Shown here piece after piece: positions 1 to 64,000 of a stretch of 64,000 bases of DNA. Position 1 is the first letter of the stretch, and each line of letters starts with the position of its first letter. The position numbers were made by a program, and so were the translations under genes. The notes beneath the pieces are model-generated. The model saw nothing but the letters and a program-made list of their open reading frames with translations. It did not search any database and was not told the DNA's origin. The stretch spans positions 7,076 to 71,075 of the IMG/VR virus record IMGVR_UViG_3300036851_000550; one strand, written 5' to 3'. This DNA is from a virus.

Positions 1-9
1 GCTCGCGCC

Positions 10-71
10 GGTCGGATGGAGTCCGTGCATGCCGGGGTGTGACCCCGTCAGGTGCTCGGACTGCACCGACC
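10..71. repeat. Long imperfect inverted repeat next to the presumed genome end
   Basis: GGTCGG..AGTCCG..GCA..TGCCGGGG-tgtga-CCCCGTCA..TGC..CGGACT..CCGACC pairs on itself. Confidence 0.6.
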
Positions 72-93
72 AGGGCAGGCGCGTTGTCGGCGA

Positions 94-429
94 TCAACCG
101 ACCCGCGAGCGCTTGGCGTTATTGCAGGGCGAGCAGAGCACCCCGTAGTTCTCGGGGTCATACGCAAGATCCGGACGTACTGATCGCGGGATCTTATGGT
201 CCCCGGTCAGTGCGCCCGGCGGCACTTCGTGGGCTGGCCTCTGCCAGCCCGGACAGACCCACCCGTGCTCACGCACCCACGCATAGATCACCCGCGCGGT
301 GATCGCTCTGTGCTGGGCGCCCAGGCCACGCTCCGTGGTCGTGCGCTCAGGACCTGATCGGAGCCTGTGCTCGGGGCACCGGGTGCGCTTCGCTGGCCGC
401 CCGCATATCAAGCACGGCCGCAGAGCCAT
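94..429 (-). CDS. HNH endonuclease (packaging-associated, HK97 gp74-like position)
   Basis: N-terminal CxxC..C.EH, GDHKIP...ENYGVLCSPCNNAK HNH motif; last gene before genome end. Confidence 0.85.
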   Translation of the reverse strand: MALRPCLICGRPAKRTRCPEHRLRSGPERTTTERGLGAQHRAITARVIYAWVREHGWVCPGWQRPAHEVPPGALTGDHKIPRSVRPDLAYDPENYGVLCSPCNNAKRSRVG

Positions 430-463
430 CTACTCACTCACCGACCCTTGAGGGGGGACCACC

Positions 464-748
464 ATGACCAAGTTCGCTGAGAGCATCCTGACGGAGCTCA
501 GCGACGACGCCAGCCTGGCCGAAACGGCTCATGAGCTGGACCCACGACAGCTGATCAGCGTGCTGGAGGCGGCGGCCGAAGCCGACGCGAAGGCCCAGCG
601 TGAGGCCCGAGAAAAGCGGGTTCGCCTGAACCTGCTGATCAAAGTCGGGCTGGCGCGGCCCGACGTCGTGAACCGCGACATCGCGCGCGCCACCGGCATC
701 GGCGAGCGCGCCGTGTACAAGCGCGGCCACCCGGACCAGCAGCTCTGA
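464..748 (+). CDS. Small HTH DNA-binding protein
   Basis: C-terminal NRDIARATGIGERAVYKR HTH; SD-like GAGGGGG; downstream hairpin. Confidence 0.65.
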   Translation: MTKFAESILTELSDDASLAETAHELDPRQLISVLEAAAEADAKAQREAREKRVRLNLLIKVGLARPDVVNRDIARATGIGERAVYKRGHPDQQL

Positions 749-752
749 AGAT

Positions 753-789
753 GACGAAGGGCGAGGCGTCCGATCGCCTCGCCCTCGTC
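753..789. terminator. Stem-loop, probable terminator of the 464-748 gene
   Basis: GACGAAGGGCGAGGCG-tccgat-CGCCTCGCCCTCGTC. Confidence 0.55.
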
Positions 790-1033
790 TGGACCCCATC
801 ATCTTGCAACCATGACCGTCGCGTCGACCAAGACACCACGCGCCAGAGTGAACAGTGACACGTTCGCCGCAGGTCAGCAAGCCGGGCACTGGTATAGTCC
901 GGGCTAGCACCTCCGGTGACGGTCCCGCATCCAGCGGGGCACGAGGAGGGGGCCTGTGCATCGGTCGTTGCCAGACGGCGCCTTCATGTGATCTTGGGGT
1001 ATCTGGGCTGGGCTGGATATCGAAGGGCCGTCC

Positions 1034-1228
1034 CTACGGGGGCGGCCCTTCGGTGTGTCTGCGCTCGTACGAACGCTGCGCCGCCGCCATGTCCCACTGG
1101 CGATGCCGGCGCGTGCCGTACGGGTGCCAGCGGTCTTCGCATGCCCACCGGCGGATGGTGCCCGGCGCCACGCCGTGGTGCAGTGCCAGCGCCTCGGTGT
1201 CGAGCAGCCGCAACCTCGGCTTGATCAC
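1034..1228 (-). CDS. Small HTH (MerR-like) DNA-binding protein
   Basis: DTEALALHHGVAPGTIRRWA; coupled to upstream gene. Confidence 0.65.
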   Translation of the reverse strand: MIKPRLRLLDTEALALHHGVAPGTIRRWACEDRWHPYGTRRHRQWDMAAAQRSYERRHTEGPPP

Positions 1229-2037
1229 TAGTCGGCCACCCAGTGACCGGGCACGGGCACCTCATCGGCAGGAGCGTCTTCGCGGTCGAGCAGCTCGCCG
1301 AGCCGCTCCCAATCGCCCTTCTTGCGGTGCCACTCCCGGCGGCAGGCCGAGCACCGGATGACGTCGTCTGGGCTCATGTTCGCGGTCGCGTACAGCGGCC
1401 CCCGGCACACACTGGTGTGATCGCCCTCGTCGATCGTGTTCGGGCATCGCCCGACTCGGATCCGAGGGTCCCCGGTCACCGGCTTGAGCTGGCCCTGCAG
1501 CCGGTACAGCCGGTCGGCCACCTCGACGACTTCCACCGGCTGGCGAGTGAGCCAGTCCATGTGGTTGCAGATGAACCGTTCGAGCCCATCCACACCGGCA
1601 TCCACAGCTGGGGATGAGTCGAGGCCGCGCGCGTCGATGATCTCGTAGACGATCGTGTTCAGCACGTTGAAGACGCTCAACGTGGGGTGCTCGGGCTCCC
1701 GGTGCACCCGCCCGTCTGCGGCCACCCAGACGTGCGCGGTCTCCGACGACCGGACGTCCAGCATCACGATCACGTGATCGTTGGCCGGCGATCGGCTGCC
1801 GAACCCGGGAGCACCGCGCGTGCCTCCGCCGTCACCGCGCTGCGGTGCTGGGTCGAGCCGACTGCACCGGGCCACGATGTCGGCGAGGACCTCGGTCAGT
1901 CGCTCCGGGCACGAGGTGCACGTCGCGTAGCCCCGGTCGGCGAGGCGCCAGCTCTTCCCGTCTTGCGGTGGCCGGCAGAGCACGCATGCGTCCGCCGGAC
2001 GCGTCAGCTGATCTTCGTCGACACGAGGTGAACCCAC
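1228..2037 (-). CDS. Zn-binding phage protein, possible late-gene regulator
   Basis: CxxC pairs at both ends (CVLC, CTSC; GRCP..CRGPL..CSAC); typical position at end of early region next to an HTH gene. Confidence 0.55.
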   Translation of the reverse strand: MGSPRVDEDQLTRPADACVLCRPPQDGKSWRLADRGYATCTSCPERLTEVLADIVARCSRLDPAPQRGDGGGTRGAPGFGSRSPANDHVIVMLDVRSSETAHVWVAADGRVHREPEHPTLSVFNVLNTIVYEIIDARGLDSSPAVDAGVDGLERFICNHMDWLTRQPVEVVEVADRLYRLQGQLKPVTGDPRIRVGRCPNTIDEGDHTSVCRGPLYATANMSPDDVIRCSACRREWHRKKGDWERLGELLDREDAPADEVPVPGHWVAD

Positions 2038-2158
2038 TTCGACCGCCTCCCGATTATGATCTCGGTGAGGCGCTCGGTGAGGTGTCTCGGTTCCAGTCCG
2101 TCGGCGGGCGCTCCACCCGCTCCCCGCGAAGAGGCAGTGGGGCGTCCGCCGAGGGGAT

Positions 2159-2287
2159 CTACCGCCTGATGGCGATGCTGAGAGCGATCAAGACGGCGAC
2201 GCTCACCCCCAGCAGGAACATCCACCACTCGCGGAAGTAGGCGCCCATCACCACGCCAGCGCACAGCGCGATGATCGAAAAGTACAT
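2159..2287 (-). CDS. Small membrane protein
   Basis: Two hydrophobic segments; start uncertain. Confidence 0.4.
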   Translation of the reverse strand: MYFSIIALCAGVVMGAYFREWWMFLLGVSVAVLIALSIAIRR

Positions 2288-2330
2288 GGTCAACGAGGTG
2301 CGCAGCGGGACCTCCGGCCGCCGCGAATGA

Positions 2331-2747
2331 TCACGCCGCGCCATGGGACTCCATCCAGTTCGCGAAGCGCCCCAGGACCAGCGCCTTCGCCCGGCAGTCG
2401 TCGACGTGGTTGCAATTGATCATATCGACAGCCCGGTCGGTGGACTCAGCGCTGACCGAGCTGAGCGCCTCTTTGATCACCTCGTCCACCTCCGGACCCG
2501 GCTCCCCGGTGGCTTCGAAGCTCGCTTCGAGCTGCTCCTGGACCTCCCGGCGGAGCGACGGGTCGGTCATGAACTCCTTCAGCGTCATGTCTGGTCCCTC
2601 CACATAGGATTTATCGTTGATCTCCATGGCGTCGGCGTGCCCGTGGGCGTTGCCGGCGAAGAGCCCGTAGCCGAACGCGAGGATCACGACGGCCAGCCCG
2701 GCGAGCGCCGCCAGCACGGGGCGGCGTCGGCGGTGGGTGCACGTCAC
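2331..2747 (-). CDS. Hypothetical protein with N-terminal signal/TM segment
   Basis: RRRRPVLAALAGLAVVILAFGYGLFAG; 4-nt overlap with upstream gene. Confidence 0.6.
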   Translation of the reverse strand: MTCTHRRRRPVLAALAGLAVVILAFGYGLFAGNAHGHADAMEINDKSYVEGPDMTLKEFMTDPSLRREVQEQLEASFEATGEPGPEVDEVIKEALSSVSAESTDRAVDMINCNHVDDCRAKALVLGRFANWMESHGAA

Positions 2748-2992
2748 GGCGCGCTCTTCGGCTGCTTGGTCGCCTCGTACATGCCGGCGAGCCGGACAGC
2801 GTTCGAGAACACCGTCGAGTCGATGCAGCGAATGTGGTCGTGACAGACCGCGATGCCCTCGACGACCGTGTCAGCCTTGCCGACCAGACCCGGACGGACG
2901 ACCAGGCAGAGCGCGCAGTACAGCCGGAACTGCGGGACCGGCGCGGGCGGAGGTGGCGGTGGTGTGGTGGGCCTGAAATTGCCGGTGCTCAC
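2744..2992 (-). CDS. Hypothetical Cys/His protein
   Basis: CALC, CHDH; coupled overlaps. Confidence 0.55.
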   Translation of the reverse strand: MSTGNFRPTTPPPPPPAPVPQFRLYCALCLVVRPGLVGKADTVVEGIAVCHDHIRCIDSTVFSNAVRLAGMYEATKQPKSAP

Positions 2993-3492
2993 TGGCTCTT
3001 CCCGGTCACGGCCTTGAAGTGGTGCTCCACGCAGATCCGCGCGATGTCGCGCTGCTCGGTGGTCAGCCGCGGGATCCGGAAGTAGAAGTCGTCGGTGATC
3101 CGGTAGCGCATCCCGCTCAGGTGTCCGTGCGCCACGTGCTCGCGGGCGATCTCGACGGCGATGTCCTGCTCGCCCAGCGTCAGGTCGTCGAGCCCGCCGA
3201 AGCTCAGCTCCGCGAGGAAGACCTTCTCCGCCTCGTCGATCGAGCGGACCGCGACCGGCTGGGCGGGCGGCGAGTCTCCGGCGAACGCCGAACTCCAGCC
3301 CACCACGATCGGGGCCAGCAGCCCGCCGACGATCAGCAGCGCGGCGAAGCCGTACTCGACGAGCTTGCGCCAGTTCCGCTGCGTCCAGGCCCGGCGGATG
3401 TTCTCGCTGAGACGCCCGCGGTGGCGCCCTCCGGACGGGGGCGGTTCGTCGATGAGGCTCCGGATGAGGTGCGCCTCGGTCAAATTCGTCAT
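2989..3492 (-). CDS. Hypothetical membrane protein
   Basis: One TM segment; AGGAGTCA SD before ATG. Confidence 0.6.
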   Translation of the reverse strand: MTNLTEAHLIRSLIDEPPPSGGRHRGRLSENIRRAWTQRNWRKLVEYGFAALLIVGGLLAPIVVGWSSAFAGDSPPAQPVAVRSIDEAEKVFLAELSFGGLDDLTLGEQDIAVEIAREHVAHGHLSGMRYRITDDFYFRIPRLTTEQRDIARICVEHHFKAVTGKSQ

Positions 3493-3592
3493 CTGTGACT
3501 CCTGGTTGCTCCGCTGCCGCGTCGGGGGGCGGTGGTTGGTGTCCACGGGTGCTGAAACGAGCACAGGCCCTCTCAGGGCGTGTTTTCGAGGC

Positions 3593-3772
3593 TCACCGCT
3601 GGCCTGCGAGCGCCTGCTGCACGCGCAGCATCGCCACGGCCCACGTGATCGCCGTGCCCGACACCGTGCGGTTGTGCATCGGCACGCGGTACTCCCACAG
3701 CCACGCGCTGTAGAGGTGCTCGCGCTGGTTGGGGAGCGGCCGGTGCGGCTTGGACACGATCGACGCCTTCAT
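3593..3772 (-). CDS. Hypothetical protein (59 aa, not in ORF track)
   Basis: MKASIVSKPHRPLP...; ATGA overlap with upstream gene. Confidence 0.5.
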   Translation of the reverse strand: MKASIVSKPHRPLPNQREHLYSAWLWEYRVPMHNRTVSGTAITWAVAMLRVQQALAGQR

Positions 3773-4404
3773 GCCGAGCTCCCGATGGTCGCGTAGTAGG
3801 AACCGCCCCAGCTCTCAGGACGCCAGATCAGGACCTCGCGTTGCTTCGGCGCGTCCGGGATCGCGACCTTCACCGCTCCCACCGGCGGCAGCGGTCGGTG
3901 CTCCCCGTTGGACGGCCGGCGCGAGGGCACCACCGCGGTCGCTGCGTTGCGGCGTGCCTGGCCGGCGCCCCCGCACTCCCGGGAGCAGAACCGGCGCGTG
4001 GCCAGCTTCGGCTGGAAGTCCCTGCCGCAGCACTCGCACTGCTTGATCGGCAGCTGTGGCCCCGGCCCGCGGTAGCGCTGGCCCTTGTCGCTGCACGCAC
4101 GGGAGCAGAACTTGGTCTTGCCGTGCTTCGGCTTGAAGACCTTCTCGCAGGCGGGGCACTCGATCGGGGCCAGGGCGCGGGAGGCCGTTCCGCAGCGGAT
4201 GGAGCAGAACCGCTGGTCCGCCCGGCTCGGCCGCACCTTGAACGTCTTCCCGCAGCTCTCCAGCGCGCAGGGCTTCTCCAGCCGGTTCTCCTTGCGCGCG
4301 TTGTCCGCGCAGGTCCGGTCGCAGTACTTCGCGTCCGCGAAGTGGCTCATGAACGTCTTGCCGCACACCTTGCGCTGGCAGACGAACTCCCGCTTCGCCC
4401 TCAT
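3769..4404 (-). CDS. Protein with four tandem CxxC...F...CSxxC Zn-finger repeats
   Basis: CQRKVC..CDRTC, CALESC..CSIRC, CPAC..CSRAC, CECC..CSREC. Confidence 0.7.
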   Translation of the reverse strand: MRAKREFVCQRKVCGKTFMSHFADAKYCDRTCADNARKENRLEKPCALESCGKTFKVRPSRADQRFCSIRCGTASRALAPIECPACEKVFKPKHGKTKFCSRACSDKGQRYRGPGPQLPIKQCECCGRDFQPKLATRRFCSRECGGAGQARRNAATAVVPSRRPSNGEHRPLPPVGAVKVAIPDAPKQREVLIWRPESWGGSYYATIGSSA

Positions 4405-4607
4405 GCGGCCATCCCGGCGGGGTACTTCCAGACCTTCGTGGCCTCCTCGCGCTCGCGGTTCTCGAGGTAGCGCTCCTCGACCTTCGCGTAGACCTCCGGC
4501 GCGACGCAGCGGCAGACCGGCGCCTTGGCCTTCCGGCCCGTGTCGGGCCCCGGCGGTACCCGGAAGCAGCGCTCGCAGGGCAGGTACGGGTGCAGTCCGT
4601 TGATCAT
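4401..4607 (-). CDS. Small Cys-containing hypothetical protein
   Basis: CERC..CRC; ATGA overlaps. Confidence 0.55.
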   Translation of the reverse strand: MINGLHPYLPCERCFRVPPGPDTGRKAKAPVCRCVAPEVYAKVEERYLENREREEATKVWKYPAGMAA

Positions 4608-5308
4608 TTTGGGCTCACCCACTCGCGGTCGGCGTCCCACGCGTCCACCGCGACGGTGACGCGCATCGCCCGCAGCTTCATGTAGGCGATCCCGGTCGCG
4701 GTGACGTCGGCCTCTGCGCTGTGGTCGCCGGGTTCCACGCCGAGTCGCTCGCACAGCTCGTGAAGACCCGGCTGGTAGTCCAGCCCGAGCGCACCCATGG
4801 CGTACGCGGAGATGTCCCGCAGCCGGTAGTGGCACGGCTCGGCGGTCCGGCGGACCCTCTTGAAGACCTTCTCCAGCATCCGGGCGTCGAACCGCGGGTT
4901 GCTGCCGAGCATGGTGGCGGGAACCGGCGCGGGAGGATCCGGCGGCGTCTCGCCCCGCTGCTGGGCGTTGAACTGCTCCAGGGCCAGCACGAACGTCGAC
5001 GGCTGCGCAGTGCACCACTCCGGCGTCCGGCCGGCGAGCTGCTTCCACAGCCGGTTGGCCTGCAGGCCGGCGACGTCCTGCGGCTGGTCGGCAATTCGAT
5101 CGATGTAGCGGTTGATCTGCAGCGCCTTGATCGACGCCCGCTTCAGCACCTTGGACACGTTGTGGCGGGGGATGAACACTCCGCGCTCGCTGGTGTCGAG
5201 GTTCCACCAGGCCACCTCGACCGCTTCGTGCACGTCGTGGTCGAGGCCGTTCGTCTCGATGTCGACGACGATCACCTGCCGCTCGGGACGGGCTTTCTGC
5301 TCGGTCAC
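4604..5308 (-). CDS. DnaQ-like (DEDDh) 3'-5' exonuclease
   Basis: VVDIETNGLD (ExoI), GSNPRFD (ExoII), HSAEADV (ExoIII). Confidence 0.85.
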   Translation of the reverse strand: MTEQKARPERQVIVVDIETNGLDHDVHEAVEVAWWNLDTSERGVFIPRHNVSKVLKRASIKALQINRYIDRIADQPQDVAGLQANRLWKQLAGRTPEWCTAQPSTFVLALEQFNAQQRGETPPDPPAPVPATMLGSNPRFDARMLEKVFKRVRRTAEPCHYRLRDISAYAMGALGLDYQPGLHELCERLGVEPGDHSAEADVTATGIAYMKLRAMRVTVAVDAWDADREWVSPK

Positions 5309-5874
5309 GCTGACTCCTGATCGTGCTCCGGGCCGAACATCGGCCACTCGGTCCACTTCACGTCCTTGTGGCGCTCCAGCGTCTTGACGTCCCAGCCGAG
5401 CGCGACCGCACCGAGGTGGGCGAGCGCCACGGCATCGGTGACGTCGGAGCTGGGCGCGTCGAGATCCGGCCAGAGCCGGTGCATCGCCGACGACACGGCG
5501 ACCTTGTCCGCCTTGCCGTTGTCCGTGATCACTTTCTTGAGCGACGTCGGGTGGATGACCGCGATCGGGATCTCCTTGCGGACCAGGCCACCCATCACGA
5601 ACCAGTGCAGGGCGTGGCGGTCCATCATCGAACCGCCGGGGGAGCTGATCGCTCCCTCGATCACCACGAGCACGGTCTTCGGGTTGCCGGCGTACCGCAG
5701 GATGTCCTTGCCCAGCTGGCTCAGCCGGGCGTGCCGCTGCGGGAGCGAGTCGGCGCGCTTGCCCTCGCTGGTGCAGAGCCCGTGGGACAGCACGCACCGC
5801 CCGTCGACGGTCTGCGTGATGATGCCGACCCCGGTCTTGGCCAACGACAGGTCCAGCCCGACGATCAGCTTCAC
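5305..5874 (-). CDS. RuvC-like Holliday junction resolvase
   Basis: IVGLDLSLAKTG, VVIEG, PTSLKK..T.NGKADK, DVTDAVALA. Confidence 0.85.
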   Translation of the reverse strand: MKLIVGLDLSLAKTGVGIITQTVDGRCVLSHGLCTSEGKRADSLPQRHARLSQLGKDILRYAGNPKTVLVVIEGAISSPGGSMMDRHALHWFVMGGLVRKEIPIAVIHPTSLKKVITDNGKADKVAVSSAMHRLWPDLDAPSSDVTDAVALAHLGAVALGWDVKTLERHKDVKWTEWPMFGPEHDQESA

Positions 5875-6056
5875 AGCGGCCTCCCGCACAGCGCGTCCCA
5901 CGCGGCGCGCAGGAAGTGCCACGCGAGCACCAGCCGCGGCGCCTTCTCGACCGCATCGAAGTACCGGCGCGAGGCCGGGCTCCCGCCGCCGAGCTGGTAC
6001 ACGACGGCCATCGAGTGCAGGCGCTCGAACAGCACCTTGCTGTTGATCGCGCTCAC
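5871..6056 (-). CDS. Hypothetical protein
   Basis: GTGA overlaps on both sides, GC3-rich codons. Confidence 0.5.
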   Translation of the reverse strand: MSAINSKVLFERLHSMAVVYQLGGGSPASRRYFDAVEKAPRLVLAWHFLRAAWDALCGRPL

Positions 6057-6262
6057 GGGATCACCGCCAGCCCGGGGAACCCGATCACTCCGAACCCGAC
6101 GAGGATCAGCGCACCGCCCGTCCCGACCAGCGCGAGGGTGAACCACCCGCCCACCGAGTCGAACAGACCGCCGGTGACCCGGGAGAACCAGGCCAGCGCG
6201 CCGAGCGCGACGGCGACGCCCGCGATGACGAACACCAGGTGGATGAGCACGATCATGTTCAT
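6053..6262 (-). CDS. Small two-TM membrane protein
   Basis: Two hydrophobic helices; ATGA overlap. Confidence 0.55.
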   Translation of the reverse strand: MNMIVLIHLVFVIAGVAVALGALAWFSRVTGGLFDSVGGWFTLALVGTGGALILVGFGVIGFPGLAVIP

Positions 6263-7452
6263 GCCGGCACCTGCTCGTCTTCGACGGCCGGCGGCTGCAG
6301 CTGCGCCTTGCGGGCCCCGAAAATCTGCCGAAGCTCCGGCGTCCAGGCCTCGGCGTCCACCGCGCGGGCGTACGCCGCGTCGAGCTGGTCCACCGTGGTC
6401 GCGTAGCGCGCGGTGAGCGCGTAGTCCTCGAAGGACTGCACCGGACGGATGCCGCGCTTGCCGAACTTGTTCCGCCAGTCGTAGACGACGCTGGTGTGCT
6501 TGACCGCCTTGCCGTAGTGCTGCAGGTCCACCCAGTACAGCCGGGCACGGCCCTGTCCGGACGGCACGTGCATGATCACGGCCCAGTCGGTGCGGGGCGG
6601 CGCGTGCGCGATCCCGTAGCGGCTCGCCCAGAGCGCCTTCGCCTCGTCGTCGGCGTCCTCGGCCGGCGCCCAGCCGTAGCGCTCCAGCGTGATCGGGTCG
6701 TACGGCGTGCCGTTGGCGTAGGCCCAGCACTGCTCGCCGAACTTGCAGCCGGCGAAGTCCATGTTCTGCGACGTCTTGACGTCGCCCATGATCACCCAGC
6801 CGGGCTCGATCACGAACCCGGTGTAGGTCTCCAGCGGGCGCAGCACCTCCAGGCACCGGTCGTACCTGCCGCCGATCTTGAACTTGTCCTCGACCACGAT
6901 CCGCTCGGACGACACCGTCCGGAAGCACTCAGACGCGATCTTGTACGCGGCGACGTCGGGGAGGAAGTCCTCCGGCACGTGTCCGGGATCCCGACCAAGA
7001 TCCTCATGCTCCAGGATGTCGTGCAGCGCGGTACCGATCGCCGCAGCGTCGGAGGAGCCCACGATGTCCATGGCCTTCTGGGCCAGCTCGTTCAGCGCCG
7101 CCTTCGCGTCCTTCACGACCTCCGGGTTGGGGTCGTCCAGCCGGTGCTCGGCGCGGGTCACCTCCAGCTGCAGCGCCTTGTTGCGCGAGGCGCCCCGCAG
7201 GACCTGCCGCAGCTTCCACGCGATCAGCAGGTAGTCCGACTCCAGCGGAGCGCCGAAGTTCGACGCGCGCTTGTAGCCGCCGCTGCGGTTCGAGTCCGGG
7301 AACTGGACCTTCGGCCGACCCCACTGGTCGCGGTTGCCCTCCCAGGCCTTCTCCATCTGCCACGCGTAGAGCCGCACCGGGTCGTCGGTGTCCGGCTTCG
7401 GGAAGTCTCGCTCGATCTCGCTGGCTCCGGTGATCTCTTCGGTCGACGTCAT
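6259..7452 (-). CDS. PD-(D/E)XK (Cas4/RecB-like) exonuclease
   Basis: GTALHDILE, GGRYDR, MGDVKTS, Q..AYANG. Confidence 0.8.
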   Translation of the reverse strand: MTSTEEITGASEIERDFPKPDTDDPVRLYAWQMEKAWEGNRDQWGRPKVQFPDSNRSGGYKRASNFGAPLESDYLLIAWKLRQVLRGASRNKALQLEVTRAEHRLDDPNPEVVKDAKAALNELAQKAMDIVGSSDAAAIGTALHDILEHEDLGRDPGHVPEDFLPDVAAYKIASECFRTVSSERIVVEDKFKIGGRYDRCLEVLRPLETYTGFVIEPGWVIMGDVKTSQNMDFAGCKFGEQCWAYANGTPYDPITLERYGWAPAEDADDEAKALWASRYGIAHAPPRTDWAVIMHVPSGQGRARLYWVDLQHYGKAVKHTSVVYDWRNKFGKRGIRPVQSFEDYALTARYATTVDQLDAAYARAVDAEAWTPELRQIFGARKAQLQPPAVEDEQVPA

Positions 7453-7511
7453 CCCGCCGCTGCCTCCATATCGGTCCCTCCTAGAACTTCGTGATCTTTA
7501 GTTCGATCTTG

Positions 7512-7800
7512 GTGACATGAAGCACCTGACGACACGCCCCTTATAGGGGCGGGCGTGTCACAGTTGTCATAGGGATGCTCCGATGATCTTGTGTCACACA
7601 TGTCACCCCCAATGTCACACCATCTGACCTGCGAAAACTCCGTCGAAGATCATCCGATGTCACACTTGTCACCCCCCATGTCACCTTGATCCAATCGATC
7701 TTGGCATGATCATCGGATGTCACACATGTCATAGCCTCTGACCTGCGGAAACTCCGAAAACTCGTCCGCGACGAGACATGCAAGATCACGCATGTCACAC
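7512..7800. repeat. Iteron-like repeat array, probable replication origin
   Basis: Nine direct TGTCAC (7556,7592,7601,7613,7658,7667,7679,7718,7793), two TGTCAT, two TCTGACCTGCGRAAACTCCG (7623,7737), GCCCC-TTATA-GGGGC palindrome; lower GC; directly downstream of primase-helicase. Confidence 0.7.
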
Positions 7801-7802
7801 CC

Positions 7803-10133
7803 TCAGTCGTCATCTCGGAGCCCCAACCTGACGGCCTCGGCGGGGTCCAGCTCGAAGTGCGCGCCGTTGCGCACGAGGACGCCTGCGCTCTCCAGCTCGG
7901 ACCACGAGCGCAGGAACGTGCGGGCCGACATCGCCCTCCCGTTGGGCCCGCGGTCGGTCTTGAGCACGACGGTCTTGATCTCGCCCTTCGTGGCCCCGCT
8001 GCTGCCCTCCACGAAGGTGCGGTAGAGCGCAGCGGCCACCCGGTCGCGGGCGGACGACATCTCGGAGACGGTCACGATCTCGTCGAACGGGTGCCCGTCG
8101 GGCTCCAGCCCGTCCGCCCCCGGCTCGACGAGTACGAGCGAGCTTCGCTGCTTGCCGTCGATGTCGACGTAGACCTTGATCCCCTGCAGCCGGATCGGGT
8201 CGAAGTCCTCCTCGTCCTTCTGCTTCGTCGACAGGATGGCGATCTTCGCCTTGTCCTCGCGGGTCACCTCGATCTCGGCGTCCATCGCCGCGATGACCGA
8301 TGAGTGCCCGCGCCCGTGGTCGCCGGAGTGGCCCTTGTGATGGACCAGCACGATGCAGGCGTCGGTGTACTTGCGGAGCAGCTCCAGCCGTGCCACTAGG
8401 ACGCCCATGTCCTCCGGGCCGTTCTCGTTCGCGCCGGCCGTCACGCGAGCCTGCGTGTCGATCACGATCAGTGCGGGCTGCAGCGCATGCATGGCGGCGA
8501 CCCAGGTCTTCCACTCCTTGCCGGCGACCTGCACCGGGCGCGGCAGGAACTTGACCTTGTCGCCGAGCTCGACCTCGTGGTGTTTCTCCCAGGCCCGCAC
8601 GCGCTTCCGGATCCCGGACGCGCCCTCTGCGACCATGTAGACCACGTCGCCCTGGCTGACCTTGTGCCCGTGCCAGTCCTCGCCCAGCGCCACATGCCCG
8701 GCAATGTCGATCATGAAGAAGGACTTCCCGTGCCCCGACTTCCCGATGACCCGCGCCAGCGAGTTCCGATCGAGAAGCCCATCCACGAGCGGGTCGGGAG
8801 GCGGGATGCCGTCCAGGCCGCTCGCTGGGATCAGCTCCGCCAGGAGCGCCTCTACCGGGTCGGCCGGAGCGGGGTCGACACCCTCCTCGTCGCCGGCATC
8901 GTCTTCCTCGTCCTCTTCCTCGTCGCCGTCGGCGTCTTCCTCTACGTCCGGTACTGGTAGCGCGCGCGAGGCGATCAGCTCGTCGATCTCGCTCTCGTCG
9001 AACGCGGTGCCGCCGCTCTCGACCCGGCGCTCGATGTCCAGGTCCTCCATCGCGGGGCCCATCTCCCCGCCGTGGTCGTGCCACGCAATGAACTGGATCT
9101 TCGAGAAGGTCTTCGTGCCCGCCAGGCCGAGGTCGCCCGGCGGGTTGTCGGTCCAGACGTGGATGAAGCCGTCGGAGGTGTCGAACTCCCCGCAGCCGGG
9201 GTCGTGGGCGGTCGCGCTCTTCGGAGAGCCGTGGTCGCCGGGCGCTGTCCACTCCGGACACCCGCACCGGCTGGCCTTCCCGGAATCCATCCAGCCGCGG
9301 GGTTCGAGGATCGCCGCCCACGGGATCGCGCCCTGCGCCAGCCGGATCATGTCGTCGGCGTCGAGCGCGGCGTCCTGCCGGCGGGCCTGGGTCTCCCGGC
9401 GGCCCGCGGTGTACTCCTGGACGTACTCGATCAGCCAGGGCGGCGCGATCTGCGCGTCCCCGGCCATGACGTACGGGCCCTCCTCGCGCACCGAGGGCGG
9501 CACGAGCACGTAGCCCGCCACCTTCAGCTGCGCGGGGTGCTCGCGGTCGGTGCCGGTCGGGATGGACGTGGTGCCAGCGAGGTCGCCGAAGTCGACGCCA
9601 TCGGGGAGCAGGAACCAGAAGTGGCCGCCCTCGCTGTGCTTCCAGTGCCCGTCCTCGTCCCGCTCGCCCGGGGAGCGCACGGTGGGCGCCGCGTGCAGCA
9701 GCTGCTCGTTGCCCTCCTTGCGGGCCCACAGCGTCAGCCAGCTGGCCATCTCCTGCGACGTGTCCGCGTCGGCCACCAGGACGTTCGAGTCACCGACCGA
9801 GACGGCCAGGTTGATCCCCGGGTCGTCGGCGGCGAGCCGCTTGAACCAGCGGTGAGCCACCTTCGGGTCGGTGGTGGCGTGCACGATGCCGCAGGCGTGC
9901 CGCACGCGCTCCCAGCCGCTGCGGCCGGCGTCCCGCGCGGCGTAGGCCGCCTCCTTGTCCGCGCGCTTCGCCTGCGTCGCCGTCAGCGGGCACACCGGCA
10001 CCTTGGACAGCGGAGCGATGGGGAGCACGGCGTAGCCGGCACGCGCCGCGGCTCGGGCCAGGGTCGCCATGTCGCTGTCGCCTGGAAGCCCCCCGAAGAT
10101 CTCGGAGAACGGCCGCCTGATCACGGCCGTCAT
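7803..10133 (-). CDS. Bifunctional primase/polymerase + RepA-like (AAA) helicase
   Basis: N-term prim-pol motifs (VADAD, GGHFWF, GYVLVPPS); acidic linker; Walker A GKSGHGKS, Walker B IVIDT, LVHHKGH..GRGHSS. Confidence 0.88.
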   Translation of the reverse strand: MTAVIRRPFSEIFGGLPGDSDMATLARAAARAGYAVLPIAPLSKVPVCPLTATQAKRADKEAAYAARDAGRSGWERVRHACGIVHATTDPKVAHRWFKRLAADDPGINLAVSVGDSNVLVADADTSQEMASWLTLWARKEGNEQLLHAAPTVRSPGERDEDGHWKHSEGGHFWFLLPDGVDFGDLAGTTSIPTGTDREHPAQLKVAGYVLVPPSVREEGPYVMAGDAQIAPPWLIEYVQEYTAGRRETQARRQDAALDADDMIRLAQGAIPWAAILEPRGWMDSGKASRCGCPEWTAPGDHGSPKSATAHDPGCGEFDTSDGFIHVWTDNPPGDLGLAGTKTFSKIQFIAWHDHGGEMGPAMEDLDIERRVESGGTAFDESEIDELIASRALPVPDVEEDADGDEEEDEEDDAGDEEGVDPAPADPVEALLAELIPASGLDGIPPPDPLVDGLLDRNSLARVIGKSGHGKSFFMIDIAGHVALGEDWHGHKVSQGDVVYMVAEGASGIRKRVRAWEKHHEVELGDKVKFLPRPVQVAGKEWKTWVAAMHALQPALIVIDTQARVTAGANENGPEDMGVLVARLELLRKYTDACIVLVHHKGHSGDHGRGHSSVIAAMDAEIEVTREDKAKIAILSTKQKDEEDFDPIRLQGIKVYVDIDGKQRSSLVLVEPGADGLEPDGHPFDEIVTVSEMSSARDRVAAALYRTFVEGSSGATKGEIKTVVLKTDRGPNGRAMSARTFLRSWSELESAGVLVRNGAHFELDPAEAVRLGLRDDD

Positions 10134-10417
10134 GCCGGCTCACCCTCGATCTTCTTCGCTGTGTGGTGGCAGTTCGAGGTGTCCGCGGAGACCAGGCACA
10201 TCGACTCGATCAGGTAGACCCACGGGAACAGGGTGCGGCGACCGGACGACAGTTCTTCATCGCAGCGGTACCAGCCCAGGTCGGTCTCGTCCCAGTGGAA
10301 CTTGACCTTCGACAGGCTGATCACGTTCGGCCGGTCCTTGGGCTCCGGATCGGAGCACTGCCAGATCCGGACGCCCGGAGGCACCCGGCTGGGCGGTGTG
10401 CGGTGAGGCGGGAACAT
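10130..10417 (-). CDS. Hypothetical protein
   Basis: Coupled overlaps, GC3-rich. Confidence 0.5.
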   Translation of the reverse strand: MFPPHRTPPSRVPPGVRIWQCSDPEPKDRPNVISLSKVKFHWDETDLGWYRCDEELSSGRRTLFPWVYLIESMCLVSADTSNCHHTAKKIEGEPA

Positions 10418-10659
10418 CAGCCGTCGCCTCCTGTCCAGAGGATGTGGGCGTGCGCGCGCAACCAGCGCCGGAGCTGCATCCGCTCGATCTGCTCGGCGGC
10501 CTTCACCGCGGCCACGTTCTCCGCCAGCTCGGTCTCCGCCGCGATCTCGTCGACCGGCAGCGCAGCCTGCCGGCGGTAAGCCGCTCGCTGGCGCTTCCGC
10601 CGGAGCACCTCGCGCTGGCGCTCCTCCGGCGTGTAGCTCTCCCATCCGCGGCTGCTCAT
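10417..10659 (-). CDS. Hypothetical protein
   Basis: MSSRGWESY...; ATGA overlap. Confidence 0.55.
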   Translation of the reverse strand: MSSRGWESYTPEERQREVLRRKRQRAAYRRQAALPVDEIAAETELAENVAAVKAAEQIERMQLRRWLRAHAHILWTGGDG

Positions 10660-10979
10660 GGCTTCGGCCCGATGATGTGCCGGGCGGTCTTGCGCGCGAC
10701 CGGCCCCTGCTTCTCGTCGGTGAGCACGGCGCTGGCCCGGTACTCGACCATCATCAGCTCCTCGTACCGGCGCCTGGTGATCGCGACGAGATTCTTGGAC
10801 TCCTCGCGCACGTCGGGCGGGCGCTGGTGCACGCGCGTGCTCCACGCCTTCGAGATGTCCTCGGCCAGCGTCAGGTCGGCATCGGAGTACGTGCCGGCGT
10901 GCAGCCGCTCGAGCAGCTCCGCCGCGGTCCGGCGGAACGCGTGGACCATCGCGGTGACCCGCGGGTTAGTCATCGTCAT
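10656..10979 (-). CDS. Hypothetical protein
   Basis: ORF track; GC3-rich. Confidence 0.55.
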   Translation of the reverse strand: MTMTNPRVTAMVHAFRRTAAELLERLHAGTYSDADLTLAEDISKAWSTRVHQRPPDVREESKNLVAITRRRYEELMMVEYRASAVLTDEKQGPVARKTARHIIGPKP

Positions 10980-11148
10980 CCCCCAGACACAGCCGATCCC
11001 GGCCGGGCTCGCACTGCGGGTTCGATGGGCAGATGCCCGTCAGCGAGAACGGGCAGAACGGCATGGCGCCGTCCAGGTCGAGCAGCGCGCAGGCGCAGCC
11101 GGACCCGGTCCAGTAGTGGCACTCCTCCTGTCGGCAGACGACGCTCAT
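10966..11148 (-). CDS. Small Cys-rich hypothetical protein
   Basis: Eight Cys in 60 aa. Confidence 0.45.
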   Translation of the reverse strand: MSVVCRQEECHYWTGSGCACALLDLDGAMPFCPFSLTGICPSNPQCEPGRDRLCLGDDDD

Positions 11149-11163
11149 GGCGTCACCTGCGAC

Positions 11164-11180
11164 CAAGATCGTTTTGGTCT
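11164..11180. promoter_or_regulatory. 17-bp motif CAAGATCGTTTTGGTCT, copy 1
   Basis: Identical to 63952-63968; here part of the GACCAA-gatcgtt-TTGGTC palindrome. Confidence 0.55.
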
Positions 11181-11233
11181 CAGAAATGACCGCGCGGAAT
11201 TTTGCCTGGTAGGGGTCTTGATCCGCTGAGTTC

Positions 11234-13075
11234 TCACGCCGTGACCCCCCGTGGCCAGGACGGGTGGTTGTCCGCGTCGTCCCAGTTGCCGCCCAGGAAC
11301 GCGGCGTCGGTCCGGAGCTTCACGTCCCGGCCGGCGAGCTCACACAGCCGTGGGGGCGGGGTCTCCATGATCTTGCGGATGTCGTGCGCCGCTTCTTCCT
11401 CGACCACCAGCTCGTCGTGCACGGCCAGCTGGATCGCCTCGTCGACCCCGGCGTCCTCGCAGGCCACGATCGTCTCGGCCAGCACGTCGTAGGCGCTGCC
11501 CTGGATCGTGTAGTTGGTCCCCTGGTAGCCCTTGTCCTGGGCGACGTCGACGATCCGGCCCGACACCGTCCAGGTCTTGCCGGTCTCCTCCGACCAGGCC
11601 GCGGACCAGCCGCAGAACTTGCGGGTCATCGGCAGCGGCGCGAGCGTCTTGGCCTGGATGACCTTGGCCTCTTCCATGCTGGTACCGAGCGAGGCGGACA
11701 GCGCGCGCAGCTGCTGGCCGTAGGTCGCGGCGAGCATCACGATCTTGGCGACCTTGTAGGGGACCCCAGCTGCGTCCTCGACGACCTTGTAGAACTTCTC
11801 GCCGGAGGTCTCGAACCGCTCGATCTGCTCGTGGTCGCCCGCGAGGTTCGCGGCCACCACCGGCTCGATGGAGGCCCAGTCGATCGACACCAGCCGGTCG
11901 CCCGCGATGACCGTGCGCGCGTCGCCGGTGAACTGGTGCAGCTCGGGGTTGCCGTAGCTCATCCGGCCGGTCCGCGCGGCCATGACGTTGACCTCGGGGT
12001 GGATCCGCCCATCGGTGTACTCGGCGACCAGGCGGGCGTGCTCCATGTAGAGGAACAGCCGCCGCTTCTGGTCGTGCGACCGGAACGCCCGCACCGCGGG
12101 GTGGTCGACCGCGTCCAAGATCCCCTTGGCCGTCGAGTACTTCCCGGTCTTGGTCATCGGGTAGTCCGGCGGGAACGCGTCGGCCGCAGCGAGCACGGCG
12201 GAGAGCTGGTTGCGGTTGGATGGGTCGGCCACCCCGAACGCGGCGAGCTGATCGCCCAGCTCGAGCATCCGGGCGCGCAGGTCCTCCTGCTGCTGCGTGA
12301 GCCGCTCCTGGTCCAGCGCGAGCCCGCGCGCCGAGCGCCGGAGCATGATCCGGTTGACCCGCTGCTCCCGCTCGATCAGGTAGCGCGCGGTCTCCTCGTC
12401 GGCGCCGAACCGACCGAAGGGGTGGTCGGTCATCTGTGCCAGCGCCGCGGCGTACACGTAGTCCCGGACCAGCCAGGTGATGATGCCGTCCCAGCCGGCG
12501 TACATGACGTAGACCGGGTGGTCGTAGCCCGCCTTCTTGAACGCGGTGGCCTTCGACCAGCCGTTGGCCTTCGACCAGTCGGCGAACCGGTCCTTGCTCC
12601 GGGAGTGGAACCGGCCGGTCAGGTAGCGCTTCTCCAGCGCCTCCAGCCCGTGCTTCACGAAGCCGAACTTGTCCATCGTGGACGTGAGCGCCATCCGCGC
12701 GCAGACCAGCGTGTCGAACACCTTGTCGATGTGCTCGATCCGCATCAGCCCGGCGGTGACCAGCGGCGGCACGTCGAACGCGCTCTTGTGGAAGTTCAGC
12801 TCGGTGGCCGCGTCCAGCGCGTCGGTGAACGCCGCGCAGTGCCGCGGGTTGGTCGCGTCGAGCACGAAGGACTGCGCGCCGTTCGCCACGATCATGACCT
12901 TGACCCGGAAGGCGTCGTCGTTCAGGCCGGCGGTCTCGATGTCCACCGCGACCCGCTTGGACTCGCCGGCCATCCGGGCCACCCCGCGCGCCGCGTCCTC
13001 GCCGACCACGTAGCTGCGTAGCGTCGGGTCCTCCGCCGTCTGCTGGGCGTAGAGGTTGATCTGGCCAGTACTCAT
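11234..13075 (-). CDS. polA: Family A DNA polymerase (3'-5' exo + polymerase)
   Basis: DIET/FHKSAFD/YAGWD exonuclease motifs; ARTGRMS; motif A DWASIE; motif B AKIVMLAATYG; motif C VHDEL. Confidence 0.92.
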   Translation of the reverse strand: MSTGQINLYAQQTAEDPTLRSYVVGEDAARGVARMAGESKRVAVDIETAGLNDDAFRVKVMIVANGAQSFVLDATNPRHCAAFTDALDAATELNFHKSAFDVPPLVTAGLMRIEHIDKVFDTLVCARMALTSTMDKFGFVKHGLEALEKRYLTGRFHSRSKDRFADWSKANGWSKATAFKKAGYDHPVYVMYAGWDGIITWLVRDYVYAAALAQMTDHPFGRFGADEETARYLIEREQRVNRIMLRRSARGLALDQERLTQQQEDLRARMLELGDQLAAFGVADPSNRNQLSAVLAAADAFPPDYPMTKTGKYSTAKGILDAVDHPAVRAFRSHDQKRRLFLYMEHARLVAEYTDGRIHPEVNVMAARTGRMSYGNPELHQFTGDARTVIAGDRLVSIDWASIEPVVAANLAGDHEQIERFETSGEKFYKVVEDAAGVPYKVAKIVMLAATYGQQLRALSASLGTSMEEAKVIQAKTLAPLPMTRKFCGWSAAWSEETGKTWTVSGRIVDVAQDKGYQGTNYTIQGSAYDVLAETIVACEDAGVDEAIQLAVHDELVVEEEAAHDIRKIMETPPPRLCELAGRDVKLRTDAAFLGGNWDDADNHPSWPRGVTA

Positions 13076-13857
13076 CCGTCAGACCTCATCGACTTGATCT
13101 CGCGCTCGATCTCGTCCACCACGTCGTGCAGGTGCGTGGTGGAGCGCCCGCAGAACCCGTTGATGTGGTTGCGAATGACGGTGATGAGCCGGTCCCGCTG
13201 CGCGCGGGCCAGGTTGCGCTCGCGGGTCACCTTCCGGTGGTCCTCGTGCGACGGGTTGTCGAGGATGATCCGACGGCCGATCACGTCGTGCACCTGATGT
13301 GCGGCCAGGTCCAACCGACGCCACAGCTCACGGTTCTCTGCGCGCAGCCTGTCCTCGGTGGCCTTGGCCGCCTCCTTGTCGACCTTGAGCTGGTCGATCT
13401 CCCGGCAGTACTCCTGACGCATCGCGTCGAAGTGCGCGCCGTTCTCGGCGAGCTCCCGCTCCAGCACCCCGATCCGCTGTTGGGCGGCGCGGTACTCACG
13501 GAGGGCGCGGTCGCGCTGCCACCTCAGCGGGCCCCGGCGGCCCGGGTGCTCCGTGGAGAGCAGCTCGGAGGTGGCGTACCGGTTCAGGAAGTCCTCGCCG
13601 GTCGGCATCTCGCCCCGGGCCCCGCGGTGCTCTGGCGGCTCGCCGACCTCGCCCCGCATCACCGCGATCTGAGCCGCGCCGGTGAGCAGGGTGAAGGTGG
13701 CCCCGGGGAACCGCTCGCGCAGCTTCTCCTGCAGCTCGTGCGCCTCCTGCTGGTTCAGCTGCGCGTGCAGCGAAACAAGCACCCGATCCCCCGGGTACAC
13801 GACGATCGCCGGCAGCGGCTCGCCCTTCAGCTCGCCCAGGTTGATCCAGTCGTTCAT
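13072..13857 (-). CDS. Hypothetical coiled-coil protein
   Basis: Heptad-like central region; ATGA overlaps. Confidence 0.6.
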   Translation of the reverse strand: MNDWINLGELKGEPLPAIVVYPGDRVLVSLHAQLNQQEAHELQEKLRERFPGATFTLLTGAAQIAVMRGEVGEPPEHRGARGEMPTGEDFLNRYATSELLSTEHPGRRGPLRWQRDRALREYRAAQQRIGVLERELAENGAHFDAMRQEYCREIDQLKVDKEAAKATEDRLRAENRELWRRLDLAAHQVHDVIGRRIILDNPSHEDHRKVTRERNLARAQRDRLITVIRNHINGFCGRSTTHLHDVVDEIEREIKSMRSDG

Positions 13858-14312
13858 CGGGCCCACGTCCCATCGGGTCGAATGATCGCCGTGGTGGTCC
13901 CGCTGCCCTGGGCGTACTTGATCGTGTACCAGGTGCCGGACCGCGTCCGCGGCCTGGGGAATTCGTTGTTGGGCATCCCAATCAGGAGTCCCACCTCGTC
14001 GACGAGGGCGCGGTCGCGCGGCAGGTAGTCGTCCGGCTCCCGGTCCTCGTCGCTGGGGAAGTGCGCACGCAGCGCGCCGACCATCGGTGGGTGACCGATG
14101 ATCGTGTAGCCGAGCCAGCGGGCGATGTGCGCGGCCTGGTCGTCGCCGCCGACGCAGTCCCCGTGGTGGAAGTACTTCGCGCCCCGGAACTCGATGAGCA
14201 ACCGCAACGCGCTGCGCAGGGTGCGCATCTGCGGCACCGTGATGCCGTCGCGGGTGGCGGTGACCCCAACCCGCTCGTACTGTGGGGCGAGGAAGAGAAC
14301 GTCGGCACTCAT
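13854..14312 (-). CDS. SLOG-superfamily (YspA/DUF2493-like) protein
   Basis: VGVTATR, HHGDCVGGD..A, RDRALVD, RSGTWYTIKYA. Confidence 0.65.
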   Translation of the reverse strand: MSADVLFLAPQYERVGVTATRDGITVPQMRTLRSALRLLIEFRGAKYFHHGDCVGGDDQAAHIARWLGYTIIGHPPMVGALRAHFPSDEDREPDDYLPRDRALVDEVGLLIGMPNNEFPRPRTRSGTWYTIKYAQGSGTTTAIIRPDGTWAR

Positions 14313-14707
14313 GACGACCTCAGCCAGACCCCGTTGCGGCGCACGAGCATCTCGTGCTTCTGGTACTCGCGCTTCCCGTCCACGGTCGGGAACCACCCGT
14401 GGAACTTCACCGCGATGCGCTCGCCAGGCTCCGGCCGCAGCCGCTCCACCGCGTTCTTCAGCACGATGCCGCTGGCCCGCACCACCGAGTACAGGTGGCC
14501 GAACTCGTCGTAGGCCTTCGGCGGTACGAGGATGAACAGGTGGTCGGCGGCGACCCGGAAGCTCGTGACCTTGGTGATCTTGACGAGAGTGCCGTCGACC
14601 ACTTCCCCGGGCTCCGGGCGCCAGCGCACCGGGGGCTCGTATGCCAGAAGTCTCGGCAGGTCGAACGTGCCAGCGGGGATACTGGGGTGCAACAGGGGCA
14701 TCTTCAC
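14309..14707 (-). CDS. OB-fold ssDNA-binding-like protein
   Basis: WRPEPGEVVDGTLV...LRPEPGERIAVKFHG...Y pattern of phage SSB-like proteins. Confidence 0.5.
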   Translation of the reverse strand: MKMPLLHPSIPAGTFDLPRLLAYEPPVRWRPEPGEVVDGTLVKITKVTSFRVAADHLFILVPPKAYDEFGHLYSVVRASGIVLKNAVERLRPEPGERIAVKFHGWFPTVDGKREYQKHEMLVRRNGVWLRSS

Positions 14708-14925
14708 GATGCACCGACCAGCGGTTGCATCATGTGGGTGGTGCTGGTTTGTTGGGCGAGCACCGAGGGTGACTCCTTGGGTGTCTGCACGTGGCGCGGC
14801 TCCCCTATCAGCGCCGATGGGGAGGGACCTGCCGCAGCGTGCGGATGGAAGGCGGACCGGCGGGGTCTTGCGCTGGGGAGCGGTGGGGCCCCGCCGTCCG
14901 CTGAACTACGGGCAGTGGATATCGA

Positions 14926-15141
14926 TCACCAGAACCACGTCCCGAACAGGTAGACGTAGAGCGAGCCGGCCAGCCCGCCCATGGTCCCGAGCAGCACGAT
15001 CGCGCCCAGGACGATCAGCCCGGCGGTGATCCACCGGAGCCTCAGTCGCCGGGCCTCAGCGGCCACGGCCTCCCGCCTGGCCCGGAGCCGGGGGTTCTCC
15101 TCCACCGGCTCCGACCAGACGTCTTCCAGCTCGCAGCTCAT
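14926..15141 (-). CDS. Small membrane protein
   Basis: C-terminal hydrophobic segment. Confidence 0.5.
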   Translation of the reverse strand: MSCELEDVWSEPVEENPRLRARREAVAAEARRLRLRWITAGLIVLGAIVLLGTMGGLAGSLYVYLFGTWFW

Positions 15142-15143
15142 GA

Positions 15144-15779
15144 TCAGAACGGCGGGTCGTCGTCGTCGTCCTCGTCCTCGACGACCCGGCCCTTCCCGCG
15201 GCTGCCGCTGCCGTTCGAGCTGCTCTTCGAGGACCGGCTCGACTTCTTCGCCTTCGACCCACCGTTCTTGGCCTCCAGCGCCTCCTCGACCTCGTCGCGC
15301 AGGGCGTCCGGGTCGTAGGCGGACATGTCGACCTTGCCGAACTTCGTCAGGGCCCGCTTCGCCAGGGCGAGGTCGCTGCGCTTCTCGTCCTCCAGGCCGA
15401 TGTAGGAGTCCCGACGTCCCGGGATCTCGTACCAGCCGACCCGGCCGACCACGTGCTTGCCGGCGGCCTGGTCCTTCAGCTTGTTCTTCAGGCCGCCCTT
15501 GATGATCAGCTGGAACTGGTAGACCTCCCCCGCGTCCTCGCCGGTCAGCACGATCACCCGGGCCACCACCGGGACCTGGTCCCCGTTGCCGAAGTCGATC
15601 GCGGGTCCCTGCGGGTCGACGACCGTGAAGAGCACCGCCGCGCCCTCGTCGGCCAGCTCGTCCCACTTCAAGATCTTCTTGTACTCCTCGCCGTCCTCGA
15701 GCTCAGGGCGCAGCGAGCTGGTGCCCGTGATGTCGAAGTCAGCGTCGTCCTCTACAGCTGTGCTTCCTCGTCGTGCCAT
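15144..15779 (-). CDS. Putative ssDNA-binding protein
   Basis: Beta-rich core, Gly/Ser/Lys linker, acidic C-terminus EDEDDDDDPPF typical of actinobacterial SSBs. Confidence 0.6.
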   Translation of the reverse strand: MARRGSTAVEDDADFDITGTSSLRPELEDGEEYKKILKWDELADEGAAVLFTVVDPQGPAIDFGNGDQVPVVARVIVLTGEDAGEVYQFQLIIKGGLKNKLKDQAAGKHVVGRVGWYEIPGRRDSYIGLEDEKRSDLALAKRALTKFGKVDMSAYDPDALRDEVEEALEAKNGGSKAKKSSRSSKSSSNGSGSRGKGRVVEDEDDDDDPPF

Positions 15780-15836
15780 GGGAGCGGTGTTCCTCTCGGT
15801 GCGGTCCCTCCACGTCCGGCGGTCGCCGGTCGGTGG

Positions 15837-16028
15837 CTATGCGGTCTTGCTGTTCCGGAAGACCTCGGGGACGTCCGCGCCGTAGACGTCCTCCAGGGTC
15901 GCGTCCGGGTCCGGGATGTAGGCGCGCTTCGGGTTGTTGATGAGCGAGACGCCCTTCTGCCCGTAGCGGTTGCGCCCGGTGCGGTTCCCCTTCTTCCTGC
16001 CGCGCTTGTTCGTGTGCTTCGCCTTCAT
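15837..16028 (-). CDS. Small basic hypothetical protein
   Basis: MKAKHTNKRGRKKGNRTGR...; ATGA overlap. Confidence 0.55.
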   Translation of the reverse strand: MKAKHTNKRGRKKGNRTGRNRYGQKGVSLINNPKRAYIPDPDATLEDVYGADVPEVFRNSKTA

Positions 16029-16303
16029 CGCCCTTCCCCCGGTCGGCGAAGTCCGTTGGGCTGCAGCTGGTCGGGCCGGTACCCCAGAGCCATGGTGTGC
16101 GCAGCGCGGCGGTCGTCCAGCGTGGTCTGCAGGTCGGCCGCGTGCACCCTGGCCGGGCTGCCGGGTGCTGCTCCGGCCGCCGCGTACCGCGCGTCGGTCC
16201 AGCGGCTGCCGGCGGTGGAGAGCGCGGTGAACGCGCAGATGCGCATGCCGTACGCCAGCTTCTCGACCCCGTCGGAGCCGACGTACCACTGCGGTCCGCT
16301 CAT
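16025..16303 (-). CDS. Hypothetical protein
   Basis: SD GGAGGG, ATGA overlap. Confidence 0.5.
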   Translation of the reverse strand: MSGPQWYVGSDGVEKLAYGMRICAFTALSTAGSRWTDARYAAAGAAPGSPARVHAADLQTTLDDRRAAHTMALGYRPDQLQPNGLRRPGEGR

Positions 16304-16578
16304 GAGTCGGTCCCCTCCACCCGATCGTTCAGCCACTCCCGCTGGAAGCGCTCCACCCACTCGTGCAGGCCGGTCCCGGCCAGCCCGATCTCCGGGTCGT
16401 TGTACTGCAGGCGACCGGTGGGCGACGTCGAGATCTCGATGATCTTGGCGTCCGGGAAGACCGACGGCGCCAGCTCCAGCGAGTAGAGCCCGACCTGGTC
16501 GATGTAGTGCACGGAGTCGGATCCGGACGCAGGGAGCCTGCCCGGATCCTCCCCCGTACCCCCGACAGTTCCGGTCAT
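16300..16578 (-). CDS. Hypothetical protein
   Basis: ATGA overlaps. Confidence 0.55.
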   Translation of the reverse strand: MTGTVGGTGEDPGRLPASGSDSVHYIDQVGLYSLELAPSVFPDAKIIEISTSPTGRLQYNDPEIGLAGTGLHEWVERFQREWLNDRVEGTDS

Positions 16579-16808
16579 TGCGTCACCACCGGTGGATCCT
16601 CCTCGGTGAGCACGTCCGCCAGCTCGCCGAGGATCTGCACGCCGTGCAGCCGGCAGTACCGCAGCGCCGACGCGGGCGCCGTGCGGTCGTCGTAGAACAC
16701 CCGGCTGTAGATCTTCGTGCGGTTCGGCCGGTGCGTGCTGATGGCCATCCGCGAGGGCTGGCTGCAGCCGTCGCCGCCCTCAGTGAAGGCGCACCCCGTG
16801 TCCTTCAT
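16575..16808 (-). CDS. Small Cys/His hypothetical protein
   Basis: C..C..YCRLH; ATGA overlaps. Confidence 0.55.
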   Translation of the reverse strand: MKDTGCAFTEGGDGCSQPSRMAISTHRPNRTKIYSRVFYDDRTAPASALRYCRLHGVQILGELADVLTEEDPPVVTQ

Positions 16809-17164
16809 TCGTCGTCATCCCCCGGCTCGTAGCCGTCGACGAGGACCCGGATGCCGGGCGCGATCTCGTCGCCCCGCAGGACCGCCTCCACGGCTTCGGG
16901 AGTGAGGCCGGCGACCGTCAGTCGGTGCCGGAGTTCGGCGTCGTCAAGGATGCGCCGGATGAGCACCGCGGTGGGTCCCTTGGTGTTGTCGCACCAGTTG
17001 ATGATCTCGGTCCGGGCCCGGCGGAGGGCGTCCAGCTCGGCGAGCTTGTGGGCCAGCTCGTCCATCCCGCCCGATGGTCCCTCTGCATCTCGGGGGTGGA
17101 GCCAGACGTAGCGGTCGGTGTCCTTGGGGGCAACCGCTCCGGGTCCGGTGGGGGCAGTAGGCAT
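16805..17164 (-). CDS. Hypothetical protein
   Basis: GGAGA SD before ATG; GC3-rich 3' part. Confidence 0.5.
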   Translation of the reverse strand: MPTAPTGPGAVAPKDTDRYVWLHPRDAEGPSGGMDELAHKLAELDALRRARTEIINWCDNTKGPTAVLIRRILDDAELRHRLTVAGLTPEAVEAVLRGDEIAPGIRVLVDGYEPGDDDE

Positions 17165-17351
17165 GGGTCTCCGATCTTCGAGGCGTGCAACTCCTGGTAG
17201 GGCGATTCGTAGCCGCCCACGTGCGCGATGACCCCCAGCGACGCTGTGGCGACGGTGGCCACGAGGGCGAGCACGAGCGCCTGTCCGGCGTCTCTCTTCC
17301 CACGGGTCCATGTCGTCCTCCGGCGCTGCGTCGTTCGGCTGGATCTCTTGA

Positions 17352-17636
17352 TCAACCGCCGGGCGGGCGGTAGCCCGGCGGCGGGATGAGGAACGCGCGC
17401 TCGAGAGCGGCCATCCCCATCTGAAAGATCCACATGGCGTTCTTGTACTCGGCCTCGACCGTGGCGAGGTCCATCTCACTGAGCCTGGCCTCGGCAGCGG
17501 CGACCCGGCGGTCGTTCGCCTTCACGACGTCGGCCCAGCCGCGCACCACGAGGGAGGCGCAGTAGATGATCGCGCTCATCGTGTCGTCTCCCTCCTTCGT
17601 GCCCGTCTTGGTGAAGGGGTCCGGCGGCATCGTCAC
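17352..17636 (-). CDS. Hypothetical protein
   Basis: GTGA overlap; GC3-rich. Confidence 0.5.
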   Translation of the reverse strand: MTMPPDPFTKTGTKEGDDTMSAIIYCASLVVRGWADVVKANDRRVAAAEARLSEMDLATVEAEYKNAMWIFQMGMAALERAFLIPPPGYRPPGG

Positions 17637-17986
17637 GTCGTTCGCTCCTGCTCCACGATCTGGATCCACTCGTCTCGGATCTTGATGTAGCCCTGCTCGG
17701 CCATGTACGCGTCCAGGTCGTAGGAGGGCCGCATGACCTGGCAGCACTCCTCACGCCACAGACCATCTCGGAAGTTGATCCGGCCTTCGTACACGGCCGT
17801 GACCTGCTCGTCGGTCATCCGCACCCCGGGGCACTCGTCGGGCGTGCTGCCCTCCAGGCACCCGCAGACCGAGCAGCCGAACAGTCCGCCGTCGCAGAAC
17901 ATGCAGTACGGCCGGTCGCAGGTGCGGTCGTGCTTGATCGCGAAGTGACCGTTCGGATCCTTGATCTTCCGCGGCTCAGCCCGCAT
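17633..17986 (-). CDS. Cys-rich hypothetical protein
   Basis: CMFCDGGLFGCSVCGCLEGS..ECPG. Confidence 0.6.
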   Translation of the reverse strand: MRAEPRKIKDPNGHFAIKHDRTCDRPYCMFCDGGLFGCSVCGCLEGSTPDECPGVRMTDEQVTAVYEGRINFRDGLWREECCQVMRPSYDLDAYMAEQGYIKIRDEWIQIVEQERTT

Positions 17987-18701
17987 CGCGACGCTCCAGG
18001 AGAGTCCGGGCCAGGGCTTCGAACTGTCCGCGGCGTAGCTCGTTGGCCTTCTCCTGGTCGCTCTGCTCCCGCGTGGCGTTATCGGGCAGCAGCTCACGGA
18101 ACTCCAGCGGGATGCGGCCCTGCGACCAGACGTTGCGCGACTGGATCAGATCGCCGGTGGCGATGTAGCGGAAGGCGAACTGCCGGCCGCCGTGTCCGAG
18201 CGCGCCCATCCAGTGCTGCACGCCGTGCTCGCCCGGCTCCGGACCCAGCGTGTAGTGCTCGTGCTCGCAGCGGATGATCGGCGCGTCCCGGTCGCGGTGA
18301 CGCCCCGGCGCCACGCCCAGCTCCCGCCAGCGGACCTTCGTCATCCAGTAGGCGGTGGCCACCCGGACCTGGCGCAGGATCGCGTCGACGGCGCCCTGTC
18401 GGCCGTCGAACATGTGCGAGCTGGTCGAGATGCCCTCCAGGGTCAGCTGCGCGCCCCACCACCGGTGCTCGCTGCGGTAGACCGCGCACCAGCCGGCGAT
18501 GCCCAGCTCGTCGAACTCCGGGCTGTCGCGGTCCGGCGCCCGTGCCGACAGCGCGTCGACGGTGGCCTGCTCCTCGGTCAGCTCGCCGAGATTATGGATC
18601 TTCGGCACGATGGCCGGCGGCAACGCGCTGGTCTGGGCGGCCTGCTGCAGCCCGTCCGTCACGAACTTCATCTGCGCCAGGTTCAGGTGATCGAAGTTCA
18701 T
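17976..18701 (-). CDS. Hypothetical protein
   Basis: 241 aa; C-terminal GHGGRQF..SRNVWSQGRIP..F..LLPDNA looks like a recurrent phage motif. Confidence 0.6.
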   Translation of the reverse strand: MNFDHLNLAQMKFVTDGLQQAAQTSALPPAIVPKIHNLGELTEEQATVDALSARAPDRDSPEFDELGIAGWCAVYRSEHRWWGAQLTLEGISTSSHMFDGRQGAVDAILRQVRVATAYWMTKVRWRELGVAPGRHRDRDAPIIRCEHEHYTLGPEPGEHGVQHWMGALGHGGRQFAFRYIATGDLIQSRNVWSQGRIPLEFRELLPDNATREQSDQEKANELRRGQFEALARTLLERRDAG

Positions 18702-19180
18702 GCGCTCAGCACCCAGATCGGCTGCGACGGGTTGGCCTTGCGCTCCGGCAGGTCGAGCGGGACGACGACCTTCCCGCGGGTGAAGCGGGAGGCGTGCTCG
18801 TAGAGGTCGCGGATGTTGTTGCGGCCGTTGAACAGCAGGCCCGCCTCGTACGGCGAGAGCCCCAGCCCCGCTGCGGCCACGTGCCGGACGGACGCCATGT
18901 AGTTCTCGGTCGGGTGCTGGACCAGGTCACCGCTGCTCCACACCGGACGCCAGCCCATCATGATCGCGGTCTTGCCCCCGATGCAGCACGCCGTGTCGCA
19001 GACGGTGCCGGCATCGATCGCCCGCTCGGTCCGCTCCGAATCCAGCGAGGACACCGCCGTGAGATCGATGAACCAGGTGCCCTGATTCCACTCCGACGGC
19101 TCACCGCGCAGCGCGCGCTGGTACTGCTCGTAGGCCCAGTCCAGGACCTTCTGCAGCAGGCCGACGTCGATCTTGCTCAT
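18698..19180 (-). CDS. Actinophage-type hypothetical protein
   Basis: WNQGTW...CDTACCIGG...LGLS..EA..LF.G.N; AAGGAGTCA SD. Confidence 0.6.
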   Translation of the reverse strand: MSKIDVGLLQKVLDWAYEQYQRALRGEPSEWNQGTWFIDLTAVSSLDSERTERAIDAGTVCDTACCIGGKTAIMMGWRPVWSSGDLVQHPTENYMASVRHVAAAGLGLSPYEAGLLFNGRNNIRDLYEHASRFTRGKVVVPLDLPERKANPSQPIWVLSA

Positions 19181-19437
19181 GCCGTTGACTCCTTGGGTAC
19201 CTCGATGGGGTCGGGCCAGTCGCCATCGTGGCGCTGGCCGGGGAAGCAGGACGAGCACAGCTCCTTGCGCCGCGCGTCGCCGGCCTTGCCGAACGTGCTG
19301 GTCGAGCCCGCGAGGTAGCCCTTGGCTCCGCAGGCGGCCACCCAGTCGGTGAACCAGACGCCGTGCTGGTTCTCCCAGCGCGTGAAGCTGAAGGGGCGGT
19401 GGCAGGGGTAGCCGACGATCGGCGTCACGGCGCTCAT
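19177..19437 (-). CDS. Small Cys-containing hypothetical protein
   Basis: ATGA overlaps; ACG..LCSSC. Confidence 0.55.
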   Translation of the reverse strand: MSAVTPIVGYPCHRPFSFTRWENQHGVWFTDWVAACGAKGYLAGSTSTFGKAGDARRKELCSSCFPGQRHDGDWPDPIEVPKESTA

Positions 19438-19787
19438 GCAGCCAGCTCGCACAGCTCGTCGCAGAAGCACATCGGGCAGCCGGTGCGGCCACCGAGCGTG
19501 CGCGGCTCCTCGTTCGTGGTGCCCCTCATGCCGCACCGCGTGATGAAGTACAGGCCGCCCGCCTCGAGCCGAACGAACACGAGGATGCGATGCGCCGGAC
19601 GACCGACCACCAGGTAGTCCGGGGCGTCGGTGTCGGGGCCGCACGGTGCCGCCCCGGGGCGTAGGTCGAGCGGTGCGGGGGCTGGCGCAGCGGGCCGCCC
19701 GGAAGCGTCCCTGGTCGACCGTGTGGGGAGCGGTGCGACGTCACGTTCTGTGTTTCGTTCAGGTAGTGAGTTATGGTCACGGTGCAT
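19434..19787 (-). CDS. Hypothetical Cys/His protein
   Basis: AH..TRCG..CPMC; start uncertain. Confidence 0.45.
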   Translation of the reverse strand: MHRDHNSLPERNTERDVAPLPTRSTRDASGRPAAPAPAPLDLRPGAAPCGPDTDAPDYLVVGRPAHRILVFVRLEAGGLYFITRCGMRGTTNEEPRTLGGRTGCPMCFCDELCELAA

Positions 19788-19887
19788 CTCCGACGTGCCT
19801 TTCTGAACGGGACCGTTCGAGGCTGATGCAGTTGAGGGGCCGTTCCGGTGCTGGCCGGCGAGGGACGGCTCCTCAGCTATTTCTCGA

Positions 19888-20100
19888 TCACTCGGTAGCA
19901 TGACGGCGGGTCTTGACCCACTCGTCCGTGTCCTCGGGCGTGATCCGGTAGCGGCCCCGCGGGCCACTCTGTGAGCTGGGGAGCGTGCCGTTCCGCAGCG
20001 CGGTGTAGACCTCGGTCCGGCCGAATCCGGTCCGGGCCATGACCTGCTGCGGGGTCAGCCAGACCTGATCAACTCGCGCTCGGTCCTCTGTCGCATTCAC
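19888..20100 (-). CDS. Excisionase-like (HTH_17) DNA-binding protein
   Basis: WLTPQQVMARTGFGRTEVYTALRNGTLPS..GRYRI..DTDEW; start could be 20133. Confidence 0.75.
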   Translation of the reverse strand: MNATEDRARVDQVWLTPQQVMARTGFGRTEVYTALRNGTLPSSQSGPRGRYRITPEDTDEWVKTRRHATE

Positions 20101-20442
20101 GCGTTTGGTCCACCACCTTCGTCCGTCTGCCACACCTGTCCCTCGGGGGCCGGGAGGGTGTCGGTCAGTGCCGCTACGTGACGGACGGTACCGCTCGGTG
20201 TGACCCAGGTCAAGCTAGAGTCGTGTCTGGTTTGTGTGCGGGAACATAGCACCGGAAGGCCGTTTCCCTGGTGAGCCCGTGGTGGCACACCCCGATACGG
20301 TGAACTTCCTGTGAACGGTCTAGGCCAGCGAAAATCCGCATACGGGCTAATTGAAGATAGGCCAATCGGCCGCCAAAGTTCGTACTGTGCGGATTCGGTT
20401 GGCAGATGGTCGGTGCATATGCGGATGTCGTTGGCCCTGAGG

Positions 20443-20622
20443 TCAGGGCCTTCGGATCGCGCCCCACCACAGCTGCCACTGCCTGCGGGTCTCCGCCCAC
20501 CAGTGGCCGATCGTCCCGCGGGTGCGCCGGCTGTAGAGCACCGGGTTTCGTGGGCAGGAGTCCTCACGGATCGAAGATCCCCAGCCGTAGAGCGGCGGCC
20601 AGAACTCCTCGTGGCGTGTCAC
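20443..20622 (-). CDS. Small Trp-rich hypothetical protein (59 aa, not in ORF track)
   Basis: VTRHEEFWPPLYGWG...WWAETRRQWQLWWGAIRRP; AGGGGG SD. Confidence 0.4.
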   Translation of the reverse strand: MTRHEEFWPPLYGWGSSIREDSCPRNPVLYSRRTRGTIGHWWAETRRQWQLWWGAIRRP

Positions 20623-20730
20623 AGTGCGAGCCCCCTGGTCGATCGGTACCCTGCGTCATGTCGCGGTGTCCCGCCGACGTTGCGACGAACCGTGGTCGCC
20701 TACTGCAGGTGTGGTGGCCGCCCCGCCTTC

Positions 20731-20775
20731 GGGCCCGTGCTGACCTCCAGGTCCCTCCGGTGTCAGCGCGGGCCC
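20731..20775. terminator. Stem-loop
   Basis: GGGCCCGTGCTGAC...GTCAGCGCGGGCCC. Confidence 0.4.
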
Positions 20776-20913
20776 GTCGTGCTCCTAGGCTGCACCCCCG
20801 AGAGCAGCCCGGAACTCGGGACAGAGGGCGCTCCCACACTCCCCACAGTCCGTCCCGGGTCGGTAGTGCTCATGCATCTCGGCCGGGTGTCCGCACACGC
20901 ACATCTCCATGCG

Positions 20914-21153
20914 TCAGTCCTCCGACCGTGATCGCTCCTGCACTCGTACGTAGGGACGTGCACGGCGGTAGAGGGTTGACATGGGGATGCCGGTCATCTC
21001 GGCGATCTTCGGCCAGCTGTAGCCCTGATCGTGGAGGAGCGCCGCGGCCTTGCCGGTCTTCTCGGGGCCTTCCATCCGGATCATGCGCTCGCCGGCCTGG
21101 GCCTGTCGGACGAGCGCAGCGGTCAACTCGTCGGGGTCTCCGGTCAGCGACAC
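20914..21153 (-). CDS. Small HTH regulator (probably leaderless)
   Basis: SWPKIAEMTGIPMSTLYRRA HTH; TACCGT -10-like hexamer 6 nt before GTG. Confidence 0.7.
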   Translation of the reverse strand: MSLTGDPDELTAALVRQAQAGERMIRMEGPEKTGKAAALLHDQGYSWPKIAEMTGIPMSTLYRRARPYVRVQERSRSED

Positions 21154-21239
21154 GGCGGGACGGTAGCACCGGGCTTTCCAATCTGACAAAGGACGCTGTA
21201 GGGTGCGAGCCGCAACCGGCCAGCAACCAGGAGTCACCC

Positions 21240-21488
21240 ATGAGCGAGCTGCCCCACGGCGAGAGCCAGCTACCCCAGACGCGCAGGACCCGCCGCGGCG
21301 GCCTGCTCGCCCAGCCGTACACCGCCAAGCTGGTCGCGAGCCAGCTGTCGATCCGCGTGGACCAGCTGCGCGGGAACGGCGTCACCGAAGGCGAGCCCGA
21401 CTACCGCAGCAACTCCGAGAGGGTCGCGGACAACGACCTGGCGGATCTCCTCGAGACCGCAGCCGAAGAGCTGCGCGCCGTCAGCTGA
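21240..21488 (+). CDS. Hypothetical protein, first gene of plus-strand arm
   Basis: AGGAGTCA SD; TAGGGT -10-like element upstream. Confidence 0.6.
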   Translation: MSELPHGESQLPQTRRTRRGGLLAQPYTAKLVASQLSIRVDQLRGNGVTEGEPDYRSNSERVADNDLADLLETAAEELRAVS

Positions 21489-21769
21489 TGGACATGCGGG
21501 ACCACGCTCGCGACCTGCACGCCGAGCGTTCCAATCGGGTGCCCGTGTCGCTGGGCCGCGTCCTGCTGCTGACCGTCATCGGACTGCAGGCCATCCTCTT
21601 CGTCGCGCTCGAGATCTGGCTCACCGTCAACCTGTCGCTCGGCACCGCGCTGATCGTCGGGGTGATCGTGACCGCGCTCTGGATCGTCTGGCTGCGGATG
21701 GTCGAGTTCGACCGCTTCACGGGGACCAACGCGGCCCCACCCACCCAACGTTTCAAGAGGCCTGAGTAG
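21488..21769 (+). CDS. Two-TM membrane protein
   Basis: Two hydrophobic helices; TGATG overlap. Confidence 0.6.
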   Translation: MDMRDHARDLHAERSNRVPVSLGRVLLLTVIGLQAILFVALEIWLTVNLSLGTALIVGVIVTALWIVWLRMVEFDRFTGTNAAPPTQRFKRPE

Positions 21770-21979
21770 ATGAAGCAGCACCCCAAGCACAAGGGCGTCC
21801 CGCAGCACTACGGACGGGGCAAGCCGTCGAAGGGCGGGCGCGTCATCCGCACGACGCACACACCGGGGATGAAGAAGGCCGAGACGACCAGCGAGTGGGG
21901 CTGCTTCAAGGTCCTGGCGCAGGGTGGAGCGGTGGTGTTCGCCTGCGCGTGGCTGGCTCTTCGAGCTGTCCGACGCTGA
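21770..21979 (+). CDS. Small basic protein with C-terminal TM
   Basis: Lys/Arg-rich N-terminus, hydrophobic end. Confidence 0.5.
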   Translation: MKQHPKHKGVPQHYGRGKPSKGGRVIRTTHTPGMKKAETTSEWGCFKVLAQGGAVVFACAWLALRAVRR

Positions 21980-21990
21980 CCTAGGAGGCC

Positions 21991-22479
21991 GTGGTGCCCT
22001 ACCCGGACAGGGAGGACGACGGCCAGGACAAGAACAAGTCGGAGGAAGAGCTCGACGCGGAAGCCCTGACGATCCTTCACAAGATCAAGCGTGGGGAGAG
22101 TCGTCGGGACGTGGCGCTCACTCTCGGTATATCCCAGGCGACCCTGGTTCGGCGCCTCCAGAGGGCGATCTTGAACCCAGTCCCGAAGTCAGTTCAGCGG
22201 GAGATCGAGGCCGAGCGGCTCGATGATCTAACTCTCCGTGTTCATGAGGCTCTGGAAGCCGGAGTCGCCACGACCGCGGACCTGGCTCTCCTTCTTCGGG
22301 AGGCTCGGGCTCTCTCGGCCGCACGAACCAAGCTCCGGGGACTCGCCGAGGTCACATCCTCGAACGACCCGGACGAGGACGACCTGAACGGTCTTCCCGC
22401 CGGCCTGAAGGCAGCAGCCGAGGAGGCCGAGCGGCGCATCGCCGAGGAGGGGAGGCGGCTCCGTGGTGAGGCTTCGTGA
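21991..22479 (+). CDS. Terminase small subunit-like HTH protein (second copy)
   Basis: N-term HTH SRRDVALTLGISQATLVRRL, E.ERLD.L and RTKLRGL patterns of actinophage TerS; directly upstream of TerL-like gene; AGGAGG SD. Confidence 0.65.
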   Translation: MVPYPDREDDGQDKNKSEEELDAEALTILHKIKRGESRRDVALTLGISQATLVRRLQRAILNPVPKSVQREIEAERLDDLTLRVHEALEAGVATTADLALLLREARALSAARTKLRGLAEVTSSNDPDEDDLNGLPAGLKAAAEEAERRIAEEGRRLRGEAS

Positions 22480-22519
22480 GCTGTGGGACACCGCGCGGGC
22501 GGTGAGTAGGAGGGACGAC

Positions 22520-24067
22520 GTGGCTGCACCGGCTGGCGAGTACGTGCCGTCGATCTACGCCCCGGAGACCTTCGGCCTGGACGATTACCTGGCCCGGCTG
22601 AACAATCCGCTGCTCGATCATGCGCACTACCGGCGCCTCTACTGCCAGTACGACCCGCTGCTCTTCGCGCTGATCTACCTCGAGCGGCACCTGATCAGCG
22701 ACGAGACCGGTGGCAAGGACATCCACCTGTCCCAGCTCCACCTCGACATGGCCGAGCACGCGAAGGCGATGGTCCGCAACGACTGCGGCCCGGCCGAGGA
22801 GCGCCATGTTTTCGTCGCCGCGCGCGACTCCGGCAAGTCGACGTGGGCCTGCCAGCCGATCATCGTGCTCTGGGCGATGGCCTTCAGGCACAAGGAAGTG
22901 ATCGCCTGCTTCACCGCGAACGACACCGCCGCGGGGAAGCTGATGGACTGCGTGCGCACCGAGCTGTCGGAGAACCAGCGCCTGCGCCACGACTTCCCGG
23001 AGCTCTGCCGGCCGGCGAAGAACAGCGCGAACCGCACCCGGGCCGACACCCAGAACATGTACATCGCGGCGTCCGGCGTGACGCTGATGGCCTACGGGAT
23101 CGACTCGAACCAGCTCGGTACGAAGATCGAGAACAAGCGGCCGAAGCTCATCATCTTCGAGGACGTGGAGCCCGACGAGGGCAACTACTCGGACGGGCAG
23201 AAGGCCGCGCGGCTCTCCACGATCCGGCAGGCGATCCTCCCGATGAACGATCGAGCGGTCGTCTGGTGGGTCGGCACGACAACGATGTTCGGCTCGGCCG
23301 TGCACGATCTCGTGCGCACGGCGCTCGGGGATCCGGTCGAGTGGGTGGTCGAGGACGACTGGCAGATCCACTACTACCCGCCGATCGTGATGCTCCCGGA
23401 CGGCACCGAGGAGAGCTGCTGGCCGGCGAAGTGGCCGATCAGCTACCTGCAGAAGATCCGCCACCGGCGCACGTTCGCGCTGAACTTCGAGAACAACCCG
23501 CGCTCGGTGGAGAACGGGCTGTGGACCCCGACCGACATCGTGGTCGTGCCGGACGCCCCGATGGGGGATCAGGTGCTGGCCATCGACCCCGGGGTCACCA
23601 GCCGGCAGACCTCCGACCCGACCGGCATGGCCGTCATCACCTGGGGCGCCCGCCTGGTGGTCGAGTACGCCGAGGAGCTGCGGCTGCAGCCCGACCAGCT
23701 GAAGGACATCACGCTGCGGCTGCTGCACGAGAACCCGCGGCTGAAAACGATCCTGATCGAGACGAACAACGGCGGCGAGGCCTGGTCCGACATCATCTGG
23801 GCCGCGCTCCCGCCCGGTGTCGAGCTGATCGACGTGTGGCACTCCAAGAACAAGAACGGCCGGTTCGAGCGGCTGCTCGACTTCTACCAGGAGCGCAAGG
23901 TCGTGCACGCCGCGGTGCACACAACGCTCGTCCGGCAGATGCTGATGTACCCCAAGGTGAAGAACGACGACGTGATCGACAGCGTCGCGATCGGCGTCGA
24001 GCACCAGCTCGAACACCTCTGGGGGAAGCGGTCCCGGCGCACGATCCAGCGTCGGCGGACGAAGTGA
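22520..24067 (+). CDS. terL: Terminase large subunit, second unrelated copy with no adjacent portal
   Basis: DPLLFALIYL, Walker A AARDSGKST, RPKLIIFEDVE, WVGTT; RNase H-like nuclease motifs LAIDPG..SD, LIETNNGG, NDDVIDSV. Confidence 0.82.
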   Translation: MAAPAGEYVPSIYAPETFGLDDYLARLNNPLLDHAHYRRLYCQYDPLLFALIYLERHLISDETGGKDIHLSQLHLDMAEHAKAMVRNDCGPAEERHVFVAARDSGKSTWACQPIIVLWAMAFRHKEVIACFTANDTAAGKLMDCVRTELSENQRLRHDFPELCRPAKNSANRTRADTQNMYIAASGVTLMAYGIDSNQLGTKIENKRPKLIIFEDVEPDEGNYSDGQKAARLSTIRQAILPMNDRAVVWWVGTTTMFGSAVHDLVRTALGDPVEWVVEDDWQIHYYPPIVMLPDGTEESCWPAKWPISYLQKIRHRRTFALNFENNPRSVENGLWTPTDIVVVPDAPMGDQVLAIDPGVTSRQTSDPTGMAVITWGARLVVEYAEELRLQPDQLKDITLRLLHENPRLKTILIETNNGGEAWSDIIWAALPPGVELIDVWHSKNKNGRFERLLDFYQERKVVHAAVHTTLVRQMLMYPKVKNDDVIDSVAIGVEHQLEHLWGKRSRRTIQRRRTK

Positions 24068-24158
24068 AGGGCCGCACCGGGCACGGCGCGACCCTTCACG
24101 GGGCGACCGGTGAGGGGACACCGGTCTGGTCTGGTGCTCGCTCGGAAGCGGCCAGGCG

Positions 24159-24368
24159 TTACTTCGTCAGCTGGGTGATGCGGCCCTTCGTCACGCCGAG
24201 CATGGCCGCGACCTCCGTCTTGCTGTGGGTTTCGAGCAGTTCGGACACCGCCTCCCTGATGACCCTGGCGACATCCGAGATGTCCTGGTTCAGCTCGCCG
24301 TGGACGGCGCGAGCCCGCTCGATCCGCTCTGCCGGGTCGGCGATCGCCCGCAGCTCGTCGGTGTTCAT
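24159..24368 (-). CDS. Small HTH regulator (leaderless)
   Basis: SKTEVAAMLGVTKGRITQL HTH; TATACT 6 nt before ATG. Confidence 0.75.
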   Translation of the reverse strand: MNTDELRAIADPAERIERARAVHGELNQDISDVARVIREAVSELLETHSKTEVAAMLGVTKGRITQLTK

Positions 24369-24441
24369 GTCCCGAGTATACCCCGCATTGAGCAGGGCAA
24401 AAGGGTTGCGGCGGCAGGTGTACCCCGCCTATACTCAGAGC
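24369..24441. promoter_or_regulatory. Back-to-back leaderless promoters with repeated operator-like sites
   Basis: TATACT on each strand (24375-24380 minus, 24430-24435 plus), each 6 nt from an ATG; TTGCGG 18 nt before the plus -10; direct repeat GTRTACCCCGC x2. Confidence 0.7.
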
Positions 24442-24834
24442 ATGGAAGCAGCGAAGGCCCAGCTCATCGCCGAGATCGGCCCCGTGGTCAACCCGATGGG
24501 CGAGCCCACGATCGAGGTCATCCCGACCCTCATCGTCGGCCCGGTCGGCGACTTCTGCGGCGCCTGCTGGGAGACCGACGCGTGCACCGTGGTGCTCCGC
24601 TGGGTCGCGCCGATCGACGGTGTGGAGCGCGAGTTCGCCGTCACGCTGCACCGCGGCTGCGCGGCCGAGTACATCCGGCGCAGCGCGCTCTACGTGCCCG
24701 AGCTGGTCGTCGAGCTCGGTCTGTACCAGGGCGTCGACGTCGACGTCGACACCGACGAGCACCGCCTGAACGACCCGAGCTACGACCAGGACGAGTTCGT
24801 CGCCATGTACCCGCCGTGCGAGCAGGAGGACTGA
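24442..24834 (+). CDS. Hypothetical protein
   Basis: CGAC..HRGC; leaderless start. Confidence 0.6.
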   Translation: MEAAKAQLIAEIGPVVNPMGEPTIEVIPTLIVGPVGDFCGACWETDACTVVLRWVAPIDGVEREFAVTLHRGCAAEYIRRSALYVPELVVELGLYQGVDVDVDTDEHRLNDPSYDQDEFVAMYPPCEQED

Positions 24835-24839
24835 TCGAG

Positions 24840-25103
24840 ATGCGTATGTGGCTGCTGACCGTGGGCGAGTACGCGGACGAGATGGCGCTCGGTGTGGTGC
24901 GCGCGAGCGACATCGCCGAGGCGCGCCGGGTCGCGGGCGAGATGACGATCAACCGCGTCAGCCGTGGCGAGTCGGACGACATGTGCTACGTCTCCGTGAC
25001 CGAGGTCGAGGACCTGACGCCGCAGGACGAGCAGCACGAGAGCGCGGCGGACTTCGCGGAGTTCCGCGAGCAGCACTACGTCGAGACCGGCGAGGAGCTG
25101 TGA
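24840..25103 (+). CDS. Hypothetical protein
   Basis: AGGAGG SD; GC3-rich. Confidence 0.55.
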   Translation: MRMWLLTVGEYADEMALGVVRASDIAEARRVAGEMTINRVSRGESDDMCYVSVTEVEDLTPQDEQHESAADFAEFREQHYVETGEEL

Positions 25104-25282
25104 TGGTCGGCGGCCGGATCTCGAAGAACGACCTGGAGATGCTGGCCACCGACCTCTCCGAGGCGATCGAGCAGGCCCGCGAGGAGTACGCCCCGGACCT
25201 GCCGGACGTCGGCCCGCTGGAAGTGCTCGCGGCGCTGCCGGAGTTCCTGGCCGCGCTGACCGCCCAAGCTGAGGGGAGTTGA
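25103..25282 (+). CDS. Hypothetical protein
   Basis: TGATG overlap; GAGGAG SD. Confidence 0.55.
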   Translation: MVGGRISKNDLEMLATDLSEAIEQAREEYAPDLPDVGPLEVLAALPEFLAALTAQAEGS

Positions 25283-25284
25283 TC

Positions 25285-25779
25285 ATGAGCGAGCAGACCA
25301 CGATCGCGCGGAAGTGTCCGACCTGCCCCACCGTGCAGACGGTGGTCGTCGACGCCGCGGCTCACGAGCGCTGGCAGGCCGGCGAGTACATCCAGAACGC
25401 GTTCCCGCTGCTGACCGCCAACCAGCGCGAGATCCTCATGACCGGCATCTGCCCGAAATGCTGGGACGCGATGCGCGAGGCGACCGACCCGGACGCCGAT
25501 GCCGAGTGCAGCGGCGTGTGCCTCACCGGTGCCGACGTCGGTGTGCCGTTCGACGGCATCGCCTACGCGCACCCGGACTGCCCGCTGCACGGCGAGAGCG
25601 ATGGCGACATCGAGGTGGCGCCCGGCGAGCACCCCGAGTACGACAACGCCGCCGCGGCCTCCGAGCGCGCCGCCGAGGAGTCCGCCTACGACGCGTGGGC
25701 GATGCAGGACTACGACCGTGACCAGATGGCCAGCATGTACGACGGCCTGGGGCCCGAGGACGTGGAGGAGCAGCGATGA
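25285..25779 (+). CDS. Zn-binding hypothetical protein
   Basis: CPTC..WQAGEYIQNAFPLLTANQREILMTGICPKCWD; C..C..HPDCPLH. Confidence 0.65.
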   Translation: MSEQTTIARKCPTCPTVQTVVVDAAAHERWQAGEYIQNAFPLLTANQREILMTGICPKCWDAMREATDPDADAECSGVCLTGADVGVPFDGIAYAHPDCPLHGESDGDIEVAPGEHPEYDNAAAASERAAEESAYDAWAMQDYDRDQMASMYDGLGPEDVEEQR

Positions 25780-26054
25780 TCGAAACGCTCGCCTGCACCG
25801 CGCTGATCATCGCGATCACGACCTACACGATCATGAACTGGGAAGAGGTCATCGAGCGCGCTGTGCAGCAGCACGCCGTCGAGGTCGCGCACACCGTCGA
25901 CCTCTGGTGCGAGGTGTTCGACCTCGTGATGGTGCTGGCCAACCGGTACCAGCAGTGGTTGGAGAAGGTCGGCGGTCTCCCGGTCGAGCAGACCGACCGC
26001 ACCGCGGCCGTCGTCATGAAGCTGCGCCGCCGGCTCGTGGACGTGACCCGATGA
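25776..26054 (+). CDS. Hypothetical membrane protein
   Basis: N-terminal hydrophobic segment; ATGA overlap. Confidence 0.55.
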   Translation: MIETLACTALIIAITTYTIMNWEEVIERAVQQHAVEVAHTVDLWCEVFDLVMVLANRYQQWLEKVGGLPVEQTDRTAAVVMKLRRRLVDVTR

Positions 26055-26269
26055 CGGGAGAGCTGCTGGTCGCCGGGCTGATCGTCGTGGCGGTGGGCTA
26101 CGCCATCGTCAGCCTGCTGCGGCTCGCACGGTTCAGCTGGAAGCGCAAGACCCGGAAGTTCTGCCGGGTCCGTCTCACGCACGCGGGCCCGCGGATCGTC
26201 TCCCTGTACGTCGACCTGTGGCTGTGGAAGGCCCAGATCCTGCCCCGGAAGAGGAAGGCACGCCGATGA
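26051..26269 (+). CDS. Small membrane protein
   Basis: TM followed by basic tail. Confidence 0.55.
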   Translation: MTGELLVAGLIVVAVGYAIVSLLRLARFSWKRKTRKFCRVRLTHAGPRIVSLYVDLWLWKAQILPRKRKARR

Positions 26270-26607
26270 CGATCAAGGACATGGGTCCGAGGCTGCGGGA
26301 GGTACTCGCCGCCGGGCGCGCCGCAGAGGCCCAGCACGGGCAGGTCGCGCCGCCGTCACGGCCGGAGCCTCCGGCGCCGTACGTCCCCGGTGTCGCCCGA
26401 CCGGCCCCCGAGGCCGCCGCCATCGCCGACGCGGAGGACGCCGCCGCGCAGGCCCGCCTCTACATCGAGCACGCCCCGGCGGGTGCAGGCGGGGTGGCGC
26501 AGGCGAAGGCCACACTCGCCGTAGCGGCCAGCATCGACGCCCTCCGTGAGGCGCTCACGGATCGCCTGGACCTGATCGCCGACCAGATCTCCGAGTTGAA
26601 GGACTGA
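26266..26607 (+). CDS. Hypothetical protein
   Basis: ATGA overlap. Confidence 0.55.
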   Translation: MTIKDMGPRLREVLAAGRAAEAQHGQVAPPSRPEPPAPYVPGVARPAPEAAAIADAEDAAAQARLYIEHAPAGAGGVAQAKATLAVAASIDALREALTDRLDLIADQISELKD

Positions 26608-26608
26608 A

Positions 26609-26911
26609 ATGATCTCTGCGAACACCGCTCCCGCCCCTGCCCCCACGACCGCTTGGAAGCGCTGCACGTGGTGGTGCGGCGACGACGAGTGCCCGGCGGC
26701 CTGCCCGAACCAGTTCGCCCCCGCGGCCGTCGTCGACGCTGCTCCCATCCCCGCTGCGGCTCCCCAGTGTCCGAGCTGCGACGAGCCGATCCGCGACGTC
26801 GCCGGCTACGTCCGGCTGCTCGCCTACCTGGCCGCCATCGCCGACGGGGCCATGACGGCCCACCAGGCCGCAGCCCTGCTGCTCGGCGAGCCTCCGGACG
26901 CAGCCGCATGA
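26609..26911 (+). CDS. Cys-rich hypothetical protein
   Basis: CTWWC..C..C, CPSC. Confidence 0.55.
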   Translation: MISANTAPAPAPTTAWKRCTWWCGDDECPAACPNQFAPAAVVDAAPIPAAAPQCPSCDEPIRDVAGYVRLLAYLAAIADGAMTAHQAAALLLGEPPDAAA

Positions 26912-27132
26912 CACCGCGGGAGCGCAAGGACCAGGCGCTGGAAGAGGTCACCTCACAGCTGGAGGAGCCCGACCGCTGGGCCGTCTCGCTGATGTACGAG
27001 AGCGTGCCGGTCGCGGTCTACCCGAACCTGTCGGAGGCCGCTGCTATGGGTAAGGCCGCCGAGCTCCGCATGCGCTACCCGACCCACGACGTGCAGCGGT
27101 ACCGGCGCACGGTGATCTGGGAGGCAGCGTGA
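26908..27132 (+). CDS. Hypothetical protein
   Basis: ATGA overlap. Confidence 0.55.
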   Translation: MTPRERKDQALEEVTSQLEEPDRWAVSLMYESVPVAVYPNLSEAAAMGKAAELRMRYPTHDVQRYRRTVIWEAA

Positions 27133-27446
27133 TCCAGCGCGAGACGATCGAGGACGCGCTCGAGAACGACCGCTGCGGCATCTGCCACTCAGTCGATCAC
27201 TTCCGCGAGGACTGCCCGCTGTTCACCCAGGGGGACCTGGTCGGCGTCGCCCGGGACCAGAACGGCGTGGACACCGCGACCTGCGAATGCGGCTTCGTCG
27301 AGCTGATCACGGGGGACGGGAACTACCTGTTCGTCCCGACCGGGCTCTACCGCTTCGACGTCGACGCCGAGCACTCGATGGTGTCGCAGGTCCACCAGTA
27401 CCGGTACATCTGCCCGGACTGCTGGGCGAAGCTGCCGGAGGAGTAG
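27129..27446 (+). CDS. Zn-knuckle-containing hypothetical protein
   Basis: CGICHSVDHFREDCP (CCHC), CEC, CPDC. Confidence 0.6.
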   Translation: MIQRETIEDALENDRCGICHSVDHFREDCPLFTQGDLVGVARDQNGVDTATCECGFVELITGDGNYLFVPTGLYRFDVDAEHSMVSQVHQYRYICPDCWAKLPEE

Positions 27447-27449
27447 GAC

Positions 27450-27800
27450 ATGCCTGCAGGAGCTGCGGTCTTCTTCATCATCACGGTGGTGGCCGGCGCG
27501 GTCATCGCGCTGAAGGCGCTGGCCGCGGCGTTCCGGGCGTTCTGGGCCGGCGTGGTCGAGATCGCAACGCACGTGGCCACCGTCATCGGCGTGGTGATCT
27601 GCGTGCTCGGCGGGTTGGCCACGCTGGTCGCCCTGCTCTACGTGGCCGGCACGTTCGCCGAGCGGCTGTACCGGCTGCGCCTGGGCGCGCGGCACCAGCG
27701 CGACCAGCTCGCGATGGAGTGGGACCAGATGATCATGAAGAACGACTCGCCGGCCAGCATCGGTTGGGACGGCCCATTCCCGGAGGACTTCGATGGCTGA
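27450..27800 (+). CDS. Membrane protein
   Basis: Two hydrophobic helices. Confidence 0.55.
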   Translation: MPAGAAVFFIITVVAGAVIALKALAAAFRAFWAGVVEIATHVATVIGVVICVLGGLATLVALLYVAGTFAERLYRLRLGARHQRDQLAMEWDQMIMKNDSPASIGWDGPFPEDFDG

Positions 27801-28128
27801 CGAGTACTACCTGGTTCGGCGCGACGACACGGACGGGTCAGTGATCGAGCTGACGCCGCTGCCGGCAGACACGATCATCGGACCAGTGCCGCACGACCTG
27901 CGCGTGCGCGCGAACGCCGACCCGACGCTGCGGGCGATCCGGTTCGGCACCGACGACGAGGCCCGCGAGGCCTACGACCTGTTGATCAACACGGTGGCCA
28001 CGTTGACCACCGAGAACAGCAAGCTGCGGCCGATGGAGCAGCGGGCCCGGTTCGCCGCCGTCAACCCGCTGTCCTCGGAGGTCGAGCGCGCCACCGGGCT
28101 GGCGATCCTGGGGAGGCCGTCAGCATGA
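27793..28128 (+). CDS. Hypothetical protein
   Basis: GGAGG SD; overlap. Confidence 0.55.
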   Translation: MADEYYLVRRDDTDGSVIELTPLPADTIIGPVPHDLRVRANADPTLRAIRFGTDDEAREAYDLLINTVATLTTENSKLRPMEQRARFAAVNPLSSEVERATGLAILGRPSA

Positions 28129-28478
28129 GCGAGCTGATGTTCGTGCGGCTGCACGAAATCAACGACTGGGAGGGCGAGTCCTGGAGCTGGTGGTTGCAGC
28201 TGACCGGGAACGAAGCGGAGATCAACAAGCTCGAGGAGATCCTCGACGTCTGGGCCCCAGACTGGTCCCCCGACGACCCGCCGTTCTTGCTGCACCGCAG
28301 CGACGTCGAGCCGGAGGTCGTTGTCGACAAGCTGGTGCAGTACGCCGCGGTGAACTACTACCCCCTGCACAACAAGATCACCGGTGTACTCACCTGCCCC
28401 GACGACCTGGGCGTGAACCCTGAGCTGCTCTACAAGGGCGCGATCAGGACCTGCTTCCGGAGGCCGTCCGATGGCTGA
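28125..28478 (+). CDS. Phage hypothetical protein
   Basis: [16 protein letters not shown]...LYKG pattern. Confidence 0.6.
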
Positions 28479-28788
28479 GTCCCTGCACGTCACGCACATC
28501 GGCCGCTCGTGGGACGGCACCTCGCTGGAGGACGAGTGCCCGTGCCCGAAGGCGCCGTGCGGCCTGGTCAGCTCGGACGCCGTCGACCCGGCGTGCGATC
28601 AGCACCCGTCGGAGCGCCGCAAGACCATGCGGCAGATCCACACCGCAGCGGTCTGCCCCGGCCCGCGGGCCATCGTCCGCTACCAGGTCGACGCCCGCTG
28701 GTTCTTCGACGACCGCGAGAAGGCACGCCGGTTCGCCGAGGCGCTGCTGCTGATGGGGGCCGACTCGGCGACGGCGGGGCGGCTATGA
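28471..28788 (+). CDS. Cys/His hypothetical protein
   Basis: [19 protein letters not shown]. Confidence 0.6.
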
Positions 28789-29090
28789 GCTGTCTCGACT
28801 ACGAGGTGGAGGCGGTGCTGGCCGCATGGGCTGCGCTGAAGGCCCGCAAGTCCCCCCGCCCTGTCGACGGCCGCCCGGTCGGCGCCGAGCTGCGGGCCGC
28901 GCTCGTCCTGCTGGAGGACAAGTGGGAGATGACGTCCGGGCACCGCGCGCTGGAGCGACTGGCCGCCGCGGCGGTCGAGCTGCGCGACGCCGCGTCGTCG
29001 CAGGACTCCGCGCGCGTCACCCGGGCGTACACGGAGTTCATCACGACCCTGGAGGCGATCGACGCCATCGACGCCTGGCAGCGGACATGA
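28785..29090 (+). CDS. Hypothetical protein
   Basis: ATGA overlap. Confidence 0.5.
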
Positions 29091-29266
29091 CGTACGAGGG
29101 CGGCTGGGCATGGGTCTGCGAGTCCTGCGAGGTCGGCGGTGTATCCGCCGATCGGCCGCCGGTGTGCTGGTGCTGCGGCGCGCCGGCCACCCCCGTGACC
29201 GCCCGGACGGCGGTCGACCAGCTCCGGCAGTCGATCGCCGGATACGAGGTGGTGCGGCCGTGGTGA
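29087..29266 (+). CDS. Small Zn-ribbon protein
   Basis: CESC..CWCC. Confidence 0.5.
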   Translation: MTYEGGWAWVCESCEVGGVSADRPPVCWCCGAPATPVTARTAVDQLRQSIAGYEVVRPW

Positions 29267-29430
29267 CGACGTGGTTCCGGTGGTTCTTCCTGTGCTGGGC
29301 GGTGTGGATCGCGCTGGTCAGCTGGTACTACGGGCTGGTCCCGACCGAGGGCATGGGGCTGTTCGCGCTCGTCCTCATCATCGTTTTCCTGAAGATCGCC
29401 CAGACGAGAGCGGGGCCACGTCATGGCTGA
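29263..29430 (+). CDS. Small membrane protein
   Basis: Two hydrophobic segments. Confidence 0.5.
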   Translation: MTTWFRWFFLCWAVWIALVSWYYGLVPTEGMGLFALVLIIVFLKIAQTRAGPRHG

Positions 29431-29695
29431 GACCACCTGCTCGCGGGGCTGCACCTGCACCCGGTGCCAGCGCAACCGCACCGCCTTCGCCCAGGTGATG
29501 GCCGAGCGAGCGGAGGCGAACTCTCAGCTGGCCGCGGCGCTGAACACCTGGCGCTGGTGTTGGGACTGTGCCGCCACGAAGCAGACCTGCGACGAGGCCC
29601 GGATGGAGGACCCGCCGCGGAAGTGCTGCCCGGACTGCCGACACCGGAACGCCAAGGACGCCCGGGTCAACTGGCTGACCACGGAGGACGGATGA
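29423..29695 (+). CDS. Cys-rich hypothetical protein
   Basis: CSRGCTCTRC, CWDC, CCPDCRH. Confidence 0.55.
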   Translation: MAETTCSRGCTCTRCQRNRTAFAQVMAERAEANSQLAAALNTWRWCWDCAATKQTCDEARMEDPPRKCCPDCRHRNAKDARVNWLTTEDG

Positions 29696-29856
29696 CCCTG
29701 CGCGAGTGCGACGAGACCTTCTTCTGGTTCCTCACCCTGCTGACCGACGAGGGCGAGCTGAACCTGTGGCCGTGCCGGAAGTGCGGGGCGATGGTGCACG
29801 GCGGGCTGCGTGGCCGACACCGGAAGTTCCACGAGGAGCTGGAGGAGAAGAGCTGA
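29692..29856 (+). CDS. Small C2H2-like protein
   Basis: CRKCGAMV..H.KFH. Confidence 0.5.
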   Translation: MTLRECDETFFWFLTLLTDEGELNLWPCRKCGAMVHGGLRGRHRKFHEELEEKS

Positions 29857-29858
29857 TC

Positions 29859-30275
29859 ATGGGACAGACGATCGACTACCTGGTGACCATCGAGACCGTC
29901 TCGTGCTGCAGCTGCGGCGTGCTGTTCGGGATGCCGGAGCAGATGCTGCGGGCTCGGCGCGATGACGGGCAGGAGTTCTTCTGCCCGTCCGGCCACCGGC
30001 AGCACTTCACCGAGACCGAGGCGGCCCGGTTGCGGAAGAAGCTCGAGAGCACCGAGCGCAGCCTGAAGTACGTCCAGACCTCCCGGGACGCCGCACGCGA
30101 CCAGCTGCAGGCGGCCGAGCGATCGCGTCGGGCGCTGAAGGGCGTGGTCACCCGGCAGCGCAACCGCGTAGCCGCGGGGGTGTGCCCGGTCGACAACTGC
30201 CGCCGCCACTTCAACGACCTCGGCCGGCACATGACCACCGAGCATCCGGACTACGCGCACGAGGAGTCGACGTGA
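29859..30275 (+). CDS. Zn-binding coiled-coil phage protein
   Basis: CCSCGVLFGMP..FFCPSGH, coiled coil, GVCP..C.RHF.DL.RHM..H. Confidence 0.65.
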   Translation: MGQTIDYLVTIETVSCCSCGVLFGMPEQMLRARRDDGQEFFCPSGHRQHFTETEAARLRKKLESTERSLKYVQTSRDAARDQLQAAERSRRALKGVVTRQRNRVAAGVCPVDNCRRHFNDLGRHMTTEHPDYAHEEST

Positions 30276-30826
30276 CCGAGAACTGCGGCCAGGGCCACGA
30301 CACCACGAAGATCGGATGTAAGCACGCTGCCGCTGCGCGCGAGCTGGAGCAGCTGCGCGCGCAGATCTCCGAGATCGTCGAGAAGCTGCTGCTCACCCCG
30401 GATAGGCCGCTCATGCCCTGGCCGGAGCTGCCGCAGGACCTGGCGCTGATCTGCGTCCAGCTGGACGGCTACGACGCCATGGTGAAGGCGCTGGGCAACG
30501 AGCTCGACCGGATGCGCAACAGCCACCGTGCGGTGACGGCCGGTCTGTTCCGCGAGCTGTCGAAGCTGCGCAATGAGGTGGCCACCGACCCGCACGACGA
30601 CGCTCGCGACTACCGCACGCTCGCCGACGAGGTGATCAAGTGGTTCAACCCGGCGGACGACGACGTCGCCGAGGTGGCCATCCACATGGACGCCGTGAAG
30701 GCGGCGGCCCGGTACATCGAATCGCTGGCCTGCCGGTGCACGCCGGAGGCCGTCCACTACGACGACGAGCCGTGCGCACGCTGCGCCGCGCTCGGTCGCG
30801 TCGCCGACCGGCCCGAGGAGCGCTGA
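30272..30826 (+). CDS. Hypothetical protein
   Basis: GTGA overlap; CRC..CARC. Confidence 0.55.
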   Translation: MTENCGQGHDTTKIGCKHAAAARELEQLRAQISEIVEKLLLTPDRPLMPWPELPQDLALICVQLDGYDAMVKALGNELDRMRNSHRAVTAGLFRELSKLRNEVATDPHDDARDYRTLADEVIKWFNPADDDVAEVAIHMDAVKAAARYIESLACRCTPEAVHYDDEPCARCAALGRVADRPEER

Positions 30827-30987
30827 TGCTGATCCTCGGCTTCCTGTTCGCGGGAATGACGATGGTGGCCTGCCTGGTCACCGTGGCGATGCGGGGCGCG
30901 ATGGGCCCGGACGAGCTGTTGGCCTGGGTCATCGTGGCCGCGGTGTTCCCGGTCAGCGGCGCGCTGGCCGGACGAGGGAGGGACTGA
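30826..30987 (+). CDS. Small membrane protein
   Basis: Two hydrophobic segments. Confidence 0.5.
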   Translation: MLILGFLFAGMTMVACLVTVAMRGAMGPDELLAWVIVAAVFPVSGALAGRGRD

Positions 30988-31127
30988 TGGAAGCACTGTT
31001 CGGATTCGACTGGTGGGACGTCGGCATCGTCGTGCTCGTCCTCCTCGGCCTGCTGGCATTCGTGACCAGCGTCGAGAAGGGCAAGCGCCGCAGCGAGCAG
31101 AAGCGTTGGGAGAGGCACAACCGGTGA
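30987..31127 (+). CDS. Small membrane protein (46 aa, not in ORF track)
   Basis: MEALFGFDWWDVGIVVLVLLGLLAFV...; TGATG overlap. Confidence 0.5.
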   Translation: MEALFGFDWWDVGIVVLVLLGLLAFVTSVEKGKRRSEQKRWERHNR

Positions 31128-31447
31128 CGGAGATGATCGGGGTCGGACAGTACGTCGACGGCGGGCCCCACGAGACCGACTGGGTCAAGAGAATGCGCGG
31201 CCTGCTCGCGAAGCGCGTGGTCGTCACCCTGAACGACGACGCATCGGTCCAGCTCCGCGGCGTGCTGATCGCCTTCACCGACCAGGGCGAGGTCTGCCTC
31301 ATGGAGCCGTGGACCGGCGAGACCACCTGGGGCTGGCCGTGCCTGCACGTCGCCGAGCTCCCGCCGCAGTGCGCAGTGTTCGCGATGCCGCGGCCGGCGC
31401 AGGTCGTGGTGTCGCGAGAGCTGCTCGACGACCGGAGGGACAGATGA
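31124..31447 (+). CDS. Hypothetical protein
   Basis: GTGA overlap; beta-rich LLAKRVVVTL..LRGVLIAF..GEV. Confidence 0.55.
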   Translation: MTEMIGVGQYVDGGPHETDWVKRMRGLLAKRVVVTLNDDASVQLRGVLIAFTDQGEVCLMEPWTGETTWGWPCLHVAELPPQCAVFAMPRPAQVVVSRELLDDRRDR

Positions 31448-31848
31448 AGGTCACGTACTACACCGTCGCCACCACCACCGGAGCCGCCGCGCACCTGTCG
31501 AACGTGCGGGAGGGGAACACGCTGTGCGGACGGGCGATCGCCAACCGCGGGATCCCGTTCGCCGCCCCCATGTGCACCCGGTGCGAGCGGACCGCGCTCA
31601 TCTACATGCCGCTGACCGAGTCGCCCGCCGAGCCGGAGAAGCCGCCCACCTGCCCAGCGCACGGCGAGGAGCGCTGCATCCGGTGCTCCCGGATCGGCAC
31701 GGCCTACCTGGTGGAGGAGCCCGAGGAGGGCCCGGCGCCAGCCTGCTGCGGCTGCGACTACTGGGCCGAGACCGGCATGCACTGGGACACCTGCCCGTGC
31801 CGGATCCACGGGGACGTCGTGATCCACCCGATGTTCCGAGAGGAGTGA
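31444..31848 (+). CDS. Cys-rich hypothetical protein
   Basis: AH..TLCG..CTRC; CPAH..CIRC; CCGC..HWDTCPC. Confidence 0.6.
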   Translation: MKVTYYTVATTTGAAAHLSNVREGNTLCGRAIANRGIPFAAPMCTRCERTALIYMPLTESPAEPEKPPTCPAHGEERCIRCSRIGTAYLVEEPEEGPAPACCGCDYWAETGMHWDTCPCRIHGDVVIHPMFREE

Positions 31849-31850
31849 CC

Positions 31851-31997
31851 GTGGATCTCGACTGGAACGATGAGGACCTCTGGGACAAGGTCGACGAGGG
31901 CTTTGGCGTCCGGGACCTGGAGCCCGCGTTGCGGGCTTTCCTCGCGTACCTGATTTCTATCGGATGGACTCCCCCGATGAAGGAGAGCGGGTCATGA
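31851..31997 (+). CDS. Small hypothetical protein
   Basis: AGGAG SD; ends GWTPP. Confidence 0.45.
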   Translation: MDLDWNDEDLWDKVDEGFGVRDLEPALRAFLAYLISIGWTPPMKESGS

Positions 31998-32173
31998 GCG
32001 GTTGCGGGATCTTCTGCGACGGCACCGACGGGCCGATGACGGCCAAGCAGCGTCGTGAGTACGACGCCACGGTGGAGTCGTTGGGCGGCCCAAGCAGCAA
32101 GGCCGGGAAGAAGTGGATCGACGACCAGCACAAGAAGTTCAAGGCCGCGCAGCGGGCGCACAAGCACCGGTGA
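31994..32173 (+). CDS. Small hypothetical protein
   Basis: AGGAG SD; CGIFC. Confidence 0.5.
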   Translation: MSGCGIFCDGTDGPMTAKQRREYDATVESLGGPSSKAGKKWIDDQHKKFKAAQRAHKHR

Positions 32174-32412
32174 CCGGTCAGAGCTGGCCGACCGGTGCGG
32201 ACTACACGATCGTCCTGCCGTTGGCGGACGGCACGGACCCGCGCCCGGTGCTCTGCGACGCGACGCTGCGGCACGCCCACGGCGTCACGCGGTGCACGCT
32301 GCCGGCCGGGCACCGGGACCCGCTGAAGCACCGCGGCCACTGCTATCGGGAGGAGTGCTGGGACGTGGTCCTGGAGTGGACGCAGCAACACGAGAGCTGG
32401 CCGATCGCATGA
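32170..32412 (+). CDS. Small Cys/His hypothetical protein
   Basis: C..CTLPAGH..H. Confidence 0.5.
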   Translation: MTGQSWPTGADYTIVLPLADGTDPRPVLCDATLRHAHGVTRCTLPAGHRDPLKHRGHCYREECWDVVLEWTQQHESWPIA

Positions 32413-32891
32413 CCGACCCCGAGATCGGCTTCGAGAAGGTCTTCCTGGAGAAGCTGCGGTTCGCGGTCACCCAGGAGATCGCCGAGGAGCAGGCGCACGC
32501 GCTCACGATGGACGTGGCCATGAGCAACTGGTTCGCCCGCCGGATGATGGTGCGGCTGGACCGTGAGGTCTACGCGCACCGCACGCACGTGGAGACCCGC
32601 ACCTTGCCGGTGTCCGGCCGGGTGGTGCTCGACGAGCCGCCGACGGACGTGCTGGTCGAGCTGCCGCGCGGGTTCTGGCGCTGGCTGTTCCGTCGGCCGC
32701 CACGAGCGCGCTGGCTGCCGGTGGCCGGATATGCCGCGGTACGGCCGTATGTCGAGGGCACCGCGGACGTGCGCGCTGAGTACTTCTCCGCGTTCCCCGA
32801 CCCGACGATGCGGTTCCCCGACAGCCTGGGCCCGATCGTGACCTACGTGCAGACCTCGTCCCCGGAGAACATCAGGTGGGAGGAGCGCTGA
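32409..32891 (+). CDS. Hypothetical protein
   Basis: ATGA overlap; GC3-rich. Confidence 0.55.
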   Translation: MTDPEIGFEKVFLEKLRFAVTQEIAEEQAHALTMDVAMSNWFARRMMVRLDREVYAHRTHVETRTLPVSGRVVLDEPPTDVLVELPRGFWRWLFRRPPRARWLPVAGYAAVRPYVEGTADVRAEYFSAFPDPTMRFPDSLGPIVTYVQTSSPENIRWEER

Positions 32892-32904
32892 TACCCTAGT
32901 TATC

Positions 32905-33408
32905 ATGACTGGTCGCAGGCCATGGCCCCGATCTCCGGAACGGTACGAGGTAGACGAGGACGGCACGGTCTTCCACCGCGGTGGTACGGCGCTGACCACG
33001 TTCCCCGACCCGAAGGGCTACCTGCGAGCGAACGTCTACGACGACAGCCGCGGCGGGAAGCGGATCCAGATCCAGGTGCACGTGATGGTCTGCGAGACCT
33101 TCCACGGCCCTCGGCCAGACGGGAAGCAGGTCGCTCACGACAACGGGGTCAAGACGGACCTGCGGCCGGGGAACCTCTCCTGGAAGACGCCGCTGGAGAA
33201 CTCCGCCGACTCGATCCGGCACGGCGTGCTGTTGGCCTCAGCGGGGGAGGGACACCACCTGGCCAAGCTCAACCCGGACAAGGTGCGCACGATCCGGGCC
33301 GAGCACGCGGGGGGCGCGTCGATCTCCGACCTCGCACGGCGGTTCGAGGTCAACTACACGGCCATCTCGCAGGTCGTCCGCGGGATCAGCTGGAAACACG
33401 TCACGTAA
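32905..33408 (+). CDS. HNH homing endonuclease with C-terminal HTH
   Basis: YEVDEDGTV, KGYL, VHVMVCETFHGPRP..AHDNGVKTDLRPGNLSW, GEGHHLAKL..SWKHV. Confidence 0.85.
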   Translation: MTGRRPWPRSPERYEVDEDGTVFHRGGTALTTFPDPKGYLRANVYDDSRGGKRIQIQVHVMVCETFHGPRPDGKQVAHDNGVKTDLRPGNLSWKTPLENSADSIRHGVLLASAGEGHHLAKLNPDKVRTIRAEHAGGASISDLARRFEVNYTAISQVVRGISWKHVT

Positions 33409-33429
33409 GAAGATCAACTAAGGAGTCAC

Positions 33430-33651
33430 ATGTTCCGGAAGATACTGCTCCCCCTGGCCGTGCTCGGCCTGCTCGTCGGCGTGCCGGCGTGCGGGTCCGA
33501 CCCGTGCCTGAAGCTCCCCGCACCGACCGAGCAGGAGACCGCCATCGTGGTGTCCGGCGCCGAGGTCGAGCGCACACTGGCCGGCGGCTACGAGTGCGAG
33601 CTCGTGCAGCACGAGGATGGGCACTGGAGCTGGGCGCAGGAACGCGACTGA
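33430..33651 (+). CDS. Small putative lipoprotein
   Basis: Signal peptide with VPAC lipobox; AAGGAGTCA SD. Confidence 0.6.
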   Translation: MFRKILLPLAVLGLLVGVPACGSDPCLKLPAPTEQETAIVVSGAEVERTLAGGYECELVQHEDGHWSWAQERD

Positions 33652-33664
33652 CCCCGGACACGCC

Positions 33665-33710
33665 AAAGAGAGCCCCCGCGCACCTGGTCTGGTGCACGGG
33701 GGCTCTCTTT
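33665..33710. terminator. Bidirectional intrinsic terminator between convergent arms
   Basis: AAAGAGAGCCCCCG..GCACC-tggtct-GGTGCA..CGGGGGCTCTCTTT. Confidence 0.8.
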
Positions 33711-33748
33711 GCTGCCGGGGAGCGGCGTCTGTCTACTTCGGCCGGAGG

Positions 33749-33913
33749 CTAGCGGGTGATGGGTGTGCCACCGGGGGCCGACGTCGGGCGACGGCGACAG
33801 GTCGTGGTGTGCGCCTCGCGCCGCCGCTCGGTGGTGTGCTCGAACAACGACGTCGTACGCCACAGGCAGCCCGGATACGGGCAGTGCGCGGTGACGATCG
33901 TCGGCTTGGCCAT
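33749..33913 (-). CDS. Small Cys/His protein
   Basis: CPYPGC..H..C; TGATG overlap. Confidence 0.4.
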   Translation of the reverse strand: MAKPTIVTAHCPYPGCLWRTTSLFEHTTERRREAHTTTCRRRPTSAPGGTPITR

Positions 33914-34794
33914 CAGCCGTGGATGACGATCCGGTACTCGCCCGCGGTGGTCGCGACGGCGAACCGCACGGTGACGTTGTTGACGTCGGTCGCCTCCCAG
34001 TCGGTGATGACCGCGTCGAAGGAACCGGTCGTCCGGACCACCGCGACCGTCACGTCCCGGGTGTTGAGGTTGTGGTTGCACACGGTCGATGTCGCCGCCG
34101 CGGTGTTGAACGCGGCCTTCCGCACGACCACCGAGGGGTTGATCGCCACGTCGTCGGCGTTCACCGTGATGCCGGTGCCGGCCCCGACCACCAGCGCGCC
34201 GGTGGAGAACGTCAGGCCGGCGCCCGCGTCCACTGACACGTCGTCGGCGGCTACGTTGATCCCGTTGCCTTCGCCGACGTTGAACGTGTTCGCGGGCGAA
34301 TCGGTCAGGCCGCCGCCCGCGGTGTAGACCGCACCGCCGCCCGCCCCGAACTGGACCCAGACCTGCGGCGTCGTGCCCACCGTGGTGACGGTGGCGGTCT
34401 GGGTGTACGCGGTGTCGGCGTTGACCGTGCCCTCGCGGATGAACACGGTGGCGTTGTGCAGCTCGGCGGTCGTATCCGCGTCGGTCGCGCGGGTGGGCGC
34501 GCCGGAGACGTTGACGGTGTAGATGCCGTTCTCTTGCCCAGCCGACTGGTTCTTGATCAGGATCCGGTCGCCGGTGACCAGCGCGACACCGTCGATCGTG
34601 TCGCCGTTCTCGAAGGCGGAGGCCAGCGTGCCGTTCGCGGTGGTGGCGGCCCGGACCGCTGTCTTCCACGTCAGCCCCGCGAGGAGCGCGTCCACGTACT
34701 GCTTGTTCGCAGCGTCGGTGGCGACCGACGGGTCGGCCAGCGCCTGGATGCGCTGATTCGCGAGGTTGAGCCCGTTCAGGACCGTGGTGGCCAT
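33913..34794 (-). CDS. Virion fibre/decoration-like protein
   Basis: LADP..TDAANKQYVD, VRAATTAN, GDRILIKNQ..ENGIY, AGxGL repeats, HNLNTRDVTV. Confidence 0.7.
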   Translation of the reverse strand: MATTVLNGLNLANQRIQALADPSVATDAANKQYVDALLAGLTWKTAVRAATTANGTLASAFENGDTIDGVALVTGDRILIKNQSAGQENGIYTVNVSGAPTRATDADTTAELHNATVFIREGTVNADTAYTQTATVTTVGTTPQVWVQFGAGGGAVYTAGGGLTDSPANTFNVGEGNGINVAADDVSVDAGAGLTFSTGALVVGAGTGITVNADDVAINPSVVVRKAAFNTAAATSTVCNHNLNTRDVTVAVVRTTGSFDAVITDWEATDVNNVTVRFAVATTAGEYRIVIHG

Positions 34795-34807
34795 GCTCTA
34801 TCCCTTC

Positions 34808-35125
34808 TCAGACGAGACGTGCAGACCCGGTCTGCGGACTGGCGAAAGTGATCGTGATGGTGTTCAGCGACCCGTAGTCGACGTCGGCGATGACCTGCTC
34901 GTCGGCGACCCGAATCGAGACGGCGGGGTAGAGGCCGAGGTTGTGCGTGATGATCCAGTTCGACGACGGGTCGGTCTGGGTGTGGACGAACCCCGCGCCC
35001 GCGGCGCCCGGCGGTCCCTGCGGCCCGGCGACCGGCAGCACCAGCACATCCGGCGGGACGTTGCCGGGCACGTTGGTGATCTGGACCGGTGCCGGGTCGA
35101 CCTTGACCTCAAGGGGAGACGTCAT
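34808..35125 (-). CDS. Small structural protein with short collagen-like stretch
   Basis: GPQGPPGAAG; W.ITHNLG.YP.V. Confidence 0.65.
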   Translation of the reverse strand: MTSPLEVKVDPAPVQITNVPGNVPPDVLVLPVAGPQGPPGAAGAGFVHTQTDPSSNWIITHNLGLYPAVSIRVADEQVIADVDYGSLNTITITFASPQTGSARLV

Positions 35126-35438
35126 GGATCAACCCCTGCGCTAGCAGCAGCTCCGGCGCGCCGACACCGCCCACGTAGTAGAGCCGGCTGGCCACCGGCA
35201 AGAGCCCGAGCAGCGCGGCCACGACGGCCTTGTCCTCGTGGAACGTGGCCGTGTCGGTGACCACGGCTGCGGTCCAGGTCGCGAGCACCGCATCGGCCGC
35301 GCTGAGGAACTTCAGCTGCATGGTCGTGCTGGCCGGGAAGTTGCTCCCGTCCGCCGTCCGCACGACCTGGAAGAAGTCGGCGTCGCTGGAGAGCGTGAAG
35401 CTCGACCGGACCGGGAGGACCCCGAAGTTGATCGTCAC
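35109..35438 (-). CDS. Minor structural protein (BppU/LtfC-like size and position)
   Basis: Beta-rich 109 aa after holin; GTGA overlap. Confidence 0.5.
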   Translation of the reverse strand: MTINFGVLPVRSSFTLSSDADFFQVVRTADGSNFPASTTMQLKFLSAADAVLATWTAAVVTDTATFHEDKAVVAALLGLLPVASRLYYVGGVGAPELLLAQGLIHDVSP

Positions 35439-35815
35439 CCGAGCTCCACCCGGGAGTGCCGGCCGGTGGCCACCAGCTCGACCCGCGCCCACACCTGGGT
35501 GCGCACGAACATGCCGGCCACCAGGGCGACGAATCCCATCACGGTGGCCTGCTCCTCCGGAGTCAGCTGCAGCCCCCAGGCGATGCCGAGCGCGAGCAGG
35601 GCCTGCACGAGGCCGAGCACGAACGGCAGCATCTTGTCCGCCGCGACCCCCCAGGCCGTGATGATCCCAGCGATCGCTGCGGCCACGGCGTTCACCGCGC
35701 CCTGCATGTCCGGCGTCAGATCCATGAACACGACGGTGCCGGCCTGCGCCAGCAGGGACACGAAGGCAGTGAGCAACGCGGGCTCACGCCCGAGCCGAGA
35801 CAGGTTGATCGTCAT
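35435..35815 (-). CDS. Holin
   Basis: GREPAL..., four TM segments, EQA.VM..FVRTQV; next to endolysin. Confidence 0.75.
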   Translation of the reverse strand: MTINLSRLGREPALLTAFVSLLAQAGTVVFMDLTPDMQGAVNAVAAAIAGIITAWGVAADKMLPFVLGLVQALLALGIAWGLQLTPEEQATVMGFVALVAGMFVRTQVWARVELVATGRHSRVELG

Positions 35816-36045
35816 CGCGGCACCTTCTCCTTGATCCGGTAGATGTGGATCGTCAGCCAGAACCAGGCCGACAGGAACGCCGCCATGCCCAGGTGGGCGT
35901 GCCGGGCACGTGGATGCACGCCGAGCCAGCGCGCCAGACAGCGCGACAGCGTCTCGTGCTTGCAGTAGCGGAAGGCCGCGAGCTCGAGCACGGAGAAGCT
36001 GACCGCCGTGGAGACGACCCACGCCGGCCAGGCCCACCGCCACAC
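35812..36045 (-). CDS. Small membrane protein in lysis cassette
   Basis: W..F..LE..A..TLS..W..WL..H pattern; two TM. Confidence 0.55.
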   Translation of the reverse strand: MWRWAWPAWVVSTAVSFSVLELAAFRYCKHETLSRCLARWLGVHPRARHAHLGMAAFLSAWFWLTIHIYRIKEKVPR

Positions 36046-36047
36046 GA

Positions 36048-36914
36048 TCAGGCCTTCGGCTGGACGATCAGGGAGACCCCGATCGTCGTCTTCGGGTCCA
36101 GTCGGCGACCCTCGACCGTGAAGCTCCGGACGCCCGCGGGGAGCTTCCAGAAGTCCTTCTTCGGGTCGGCCTCGCCGATCGGCTTCAGCGCGTCCCAGGC
36201 CACCACCCGCATAGTCGCGGTGCCCCAGTGGAACGCCCACCGGACCCATGCGTGCGCGACGACCGCGGAGTTGTCGCCGGCCTCGGCCGGGCAGCTGGCC
36301 CGGAAGTTCAGCCCGGCCGGGTCCGGGGCCCAGTCGTCGTTGTAGAACTTCAGGTCGATCGTCTGCACGGGGTCTCCCAGTTGCGGCGGGGTGACGGGCG
36401 GTGCCCCTTCCCAGGGCAGGTTCATGTCGGCGATGCGCTCGTAGGCGTGGATGCCGGGGCACGCGGTCTGCTTCACGTCCCGGTGTCCGCCGTTGAGCTG
36501 CGGGACGCGCCACCAGCCGGCAATCTGCCCGCGCCAGAGCAGCCACCGGATCGCGTCGACCTGGTGGTTGGTCGGCGACAGCACCTCGTAGTTGCCGATC
36601 AAGCAGATGGCCCGCGACGTGCTGTTCCGCCCGCCGGTGTGCGTGCCGCGCTTCGTGACCGAGTGGCCCTGGAAGATCCGCCCGCTACGGGGGATGACGA
36701 ACGTGTAGGAGATGCCGGCGCCGAACCGAGCCTGGCCGATCTGCTCCATGAGCTTCACGGCGTTGCGGTCCTGCTCGAAGCTCGCGCTCTCCGGCGGCGC
36801 CTGCGTGACGCTGTGGTGCAACCAGACCTCCTTGGCCGGCTGCGTCGTGGTGTGGCCGTCCCCGTCCGGGTGCTCGGCGCCCCACTCCTTGCGCGTGATG
36901 ATCGGGCCGGGCAT
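36048..36914 (-). CDS. Endolysin, N-acetylmuramoyl-L-alanine amidase (Amidase_2/PGRP)
   Basis: IITRKEWGA, WLHHS, GISYTF, GTHTGGRN, GHRDVKQTACPG. Confidence 0.9.
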   Translation of the reverse strand: MPGPIITRKEWGAEHPDGDGHTTTQPAKEVWLHHSVTQAPPESASFEQDRNAVKLMEQIGQARFGAGISYTFVIPRSGRIFQGHSVTKRGTHTGGRNSTSRAICLIGNYEVLSPTNHQVDAIRWLLWRGQIAGWWRVPQLNGGHRDVKQTACPGIHAYERIADMNLPWEGAPPVTPPQLGDPVQTIDLKFYNDDWAPDPAGLNFRASCPAEAGDNSAVVAHAWVRWAFHWGTATMRVVAWDALKPIGEADPKKDFWKLPAGVRSFTVEGRRLDPKTTIGVSLIVQPKA

Positions 36915-37117
36915 CAGTCGGCCGCTTCAACCCGGTGGTGCCGCCCGGAGTCGGAGATGCCGGCGATCGCCGTCGAGTCCCACGGCTCCGAGCACGGGGT
37001 CTCGGCCGGCGGGCCGAACAGGTGGTCGGCGGTCTCGTTGAAGATCAGGAGGTCGGCGTCGTCCTCGCGCTCTTCGTCGCTGAACCAGCCGAACGGGTCG
37101 TCGTACCGCCAGGTCAT
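36914..37117 (-). CDS. Small acidic hypothetical protein
   Basis: AAGGAGTCA SD; TGATG overlap. Confidence 0.5.
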   Translation of the reverse strand: MTWRYDDPFGWFSDEEREDDADLLIFNETADHLFGPPAETPCSEPWDSTAIAGISDSGRHHRVEAAD

Positions 37118-37126
37118 GCTGACTCC

Positions 37127-37744
37127 TTAGCTAAGGCGTGCGCGGACCACCCAGTTGTCGTCGTAGTGGCCGGCGCGCGTGGTCCCGAAAGCGCCACCAC
37201 AGGTGATCAACCGCAGCTCCGGCGTCTCTGTCGGGGCGTAGATCTCGTCGGTCGGGAACGCGGCCTTCGCGTACCGGTCGACGCGGTAGACCAGGAAGCG
37301 AGCGCGCGAACCGTCCAGGCGCTCGATGAGCACCTCGTCGCCGACGTGCAGCTCGGAGAGCCGGTGGAAGATCCCGGGACGGCCCTTCACGCCGTCGATC
37401 GGTCCGTCGACGTGGCCGACCACCACCGCGGGGATGCCGAGCTCGCCGGGGAGCGGGTCGTCCGCAACGCTCTTCGGGTCCCGGCCGCCGTACCAGGCGG
37501 CCTGCAGGGTGTGCAGGTCGCTGACGTCGATCTCGTCGTCGGCGTTCAGCACGACCGGGATGAGCGAGGACTCGGCGCCGAGCGTGGGGAGCGTCAGCCA
37601 GTTCGGCGGCGACTGCGACGGCACCGGGGTGGTGATGGCCGGCGGCTGCTCGACCGGCTGCAGCACGCTGGAGGCCGGGACCCCCGGAGCGCTGCACCCG
37701 ACCAGCAGGCACAGCGCTCCGAGGATGAGCCAGAACGGCCTCAC
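37127..37744 (-). CDS. Class F sortase, lipoprotein-anchored
   Basis: LLVGC lipobox; PGELGIPAVVVGHVDG, GIFHRLSELHVGDEV, FPTDEIYA, ELRLITCGGAF..HYDDN. Confidence 0.88.
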   Translation of the reverse strand: MRPFWLILGALCLLVGCSAPGVPASSVLQPVEQPPAITTPVPSQSPPNWLTLPTLGAESSLIPVVLNADDEIDVSDLHTLQAAWYGGRDPKSVADDPLPGELGIPAVVVGHVDGPIDGVKGRPGIFHRLSELHVGDEVLIERLDGSRARFLVYRVDRYAKAAFPTDEIYAPTETPELRLITCGGAFGTTRAGHYDDNWVVRARLS

Positions 37745-37745
37745 G

Positions 37746-38402
37746 TCAGGCCGGGCCGCCACCGGTGTCGACGCCACCGGAGGGCACGTCGACGTCAACA
37801 TCCACATCGATGTCGTTGTCGTCGTCCACGCCGTCGTTGTCGTCGGGGTCCTCGACATCGACCCCGTCGCCCTCACAGGCCACGCCGTTGTTGTTGGCGT
37901 CGAGCTTGTGCGGGTCGTTGGCGTCCTGGTTGAGCACGGTCTGCGCCGAGGTGCCGTCCGGACGCGGGAAGTCACCGCAGTCCAGGTCGACGAAGTCGAT
38001 CACGGGGGGAGCGGGCTCGGTCGTCGGCGCGGGCGTGGTGGTGGGCGCGGGGTCGTCCGCGGCGCACGCCTCGGTCTGGTCAGCCACAGAGGCCTCGAGA
38101 AGTGTCTGCTTGTCCGCGAGCTTGCGGTCGGCCTTCTCGATCTCGTCCCGCTTGTCCTCGATGGCCTGGAACGGCTTCGGCTCCGTGTTCTCCAGGACCA
38201 CCAGCTGTGCGTTCAGCAGGTCGACCTTGTCCTGCGCCTCGTCGCGGGCCTTCGTCGCCTTCGTGGCGGCCTTACCGGCCTCCGTGCACGCGGAGGTGCC
38301 TGGACCGGTGTCTCCCTCCTGCGCCAGCGCGGCAGGCGCTGCCAGGGCCAGGCCGATCCCCAGCGCCAGAACGGCGCCGGCTACAGCGAACTTCCTCTTC
38401 AT
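37746..38402 (-). CDS. Secreted protein with Excalibur-like Ca-binding domain and PSGGVDTGGG C-terminus (putative sortase F substrate)
   Basis: Signal peptide, coiled coil, PT linker, DLDCGDF..AQ..DPHKLDANNNGVACE, terminal VPSGGVDTGGGPA. Confidence 0.75.
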   Translation of the reverse strand: MKRKFAVAGAVLALGIGLALAAPAALAQEGDTGPGTSACTEAGKAATKATKARDEAQDKVDLLNAQLVVLENTEPKPFQAIEDKRDEIEKADRKLADKQTLLEASVADQTEACAADDPAPTTTPAPTTEPAPPVIDFVDLDCGDFPRPDGTSAQTVLNQDANDPHKLDANNNGVACEGDGVDVEDPDDNDGVDDDNDIDVDVDVDVPSGGVDTGGGPA

Positions 38403-38424
38403 GGGTCTCCCTTTCGGGTTTCCG

Positions 38425-38448
38425 CCCGGGAGCCAGGTGGCTCCCGGG
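38425..38448. terminator. Stem-loop upstream of sortase-substrate gene
   Basis: CCCGGGAGCCA-gg-TGGCTCCCGGG. Confidence 0.4.
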
Positions 38449-38452
38449 ATGT

Positions 38453-38728
38453 CTATGGCCGAGTTGGCCGGTACGCGCGGTGCGGGCCGGAGCCGACCAC
38501 CGCCTCGATGCCCGCCAGGCGTTCTCCGTGCCTGGTCTGGACCGTGCGCAGCTCGCGGACCTCGGTCTCGATCCGATTCACGGCGTCCGCCATGGACGAG
38601 CCGCCGTTCGCGGTGACCGCGCTGACCACGCTGTCCTGCTTCTTCCGGGCCCGGACCATCTCGACGAGCACGCCCGACATCACCAGGCCGACCGCGGTCA
38701 CCACGGCCACCATCACCGGCTCGGTCAC
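38453..38728 (-). CDS. Single-TM lysis-region membrane protein
   Basis: N-terminal TM, NGGSSMADAVNRIE, coiled coil. Confidence 0.6.
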   Translation of the reverse strand: MTEPVMVAVVTAVGLVMSGVLVEMVRARKKQDSVVSAVTANGGSSMADAVNRIETEVRELRTVQTRHGERLAGIEAVVGSGPHRAYRPTRP

Positions 38729-38730
38729 GG

Positions 38731-39294
38731 CTAACGACCCGCGAGGCTGGGCGGGCCGGGGAGTCCCGGCTTCACCAGGCCTTCGAGCGTCACTCCATCA
38801 CGGAAGATCATCAGCTCTACCCCCTGGTCGGTGAACAGAACGGGCTGCAGCTCGGTCTGGAACTCGGACTCATCGCCCTCGGGGCGCGGGTTCTCGTCGT
38901 CGGCGTCCGGCACGTAGGCCACCCAGATGACGACCACCGCCCACCCGACGATCGGCTCCTCCCAGTCGTCTCCGTGCTCGTTGGACAGCCGCGCGAGCCA
39001 GCCGCTCGAGTCCGGGGCGAAGTGCAGGACAGATCCGACAGTGGGCCTCACGTCATCGACTCCTTGGTTGAGGTCTGGTGCGACGGCCGGCAGCTCGAGG
39101 ACGACCGGGCCAGCCCCGAACTGCTGGACCTGGGCCATGAGCTGCTCGGCGATCGCCTGGCCGAAGTCGACCGCCGCGGAGCCTCGCGTCCTGGGGGGCA
39201 GGAAGCCCAGGCCCATCTGCGGTGCGCGGATGGTTCTGGGCATGCGGGAGCTCCGCGGCGGCCGAGGGTTCGGTATCCGCGGTGGGTGGGGCAT
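38731..39294 (-). CDS. Hypothetical protein
   Basis: Fills gap between tail and lysis genes; PIVGWAVV. Confidence 0.5.
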   Translation of the reverse strand: MPHPPRIPNPRPPRSSRMPRTIRAPQMGLGFLPPRTRGSAAVDFGQAIAEQLMAQVQQFGAGPVVLELPAVAPDLNQGVDDVRPTVGSVLHFAPDSSGWLARLSNEHGDDWEEPIVGWAVVVIWVAYVPDADDENPRPEGDESEFQTELQPVLFTDQGVELMIFRDGVTLEGLVKPGLPGPPSLAGR

Positions 39295-39297
39295 CGG

Positions 39298-40251
39298 CTA
39301 CTTGGTGTAGGTGACCCGGATGTAGGGCCGCCGGTCCAGGTTGTCGACCCCGGCGAACTTCGTCTGCGCGTTCAGGATCGGCGAGCAGACGTGCATCGCG
39401 TTGTCGCCGCCGATGATGTCGTCCAGGAAGTCGCCGAGGATGTCGACCTCGTGGAACTGACCGGTCGGGAAGTCGTCGTCGAATCCGTACTCGATGCTGC
39501 CGGCGCCCAGCGTCCCGGGCGGAGTGGTGGCGGTGGATCCCTCGAAGCCCAGCGAGCCGTTGGTCTCCTGGGTGGAGTCGCACCACATGCCGAGCACCGC
39601 GGACTGGATGGTGGCTCCGGTCATCTCCGTCCGGATGTCCGCGCCGTCGAAGATGACGATCGACCGCGTGTTGCCCTTGCCGTCGCCCCAGTTGCCCCGC
39701 CAGGCCAGCTCGTCGTCGGCGAACGGGTTGCTGGATCCGTCGTAGGACTGCGAGTCCGTAGCGCGCCAGGTGGTGGTCCGCTGGAAGGTGCCGGACGGGT
39801 TGCCGGTGCCGCCGCTGTTCATGGCCGCACCGAGCGCGCCGACGTCCATCGCGTAGAGGTTCCAGCCGCCGCTGTTCACGAACGTCAGGTTGGTGCCGCT
39901 GGGGACCTCACGGGACTGCAGCGCGAAGGTCACGGTCGCGGTGTCGAACGGGTCCTCGCTGAGCGCGAACAGCACGCCGGGGGAGATCATCCCGTAGTTG
40001 TCGATGGTGAGCCGGCCAGCGCCGAGGTCGGTGGGGCCGTTGCCGAGCGAGTCGGTGACCACCCACTTGTACTCGAGGTCGTTCGCCAGGCCGCTGGCGT
40101 TGTCGCAGCGCAGCGGGGTGGTGCTGATGAAGTAGAGCCGGCCGCCCTCTGCGGGGAACCGGAACCACCCGGTGCCGGTGAAGGTGTTGTCGCCCGGTGC
40201 GGGCGGGGTGCCGAAGGTGCCGTGGAAGCCGACGAGGTCTCCGGATGCCAT
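39298..40251 (-). CDS. Minor tail protein
   Basis: Beta-rich Gly/Thr/Asp composition; C-terminal RPYIRVTY; end of tail operon. Confidence 0.65.
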   Translation of the reverse strand: MASGDLVGFHGTFGTPPAPGDNTFTGTGWFRFPAEGGRLYFISTTPLRCDNASGLANDLEYKWVVTDSLGNGPTDLGAGRLTIDNYGMISPGVLFALSEDPFDTATVTFALQSREVPSGTNLTFVNSGGWNLYAMDVGALGAAMNSGGTGNPSGTFQRTTTWRATDSQSYDGSSNPFADDELAWRGNWGDGKGNTRSIVIFDGADIRTEMTGATIQSAVLGMWCDSTQETNGSLGFEGSTATTPPGTLGAGSIEYGFDDDFPTGQFHEVDILGDFLDDIIGGDNAMHVCSPILNAQTKFAGVDNLDRRPYIRVTYTK

Positions 40252-40268
40252 GTTCTTGATCTCCTAGG

Positions 40269-40841
40269 TCACTGAGTGCCGAGCCAGCGCGCGGCGAAGA
40301 ATGTCTGGGTGTCGTTGCCGTTGTTGACGTTCAGCGAGGTACCGCTCCTGTTGCGTACCACAGCGGTGACGTAGTCCCCCGCGGTGAAGAAGTGCTGCAG
40401 GTAGATGTGGTTCACCTGCGGGGCAATGGTGTCGCTGGGCGCCACGTTCAGTGCGTCCGAACCGAGCTCGTCGGCGGTGCCCATCGTGACGCTGGTGCCG
40501 TGGTTCTTCTGGACGGTGGCGAACCGCGTAGCGGCGTTGGAGTCGTTCAGCGGCTGCCAGTCGATGTGCAGGATCACCTCGTAGACCCCGGACGTGGTGA
40601 ACGTGATCCGCTCGGGGCTCACCGACGGGCTGTGCATGCCGTCGGTGTCGAACGACTCCGAGTTCCAGGTCAACAGGACCTCTCCGGAGGAGGTGTCGAG
40701 CGAGACCCCAACGGTGTCGTATACCAGCACCCGCGGGCGGTTGAGCAGGAACTGCTGGGCGTCCCGCAGGACACCGTTGAACGCCACGGCGGTGACGGTA
40801 TCGCCGGTGGCCCAGGTCCGTTGGGCCGGAATGGTGGCCAT
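40269..40841 (-). CDS. Minor tail protein, paralog 3 (C1q/TNF-like jelly roll)
   Basis: RTW..GD.VTA..FN..LRDA..FL; W.SE.FDTDGMH; TSGVY. Confidence 0.65.
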   Translation of the reverse strand: MATIPAQRTWATGDTVTAVAFNGVLRDAQQFLLNRPRVLVYDTVGVSLDTSSGEVLLTWNSESFDTDGMHSPSVSPERITFTTSGVYEVILHIDWQPLNDSNAATRFATVQKNHGTSVTMGTADELGSDALNVAPSDTIAPQVNHIYLQHFFTAGDYVTAVVRNRSGTSLNVNNGNDTQTFFAARWLGTQ

Positions 40842-41396
40842 CTACAGGCTCCCGATCCAACGAACGGACAGCCAGGTCCGAAGGTCCGTGGACGACATCA
40901 TCGCGTCCAAGTTGCCGGCGCTGGTCTGGCGGCAGTACAAGAGCGTTTGGTCTCCGATTTCCAGCTCGACGTAGGTGGCGAGCTGCAGCGCGGTCTGGGT
41001 GGTCCCGGTGCCCCCGGGCAGGTTCGCGTTCCGCTGCCCGCTGCGGCAGAACGCGGGGGTCAGCACCCCGTTGCGGACGACGTCCAGCGACAGCCCACGC
41101 ACCCCGGTGGAGTTGTCCGCGAACATCACCTGCGCGGTGATGGCGTAGCACCCCGGGGTCTTGATGGTGACGGTCGTGCCGCCCGAGTGCATGTCGTCGT
41201 GATCGACTAGGGGGACGTTCCAACTCAGCGCGGTCCAGTCGGTGTTGTTGATGGACTGGCCAGATGACCCGGTCAGCAGCGCCCACGGCGAGTCTTCGCC
41301 GATGAAGAACTCGATCGCGTCCCGGATGTGGGTGTTGAGCTGGGAGAACGTGGCGAGCTCGCCGGGAGACCAGGTCCTCGGCACGGGTGCCGGCAT
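40842..41396 (-). CDS. Minor tail protein, paralog 2
   Basis: RTWSPGE..T..QLN..IRDA..F; W....DHDDMH; TPGCY. Confidence 0.65.
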   Translation of the reverse strand: MPAPVPRTWSPGELATFSQLNTHIRDAIEFFIGEDSPWALLTGSSGQSINNTDWTALSWNVPLVDHDDMHSGGTTVTIKTPGCYAITAQVMFADNSTGVRGLSLDVVRNGVLTPAFCRSGQRNANLPGGTGTTQTALQLATYVELEIGDQTLLYCRQTSAGNLDAMMSSTDLRTWLSVRWIGSL

Positions 41397-41409
41397 GGGC
41401 GTGACCTCC

Positions 41410-42006
41410 TTAGGGAGCGATCCAGACCATGCCGAAGAAGCACGATCGGACGTTGTTGCTGTCGGGGATGTTCCAGAACTCGCAGTTGGAGTTGTCGCCG
41501 TTCAGGGCGAACGCCTCCACGTATTCACCGGCGTTGAGGTGCACGAACCCGGTGCAGCTGGCCATACTGCTGCCCGTGTCGCCCAAGAGGGCGAACTCGG
41601 AGGCGGCCCGCCGGTCCGAGCACACCTCGTCACCGTTGCCCGCGGTCCCACCGGCGTTCTTCTCGACTGCGATCGAGCGCCCACCCTGCATGAAGCCGTC
41701 CGGGATGAAGAGGAGCACCTCCCAGCGCGAGGACAGCCAGACCTGGTAGTAGCCCGCGGTCACCGCGATCAGCCGAGAGTTGTTCGTGCTGTCGTCGTGC
41801 ATGCCGGCCTCGGTCTCGGTCACCGTGGTGTCCCACTGCAGCCGGGTCCAGACGTTCTCGAGCAGGTCCGGGTTGCTCGAATGGCGCACGAGCACCCGCT
41901 GCGGGCCGTTGCAGAAGTTCGTCGCATCCCTGATGTCGGTGTTGAAGTCGGCCGCGGTGGGGACGTCGTTCAGCGCCCAGGTCTGGGGGTTGGGGACGGT
42001 CGCCAT
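41410..42006 (-). CDS. Minor tail protein, paralog 1
   Basis: QTW...D.PTA.DFN..IRDA..F; WD....TEAGMH; TAGYY. Confidence 0.65.
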   Translation of the reverse strand: MATVPNPQTWALNDVPTAADFNTDIRDATNFCNGPQRVLVRHSSNPDLLENVWTRLQWDTTVTETEAGMHDDSTNNSRLIAVTAGYYQVWLSSRWEVLLFIPDGFMQGGRSIAVEKNAGGTAGNGDEVCSDRRAASEFALLGDTGSSMASCTGFVHLNAGEYVEAFALNGDNSNCEFWNIPDSNNVRSCFFGMVWIAP

Positions 42007-42012
42007 CTCAGG

Positions 42013-45000
42013 TCACCCGAGGAACGTGTCGACGTCGAGCGTGCTGGCACCCAAGATCCATCCAGTCTCTCCGGGGTAGGTCGTGAGCAGGAACGGCGCG
42101 AGGCTGAACGTGGTCTCCCAGCGGTTCGGCATGACCCGATGCGCGATCTGCTCGATGGAGCAGTCGAGCTCGATCGGCTCGCTGCTGCCGAACGGCCGGC
42201 GGCGCACGGTGACTCGGTCCCCGATCTCCACGCCCAGCGCTACCGGCCACAGGTCCGGGTTGGCCGACGGGGCGATCGTGATCCGGGACAGCCGGAGCCG
42301 CGGCTGCGCGTAGTTCTCCAGCACCCAGTCGACTTCGGCCTCGCACTGCGACACCGACGCGACGCCGCTGGTCTTGTCCAGGTTGCGGGTGAAGTACGAG
42401 TCGATCGACGCCTGGTCGCGCTGCCGGGCCGACGCGTTGCCGCTCGAGGTCTTGCCGGCCGCTCGGGTGATCTTGACGTCGTTGTAGACGTACTTCGGGT
42501 CGTAGTCGATCTGGACGTCGGTCTCGTACGGGATCTCCCCGTTGGCCTCGTCCTCGCCGAAGACCCACTTCGTGGTCTGGTTGAAGCGGTTCGCGCGGTC
42601 GATGAACCGGAAGTTGCCCGAGCTGTCGGCGAAGACGATGCCGTTCTCCCAGTTCGCCACGTCCTGCACCGCGGCCAACAAGCTCTGGTTAGCGATGGTG
42701 TTCGCCGCGCCGAGCAGCGACAGCCCCTCATCGATCGCCCGACCGCCGGTCCAGCCGGCGTAGTTGAGCAGCCGGGACATCCGGGCGCCGCTCTTCTCCG
42801 GGAAGCCGAACAGCCCGGAGTTGGCCCGCACCGCGATGCGTCGAGTGTCCGCCACGGCCAGCTCGTACACCGCGGCGTGGGCGAAGTCGCCGACCGCGAA
42901 GTTCTGGTTGGGGAACTCGTCGGCCAGTCCGCCGATGTAGATCCGATCGATAGTGCTCGCCGGGACCGACGGCAGGACGCTGTTGATCTGCTGCACGCCG
43001 TCGATCCACAGCTGGATCGTGGTGGCGGTCAGGTGCAGCACGTAGTGGTGCCACTCGCCGTCGTTGCGCCCGGACACCCCGGAGTTGAAGCCCTGCGCGA
43101 CCCCCGCCGCGGAGTAGACGTTGACCGCGACCGAGCCCGAGGCCGAGTCCATGTAGAGCAACGCGACCCGCCGCAGCGGCTCCGAGCCGAAGCCGCTGGC
43201 CTTCAGCCCGATCAGCCCGTAGTCCTGACCGACAGTGGTCTCGGAGATCTTCGCCCAGGTCTCGACGAGGATCCCGTTCGGCGACAGCTGCGGCAGGGTC
43301 AGCTGGCCGACCAGGCAGGTGCCGTAGATGGAGTTCGGGGCGTCATCGGTGGCGGTGATGCTGCGGGTCTGGCGCCAGCAGGTCGACTCCTCGCCCTGCA
43401 GGTCCAGATCGGCGTTGAAGCTGCCGGTGCCGCCGCCGTTGGCCGATCTGGTGGCCACCAGCGCGTCGGTGGTGGTCTCGCTCTTGTTGGCCGCGGTGGT
43501 GGCCAGCGAACCGTCGTCGAGCGGCCAGTACGCGTGCGGCTCGTCGGCGAGGATCTCCGCGCCGAGCGTGCCCTCCAGCCGGGTGGCGGCCAGCGTGGCG
43601 AAACCGTCGACCCCCTCCAGCGGGCTGGTGCCGTACTCCTCGTCCCACATCTGCGGCCAGCGCTCGACGTACCCGGTGAACAGCGGGTACGTGGTGCCGT
43701 TCCACACCGCGCGGATCCGGTACGGGGTGAAGACCTTCACGTTAGGGCTGTAGATCGACAGAGAGTTGCTGGGGTCCAGCGCGCCGTCGTCGTTGCGCAT
43801 CCGGACGTCGGCCTCGCCGGCCTCGGTGCGGGTGAGCTCGTAGTCCCGACCGCGGCGGGTGTTGAAGCTCAGCGCCCGGGTGGTGACGTTGGTCCAGGTC
43901 GGGACCAAGTCCGGGTCGTTCGGGTCGTCCCCGAACCCGATCTGGTGGGTCATCGCCGGCCAGTTCGGGTTGACGTTGGTCGTGACCGGCGCGCCCTCCT
44001 TGAGCGCGATCATGGACCACACCGAGTTGGCGTCGGGAGCGACCGTCCAGGTGGTGGAGTACGCCGTCGCGACACCGACCACGCGGTACGCGCAGCGCAT
44101 CATCACGTCGTCCTCGGGGACCGTGTTCGCGTCCGACGTGATCAAGCCGAGGTCGGTGAAGCTGTTCGGCGTGGTGTGGGTGAGCGTCCGGTCCGAGAAG
44201 CCGGTGGCCGCCGCTCCCACGATCAGATCGTTGGCGACCGAAGTGGTCACCGTCGCGACGATGGCGGAGTCGTCGTTGTCGTCGGCGCTGATCGAGGCGT
44301 CTACCGTGCTGACGTTGGTGACCCCGGAGGCCTCCAGGATCTGCAGCGCCATCGAATCGCAGGTCTCGGTGGCCGTCGCCGTGATCTGCCGGACCGCCGC
44401 AGCGTTCGCGCAGTACCAGACCGACAGCCGCACCGCGCTCTCCGGTGTGCCGGGGAACCCGGCCACGAAGTCGGTGCCGTCCGGGACCTCGATCCAGGCG
44501 TTGTGCGCGTCGTCGATGACCGAGGAGATCTTGCACGCGGTGCCGTCGTCCGAGCCGGCCGAGTTGGCCGCCACGTACGCGACGAGCGCGTTGCTCGCCG
44601 TGCTCCAGTACGGCGTCATGACGCTGGGCAAGCCGGTGGAGGTGGCCTGGCCGGTCGGCGAGGACAGCGCGAACGCCACCGCCACGTAGGGGACGTTGCC
44701 GGCGGTCGAGTTGACCGTTCCGGTAGGGCCCGCTGGTCCAGTCTGCTGGGACTGCACCGACAGGCTGTTGGCGGCGTTCGCCACGGTGTCCTGGTGCTCG
44801 GTGTAGTCGACCGCCGTGGAGTGCGCAGCTCCGCCGCTCTCCGATGCCCAGGCCCGGATCAGCCGGTTGGTCGCCACGGCCATGGTGATCGTCGGCGAGA
44901 CCTGGGTGGCGCTCGTCCCGGTGTTGAACGTGGGCTCGACGTCCCACAGGAACTCGCCCCCGCGGGTGTCCCAGTTCGGGATCACCAGGACGACGACGTT

Positions 45001-45300
45001 GCCGTCCCCGTCGCCGCCGAAGGTCCAGCTGGCCGGCTCGTTACTGGCGGTCCGGTACCAGACCTTCATCCGGCCGAACGTCGCGTCGCCACCGGAGCCC
45101 CGCAGCTCCCACGCGAACCCGGTGGCGGACGGCGCGGTCATCGCCGCCGCAGTGCCGTCGCTCTGGGACTGGATCCCGATCAACAGCTCGCCGTTCACGC
45201 ACCCCGGGTTGATCACTACCCGGTTAGCGGCGCCGATGCCGTCGTCGGCGGCCGAGAGCCGGACCTGAGGCGATGTGCGAGCGATGACCGCTGCGGGCAC
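42013..45300 (-). CDS. Large baseplate/tail-tip protein with LamG-like domain
   Basis: RRGR..EL...EAG, NDDGALDP, LFTGYVERWP, YWPLDD, NDGEWHH..L..LWIDG; follows tape measure. Confidence 0.75.
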   Translation of the reverse strand: MPAAVIARTSPQVRLSAADDGIGAANRVVINPGCVNGELLIGIQSQSDGTAAAMTAPSATGFAWELRGSGGDATFGRMKVWYRTASNEPASWTFGGDGDGNVVVLVIPNWDTRGGEFLWDVEPTFNTGTSATQVSPTITMAVATNRLIRAWASESGGAAHSTAVDYTEHQDTVANAANSLSVQSQQTGPAGPTGTVNSTAGNVPYVAVAFALSSPTGQATSTGLPSVMTPYWSTASNALVAYVAANSAGSDDGTACKISSVIDDAHNAWIEVPDGTDFVAGFPGTPESAVRLSVWYCANAAAVRQITATATETCDSMALQILEASGVTNVSTVDASISADDNDDSAIVATVTTSVANDLIVGAAATGFSDRTLTHTTPNSFTDLGLITSDANTVPEDDVMMRCAYRVVGVATAYSTTWTVAPDANSVWSMIALKEGAPVTTNVNPNWPAMTHQIGFGDDPNDPDLVPTWTNVTTRALSFNTRRGRDYELTRTEAGEADVRMRNDDGALDPSNSLSIYSPNVKVFTPYRIRAVWNGTTYPLFTGYVERWPQMWDEEYGTSPLEGVDGFATLAATRLEGTLGAEILADEPHAYWPLDDGSLATTAANKSETTTDALVATRSANGGGTGSFNADLDLQGEESTCWRQTRSITATDDAPNSIYGTCLVGQLTLPQLSPNGILVETWAKISETTVGQDYGLIGLKASGFGSEPLRRVALLYMDSASGSVAVNVYSAAGVAQGFNSGVSGRNDGEWHHYVLHLTATTIQLWIDGVQQINSVLPSVPASTIDRIYIGGLADEFPNQNFAVGDFAHAAVYELAVADTRRIAVRANSGLFGFPEKSGARMSRLLNYAGWTGGRAIDEGLSLLGAANTIANQSLLAAVQDVANWENGIVFADSSGNFRFIDRANRFNQTTKWVFGEDEANGEIPYETDVQIDYDPKYVYNDVKITRAAGKTSSGNASARQRDQASIDSYFTRNLDKTSGVASVSQCEAEVDWVLENYAQPRLRLSRITIAPSANPDLWPVALGVEIGDRVTVRRRPFGSSEPIELDCSIEQIAHRVMPNRWETTFSLAPFLLTTYPGETGWILGASTLDVDTFLG

Positions 45301-45301
45301 G

Positions 45302-47083
45302 TCAGGACCTCACCGAGGTGGCCAGCGTCGAGCCGGCGTTGCGGGATTCCTTGCGCAAGGCGGCCTCCTGGATCGCGGCCTGCAGCTCGCGCTCGCTGAT
45401 CACCGAGCCCTGCACGGTGACGTAGATGTTCTGGACGGACCCGCCGCCGCCGGACATCGGGATCACCGGCGTGCCGGAGGCTCCCGGGGCGGCCGGCATC
45501 ATCGGCATGGCCACCGAGTTGGCCAGCTGCTGCGCCGCGGCCGTGACGAGACCGGTCGATGAGGCGATCCCCTCGGCGAACATCTCGCCCAGCTTCCGGC
45601 CGCGCGCGTCCGGTGAGCCGTCGCCGGACAGCGGACCCTCCTCGGCCGGCGAGCGCGGCAGGAACATCGCGATCGCGGCGACCAGGCCAGCGACGATGCC
45701 CATCAGTGGGCTGATCATGAAGCCCAGCCCGGCGATGATGCCGACCACGAGGGCCCGCCCCGCGTTGAACCCGGCATCGCCGAACAGGCCGGTCAGCCCG
45801 AGGACGCCGTCGGTGATCGCGGAGACCGCGTTCAGCACCGCGCCGACCGCCGTCACCACGAACGTCGTGATCTCGCCGAAGATCTGGCCGACCATCCGGG
45901 CGGCCGGGATGATCGCCTCCAGGCCCATGATCAGCGCCTCGGACCAGGTCACGTCGCCGAGCACACCGATCAGGGGCGCGATGCCCTCGATGAAGCCGCC
46001 GATGAAGGCCGAAGCCACCCGGGCCACCGAGACCAGCACCATGCCCAGCTGCGGGATGAATACCGACAGCGACTCCCACAGCGGCATCAGGTGCTGGTTG
46101 GTCTCGATCACGACCTGCAGCAGGCCTTCGAGCACCGGGCCCAGCCCGGTGAACATCGCCTGGACGAACGGGCCGAGGTGGACCAGCTCGTCGATCATGC
46201 CGCGGAGCTGCGGACCGATCCCGTCGAGCAGCGCGACGAGCCCCAGACCAAGATTCTCGAGCGTGCCCCCGAAGTCCGCGAGGCTCGGGGTGATCTCTGC
46301 GATCACGTCCGCCCAAGCGATCTTGAGGGCATCCGAGACGACGGCCAGCGCGGTGAAGAAGGGCCCGGACAGCTGGGCCGCCGCCTCGATCACCGAGCCG
46401 AGCATCGAGAGCAGGTTGCCGATGAACTCGCCGAAGGGCGGGAGGCCGTCCTTCAAGATCGTCGGACCGAACTCGATCACGGCCTGGTACATCTCGTCCC
46501 AGCCGGCCCGCATGTTGTCCGTGAAGGCGTCCCAGGCCGGAGCGATCTCGTTCAGGAAGTCCAGGGCGTTGTTGACCATGGACGGCATGCGCAGGATCAG
46601 GTCGGCGAACCAGTCCATGAAGGACACCGCGAGGTCCTCGAACACCGGCGCGAGCCGGTCGAAGACCTGTGTGATCGCCGGCTGCACGGAGTCGAACACC
46701 GTGCGCGTCCGCTCGGCCAGCCGCTCGAGCACCGGGACGTAGGACCGGGCGGCGTCGAGCATCCCCTTGCGCAGGTGCTCGCCGGTTTGCCCCCAGGCCT
46801 CCTGCACGGACTCCGCCTGGAAGGCGCTGACGACACCCAAGGTCATCAGCACACCGATCGAGGCCATGAAGGCGGTGGCGATGATGCCGGCGGTGAACAG
46901 CGAGACGGTGGCGAAGGTCGCCATGGCAACGGCGGCCGTCGAGAAGTGGTTGGCCACCCCGCCGATCTCGCGACCGAACAGCCGGGCCTCGCCGCGCGCA
47001 TGCACCAGACCGGTGGTGAAGTCCGAGGTGTCCAGCGTCAGGCGGGTCCGCAGGTCAGGCATGTTGCTGGCACCGAGCGCCAT
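45302..47083 (-). CDS. Tape measure protein (short, 593 aa)
   Basis: LRTRLTLDTSDF start, helical repeats, FLPRSPAEEGPLSG, C-terminal VTVQGSVISERELQ. Confidence 0.8.
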   Translation of the reverse strand: MALGASNMPDLRTRLTLDTSDFTTGLVHARGEARLFGREIGGVANHFSTAAVAMATFATVSLFTAGIIATAFMASIGVLMTLGVVSAFQAESVQEAWGQTGEHLRKGMLDAARSYVPVLERLAERTRTVFDSVQPAITQVFDRLAPVFEDLAVSFMDWFADLILRMPSMVNNALDFLNEIAPAWDAFTDNMRAGWDEMYQAVIEFGPTILKDGLPPFGEFIGNLLSMLGSVIEAAAQLSGPFFTALAVVSDALKIAWADVIAEITPSLADFGGTLENLGLGLVALLDGIGPQLRGMIDELVHLGPFVQAMFTGLGPVLEGLLQVVIETNQHLMPLWESLSVFIPQLGMVLVSVARVASAFIGGFIEGIAPLIGVLGDVTWSEALIMGLEAIIPAARMVGQIFGEITTFVVTAVGAVLNAVSAITDGVLGLTGLFGDAGFNAGRALVVGIIAGLGFMISPLMGIVAGLVAAIAMFLPRSPAEEGPLSGDGSPDARGRKLGEMFAEGIASSTGLVTAAAQQLANSVAMPMMPAAPGASGTPVIPMSGGGGSVQNIYVTVQGSVISERELQAAIQEAALRKESRNAGSTLATSVRS

Positions 47084-47177
47084 CGGACCTCCTGTAGTTG
47101 ATCGTCAAATGCGTGACCTGCGGGAACACGCCGAATCGGGGCAGGCCGGCGTTGGCCGTCAAGTACCGTGATCAGTG

Positions 47178-47204
47178 CTGGCCACGCTTGAACCGCGTGG
47201 CCAG
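47178..47204. terminator. Stem-loop in the 220-nt spacer before the tape measure gene
   Basis: CTGGCCACGC-ttgaacc-GCGTGGCCAG. Confidence 0.45.
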
Positions 47205-47302
47205 AGCTGGTGGCATCCCGGCCTCACCCGCGAGGGGCAGGCAGAGAATGCGAATGGACGTCCGACAAGCGACACGCGAACGGGGCCCTGCGCGACCAGC
47301 GC

Positions 47303-50300
47303 TCAGCGGGTCCACTGCGGTGTGCGGCTGCGACTGGTCCGGATCGTCCGGGCCGCCTTGCCCTGCGCACTGCCGATCTTCACGATCCGGCCGGTGTTCG
47401 CCGAGCGGACGAACCCGCGGCGGAAGTCGCTCTTGCGCAGCCCGGCATGGGTGCGAACCGTGCGGATGTTCGTCGGCTTCCGCTGCGTGGTCATCCGGCG
47501 GCCACGCTGCACGCTGGGGACAAGCTTCTGCTTGGACCGGTTGAGCGTCCGCGTGGCCTTCCGACCCGGCTTCATGTTCGACCGGACCGGCCGACCGAAC
47601 TGGCTGCGGCCGATCACGTTCCGAGACATCGTGTTCGGGATGCCTCCGGTCCGCTTCGCCGCCGGCTTCTTCGGCGGGGGACGACGCGGCGTCGGCTTCC
47701 GGATCGGGGTGTTGCGGGTCGGCGGCCGAGCGGGGCTGCGGCGCGCGGTGTTGACCACCCCGGTCCGTGTCGCCGTGCGCATCGGCGCTCGGCCTGCCAC
47801 CCTGGAGGTCCGGCCGCCCGCCGCTGGCCGCCGGGCAGCCGGCCGACCCCCAGCCGGTGTGCGGCGGGTGACCGGCTTGGCCCCGGGCTTCCGGACCTTC
47901 GAAGTGGCCTTCGGCAGGTTCCGGCTGCGCGTGATCGGCTTCGAGCCCGGCTTCTTCCCGGCGGTCCGGGCGCGACCGCCCGTGGCGCGGGTGGCGGGAC
48001 GGCGGGAGGTGGCCTGGGCCGGTCGGCGCACGCCGCCACCGCGGGAGGCCTTCGGCGCGCCCTGGCCACGCGGGCGCATCCTCGAGCCGGCGCGGGCCCC
48101 CTTCGGCATCTTGCGACCGCCGCCTCCGGGAGCGGCGGTGCGACGGCCCCCGGTCGGGCGGGGTGGCGGGGCCCCGCCCGACCTCTGGGGCGCACGCCGA
48201 GCTCCACCGCGGGCGGGACCGGTCCGGGTGGGGCGAGCGTTGCGCGACAGGGTGCGGGGCCGGGCCCCGACCTTCACTGGCGTCTTGCGACCGCCGCTGG
48301 CCCCGGTTCGCCCGGTCTTCCGGACTCCGGAGCGGCCGGCGCCCGGACGGCCCTGGGGAGCGCGACGCTGGCCCGGTCGGGCGGCTGGCCTACGACCTGC
48401 TCCCTGCGCGGGGCGACGTGTCCCAGTCGGACCGCGCCGCGCTCCGCGATCAAGCGTACGAGGGCCTGCACCACGCCGCGGCGTCTGCTTGCCCGTCCGA
48501 CGGACCGGAGCGCGAGAGGGCGTCCTACGGCCGCCTGAGCGGACCGCTGCGGGCTTACGGGCGGGAGTCCGGGGTGTCCGTACCCCCATGACGCGCCCGG
48601 GAGGCTGCCCACCGCCGCCTCCGCCACTGCGGTCGCTGCGCTGGGCGCGACGGGCACGCGGGGGTGTAGTCCGACGTGGACGGGGGGCGGTGCTCCGGCC
48701 GCGTCCTCGAGCTCGACCCGGACCGGAGGTGCGCGTGGTCCGGCGAGTCGTGGTCCGACCTCGGGTGCCCGGGGCGGTGGTCCGACGCGGGCGCGCCGTG
48801 GGGCGGGACGAGGTGGACCGTCGCGCGCCGCCGGTCTGGCGCGCTGTGGGTCGACGGGTGCCGGACGGGCGAGCGGTGGGTGTCCGGCGAGCACCGGAGG
48901 GCCGAGTGGCACGGCGGGTGGCCGGTCGCGAGGTCCCCCGACGGGTGGTCGGACGTGCGGTTCCTCGCCGCGCGGTGCCCGGGCGTGTCCCCCGCTGTGT
49001 CCCGGGTCGTGTCCCGGTTGGGCGTCGGGTACCGCCGCGTGCCGGCCGGCGAGCTCCGGGCCGCGTGGAAGTGCCCCGACGGGCCCCCGGCCGAGCCGCG
49101 GTGCCCCGGCGGGTGGTCGGCCCGGAGGTACGTCCCGGACGAGCGCCTGGTCGCGTGGTGGGCCGTCGCGCGCCCGATCCCCGACGAGGAGCCGTGGTGG
49201 GCCGGCGCCGAGCACCGCCGGCACGCCCGGGACGGCGCGCGCCGCCGGTGGTCGTGGTGGGTCGACGGGATCCGGTTCCCCGGCGGGTCGTGGGACGCCG
49301 CGACGGGCGGCCAGCGGGCCGACGAGCGCCCGGACGGCGGGTGGTGGGGGTTCCGGGACGCCTGGGGCGCCCGGCGCCCGTCCTGCGCGGTGTGGGACGC
49401 ATCGGGCGAGCACCGGTGCGACGTCCCGGACGGGCAGTAGTGGGCCGGCGGGCGCCGCGACGAACCCGGGTGGGCTGGGTCGGGCGAGCGCCGGTCCGAC
49501 GGCCCGGGGCCCCGCGCCGTGGGGTGGGTCGAGCACCTCGGCGGGTGCGGGTCGGCTGACCGGTGCCCCGGCGGGCCGGCGGCCTGGTCGTGGGGCGACG
49601 GCGCTGCGCAGTGCGAGGCGGACGAGGCCGCGGGGTGGTCCGAACACCACGACGGGATCGGGTCTGCGGCCGGGTGCCCTGCGCGGTGCGAGGCCGGGGC
49701 GTCGGACGTACGGCACGCCGCCGCGTCGGGCGGGCCGGCGGCCGACGAGTGCCGACGCGCTGACGGTCGCGCTGTGGACGGGCAGTCCGTCGACGAGTCG
49801 GCTGCCCGGTGCGGCGCTGGGTGCGTGTGCGCGTCTGGGTGCGCGTACGTGCCTGGGTGCGCTGGCGGGTCGGACCGGTGGTCGCCCGCTTCGTCGGAGA
49901 TCCGGTCTTCTTCCCGGTGCGGACCGGAGCCCGAGTGCCCGTGATGGTCTTGGTTGGGCGGCGAGCCGGCGTGCGCACTCGCGATGGACGCGCTGCGCGA
50001 GCGGGCGCCGCCTGGTCTATCCCCCGAGCTCGTGGTCGAGCGGCTCGGGTGATTGCGTTGGGATTGACCACCCGAGCCGCCCGGGGCGCTCCGGACGAGA
50101 TGCGAGGTCGTCCGAAGAGGCCGCCGCTGGACACCGTGGTCGGGGCCATCCCCCGGGGTGCAGCTCGCCGGATGGGCGCGATCATGGCCGCCGGACCTGC
50201 ACCCCGGAACAGCCTGCCGCGCAGGATGGAACCTAGCCCGACAGCGGCCAGGATGCGCAGGAACAACCCGTTCAGCGCGCTGGGCGCGACCGACCGGATC

Positions 50301-50824
50301 CGGATCGGTGGCGTGGGCGCGGTGCCAGCGCCCTGTCGGCCGTGCGGACCGCGCAACGCGTCGGCGATCGGGTCCCGCAGCTTCCGGTACGCCTTCGGCC
50401 GAACCAGGACCGCGGACGTGGTCATGAAGCGGGCGCCGCGCTGGTGGAACCGGCGGCCGAGGCGGTCCGGGCCGCGGAAGCCGTACTCGATGCGCTTCCC
50501 GTACACGATGTCGGTGCCGATGACGGCCGTGTACTCGGAGTCCGGGCTGTTGAAGCCCATCACCCCCTGGATGGGGATGGCCTGCCGCACGGACACCCCG
50601 GAGCCACCGGTGCCGCCGAACGACATCGAGTAGGGGCCCTCGATCTGCGCGACGATCGATGCCGCGAGCGCACCGGAGCGCTTCGGCGCCTTCTTCTGGA
50701 TCTCCTGCTGGATGGCCCGCGCCGCGGCCTCGATGCCGATGTAGGACGCGCCGTCGACCTTGAACTCGACCTCGTGGGTCGCGTCGACGAACTCATCCAC
50801 ATCGACGTCGACGAAGCGGGCCAT
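47303..50824 (-). CDS. HK97 gp10-like tail protein fused to an ~1000-aa Arg/Thr/Pro/Gly-rich polycationic extension
   Basis: N-term APKRSGALAASI...IGTDIVYGKRIEYG...ARFM gp10 motifs; GGAGG SD; after ~aa 155 no Glu and only about five Asp. Confidence 0.8.
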   Translation of the reverse strand: MARFVDVDVDEFVDATHEVEFKVDGASYIGIEAAARAIQQEIQKKAPKRSGALAASIVAQIEGPYSMSFGGTGGSGVSVRQAIPIQGVMGFNSPDSEYTAVIGTDIVYGKRIEYGFRGPDRLGRRFHQRGARFMTTSAVLVRPKAYRKLRDPIADALRGPHGRQGAGTAPTPPIRIRSVAPSALNGLFLRILAAVGLGSILRGRLFRGAGPAAMIAPIRRAAPRGMAPTTVSSGGLFGRPRISSGAPRAARVVNPNAITRAARPRARGIDQAAPARAARPSRVRTPARRPTKTITGTRAPVRTGKKTGSPTKRATTGPTRQRTQARTRTQTRTRTQRRTGQPTRRRTARPQRDRQRVGTRRPPARPTRRRAVRPTPRPRTAQGTRPQTRSRRGVRTTPRPRPPRTAQRRRPTTRPPARRGTGQPTRTRRGARPTPRRGAPGRRTGARPTQPTRVRRGARRPTTARPGRRTGARPMRPTPRRTGAGRPRRPGTPTTRRPGARRPAGRPSRRPTTRRGTGSRRPTTTTGGARRPGRAGGARRRPTTAPRRGSGARRPTTRPGARPGRTSGPTTRRGTAARPGARRGTSTRPGARRPARGGTRRPTGTRPGTQRGTRPGTARRGTARPTTRRGTSRPATRRATRPSGARRTPTARPSGTRRPTARQTGGARRSTSSRPTARPRRTTAPGTRGRTTTRRTTRTSGPGRARGRGRSTAPRPRRTTPPRARRAQRSDRSGGGGGGQPPGRVMGVRTPRTPARKPAAVRSGGRRTPSRAPVRRTGKQTPRRGAGPRTLDRGARRGPTGTRRPAQGAGRRPAARPGQRRAPQGRPGAGRSGVRKTGRTGASGGRKTPVKVGARPRTLSRNARPTRTGPARGGARRAPQRSGGAPPPRPTGGRRTAAPGGGGRKMPKGARAGSRMRPRGQGAPKASRGGGVRRPAQATSRRPATRATGGRARTAGKKPGSKPITRSRNLPKATSKVRKPGAKPVTRRTPAGGRPAARRPAAGGRTSRVAGRAPMRTATRTGVVNTARRSPARPPTRNTPIRKPTPRRPPPKKPAAKRTGGIPNTMSRNVIGRSQFGRPVRSNMKPGRKATRTLNRSKQKLVPSVQRGRRMTTQRKPTNIRTVRTHAGLRKSDFRRGFVRSANTGRIVKIGSAQGKAARTIRTSRSRTPQWTR

Positions 50825-50837
50825 CCGTACCGCCTCC

Positions 50838-51110
50838 TCAGAATCGTCGTCGCATGCGGGCTGACGCCTGCTGCTGTTTCGCCTCGCGCTCCTGCTTCTT
50901 GCGCTGCTGTTCTTCGAGCTCCCTCTCGACGCCCTGGATGGCCAGCAGCCAGTCCAGGATCTCCACGTCGAGTCGGTCGACGACGTCCGGTGACCAGCCG
51001 TAGACCTTGCCGATCACGTGGTACTGGTACGGGATGTCCGGGTACGTACGCCCCGGGATCCGTCGACCGATCTCGAGCGCGGCCTTCAGCCGTCGGAGGG
51101 CTTGGTAGGG
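50838..51110 (-). CDS. Tail assembly chaperone C-terminal extension (probable -1 frameshift product)
   Basis: -1 frame PYQALRRLKAALE..YGWSPDVVDRLD..WLL overlaps end of TAC with no good start of its own; candidate site TCC CCT ACC. Confidence 0.6.
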   Translation of the reverse strand, partial: PYQALRRLKAALEIGRRIPGRTYPDIPYQYHVIGKVYGWSPDVVDRLDVEILDWLLAIQGVERELEEQQRKKQEREAKQQQASARMRRRF

Positions 51111-51496
51111 GAGTTGGGGTCCGGAGTCGGCTTGAAGTTGATCGTCATCCGGTCCATCCACCACTTCGCCGCGCCGAGCAACAGGTCCTCGACGTCGGTG
51201 TCGAGCGCATCCAGCGACTCCAGGTGCTCGTACCCGGTGACCTGCCCGTCCTTCCACACCACCCGCGGATGTGGCGCGTCCATCCACCACCCCGTGATCA
51301 GGTGGGCGAGCATGTGCCGCATCAGCTCAAGGCTGCCGCCGGCCGATTTCTGGTCGACGGCATCGGCGACCTCGAAGAGCTTCCGTCGTTCGCCGGCCTT
51401 GAACCGGTCGCGCGCACCGCGCAGGTTAACCCAGCGCTCGACGTCGTCTTCGTCCTCGGCGGGCAGGCAGATGCGTTGGGGAGCGGACGTGGTCAT
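51086..51496 (-). CDS. Tail assembly chaperone
   Basis: Directly after major tail gene; LITGWW..; AAGGAGTCA SD. Confidence 0.7.
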   Translation of the reverse strand: MTTSAPQRICLPAEDEDDVERWVNLRGARDRFKAGERRKLFEVADAVDQKSAGGSLELMRHMLAHLITGWWMDAPHPRVVWKDGQVTGYEHLESLDALDTDVEDLLLGAAKWWMDRMTINFKPTPDPNSPTKPSDG

Positions 51497-51534
51497 TTCG
51501 TTGACTCCTTGGTTGATCTTCTAGGTGGAGCTTC

Positions 51535-52536
51535 TTACGCCTGGAGCATGTAGACGTCTTCGGGGATGGAGTTCGTCAGCAGGACCCCTGCGGGGGAGAA
51601 GCCCCCGGAAGCTCCGGTGGCGTCGAAGATGTTGGCGATCGCGTCGAACTGCGCGCTCACCTGGGTGAAGTCCTCGCCGCGCTCGACCTTCGCCGAGTTG
51701 TACACGACCTTGGACATCGTCACGGCCAGCGAGGCAGTGCCCTGGGCGAAGGAGAAAGCCATGGGCACCTGACCGTCCGGCGAGCCGCCGTCGTTGACCG
51801 CCAGGTACTTCAGGAACTCCGTCTCGTCATTGGCCACGAACATCACCCGGCCGGACACCGTGATCGGTCCCTGCCAGATCTGCAGCGGGTTCTGGGTGCC
51901 GTCCACGGTCTGCACCACGGAGACGTTCCGCGAGAAGTTGATCTCAGCTTCCTCGACCAGCACGTTGCCGGCGCCGCCGATGGTGACCGTGCCGACCCAG
52001 CCAGGTACCGGGTCCAGCGTGCCGAACGACGGGACGAGGTCGGTGTCGGTGACGCTGGCGTGGGTGGTGAAGCTCGCCGAGTAGGTGAGCAGCTCCTGCG
52101 CGGACACCCGCAGCGACAACGACGAGCAGGTGGCCGCGGCGTACTTGCGGACCTGCAAGCCCTGGTAGTCGAAGATCGTGTAGCTGGGGCACTGGCCCTT
52201 GGTGACCGCGTGGTCGTTGTTCAGCGTGAACTCGTGCGCGAACGGCCCGGGCCCGGTGGTCTCGGACTCGCCGAAGATCGCGGCCAGGAAGAACCCGAAG
52301 GTGTCCAGGTGGACATTGCCCTCGATGTCGTAGGACGCGCTCTTCGTGCCCGCGACGGCTCCGTACATGGTGGCCATCGAGCCCCGCATGCCCTGGTCGG
52401 GCAGCACCTCGGTGGCGTCGTCGCCGTCCGCCCGGGTGACCGGGATGCCATGGGAGGGCGCCGCGATCGGGGTGCCCTTGGTGACTTCCAGGGCGATGCC
52501 GGTCCAACCGAAGCCCGTGCTGCCGGGACTGGTCAC
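51535..52536 (-). CDS. Major tail (tube) protein
   Basis: GIALEVTKGT, DQGMRGS, HEFTL, PSYTI..; position. Confidence 0.8.
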   Translation of the reverse strand: MTSPGSTGFGWTGIALEVTKGTPIAAPSHGIPVTRADGDDATEVLPDQGMRGSMATMYGAVAGTKSASYDIEGNVHLDTFGFFLAAIFGESETTGPGPFAHEFTLNNDHAVTKGQCPSYTIFDYQGLQVRKYAAATCSSLSLRVSAQELLTYSASFTTHASVTDTDLVPSFGTLDPVPGWVGTVTIGGAGNVLVEEAEINFSRNVSVVQTVDGTQNPLQIWQGPITVSGRVMFVANDETEFLKYLAVNDGGSPDGQVPMAFSFAQGTASLAVTMSKVVYNSAKVERGEDFTQVSAQFDAIANIFDATGASGGFSPAGVLLTNSIPEDVYMLQA

Positions 52537-52706
52537 AGTTCCTCCTCATCCCGTGCGAACGGGGTCGGCTTGTTCTCCGGCTCGAGCTCGAACCAGTAGG
52601 GGTCGGGGTTGTCGTCGGCCTCGATCACGTCTCCGGGGCCGACGATGGCGGGCCGCATGTGCGGGAAGATCCGCTCGTCGCTGCCCTTGAAGCGGTACCG
52701 GCTCAT
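52533..52706 (-). CDS. Small virion-associated protein
   Basis: YRFKGSDERIFP..VGPGDVIE; GAGG SD. Confidence 0.55.
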   Translation of the reverse strand: MSRYRFKGSDERIFPHMRPAIVGPGDVIEADDNPDPYWFELEPENKPTPFARDEEEL

Positions 52707-52713
52707 GTCGTCC

Positions 52714-53202
52714 TCACGAAGTGATCCACTGGGTGATCTCGAACCGCATCCGGGCGCGGAGCTCGGTCGGCTCGCCGCCGACGTTGGTGTCCGGTCGCTC
52801 GAACTCGGTCTGGATGCCGTAGCCGCCCTCGCCGGCCTGCCAGATGACCGACTCGTCCGCGGACAGCCGGCGATCGGCCCGCAGCCGCTCCTTGAGCTCG
52901 TCGAGGATCCGGTCGAAGTTGTCCATGCCGTGCGCGGTGTCCGGGTCGGTGGACCGGTGGAAGATGTCCAAGCAGACGAGGTAATCGATGCGCTTCTTGC
53001 CGCTGTGCTCGCCGCCGAGCGCGATCCGCAGCTCCCCGTCGGCCTCGAAGTCGATCGAGATCTGGCAGCGGTGGTTGCCGGACCCGTGGGTGGTGAAGTC
53101 CCAGCGCAGCGGATAGGTCGGGTAGATCCGGTCCACCCCAACGATCTCGGCGTTCGTCAGCCAGTCGACCAGTGCGGCGCGAGCGTCAGCTCGAGCTCCC
53201 AC
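52714..53202 (-). CDS. Tail terminator-like protein
   Basis: E.RIALGGEHSGKKRIDY..FD..LD.LK.RLRADR.L; position. Confidence 0.6.
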   Translation of the reverse strand: MGARADARAALVDWLTNAEIVGVDRIYPTYPLRWDFTTHGSGNHRCQISIDFEADGELRIALGGEHSGKKRIDYLVCLDIFHRSTDPDTAHGMDNFDRILDELKERLRADRRLSADESVIWQAGEGGYGIQTEFERPDTNVGGEPTELRARMRFEITQWITS

Positions 53203-53203
53203 G

Positions 53204-53905
53204 TCAGGCCACCACGGTGACGCGCAGCGGCTGGAGCAGCGCCTCGGCCTCGGGGTCGAACACCGGGGCCCGCAGCCGGGTGAAGCGAGCACCGCGGCCG
53301 AACTGCTGGCCGGTCAGGTCCCGGGTGAACCGGGTGCCGGTGCCGTACTGGCCGGCGATGCTGGTCAGGTCCTTCGACTTGAAGTGATCAACGGCCAGGA
53401 TCTGGCAGGCCGAGACGACGTCGCCGGGCACCGCCGGCCAGCCCCAGCTGGCGGTGATCTGCACCCGAGCACGGCGCGACACCCGGCGGTATCGCGAGGC
53501 GTTGCCAGTAGTGAACCGCTGGTTCGGAATCGGGAACTCTGCGGCGCCGAGGGCGACGATCATCTCGTAGGGGTGGGTGCCGTTCAGCCGGTCGAATGGC
53601 TCGAGCTGGTAGTCGGTGGCCGCCCAGGTGGTCTCGAAGACGCCGTCGTCGTCCATGTCGGTCTGCACGATCAGGCCGACCGAGGTGGCGATGTCACCGG
53701 TCCACACCTCGTCGCACTGGTATGGCCGGAAGAGCTTCGCGGTCGGGGTCTCGACCTTGTAGAAGTGCCGGCCGCAGTACTCGTCGATCTGGCGCGACGC
53801 TGCGGTGATGGCGCGGTCGTACTCGTCGTCGTGCGCGGTCATCTGGTCCCGGAGAACGTCCTGCAGCTGCTGGCGCTCCATGTAGCAGTTGACCAAGTCG
53901 GCCAC
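53204..53905 (-). CDS. Head-to-tail adaptor
   Basis: AITAASRQIDEYCGRHF, DYQLEP, VQITASWGWPAVPGDV..AC. Confidence 0.8.
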   Translation of the reverse strand: MADLVNCYMERQQLQDVLRDQMTAHDDEYDRAITAASRQIDEYCGRHFYKVETPTAKLFRPYQCDEVWTGDIATSVGLIVQTDMDDDGVFETTWAATDYQLEPFDRLNGTHPYEMIVALGAAEFPIPNQRFTTGNASRYRRVSRRARVQITASWGWPAVPGDVVSACQILAVDHFKSKDLTSIAGQYGTGTRFTRDLTGQQFGRGARFTRLRAPVFDPEAEALLQPLRVTVVA

Positions 53906-53927
53906 CGGTCCTCCTCAGGGCGTTGGG

Positions 53928-53974
53928 CCTGACGAACCAGGCCAGGGGAGTCAGTCCTGGCCTGGTCCGTCAGG
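53928..53974. terminator. Stem-loop after head genes
   Basis: CCTGACG..ACCAGGCCAGG...CCTGGCCTGGT..CGTCAGG. Confidence 0.5.
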
Positions 53975-53978
53975 GGCT

Positions 53979-54185
53979 TCAGCGGGTTTCCGGCTTGGCC
54001 GCGGCGGCCTTGCGACGACCGCGCGCCGGCTTCTCCGGGGTCTCGGCGGCCTCCGGCTCCGCAGCGGACTCCGGATAGATCAGCTCGGCTCGCCCGGAGT
54101 TGATGTGGGCCTGCGCGACCGAGTCCTCGAACTCGGCCACCATCCCGGCGCTGGGACCGTGCGTGATCCGGACCTGCATGATCAC
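53979..54185 (-). CDS. Small capsid-associated protein
   Basis: G.VAEF.D..A...I.SG.AE pattern; after capsid genes. Confidence 0.55.
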   Translation of the reverse strand: MIMQVRITHGPSAGMVAEFEDSVAQAHINSGRAELIYPESAAEPEAAETPEKPARGRRKAAAAKPETR

Positions 54186-54601
54186 AGACCACCCGGGATG
54201 GCCAGGACCAGTGCCGTACAGGTGTAGGCCTCGGTCCCGGAGTTGGTCGCCCGCAGCCGCAGCCAGGGGCGGTCCGTCAGGTAGTTGACGCCGATGATCG
54301 CCGTCGTGTCACCGGCCACCGGCGCGGGGAGTGCGTCGGTAGCCGTGGCAGGGGCTGTCGCGCCGATCGCTCCGGCGTTGTCCGGAGCGTCCTGGACCGA
54401 GAAAGTGATGTTGCTCGTCGCGGCGGCAGCCGTGGCCCGGAAGACGACCACGATCCGGTCGCCCGACCTGAGGGCCAGGTTGTTCAGCTTCAGGTCGGTA
54501 GGTGACCCGAAGTTGAAGTTGGACGTGGTGGCGGTGCTGATCGCCAGCTTGGCCGTGGCCAGAACCCTGATCTCGGCACCGATGCGCTCGCGTGCGCCCA
54601 T
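54182..54601 (-). CDS. Putative capsid decoration protein
   Basis: Beta-rich, ITFSVQDA..RPWLRL; directly after MCP. Confidence 0.55.
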   Translation of the reverse strand: MGARERIGAEIRVLATAKLAISTATTSNFNFGSPTDLKLNNLALRSGDRIVVVFRATAAAATSNITFSVQDAPDNAGAIGATAPATATDALPAPVAGDTTAIIGVNYLTDRPWLRLRATNSGTEAYTCTALVLAIPGGL

Positions 54602-54629
54602 CGATATTCCTCTCTGGGAGTGGGGGACC

Positions 54630-54663
54630 CGATCCGGAGCTGGATGACAGCCAGCTCCGGATC
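54630..54663. terminator. Stem-loop after major capsid gene
   Basis: GATCCGGAGCTGG-atgacag-CCAGCTCCGGATC. Confidence 0.55.
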
Positions 54664-54678
54664 AGGGGGTGCCGTAGA

Positions 54679-55950
54679 TCAGGTGAGCACCAGGGCCTTG
54701 ACGGCTGCGGCGTCGTCCGGCACGGCGTCGAGACGCATGAAGCCGAAGAAGCCGACCTGCAGCATCTCCGCGTAGCGCTCGGCCAGGCGGACCATCTGCA
54801 CGTCGAGCGCCTGGCGGACCAGGTAGCCCGCGCGGAAGTCGCCGAACAGGATCGGCCGGTTCGTCGCGATGTACGGAGTCGACGGCATGGCCTGGTCGAT
54901 CTGGTACGGCTGGCCGTTGACCGTTGCGGGCATGCCCGCGACCGGAACCGGCAGCCACAGCGGGCGGTTCTGGGAGTCCTTGACCTTCCGCAGCACCGCC
55001 AGCGTCCTGTCGCTGAACAGGTACCGGACGTTGCCCATCTGGCGATACGCCGGGTCGACCGAGTGCTCGAGGTCGATGATGGCGTTGTAGATGAGCGCGT
55101 GGTCAGCGGCGGTGTTGCCGTTCCACGCCGCGGCGGTGAGGACCGCGGACGACGGGGTGGCAGTCGGCAGGATGCCGAACGGCTCGGTGGTACCGGTGCC
55201 GTTCACCAGGTCGTCGGCGACGGCCCGGCCGATGCGCTCACCGAGCTTGCGCGGCAGCCAGTTGTCCAGGTTGAACGCCGAGTCCTGCAGCAGCTGCAGC
55301 GACACCCGGACCAGCTTCGAGGTGTACATGAACGCCCCGACGGTCTTGGTCCCGAACGTCGCACCCAGCTCGACGATCGCGGTGTTCTCGTTCAGGATCG
55401 CGCCGACGTTGCCGGTGTCGTCGTTGGTCGGCCACTGCAGCGGGTTGCCCGTGCTGGTGGTGACCACGTTGGCGTGGTTGATCAGGCCGCCGTAGGCCTT
55501 CAGCGTCTCCGTCATCACCGCCCGGTAGCCCGGGGGCACCAGGAACCCACCGTCGGCCGGGATGCCGACACCCTGCGGCGAGGCCCGGTGCTCGGCCATG
55601 ACCGTGCGCTGCTCGGTGGTCAGAGCACCCATACCACCGCGGAGGAAGGCACCGAAGGTCTCCTCGTGGCGTGCAGCGCGCTCCTCGTCGGTGGCCTCGG
55701 GGGCCTCCGGCTCACCGGTGCCCTGGCCCTGAATGACCTGGCGGTAGTCGATCTTGTCGAGCTTCGCGTTCTTCTCGAGGCGCTCGATGTCGGCGGAGAC
55801 CACGTCGATGTCGGCGTTGGCCGCATCCCAGTTGGTCCGCTCCTCGGCGGTCCAGTCGCGGTTCTCCTCCTCGGCCGCGGCCAGGATGTCCTGCATCCGG
55901 TTGTGCAGGCGGTTCTGCTTGTCGATGAGCCGCTTCAGCTGCTCGGACAT
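54679..55950 (-). CDS. Major capsid protein (HK97 fold with delta domain)
   Basis: Coiled-coil N-term, GGFLVP, SKLVRVSLQLLQDS, NGTGT.EP.GI, LRKVKDSQNRPLW, ILFGDF. Confidence 0.92.
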   Translation of the reverse strand: MSEQLKRLIDKQNRLHNRMQDILAAAEEENRDWTAEERTNWDAANADIDVVSADIERLEKNAKLDKIDYRQVIQGQGTGEPEAPEATDEERAARHEETFGAFLRGGMGALTTEQRTVMAEHRASPQGVGIPADGGFLVPPGYRAVMTETLKAYGGLINHANVVTTSTGNPLQWPTNDDTGNVGAILNENTAIVELGATFGTKTVGAFMYTSKLVRVSLQLLQDSAFNLDNWLPRKLGERIGRAVADDLVNGTGTTEPFGILPTATPSSAVLTAAAWNGNTAADHALIYNAIIDLEHSVDPAYRQMGNVRYLFSDRTLAVLRKVKDSQNRPLWLPVPVAGMPATVNGQPYQIDQAMPSTPYIATNRPILFGDFRAGYLVRQALDVQMVRLAERYAEMLQVGFFGFMRLDAVPDDAAAVKALVLT

Positions 55951-56041
55951 GAGTCCACGTGTCCTTTCTGCGGGCACGCCGGACACCCCCAGCTGCTCGC
56001 CCTGTAGGCGAGCGGGAGGGGGTGTGGGTGGTTCGGGTGGG

Positions 56042-56971
56042 TTAGGCGGCGGGACGGCGGAGCTGAGCCCTCAGGGCCCGCAGCCGTGCCTTCGCCAGGT
56101 CGTGCTCCGACGGGCGGTTCCGAGTGGACTCAGCCGGCTCGGGGGTGTCGTCGGTTCCTTCCTCGGTACGAGTGGTCTCAGCCGGCTCGTCCGAGTGGGT
56201 CTCTGTGGGGTCGGCCGGCGAGTCGCCGGCCTCGGTGGTCACCGCGGTGGTCGTGCCGATCGTGATGCGCTCCTGGCCGTCCACCTCGGACACCTCCAGG
56301 TCGGCGCGCTCGGCGGGTAGCTGCTCCAGGAGCTTCCGCAGCTCCGGCTTGTGCTCGGCGCGGCTCAGGATCGCGGCGCGGTCGCCGCGGGCCAGCAGGG
56401 CGGCCTCGACGTGGCGCAGGCCAGCGTCGGTCGTCGGGTAGGCGGGGAACGTGACGGCGCTGACCTCGATCAACCTGACCTCCAGGATGCGGCGGATCTC
56501 GACCTCGGCGCTGTTGCCGTCGGAGGTCTCGACGGTCTCCGTGCTCCAGTCGTCCTTCGTGACGTAGAAGCCGAAGGACATCCCGGTGATGTTCTTGATC
56601 CGGATGTTGACCTTGAGGTCTCGCACGTAGGACAGCTCGTCGTCGAGCGCGGAGTCGACCTGCAGGCCGACCGCGTCCTGAGCGAGCAGCAGCGTGCCGG
56701 CGGACACCCGGGAGACCACGTAGTAGCTGTCGTGGTCGATCAAAAACCGGGCGTCGCCCTCACTGATCGTCTTGGTGAAGGCGCCCGCCGCGACTTCCTC
56801 GTAGAAACCCCAGCGCAGCGGGTTGCCGATCGCGGTGCGGGTGTCGAACACCGCGGCGTGCCCGTAGAAGCGCGGCTTCTTCTTGGCGGCGTCCTCGGCG
56901 TCGAAGCGCAGCTCTGCGTGCGCGTCGGCCAGCGACAGGCTCCGCAGCTCGGGGATGAGGGCGTTGCCCAT
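56042..56971 (-). CDS. HK97-family prohead protease
   Basis: FYGHAAVF, FLIDHD, GMSFGF, EVSAVTFPAY. Confidence 0.9.
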   Translation of the reverse strand: MGNALIPELRSLSLADAHAELRFDAEDAAKKKPRFYGHAAVFDTRTAIGNPLRWGFYEEVAAGAFTKTISEGDARFLIDHDSYYVVSRVSAGTLLLAQDAVGLQVDSALDDELSYVRDLKVNIRIKNITGMSFGFYVTKDDWSTETVETSDGNSAEVEIRRILEVRLIEVSAVTFPAYPTTDAGLRHVEAALLARGDRAAILSRAEHKPELRKLLEQLPAERADLEVSEVDGQERITIGTTTAVTTEAGDSPADPTETHSDEPAETTRTEEGTDDTPEPAESTRNRPSEHDLAKARLRALRAQLRRPAA

Positions 56972-56994
56972 CTGCTGGTCCTTTCGTTCGTAGA

Positions 56995-57234
56995 TCAGGG
57001 GAGCGGGGGGAAGACCCGGGTGGCGGTCTCGGTGTGCATATCCGCGGTGACGAGCGTGTAGCCGGTCTCCGCCTGGATGGCGGTCGCCAGGATGGTGCCG
57101 ACCTGCAGGGTGAGGTCGTCGGTGGAGTCGCCCATCCGGCGGGAGCTCAGGTGGACGACCGCCTCCCGAGTCACCCCGTTGTCGAGGAACTCGAAGCGCA
57201 TCGTGGCCACGGTCTGACCAGTTACCGAGGGCAT
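56995..57234 (-). CDS. Hypothetical protein (inserted head-region gene)
   Basis: GGAGG SD; GC3-rich. Confidence 0.5.
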   Translation of the reverse strand: MPSVTGQTVATMRFEFLDNGVTREAVVHLSSRRMGDSTDDLTLQVGTILATAIQAETGYTLVTADMHTETATRVFPPLP

Positions 57235-57253
57235 TCCGGGACCTCCATGGTGA

Positions 57254-57454
57254 TCATGAGAAGAAGGCGAAGAAGGCATCGCCCCGGGCGACGGCGCGCC
57301 GCCGGTACTCCGGCGTGACCCCGAAGAACGCGTCGTTCAGAACGGCGGTCAGCCCCGCGTCCTCATCGGAATGGTCGTGCTGCCGGACCACCATCGCGGC
57401 GGCCACAGCGCCGTTCGGATAGGAGAGCGGGACGATCCGTCGCTCGTTGGCCAC
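57254..57454 (-). CDS. Small hypothetical protein (inserted head-region gene)
   Basis: Ends GDAFFAFFS; operon spacing. Confidence 0.45.
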   Translation of the reverse strand: MANERRIVPLSYPNGAVAAAMVVRQHDHSDEDAGLTAVLNDAFFGVTPEYRRRAVARGDAFFAFFS

Positions 57455-57457
57455 CGG

Positions 57458-58270
57458 TCAGCCCCAGGCCACGGCCATCGAGAAGCCCACGTTCACCGCG
57501 GCCGTAGCCGTCTGGGCCCACAGCGCGAACGGGACCGTGTTGTCGTACAGCCGAGGGAACCCGCCGGTGACCGCGTTGATCTCCACCGCGCCGCCGACGG
57601 TCGGTACCGCGATGGAAGCCAGCACGCGGTAGGCGACCAGGTGCACCGTCCCGGTCACGTAGGACGTGCCGAGGCTGAGCGACTGGACCGATCGGACCCC
57701 GGTGTCGCCGGCCGCCAGGTTGAACGGAACGAACGTGCCGGCGTTCGCGCCCGCAGGCCAGGCGGTCATCGTCCCGGTCCGGCCGGCGGTCCCGGCCTGG
57801 TTCGTGTAGCTGATGGTGGTGTTCGTGACGTTCGCGCCGTTGGTGGTGGCGACGGAGCACTCGAGCCCGATCAGCACCCCGTCCCCGTCGGTGGTGCCGC
57901 TCCGGTCCCGCGCCGGCAGACCCGGGAAGGTGGTCGACTGCGCGCCGGTGGTAGTGATCGTGTAGCCGCCGTTGTGCCACAGCCGGTCATAGATCTTCAG
58001 CAGCCCGGCGACGTTGGCGGTGACGACGACCCGCGACAGGTAGGCGTTCTGCCCCCCGGGCGGATTGGTGTAAGGGATCTGCCCAGCGAGGCTGGTCAGC
58101 GCCGCTCCGTTGAGCGTGGCGTTCTGAGTGGCGGCGCCCGGGATGCCGGTGTTCAGGAAGAACGAGTGCATGTTGAGGGCCCCGACGGCCTCCATCGTGT
58201 TCCCCGCCTTGACGCAATCCACCGGAGGCTGCGCCCCCGCGATCACCTGATCCAGCGTGGTGATGGCCAA
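57458..58270 (-). CDS. Putative virion structural protein (inserted head-region gene)
   Basis: MAITTLD, YDRLWHNGG, ISYTNQAGTAGRT, LAAGDTGVRSVQS; AGGAGG SD. Confidence 0.65.
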   Translation of the reverse strand: MAITTLDQVIAGAQPPVDCVKAGNTMEAVGALNMHSFFLNTGIPGAATQNATLNGAALTSLAGQIPYTNPPGGQNAYLSRVVVTANVAGLLKIYDRLWHNGGYTITTTGAQSTTFPGLPARDRSGTTDGDGVLIGLECSVATTNGANVTNTTISYTNQAGTAGRTGTMTAWPAGANAGTFVPFNLAAGDTGVRSVQSLSLGTSYVTGTVHLVAYRVLASIAVPTVGGAVEINAVTGGFPRLYDNTVPFALWAQTATAAVNVGFSMAVAWG

Positions 58271-58282
58271 GATCTACACCTC

Positions 58283-59116
58283 CTAGTAGATGATCCCGAG
58301 CGTGTCCTGAACCACGGTCGGCCCCGCATCGACAACCGACAGAGACATCGGCCGGTCGGAGGCCGCAGTCCACCTCGCCTGGACCGCTCCGACGGGGACG
58401 AACGAGACGACCGCAACGCGCAGGAAGCCGGTAAAGGTCGCCTCGTAGGGCACCTGGATCACCGTCGGCACCGGGATGCCGTTCGCGTTGTAGATCAGAC
58501 CCCGACCGATCTGGGGGTCTGTGATCTCCGGTTCGGTGTCGTCCGTAGTGATCCGGAACTCGTTCTGGATCGTCGCTTCGACCGCGCCGCCGCCGCCGTT
58601 GTCATGCTCGATCTCCCCGCTGACCGTGACGAAGTACGTCCGCCCGTCGACCACCGGGGCACGGCAGGAAAGGATCCGCACCTTCGGGGTGTCGTCGAAG
58701 AACGCACTGTTCGTGGTGCGCGTCCGCCACCCGGCGATCTGCCCGGTCTGCGTCGTCTCCACGATCAACGACGCTAGGCACTCCCACTTGCTGGTCGCGG
58801 AGTTGTACTGGAACCCGAGGACATCGGTGGTGCCCGCGGTGTTGCTCAGTAGCGGGGTGTCGCCGGTGAATGTGTAGATCGCGTTCCAGCTCGGCTCCCG
58901 ACCACCGGTCGCGTCCTGCGTCAGGCGCATCACCAGCTGCTGACCGTCCGTCGGCGTGCCGGTGGGAGCCGCGATCGTGTGGTTGCCGTCGAGCGTGCAG
59001 GTCATGACGTCGGTGGTCGCCCCGTTGGGGGTGATCGTTCCACCGGCGTCGGTCACTGCGACGACACGCTTCAAGATCCCCGACTGCGAGATGACGGAGA
59101 GGATCTGGGTGGTCAT
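58283..59116 (-). CDS. Putative fibre/structural protein, paralog B
   Basis: PTDGQQLVMRLTQDATGGR..W..TDVLGFQYN...W fibre-type domain plus C-terminal domain shared with 59120-60010. Confidence 0.65.
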   Translation of the reverse strand: MTTQILSVISQSGILKRVVAVTDAGGTITPNGATTDVMTCTLDGNHTIAAPTGTPTDGQQLVMRLTQDATGGREPSWNAIYTFTGDTPLLSNTAGTTDVLGFQYNSATSKWECLASLIVETTQTGQIAGWRTRTTNSAFFDDTPKVRILSCRAPVVDGRTYFVTVSGEIEHDNGGGGAVEATIQNEFRITTDDTEPEITDPQIGRGLIYNANGIPVPTVIQVPYEATFTGFLRVAVVSFVPVGAVQARWTAASDRPMSLSVVDAGPTVVQDTLGIIY

Positions 59117-59119
59117 GAG

Positions 59120-60010
59120 CTACGAGACGACGCCGTCAGGCGAGATGTTCGGACCGACGTCGATGATCGAGATGTTCATCGGCCGGTCGGTGTCTGCGGT
59201 CCACTGGCATGTCGTGCTGCCGGTCGGGCGCCACGAGACCACCGCGGCTCGCAGGACCTGGCCCAGCGGCGGCGAGTACACCGCGCGGACGTGGACCCCG
59301 GTCGGGAGTCCACCGGGGTCCTGGGAGACCACCGTGCGGCCGACCTGCTTGCTCGACGTGGTGGGCTCGGTATCACTTTCCGTTACCCGGATCTCGTGCT
59401 GAGTAACCACGCCACTTGCGGCAGTCGTCATCTCCACTTCGCCGTCGACGACGATGGCGTACGAACGCCCGACGACAACGGGCGTTCGCGCGGACAGGAT
59501 CTTCGTCGGAGTGCCCTGGAAAGTCGGGCTGTTCGTGTAGCGCTCCTGCCACCCAACGAGCGCTCCGGCCGACTTCCTGCGCAGCAACGTGACCGTTGCG
59601 GTGCGGATGTCGATGTCGCACGTGTTGTGGAACGCCGTCTCGGGCGTGACGAAGACCTTGGGGTCGCGAAGGCTGTCCACTTCCGCGGACAGGGTGACGG
59701 TCCCGCTCGCACTCGTTGACGCGACTCCGGTCGCCAGAACCCCATTGGCCTGCGACTGGAGTCGCAGACGAAGGCTTGGACCGTTCCCTCCGGGCCCCAC
59801 CACCAGGTCCGAGTAGTCGGCCTCGATCTCCACCAGGTAGACGCCCTCACCGTCCAGGTTGAAGATCGTCTGATTGCCGTTGCCGTCATCCGACATCGAC
59901 AGCCCGCTGCCGACGGTGGTCGGCACTCCCTCGAACGGGATGACCAGTCCTCCGGGAGGGTCGGTGACCGCGAAGGTGGCGGTGTCGGTGATGGTCAGGC
60001 TGTCAGCCAC
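59120..60010 (-). CDS. Putative fibre/structural protein, paralog A
   Basis: C-terminal GW..R.TNS..F...ILS.R.PVV.GR.Y..RPM..S..D.GP shared with 58283-59116; AGGAG SD. Confidence 0.6.
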   Translation of the reverse strand: MADSLTITDTATFAVTDPPGGLVIPFEGVPTTVGSGLSMSDDGNGNQTIFNLDGEGVYLVEIEADYSDLVVGPGGNGPSLRLRLQSQANGVLATGVASTSASGTVTLSAEVDSLRDPKVFVTPETAFHNTCDIDIRTATVTLLRRKSAGALVGWQERYTNSPTFQGTPTKILSARTPVVVGRSYAIVVDGEVEMTTAASGVVTQHEIRVTESDTEPTTSSKQVGRTVVSQDPGGLPTGVHVRAVYSPPLGQVLRAAVVSWRPTGSTTCQWTADTDRPMNISIIDVGPNISPDGVVS

Positions 60011-60021
60011 GTGTAGATCTC

Positions 60022-61404
60022 CTACTCGTTCACGATGCCGTCGCCGTCCCCGTCCTTGGGGCCGGTCTTCTTGGGTGCGGGCTTCTTCTTCGGCCCGTCG
60101 CTGCCGCCGCCCCCGACGACGCCGCCGGCCGGCTTGCTGCCGCCGTTGCCCTTCGGAGTGCTGCCGGTGATCGGGTCGGGCGGGATGTAGCCGAGCGGCA
60201 CGAAGTTGGCCGGCTGCAGGAACAGGTCGCCCACCGGGTCCTCGTTGCCCTCCGAGTCCTGGATCGGCGGCAGGTCCTCGAGCGCCCTGATGTCGTTGCT
60301 GTTCAGCACGCCGAGCTCGCGCAGCGTCCGGTAGAACTCGGAGCGCGCCGTGGTGTCGCCGCGGAGCAGGCCCTCCAGCTTGTACTTGGCGTAGTGCCCG
60401 CTCGGGAGCAGCTCCTTGGTGATCCGGGCCTCGAGCGGAGCCATCCACTGCGGGTGCAGGTCGAAGACGACGAACCCGGTCGCCTGCGCCTCCAGCCCGG
60501 TGCCCCACGACGTCGACTTCTCCGTCTGGAACATCAGGTACGGGGGGATGCCGAAGTACCGCGCGAGCTCCGTGATCTGGAAGTCCCGGGACTCCAGCAT
60601 CTGCGCGTCGTCGGCCGGCATCGTGAGGCTCTGGAACTCCGCGCCGCTGTCGAGCACGGCCACCGAGTGCGCTCGGTCGGCGCCGGTCATCTTGGACTGC
60701 CACCGGGACTGCAGCGTCTCCGCGGCCTCCTGGGTCAGCCGCTGCTCGGTCTGCAGGATGCCGGACAGCATGTTGCCGCTGCCGAACAGCTTCGCGGCGG
60801 CCTTCTCCGCGGCCAGGCCGGTGCCCACGGCCTGCGCGGCGGCCCGGATCGGCGACACACCGCAGATGCCGTCGTAGCCCAGGCCGGGCACATGGAAGAC
60901 CTCGTGCGGCGTCAGGTCGTGCTTGACGCCGTCCTCGTCCGTGTAGCAGAAGACCTTGCCGGTGGGGTTCAGCTCAGTGATCTTTTCGGAGCGGACCTTG
61001 CCGCACTGCATCCGCCACGGCGCCAGCGGGTAGAGCCACCGGACGCGCCGGCCCTCGTCCCGGATCTTCTGGAAGTAGCTGTTGCCCCAGAGGCAGCGGT
61101 GGACCTGGGAGAGCTTCCACAGCTCGTAGGTGGTCATGTCCGGGTGCGGGTTCTGCAGGAGCAGGTTGGTCACCGGCTCCTTGGACTCGCGGTTGTAGAC
61201 ATGGATCGGCAACGCGCCGGCCAGCCCGCCGAGCAGCGACGTGCCGCGCCAGACGGCCGACATGGCCAGCGAGCCCACCTCGGTGACGTTCACGCCCGCA
61301 TCGGTCGGCAGGCCGCCCAGGACCTCCAGCAGGCTGGTGCTCGTCAGCGGGTAGCTGGGGTTCTCGAGCGACCGCGCGCCGAAGAGGTCGAACAGGGACC
61401 TCAC
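60022..61404 (-). CDS. Portal protein (HK97 family)
   Basis: MSAVWRG..L.GALP, LWGNSY, EVFHVPGLGYDG..GVSPI, DAQMLESR, LARYFGIPP, LLRGD. Confidence 0.92.
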   Translation of the reverse strand: MRSLFDLFGARSLENPSYPLTSTSLLEVLGGLPTDAGVNVTEVGSLAMSAVWRGTSLLGGLAGALPIHVYNRESKEPVTNLLLQNPHPDMTTYELWKLSQVHRCLWGNSYFQKIRDEGRRVRWLYPLAPWRMQCGKVRSEKITELNPTGKVFCYTDEDGVKHDLTPHEVFHVPGLGYDGICGVSPIRAAAQAVGTGLAAEKAAAKLFGSGNMLSGILQTEQRLTQEAAETLQSRWQSKMTGADRAHSVAVLDSGAEFQSLTMPADDAQMLESRDFQITELARYFGIPPYLMFQTEKSTSWGTGLEAQATGFVVFDLHPQWMAPLEARITKELLPSGHYAKYKLEGLLRGDTTARSEFYRTLRELGVLNSNDIRALEDLPPIQDSEGNEDPVGDLFLQPANFVPLGYIPPDPITGSTPKGNGGSKPAGGVVGGGGSDGPKKKPAPKKTGPKDGDGDGIVNE

Positions 61405-61634
61405 GAAGCCCGCCTAACCTGCGGCGCGACCCGCGGCCGGCGTGCCATCTTCCGAGCGGCCTCTGCGGCCATCGAGCGTTCCATCGCCCACACCCCGGCG
61501 GTGCCGCCGACGATCAGCGCAGCCGGCGGATAGATCCACCAGAGCCCAACCAGCACGGCCGCTGCGAACAGGACCTCGACGAGGATGAAGAACCACTGCA
61601 GCACTTCGGGCCTCCTCTCGTCGTCTCGGGTCAC
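61401..61634 (-). CDS. Small membrane protein upstream of portal
   Basis: GLWWIYPPAALIVGG, typical pre-portal gene. Confidence 0.65.
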   Translation of the reverse strand: MTRDDERRPEVLQWFFILVEVLFAAAVLVGLWWIYPPAALIVGGTAGVWAMERSMAAEAARKMARRPRVAPQVRRAS

Positions 61635-61804
61635 TGCTTGTCGTTCGCCACGCACACCGCGACGGCCGCTGCGATCCAGGCGAGCTGGATCTCGTCGTTC
61701 AGGTCTCGCCAGGCGGGTAGCTCGAGCCCGGAGACCAGCGAGTGACCGCCGGCCGCCTTGCTGTAGGCCTCGTAGGCCGCCTGTCCAAGATTCACATCCG
61801 CCAT
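61631..61804 (-). CDS. Small hypothetical protein (57 aa, not in ORF track)
   Basis: GQAAYEAY..SLVSG.ELPAW..L...Q.AW.AAA; AAGGAGTCA SD. Confidence 0.6.
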   Translation of the reverse strand: MADVNLGQAAYEAYSKAAGGHSLVSGLELPAWRDLNDEIQLAWIAAAVAVCVANDKQ

Positions 61805-61817
61805 GCTGACTCCTTGA

Positions 61818-63410
61818 TCACCACAGGTTCGGCGCGCCCATCAGGAGCGCGCCGTGCTCGATGGCCCACCCACGGGCCTCCAGGGCGAGCAGCCCCGCCT
61901 GGAAGGCGCTGATGGGCGCCCTGCCCTTACGGACCACACGGCGGTAGTTCTCCGGCTGACCGGGCAGCCGCTCCTCCGCCGAGCTCCGCTTCCGGCCGTT
62001 GGCCAGCGCCGCGGCGAGCGCATGCGCGGTAAGCGTCTCGTCGCCGTCGTGGGTGAACTCGTCTTCGCCGTAGTGCGCGGTCTCGAAGCGCTCGACGATC
62101 TGGTCCATCCGCATCTCGCTGTTGAGCCAGATCTCGAGGACGCGCTTCGGGTACTCCCCGGCCCAGACGTTGACCTCGGTCTGCCAGGTGTGCGGGGAGC
62201 ACATCATCGTGGCGACGTCGTAGGTCTCGAAGGCCAGCTTCACCGTGGCGTGCACCTCGGGCCGCGGGATCTGCCAGTCCGCGTCGCCGAGGTGCGCGGG
62301 CCGCTCCCACGTCCGGATGTGGAAGAGCCGACCGTCCCGCAGCCGGCACGCGACCAGCGACGTCGCCTCCCGGGTCTGGCTGCCGAGGAAGCCCAGGCCG
62401 ATCTGCTCGAACTTGTCGAGCGTCTCGCCCGGCCGGGCCTGGTTCGCCCAGAGCAGCGGGTCCACCGCGGCCTTGCTGCCGACCGTGATCTCGTTCAGGA
62501 AGAAGCGCCGCGCCTCGTTCTCGCCGGTCGAGGCGTCCTTGGCCTCTTCCAGGATCCGGTCGATGTTGACCCAGCCGCCCGCTTCGGCCGCCGAGTCGCC
62601 GTAGACGTAGACGAGCTCGGCGCGCAGCGCGGCCTCGTCGTCCATGTCGATGTGCGCCCGCGGCGGGCGGTAGTCGATGTAGACGCCGGGGGCCTTCGCC
62701 TCGAACGTCCGCTGCGCCGTGGACTGCTCCGCGGGGTCCCAAGCGTTCGTCAGCTCCATCCACCGGCCGTCCATGCCGGCCAGGCCGCGCTTCATGGTCT
62801 TGGCCAGGGACACGCCGCCGCTGGCGTCGGTGTACAGCCCGGACTCCGTGAAGGTGGCGTAGGTGATCCGGGCGCCGAGGCGGGAGCGGGCCTGCGCGGT
62901 CACGGGCTCGATCCGGCCGCCGCCGGGCAGGTTGACGCGGGACAGCCCCACGTCGAGCCCGGGGAGATCGGCGAGGGGCCCCTCGGTGAGCATCGCGAAG
63001 ATCGGGTCGTAGGTGTTCGCGACCTGGTCCTCTGCGTTCGCCGCACACTGGATCCACGGCGTCGGCATCGGCATCCCGACCGGCTCCCCGTCGGCGTCCC
63101 AGCCGGCGAAGCGCACCGGGCCGAGCGCCTGCGCGCAGCACTGCGCCGCGCCGAGCGGGTCCTTCCCCGACTTCTGCGCGCGGACCAGGAGCGAGCCGTA
63201 GTAGCTGAAGGCCTGGCTGCCCATGTCCGGGCGGGCCGTCGGTCGGAGCCGATACGTCCAGATCAGGTGCTTCCACTGTTCGTCGGTCAACTTCCACGAC
63301 AGACCACGTGCCGCGCGATCCGGGACGATCAGGTTGGCTTCCATCCAGTCCCCGACGAGATAACCGAGGGTGGGGAACTCTCCCTTGTACTCGGGGCCCC
63401 GCCAGGGCAC
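61818..63410 (-). CDS. terL: Terminase large subunit (head module); nuclease domain apparently inactivated
   Basis: PTLG..V.DW.E, LTDEQ, Walker A RAQKSGKDP, PWIQCAA..EDQ, TNAWDP, EARRFFLN; position between terS and portal; nuclease Asp positions read GFLGS, CSP, PISA. Confidence 0.88.
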   Translation of the reverse strand: MPWRGPEYKGEFPTLGYLVGDWMEANLIVPDRAARGLSWKLTDEQWKHLIWTYRLRPTARPDMGSQAFSYYGSLLVRAQKSGKDPLGAAQCCAQALGPVRFAGWDADGEPVGMPMPTPWIQCAANAEDQVANTYDPIFAMLTEGPLADLPGLDVGLSRVNLPGGGRIEPVTAQARSRLGARITYATFTESGLYTDASGGVSLAKTMKRGLAGMDGRWMELTNAWDPAEQSTAQRTFEAKAPGVYIDYRPPRAHIDMDDEAALRAELVYVYGDSAAEAGGWVNIDRILEEAKDASTGENEARRFFLNEITVGSKAAVDPLLWANQARPGETLDKFEQIGLGFLGSQTREATSLVACRLRDGRLFHIRTWERPAHLGDADWQIPRPEVHATVKLAFETYDVATMMCSPHTWQTEVNVWAGEYPKRVLEIWLNSEMRMDQIVERFETAHYGEDEFTHDGDETLTAHALAAALANGRKRSSAEERLPGQPENYRRVVRKGRAPISAFQAGLLALEARGWAIEHGALLMGAPNLW

Positions 63411-63414
63411 TTGA

Positions 63415-63903
63415 TCAGTCCTCGGCGGAGGGGTCAGCCACCCGCAGCCGGGGCTTCTTCGCCACGGGGGCGTCCTCGCCGATCTCCGGCTCCGCGATCT
63501 CCCAGCGCAGGCGGAGCAGGGCGAGCGGGGACAGGCCGAGCCGGTCCTCGAGCTGGCGCACCTCGGAGTGGAGATGGGCGGTCGCCACGGTCAGCGCGCG
63601 CTTCCGCTCGCGGTCCTCGGCGTCGTCATCGTCGTCGTAGCCGCCCTCGACCATGATCGCGCAGCGAACGTAACGGGCGACGATCAGGTCGATATGCATT
63701 CGCACCCAGGCCTTCGCCATGGGTGTTTTCCAGAGCCTTTCCCAGCGCTCCAATTCCCGATCGGTGCAACCGTGGAGGGGCCAGTCGGGCACGGGGCCGT
63801 CGTAGCCCTCCATCGGAAGCTGGAGGGTATCCGGGGCCAGGTTGCGCCGGCGCCTCTTCGACGGGTCCGTGGGCGGCGGGCCACTGTTCAGGACGGCTCC
63901 CAT
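63415..63903 (-). CDS. terS: Terminase small subunit
   Basis: GPPP..RRRRN, PDWPL, W..LWKTP.A..W, EVRQLEDRLGLSP..L.RLRWEI; GAGGAGG SD. Confidence 0.85.
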   Translation of the reverse strand: MGAVLNSGPPPTDPSKRRRRNLAPDTLQLPMEGYDGPVPDWPLHGCTDRELERWERLWKTPMAKAWVRMHIDLIVARYVRCAIMVEGGYDDDDDAEDRERKRALTVATAHLHSEVRQLEDRLGLSPLALLRLRWEIAEPEIGEDAPVAKKPRLRVADPSAED

Positions 63904-63951
63904 TGGATCTTCCACCTCCTCGATGTGGGGTCTGACCTGGGGAAACGTGTT

Positions 63952-63968
63952 CAAGATCGTTTTGGTCT
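63952..63968. promoter_or_regulatory. 17-bp motif CAAGATCGTTTTGGTCT, copy 2 (upstream of terS)
   Basis: Identical to 11164-11180. Confidence 0.55.
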
Positions 63969-64000
63969 AGAACCCGTACACCGGGCGACGGAGCGATGAC

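Follow-up and report, generated by a model that had tools for sequence, protein, structure and literature searches.

The large terminase subunit (TerL) is usually described as a motor and a nuclease in one enzyme, the RNase H-like nuclease part depending on a set of carboxylates that two-metal catalysis requires. The only accepted exception known to us is the phi29 group, in which no cutting is needed. For the TerL of HK97, the available excerpts of PMC9410871 give D302, D388 and D471 as the catalytic residues. The HK97 HNH protein gp74 is described (excerpts of PMC13595911 and PMC9410871) as binding TerL, being essential in vivo and stimulating cos cleavage. According to the same portion of PMC13595911, the HK97 terminase cuts in vitro without gp74, which only enhances the reaction, and the catalytic nuclease of that system is taken to be TerL. 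Phage HNH enzymes of the gp74 class act as nickases in vitro (PMC3592412, excerpt). Our literature search, which reached few subscription journals, found no description of either a TerS-bearing phage with a nuclease-dead TerL or a functional two-TerL phage.

Results

Head-module large terminase

The window analyzed here (the whole 64,000-nucleotide stretch taken from IMG/VR virus record IMGVR_UViG_3300036851_000550) contains a large terminase gene, TerL1, located between a TerS-like gene (TerS1) and a portal gene on the same strand (Table 1). Its product is a TerL of the HK97/L5 type. It matched the PHROG TerL families phrog_19179 (1.4e-72) and phrog_9 (3e-31), with no Pfam family at E <= 0.01 (PF20441 is precomputed on two of 120 TerL1 database matches, both of the D-D-D type defined below), and a sequence search of the PDB gave nothing beyond a marginal match of the N-terminal part to HK97 TerL. 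The AF2 model (pLDDT 91.6) was more informative, with HK97 TerL (6z6d, E 1.5e-21) as the top Foldseek match and the TerLs of D6E, T4 and Sf6 and the G20c nuclease as further ones. The frame is uninterrupted, as had been stated in the preliminary description of the locus, and opens with GTG 4 nt past the TerS1 stop.

The same description had drawn attention to the C-terminal domain, where Asp residues of the nuclease site appeared to be replaced. We confirmed the quoted motifs (GLGFLGSQ from residue 338, MMCSPHTW from 402, APISAFQ from 498) as well as the codons CTC, TCC and AGC, each of which is indeed two substitutions away from GAC/GAT. An hhalign comparison with HK97 gp2 (probability 90.8%) placed D302, D379, D388 and D471 at TerL1 columns 342, 405, 414 and 501, so that the columns of the catalytic HK97 Asp residues hold L342, N414 and S501. 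The three replacements originally listed thus stand, albeit the list omitted a fourth one, at the column equivalent to HK97 D388. Taken together, the changes are D to L342, D to S405, D to N414, D to S501 and D to E348, i.e. of five conserved acidic positions four have lost their acid and one has exchanged Asp for Glu. In the AF2 model (beta1 336-342, beta4 398-405, last helix 501-518) the replaced residues sit at the RNase H catalytic positions. The Walker A motif QKSGKDP (79-85) and the catalytic Glu (E189 in TFTES) remain, as had been claimed; they align by hhalign with the Walker A and D153/E154 of HK97, and neither K83 nor E189 varies among 108-114 relatives.

Table 1. Coordinates of the terminase-related features in the window
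Feature	Position	Strand	Remarks
TerL1, head-module large terminase	61818..63410	-	530 aa; catalytic acids replaced within a retained RNase H-like fold; ATPase motifs intact
L342 codon CTC	62385..62387	-	beta1 end; HK97 D302 column; D-D-D relatives 48/48 Asp, variant clade 53/66 His
E348 codon GAG	62367..62369	-	Asp in most relatives, both clades
S405 codon TCC	62196..62198	-	beta4 end; D-D-D relatives 48/48 Asp, variant clade 62/66 S/T
N414 codon AAC	62169..62171	-	HK97 catalytic D388 column; D-D-D relatives 38/48 Asp, variant clade 53/66 Asn
S501 codon AGC	61908..61910	-	N-terminus of last helix; HK97 D471 column; D-D-D relatives 48/48 Asp, variant clade 64/66 Ser
TerS1, probable small terminase	63415..63954	-	179 aa; directly upstream of TerL1; conserved in 7/7 clade genomes
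Small membrane-like ORF	61401..61655	-	84 aa; between TerL1 and portal; cluster in 5/7 clade genomes; weak phrog_502 match
Portal protein, HK97-type	60022..61404	-	Pfam Phage_portal 1.1e-83
Probable physical genome terminus, cos-like	63955..64000	.	46 nt upstream of TerS1; conserved T-x-TACGGGT motif at 63972-63980 (- strand)
Zinc-ribbon HNH endonuclease, gp74 kind	94..429	-	111 aa; Pfam HNH 32 bits vs cut-off of 21.4
TerS2-like HTH protein	21991..22479	+	162 aa; HTH matches; overlaps TerL2 start
TerL2, second large terminase, other family	22463..24067	+	534 aa; phrog_38 1.3e-52; Walker A/B and nuclease acids intact

Variant clade and its D-D-D relatives

The search for further variant TerLs, proposed along with the preliminary description, revealed a whole monophyletic clade instead of a one-gene oddity. 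The three invariant Asp residues are absent from all 66 closest database relatives of TerL1 and from seven intein-bearing ones. Columns 342, 405 and 501 all hold Asp in 48 out of 48 relatives of the other type (referred to here as D-D-D) and in none of the 66 members of the variant clade, so the Asp consensus given earlier for L5-like TerLs is backed by database sequences. The variant clade (71 sequences; support 0.80, parent node 1.0) has a seven-member sister group that retains D-D-D, as do about 90-95% of the more distant relatives. D-D-D was counted in 74/80 GTDB loci, 59/80 IMG/VR loci (the remaining 21 comprising 19 of the variant clade and two ambiguous ones) and 116/135 alignable representatives of 50% clusters. 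On this distribution, the Asp loss is fixed in one clade and would have a single origin. Scattered other non-D-D-D TerLs occur within the family. A search for their genomic context, started from P0130, yielded 80 loci, of which 75 are D-D-D and five, on short contigs, are not; the equivalent searches for P0209 and P0165 found no contig of viral origin. Among deposited phages, tblastn matches to TerL1 were found in 2041 records, the best being Streptomyces phage Kromp with 41% identity, and the variant clade therefore has no isolate in that collection.

All 71 clade sequences are intact and full-length (57-86% identity), with invariant ATPase motifs. Column 342 is variable among them (H, I, L, T, Y, Q, R, F), and certain residues that differ from the D-D-D clade are conserved: E412 (63/66), H446 (66/66) and H342 (53/66). 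The ratio of nuclease to ATPase divergence is 1.16 in the variant clade vs 1.12 in the D-D-D clade; judged by this measure, the nuclease fold of the variant clade is still under constraint, which together with the intact sequences bears out the earlier view that TerL1 is not in general decay. The inteins of six of the seven intein-bearing relatives interrupt the alignment near residues 81, 129, 190 and 220, positions that all belong to the ATPase domain. Overall, the replaced ligands, the intact ATPase, the retained and constrained nuclease fold and the position of the inteins support the translocation-only terminase suggested at the outset, i.e. a TerL1 that probably lacks canonical two-metal RNase H cutting and still translocates DNA.

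Probable genome end and gene context

Genome ends were read from contigs rather than raw reads, and at this level three clade contigs (G000, G002 and G007) terminate in a common register just upstream of TerS1, at a site that is internal in G006; a Logan contig, probably from the same sample, likewise starts at position 64000 of the window. This common register probably marks the physical genome end. Its precise placement about 46 nt upstream of TerS1 would imply that a site-specific cut is still made, and site-specific cutting thus appears to persist. Since the ends appear to be precise despite the loss of the TerL1 acids, another enzyme probably makes the cut. In contigs G001, G006, G008 and G034 the sequence continues across the end region, which suggests that there are circular or concatemeric forms as well. 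Both ends of contig G000 begin with GTCA.

TerS1 matched phrog_226 (3.7e-16) and Pfam Terminase_7 (E 4.9e-5, 23.8 bits, which is under the cut-off of 27). A search for an HNH gene directly adjoining TerS1 found none. In G001, G006 and G034, the ORFs that diverge from TerS1 encode small Cys-rich proteins with no HNH motif obvious by eye. The polymerase of the window is of family A (PolA), accompanied by a primase/prim-pol-helicase, and PHROG and Pfam scans of the called ORFs of the window revealed neither a family B DNA polymerase nor a terminal protein. The clade genomes have complete structural, lysis and replication modules, several of them carry integrases, and the sequencing depth of the soil metagenome contig is about 42x.

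Candidate nucleases

The first candidate for the cutting enzyme is a small zinc-ribbon HNH endonuclease with a DH...N...CxxCN motif (invariant D77-H78, N94, C99, C102, N103 and an N-terminal Cys). Orthologs are found in six of the seven clade genomes (G000, G001, G002, G006, G008 and G034), all six above the Pfam HNH cut-off; every complete clade genome carries the gene, as do the incomplete contigs G004 and G009, and the one genome without it, G007, is itself a partial contig. It is linked but non-adjacent to the terminase genes, lying 3-7.5 kb upstream of TerS1 and sharing its strand (in the window, about 7 kb from the genome end). The HNH profile matched 26 of 33 related viral records; for the D-D-D type the count is 20 of 24, with the match mostly 1-5 kb upstream of TerL, a distribution that points to the HNH being ancestral to this TerL family. 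Because D-D-D relatives have it too, the HNH does not explain why Asp was lost only in the variant clade.

The clade-specific feature is not the HNH but a second large terminase of another family, TerL2, present in six of the seven informative clade genomes (G000, G001, G002, G006, G007 and G034). It was found in none of the 24 D-D-D viral records (seven of them at least 90% complete) and in none of five bacterial genomes with D-D-D prophage TerLs, the Nocardiopsis of the sister group included. Its occurrence in the basal G002 as well as in tip lineages makes it probably ancestral to the clade. G008 (69 kb, 100% complete by CheckV), which is nested in the clade, gave no TerL2 by either protein or phrog_38 search and keeps the HNH. 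The six TerL2 copies share K125, T127, E236, D375, D385, D502, D503 and D506. The copy in the window is 35-38% identical, over 85-91% of its length, to TerLs of Streptomyces phages and satellites, and has no Pfam family and no match among PDB sequences. TerL2 is always preceded by an overlapping ORF of about 143-166 aa (6/6 genomes; the ORF of G002 is open for 300 aa) and always located 38-41 kb from TerS1, convergent on the structural genes. It has integrases as neighbors in an early-looking operon. It does not diverge along with TerL1, as G006 and G034 are 95% identical in TerL1 vs 36% in TerL2. A break suspected in the TerL2 of G002 (a "1 TGA" flag) was ruled out, as one 531-aa ORF and one tblastn segment span it.

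Discussion

Which protein cuts the DNA

Our preferred explanation, held tentatively and with somewhat less than even confidence, is that TerL1 only translocates and that cutting has been outsourced, the HNH being the favored cutter and TerL2 the second choice. TerL1 would drive packaging in a siphophage of soil Actinomycetota with a genome of roughly 70 kb, and would have a working ASCE ATPase and with its RNase H-like domain kept as a structural module that contacts the portal or the DNA. It would be unable to cleave DNA because the metal-binding carboxylates have been replaced. The conserved zinc-ribbon HNH, an ancestral partner of this TerL family comparable to gp74 of HK97, would make the site-specific cut after recruitment by TerS1 and TerL1; in the variant clade it would now do all the cutting, leaving the TerS2-TerL2 pair with an auxiliary or other role. 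The gp74 precedent and the presence of the HNH in G008, where TerL2 is missing, speak for this view. Against it are the nicking behavior of such enzymes in vitro, the gp74-independent cut of the HK97 terminase in vitro, the presence of the HNH in D-D-D relatives as well, the clade specificity of TerL2, and the distance of about 7 kb between the HNH gene and the genome end in the window. It is from sequence comparison that we infer both the loss of the TerL1 nuclease and the identity of the cutting protein.

A division of labor between two terminases is a possible but rather doubtful alternative. The accessory TerS2-TerL2 pair, of a family otherwise known from direct-terminal-repeat phages, would recognize and cut the replicated DNA and TerS1-TerL1 would only translocate it, the gain of TerL2 having made the TerL1 nuclease redundant before it was lost. 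Such a scenario accommodates the restriction of TerL2 to the variant clade and its probable presence in the clade ancestor, the invariance of its ATPase and nuclease motifs in six copies, its constant position convergent on the structural genes and its own overlapping HTH partner. On the other hand, the complete and nested G008 lacks TerL2, the two terminases show no co-divergence, the inferred end adjoins TerS1 rather than TerS2, and TerL2 sits among integrases in what looks like an early operon; moreover, its phage relatives, in the available text of PMC10690885, are phages and satellites with direct terminal repeats. Avs-type sensors read terminase active-site residues (PMC13601566, in excerpt), and one may speculate that the erased active site hides TerL1 from such bacterial sensors.

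We consider it quite improbable that TerL1 itself still cuts, by means of a remodeled site formed by His342 (in most members), E412 and H446 with the retained D/E348. These His and Glu residues are clade-conserved, unlike in the D-D-D clade, the nuclease domain is under constraint, and the end adjoins TerS1-TerL1. However, column 342 is variable and holds Leu in TerL1 itself, four of five conserved carboxylates needed for two-metal catalysis are gone, and portal or DNA contacts of the kind described for HK97 and phi29 (PMC10359639 and PMC7672431, both in excerpt) would explain the constraint equally well. The notion that unit-length linear genomes, phi29-like or telomere-bearing, make the nuclease dispensable has a precedent in the vestigial TerL nuclease of phi29 (PMC7672431, same excerpt) and could draw on the GTCA at both G000 ends, but is very hard to reconcile with the TerS gene, the family A polymerase with a primase-helicase in place of a family B polymerase or terminal protein in the scans of the window, and the four contigs that read through the end region. 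Hardly more credible is a clade of defective or helper-dependent elements with decaying TerLs, suggested by the integrases and by the scattered non-D-D-D TerLs, given the 71 intact sequences with their invariant ATPase motifs, a nuclease domain as constrained as in D-D-D relatives, the complete modules and the depth of the contig.

Implications

Apparently, the variant clade is a large natural group of TerS-bearing, HK97-like phages in which the nuclease centre has been erased and precise ends are still made. If confirmed, this would mean that cutting is separable from translocation in ordinary cos-type phages, and the clade would provide a natural experiment on which protein cleaves the DNA in HNH-dependent packaging. 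It also cautions that packaging strategy cannot be read from TerL phylogeny alone and that one TerL per phage genome is not a safe assumption.

Comparison with known systems

The TerLs of L5-like actinobacteriophages (PHROG 9 / Terminase_1 type) share with TerL1 the GF-D-GS, D-P and I-D-A motif contexts and differ from it in that all three motif Asp residues are replaced in TerL1. The relatives of TerL2 at 35-38% identity are those of the direct-terminal-repeat phages Zuko and Wentworth and of the satellites MiniFlayer and MulchRoom, where, according to the excerpted PMC10690885, the gene is the sole TerL and has its own portal and capsid genes next to it, close to the left end; TerL2, unlike these relatives, has no portal or capsid genes alongside and is 38-41 kb from the head module.

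The HK97 system (gp2 and gp74) provides the best structural match of TerL1 (6z6d), the same gene order of TerS, TerL, portal (PF04860), protease and major capsid protein, and, ahead of the terminase genes, a small HNH gene; as in HK97, genome ends appear to be defined here. The differences are the catalytic D302, D388 and D471 of HK97 (PMC9410871, excerpt) vs L342, N414 and S501 in TerL1, the position of the HNH gene (adjacent in HK97, 3-7.5 kb away in the variant clade) and the extra TerL of another family carried by most clade genomes. The gp16 protein of phi29 is similar to TerL1 as a TerL homolog whose RNase H-like fold lacks the catalytic residues and which acts as a translocase only (PMC7672431, excerpt). 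The phi29 system differs in having no TerS, a pRNA, protein-primed unit-length DNA and a truncated C-terminal domain, whereas the TerL1 genome combines a full nuclease fold with TerS, PolA and what is probably a site-specific end.

Genomic setting of the head-module terminase

The window (G+C ~69%) spans bases 7076-71075 of a 71,075-bp IMG/VR virus record from a soil metagenome, in which the head-module large terminase gene (TerL1) is flanked on one side by a small-terminase-like gene (TerS1) and on the other by an HK97-type portal gene, with protease, major capsid, adaptor, tail and lysis genes following on the same strand beyond the portal. TerL1 was matched to the PHROG TerL families phrog_19179 (1.4e-72) and phrog_9 (3e-31) and to no Pfam family at E ≤ 0.01. 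A tblastn search with TerL1 gave matches in 2041 deposited phage genomes, actinophages almost throughout, the closest of which (Streptomyces phage Kromp) is merely 41% identical.

Positions in the window of the terminase genes and other features discussed
Feature	Position	Strand	Description
TerL1	61818-63410	minus	ORF encoding 530 aa
TerS1	63415-63954	minus	TerS-like gene
Portal, HK97-type	60022-61404	minus	Pfam Phage_portal 1.1e-83
Portal-protease ORF	59120-60025	minus	no family match
Portal-protease ORF	58283-59116	minus	weak PHROG tail-fibre/tail-assembly matches alone, E about 2e-4 to 5e-4
Portal-protease ORF	57458-58270	minus	no family match
Open frame, 1173 codons	47303-50824	minus	no PHROG or Pfam match
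TerL2	22463-24067	plus	534 aa; phrog_38 1.3e-52
TerS2-like HTH ORF	21991-22479	plus	overlaps TerL2
HNH endonuclease	94-429	same as TerS1	ORF cluster and Pfam HNH

The three ORFs separating the portal from the protease have no homologues in six related genomes, except for partial matches of the middle one in two of them (G006 and G007), and the stretch that they occupy (57458-60025) is an insertion interrupting an otherwise conserved head module. The 1173-codon frame, located between the tape-measure and tail-tube genes, spans a stretch of 80% G+C at about 48-50 kb. Its first ~150 and last ~270 codons have a GC3 normal for coding sequence (0.88-0.96), and the middle ~750 codons are of low complexity, very basic and rich in Arg, Thr, Pro and Gly; the putative protein has 24% Arg overall, with GC2 reaching 0.99.

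Replacement of the nuclease centre

The AlphaFold2 model of TerL1, built from 108 relatives (mean pLDDT 91.6), has the HK97 large terminase as its best PDB match (6z6d, E 1.5e-21); the TerLs of D6E, T4 and Sf6 and the nuclease domain of G20c rank next. In RNase H-like nucleases the metal ligands are located at the end of strand beta1, at the end of beta4 and at the start of the last helix. The corresponding places in the model (beta1, 336-342; beta4, 398-405; last helix, 501-518) are taken by L342, S405 and S501, whose motifs and codons (CTC at 62385-62387, TCC at 62196-62198 and AGC at 61908-61910) are as the preliminary description had given them. Its list of replaced Asp residues was correct for these three positions and incomplete beyond them, because HK97 D388 aligns with column 414, which is Asn (codon AAC) in TerL1. 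The same profile-profile alignment with HK97 gp2 (probability 90.8%) equates D302, D379 and D471 with columns 342, 405 and 501; the catalytic centre described for HK97 TerL consists of D302, D388 and D471 (PMC9410871). Overall, four of the five conserved acidic positions (342, 348, 405, 414 and 501) are lost in TerL1, position 348 being Glu rather than Asp.

Phylogenetic distribution of the variant

Our alignment comprised 114 sequences of 450-600 aa from the best 120 database relatives, including the query and a shorter duplicate (P0002). All three Asp (D-D-D at columns 342, 405 and 501) are present in 48 of them (48/48 at each column; 50-61% identical to TerL1), and the other 66 (59-100% identical) constitute the variant group. 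There, column 342 is His in 53/66 (others I, L, T, Y, Q, R or F), column 405 is Ser in 38, Thr in 24, Asn in two, and Phe and Ala in one each, and column 501 is Ser in 64, with one Ala and one gap. Seven longer intein-bearing relatives outside this alignment are of the variant type too. All 71 variant sequences form one clade, free of D-D-D members, in a FastTree phylogeny of 130 sequences (support 0.80, parent node 1.0) for which 12 more distant relatives served as the outgroup, and on this tree the Asp replacement is evidently a property of a clade and not a one-off of TerL1. The sister group retains D-D-D in 7/7 members, with Asn or Thr at column 414 in three.

Outside the variant clade the triad looks close to universal. 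It was found in 74 of 80 GTDB loci (the rest being one variant-clade member, two other variants and three truncated), in 59 of 80 IMG/VR loci (19 variant clade, two unclear) and in 116 of the 135 alignable sequences among the best 150 representatives of 50%-identity clusters (three variant clade, 16 others). Approximately 14 of the latter 16 seem to belong to additional scattered lineages in which one to three of the Asp are replaced, so that loss of the nuclease centre may be recurrent among HNH-associated TerLs.

Scattered non-D-D-D TerLs, 33-42% identical to TerL1 and with one to three catalytic Asp replaced (e.g. A/N/F, R/M/V, V/N/Q, K/D/T), include proteins P0130, P0137, P0152, P0155, P0165, P0168, P0171, P0182, P0209, P0212, P0217, P0224, P0245 and P0267 and loci L180, L193, L208, L221, L254, L259 and L282.

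The ATPase half and constraint on the nuclease fold

The retention of Walker A and of the catalytic Glu, already pointed out in the preliminary description, extends to both the variant and the D-D-D clades, in which QKxGKDP and the TE189 pair do not vary, and the motor half of TerL1 looks alive. Mean pairwise divergence in the nuclease-fold region, expressed as a ratio to that in the ATPase region, is 1.16 within the variant clade and 1.12 within the D-D-D clade vs 1.28 between them, from which we conclude that the stem of the variant clade saw a burst of change and that ordinary purifying selection came after it. Such a pattern fits a retained non-catalytic role, for which the nuclease fold would still be needed. 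In the HK97 motor, docked subunits of the portal-bound TerL ring orient their nuclease active sites to the cleaved DNA end (PMC10359639), and the vestigial domain of the phi29 packaging ATPase retains DNA binding (PMC7672431).

The Walker B position (HK97 D153) is Thr (TFTE, residues 183-189) in most of the TerL1 family, D-D-D relatives included, and a subset has FDET. Inteins (Pfam PF14528; PF05204 in P0023) are present in seven variant-clade TerLs (P0023, P0036, P0042, P0044, P0045, P0046 and P0079); in six of them the match to TerL1 is broken at about residues 81, 129, 190 and 220, every break falling within the ATPase domain, and in P0079 it begins only at residue 132.

Probable genome end and candidate cutting enzymes

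The replication genes of the record encode a family A polymerase, a prim-pol/helicase, a RuvC-like resolvase and an exonuclease. No phi29-like features were found in this record, which has TerS and the family A polymerase, and the phage still seems to require a DNA cut. The contigs of the source record (G000) and of two relatives from other samples (G002 and G007) end 46-101 nt upstream of the matched TerS1 start in an identical register, with a T-x-TACGGGT motif conserved at nucleotides 21-29 from each end. One contig in an independent assembly of the probable source sample likewise begins at window 64000, and in another relative (G006) the homologous site is internal to the contig, ~790 nt upstream of TerS1. 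We read the common register as a defined, cos-like physical terminus adjoining TerS1.

The left contig end of the source record (G000:C1:1-120, locus L002, outside the window) starts GTCACGCC, and that of G002 starts GTCATGCG. Three direct TGATCCAC repeats, spaced ~11-12 nt apart inside the first 100 nt of the former, might serve a packaging protein as an array of binding sites.

Clustering of ORFs from seven variant-clade genomes, which have a common head module (TerS1, TerL1, portal, protease, capsid, adaptor), revealed a small HNH endonuclease (111-142 aa) in six, the exception being a partial 42-kb contig. Its gene has the same orientation as TerS1 and is located 3-7.5 kb upstream of it, and all six copies exceed the Pfam HNH cut-off (27-35 bits vs 21.4) and have an N-terminal Cys cluster and the invariant residues D77-H78 ... 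N94 ... C99-x-x-C102-N103. A profile of these copies matched 26/33 related viral records, namely 6/9 of the variant clade (the three misses being partial contigs) and 20/24 with D-D-D (mostly 1-5 kb upstream of TerL), although unrelated HNH genes may account for some of the weaker matches. Given matches in both groups, the ancestral partner of the TerL1 family appears to be a gp74-like HNH. HK97 gp74 is described as TerL-binding, essential in vivo and stimulating cos cleavage (PMC13595911, PMC9410871), and related phage HNH enzymes adjoining cos and terminase genes as nickases in vitro (PMC3592412). Of the two candidates for the cutting enzyme we tentatively place the HNH protein first, at somewhat under even chances, in view of its universal presence (G008 included), the location of the inferred end next to TerS1 and the precedent of HK97. 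On the other hand, being common to D-D-D relatives, it alone leaves the loss in the variant clade unexplained.

The second candidate is a second large terminase (TerL2), encoded far away from all portal and capsid genes. Its relatives, at 35-38% identity, include the TerLs of the Streptomyces phages Wentworth and Zuko and of satellites MiniFlayer and MulchRoom, of which at least the two satellites carry direct terminal repeats (PMC10690885). The Walker A, catalytic Glu and nuclease Asp/Glu/Asp motifs of TerL2 are intact and do not vary among the six genomes in which it was found: G000, G001 (100% complete), G002 (97%), G006 (91%), G007 and a Nocardioides MAG contig (G034:C361). In every one of these TerL2 has an overlapping HTH ORF in front of it, about 143-166 aa long (open for 300 aa in G002). 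The position of TerL2 is constant, 38-41 kb from TerS1 and converging on the structural genes, with integrases nearby in G001 and G006. Protein and phrog_38 searches failed to detect it in G008 (69 kb, 100% complete). Four short clade contigs (28-55% complete), which in our judgement do not extend as far as its expected position, lack it as well, and it was found in 0/24 D-D-D viral records (seven at least 90% complete) and in 0/5 bacterial genomes with D-D-D prophage TerLs. The absence in G008 is secondary, since this genome nests among TerL2-bearing ones. TerL1 is 95% and TerL2 36% identical between G006 and G034, and 74% and 90%, respectively, between G001 and G006; judging from these values the two do not co-diverge, TerL2 being exchanged between lineages with its place conserved in 6/7 related genomes. 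That TerL2 makes the cut is a less probable reading than cutting by HNH, and on balance doubtful, even though TerL2 is clade-specific, apparently ancestral and the sole gain coinciding with the loss of Asp in TerL1. A remodelled site preserving nuclease activity in TerL1 itself is very improbable: the variant clade has gained E412, H446 and, for the most part, H342, but residue 342 of TerL1 is Leu.

G008 (loci L103-L106), the sole complete clade genome without TerL2, is temperate, with a tyrosine integrase. At the place that TerL2 has in other clade genomes, G008 encodes an FtsK/SpoIIIE-like translocase; it also has several HNH genes and a gene for a Ku-like end-binding protein.

Comparison with known systems

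In our literature search, of incomplete coverage, no paper described a TerS-bearing phage whose TerL is nuclease-dead, or a functional two-TerL phage. Among known mechanisms, that of the phi29 packaging ATPase, whose nuclease is vestigial, comes closest; its authors describe the domain as a functional nuclease in all other phages (PMC7672431). The phi29 system is without TerS and requires no cutting, whereas the source phage has TerS. Of known families, the HK97-type TerL with an HNH partner is nearest to TerL1, which differs from it in lacking the defining catalytic triad.
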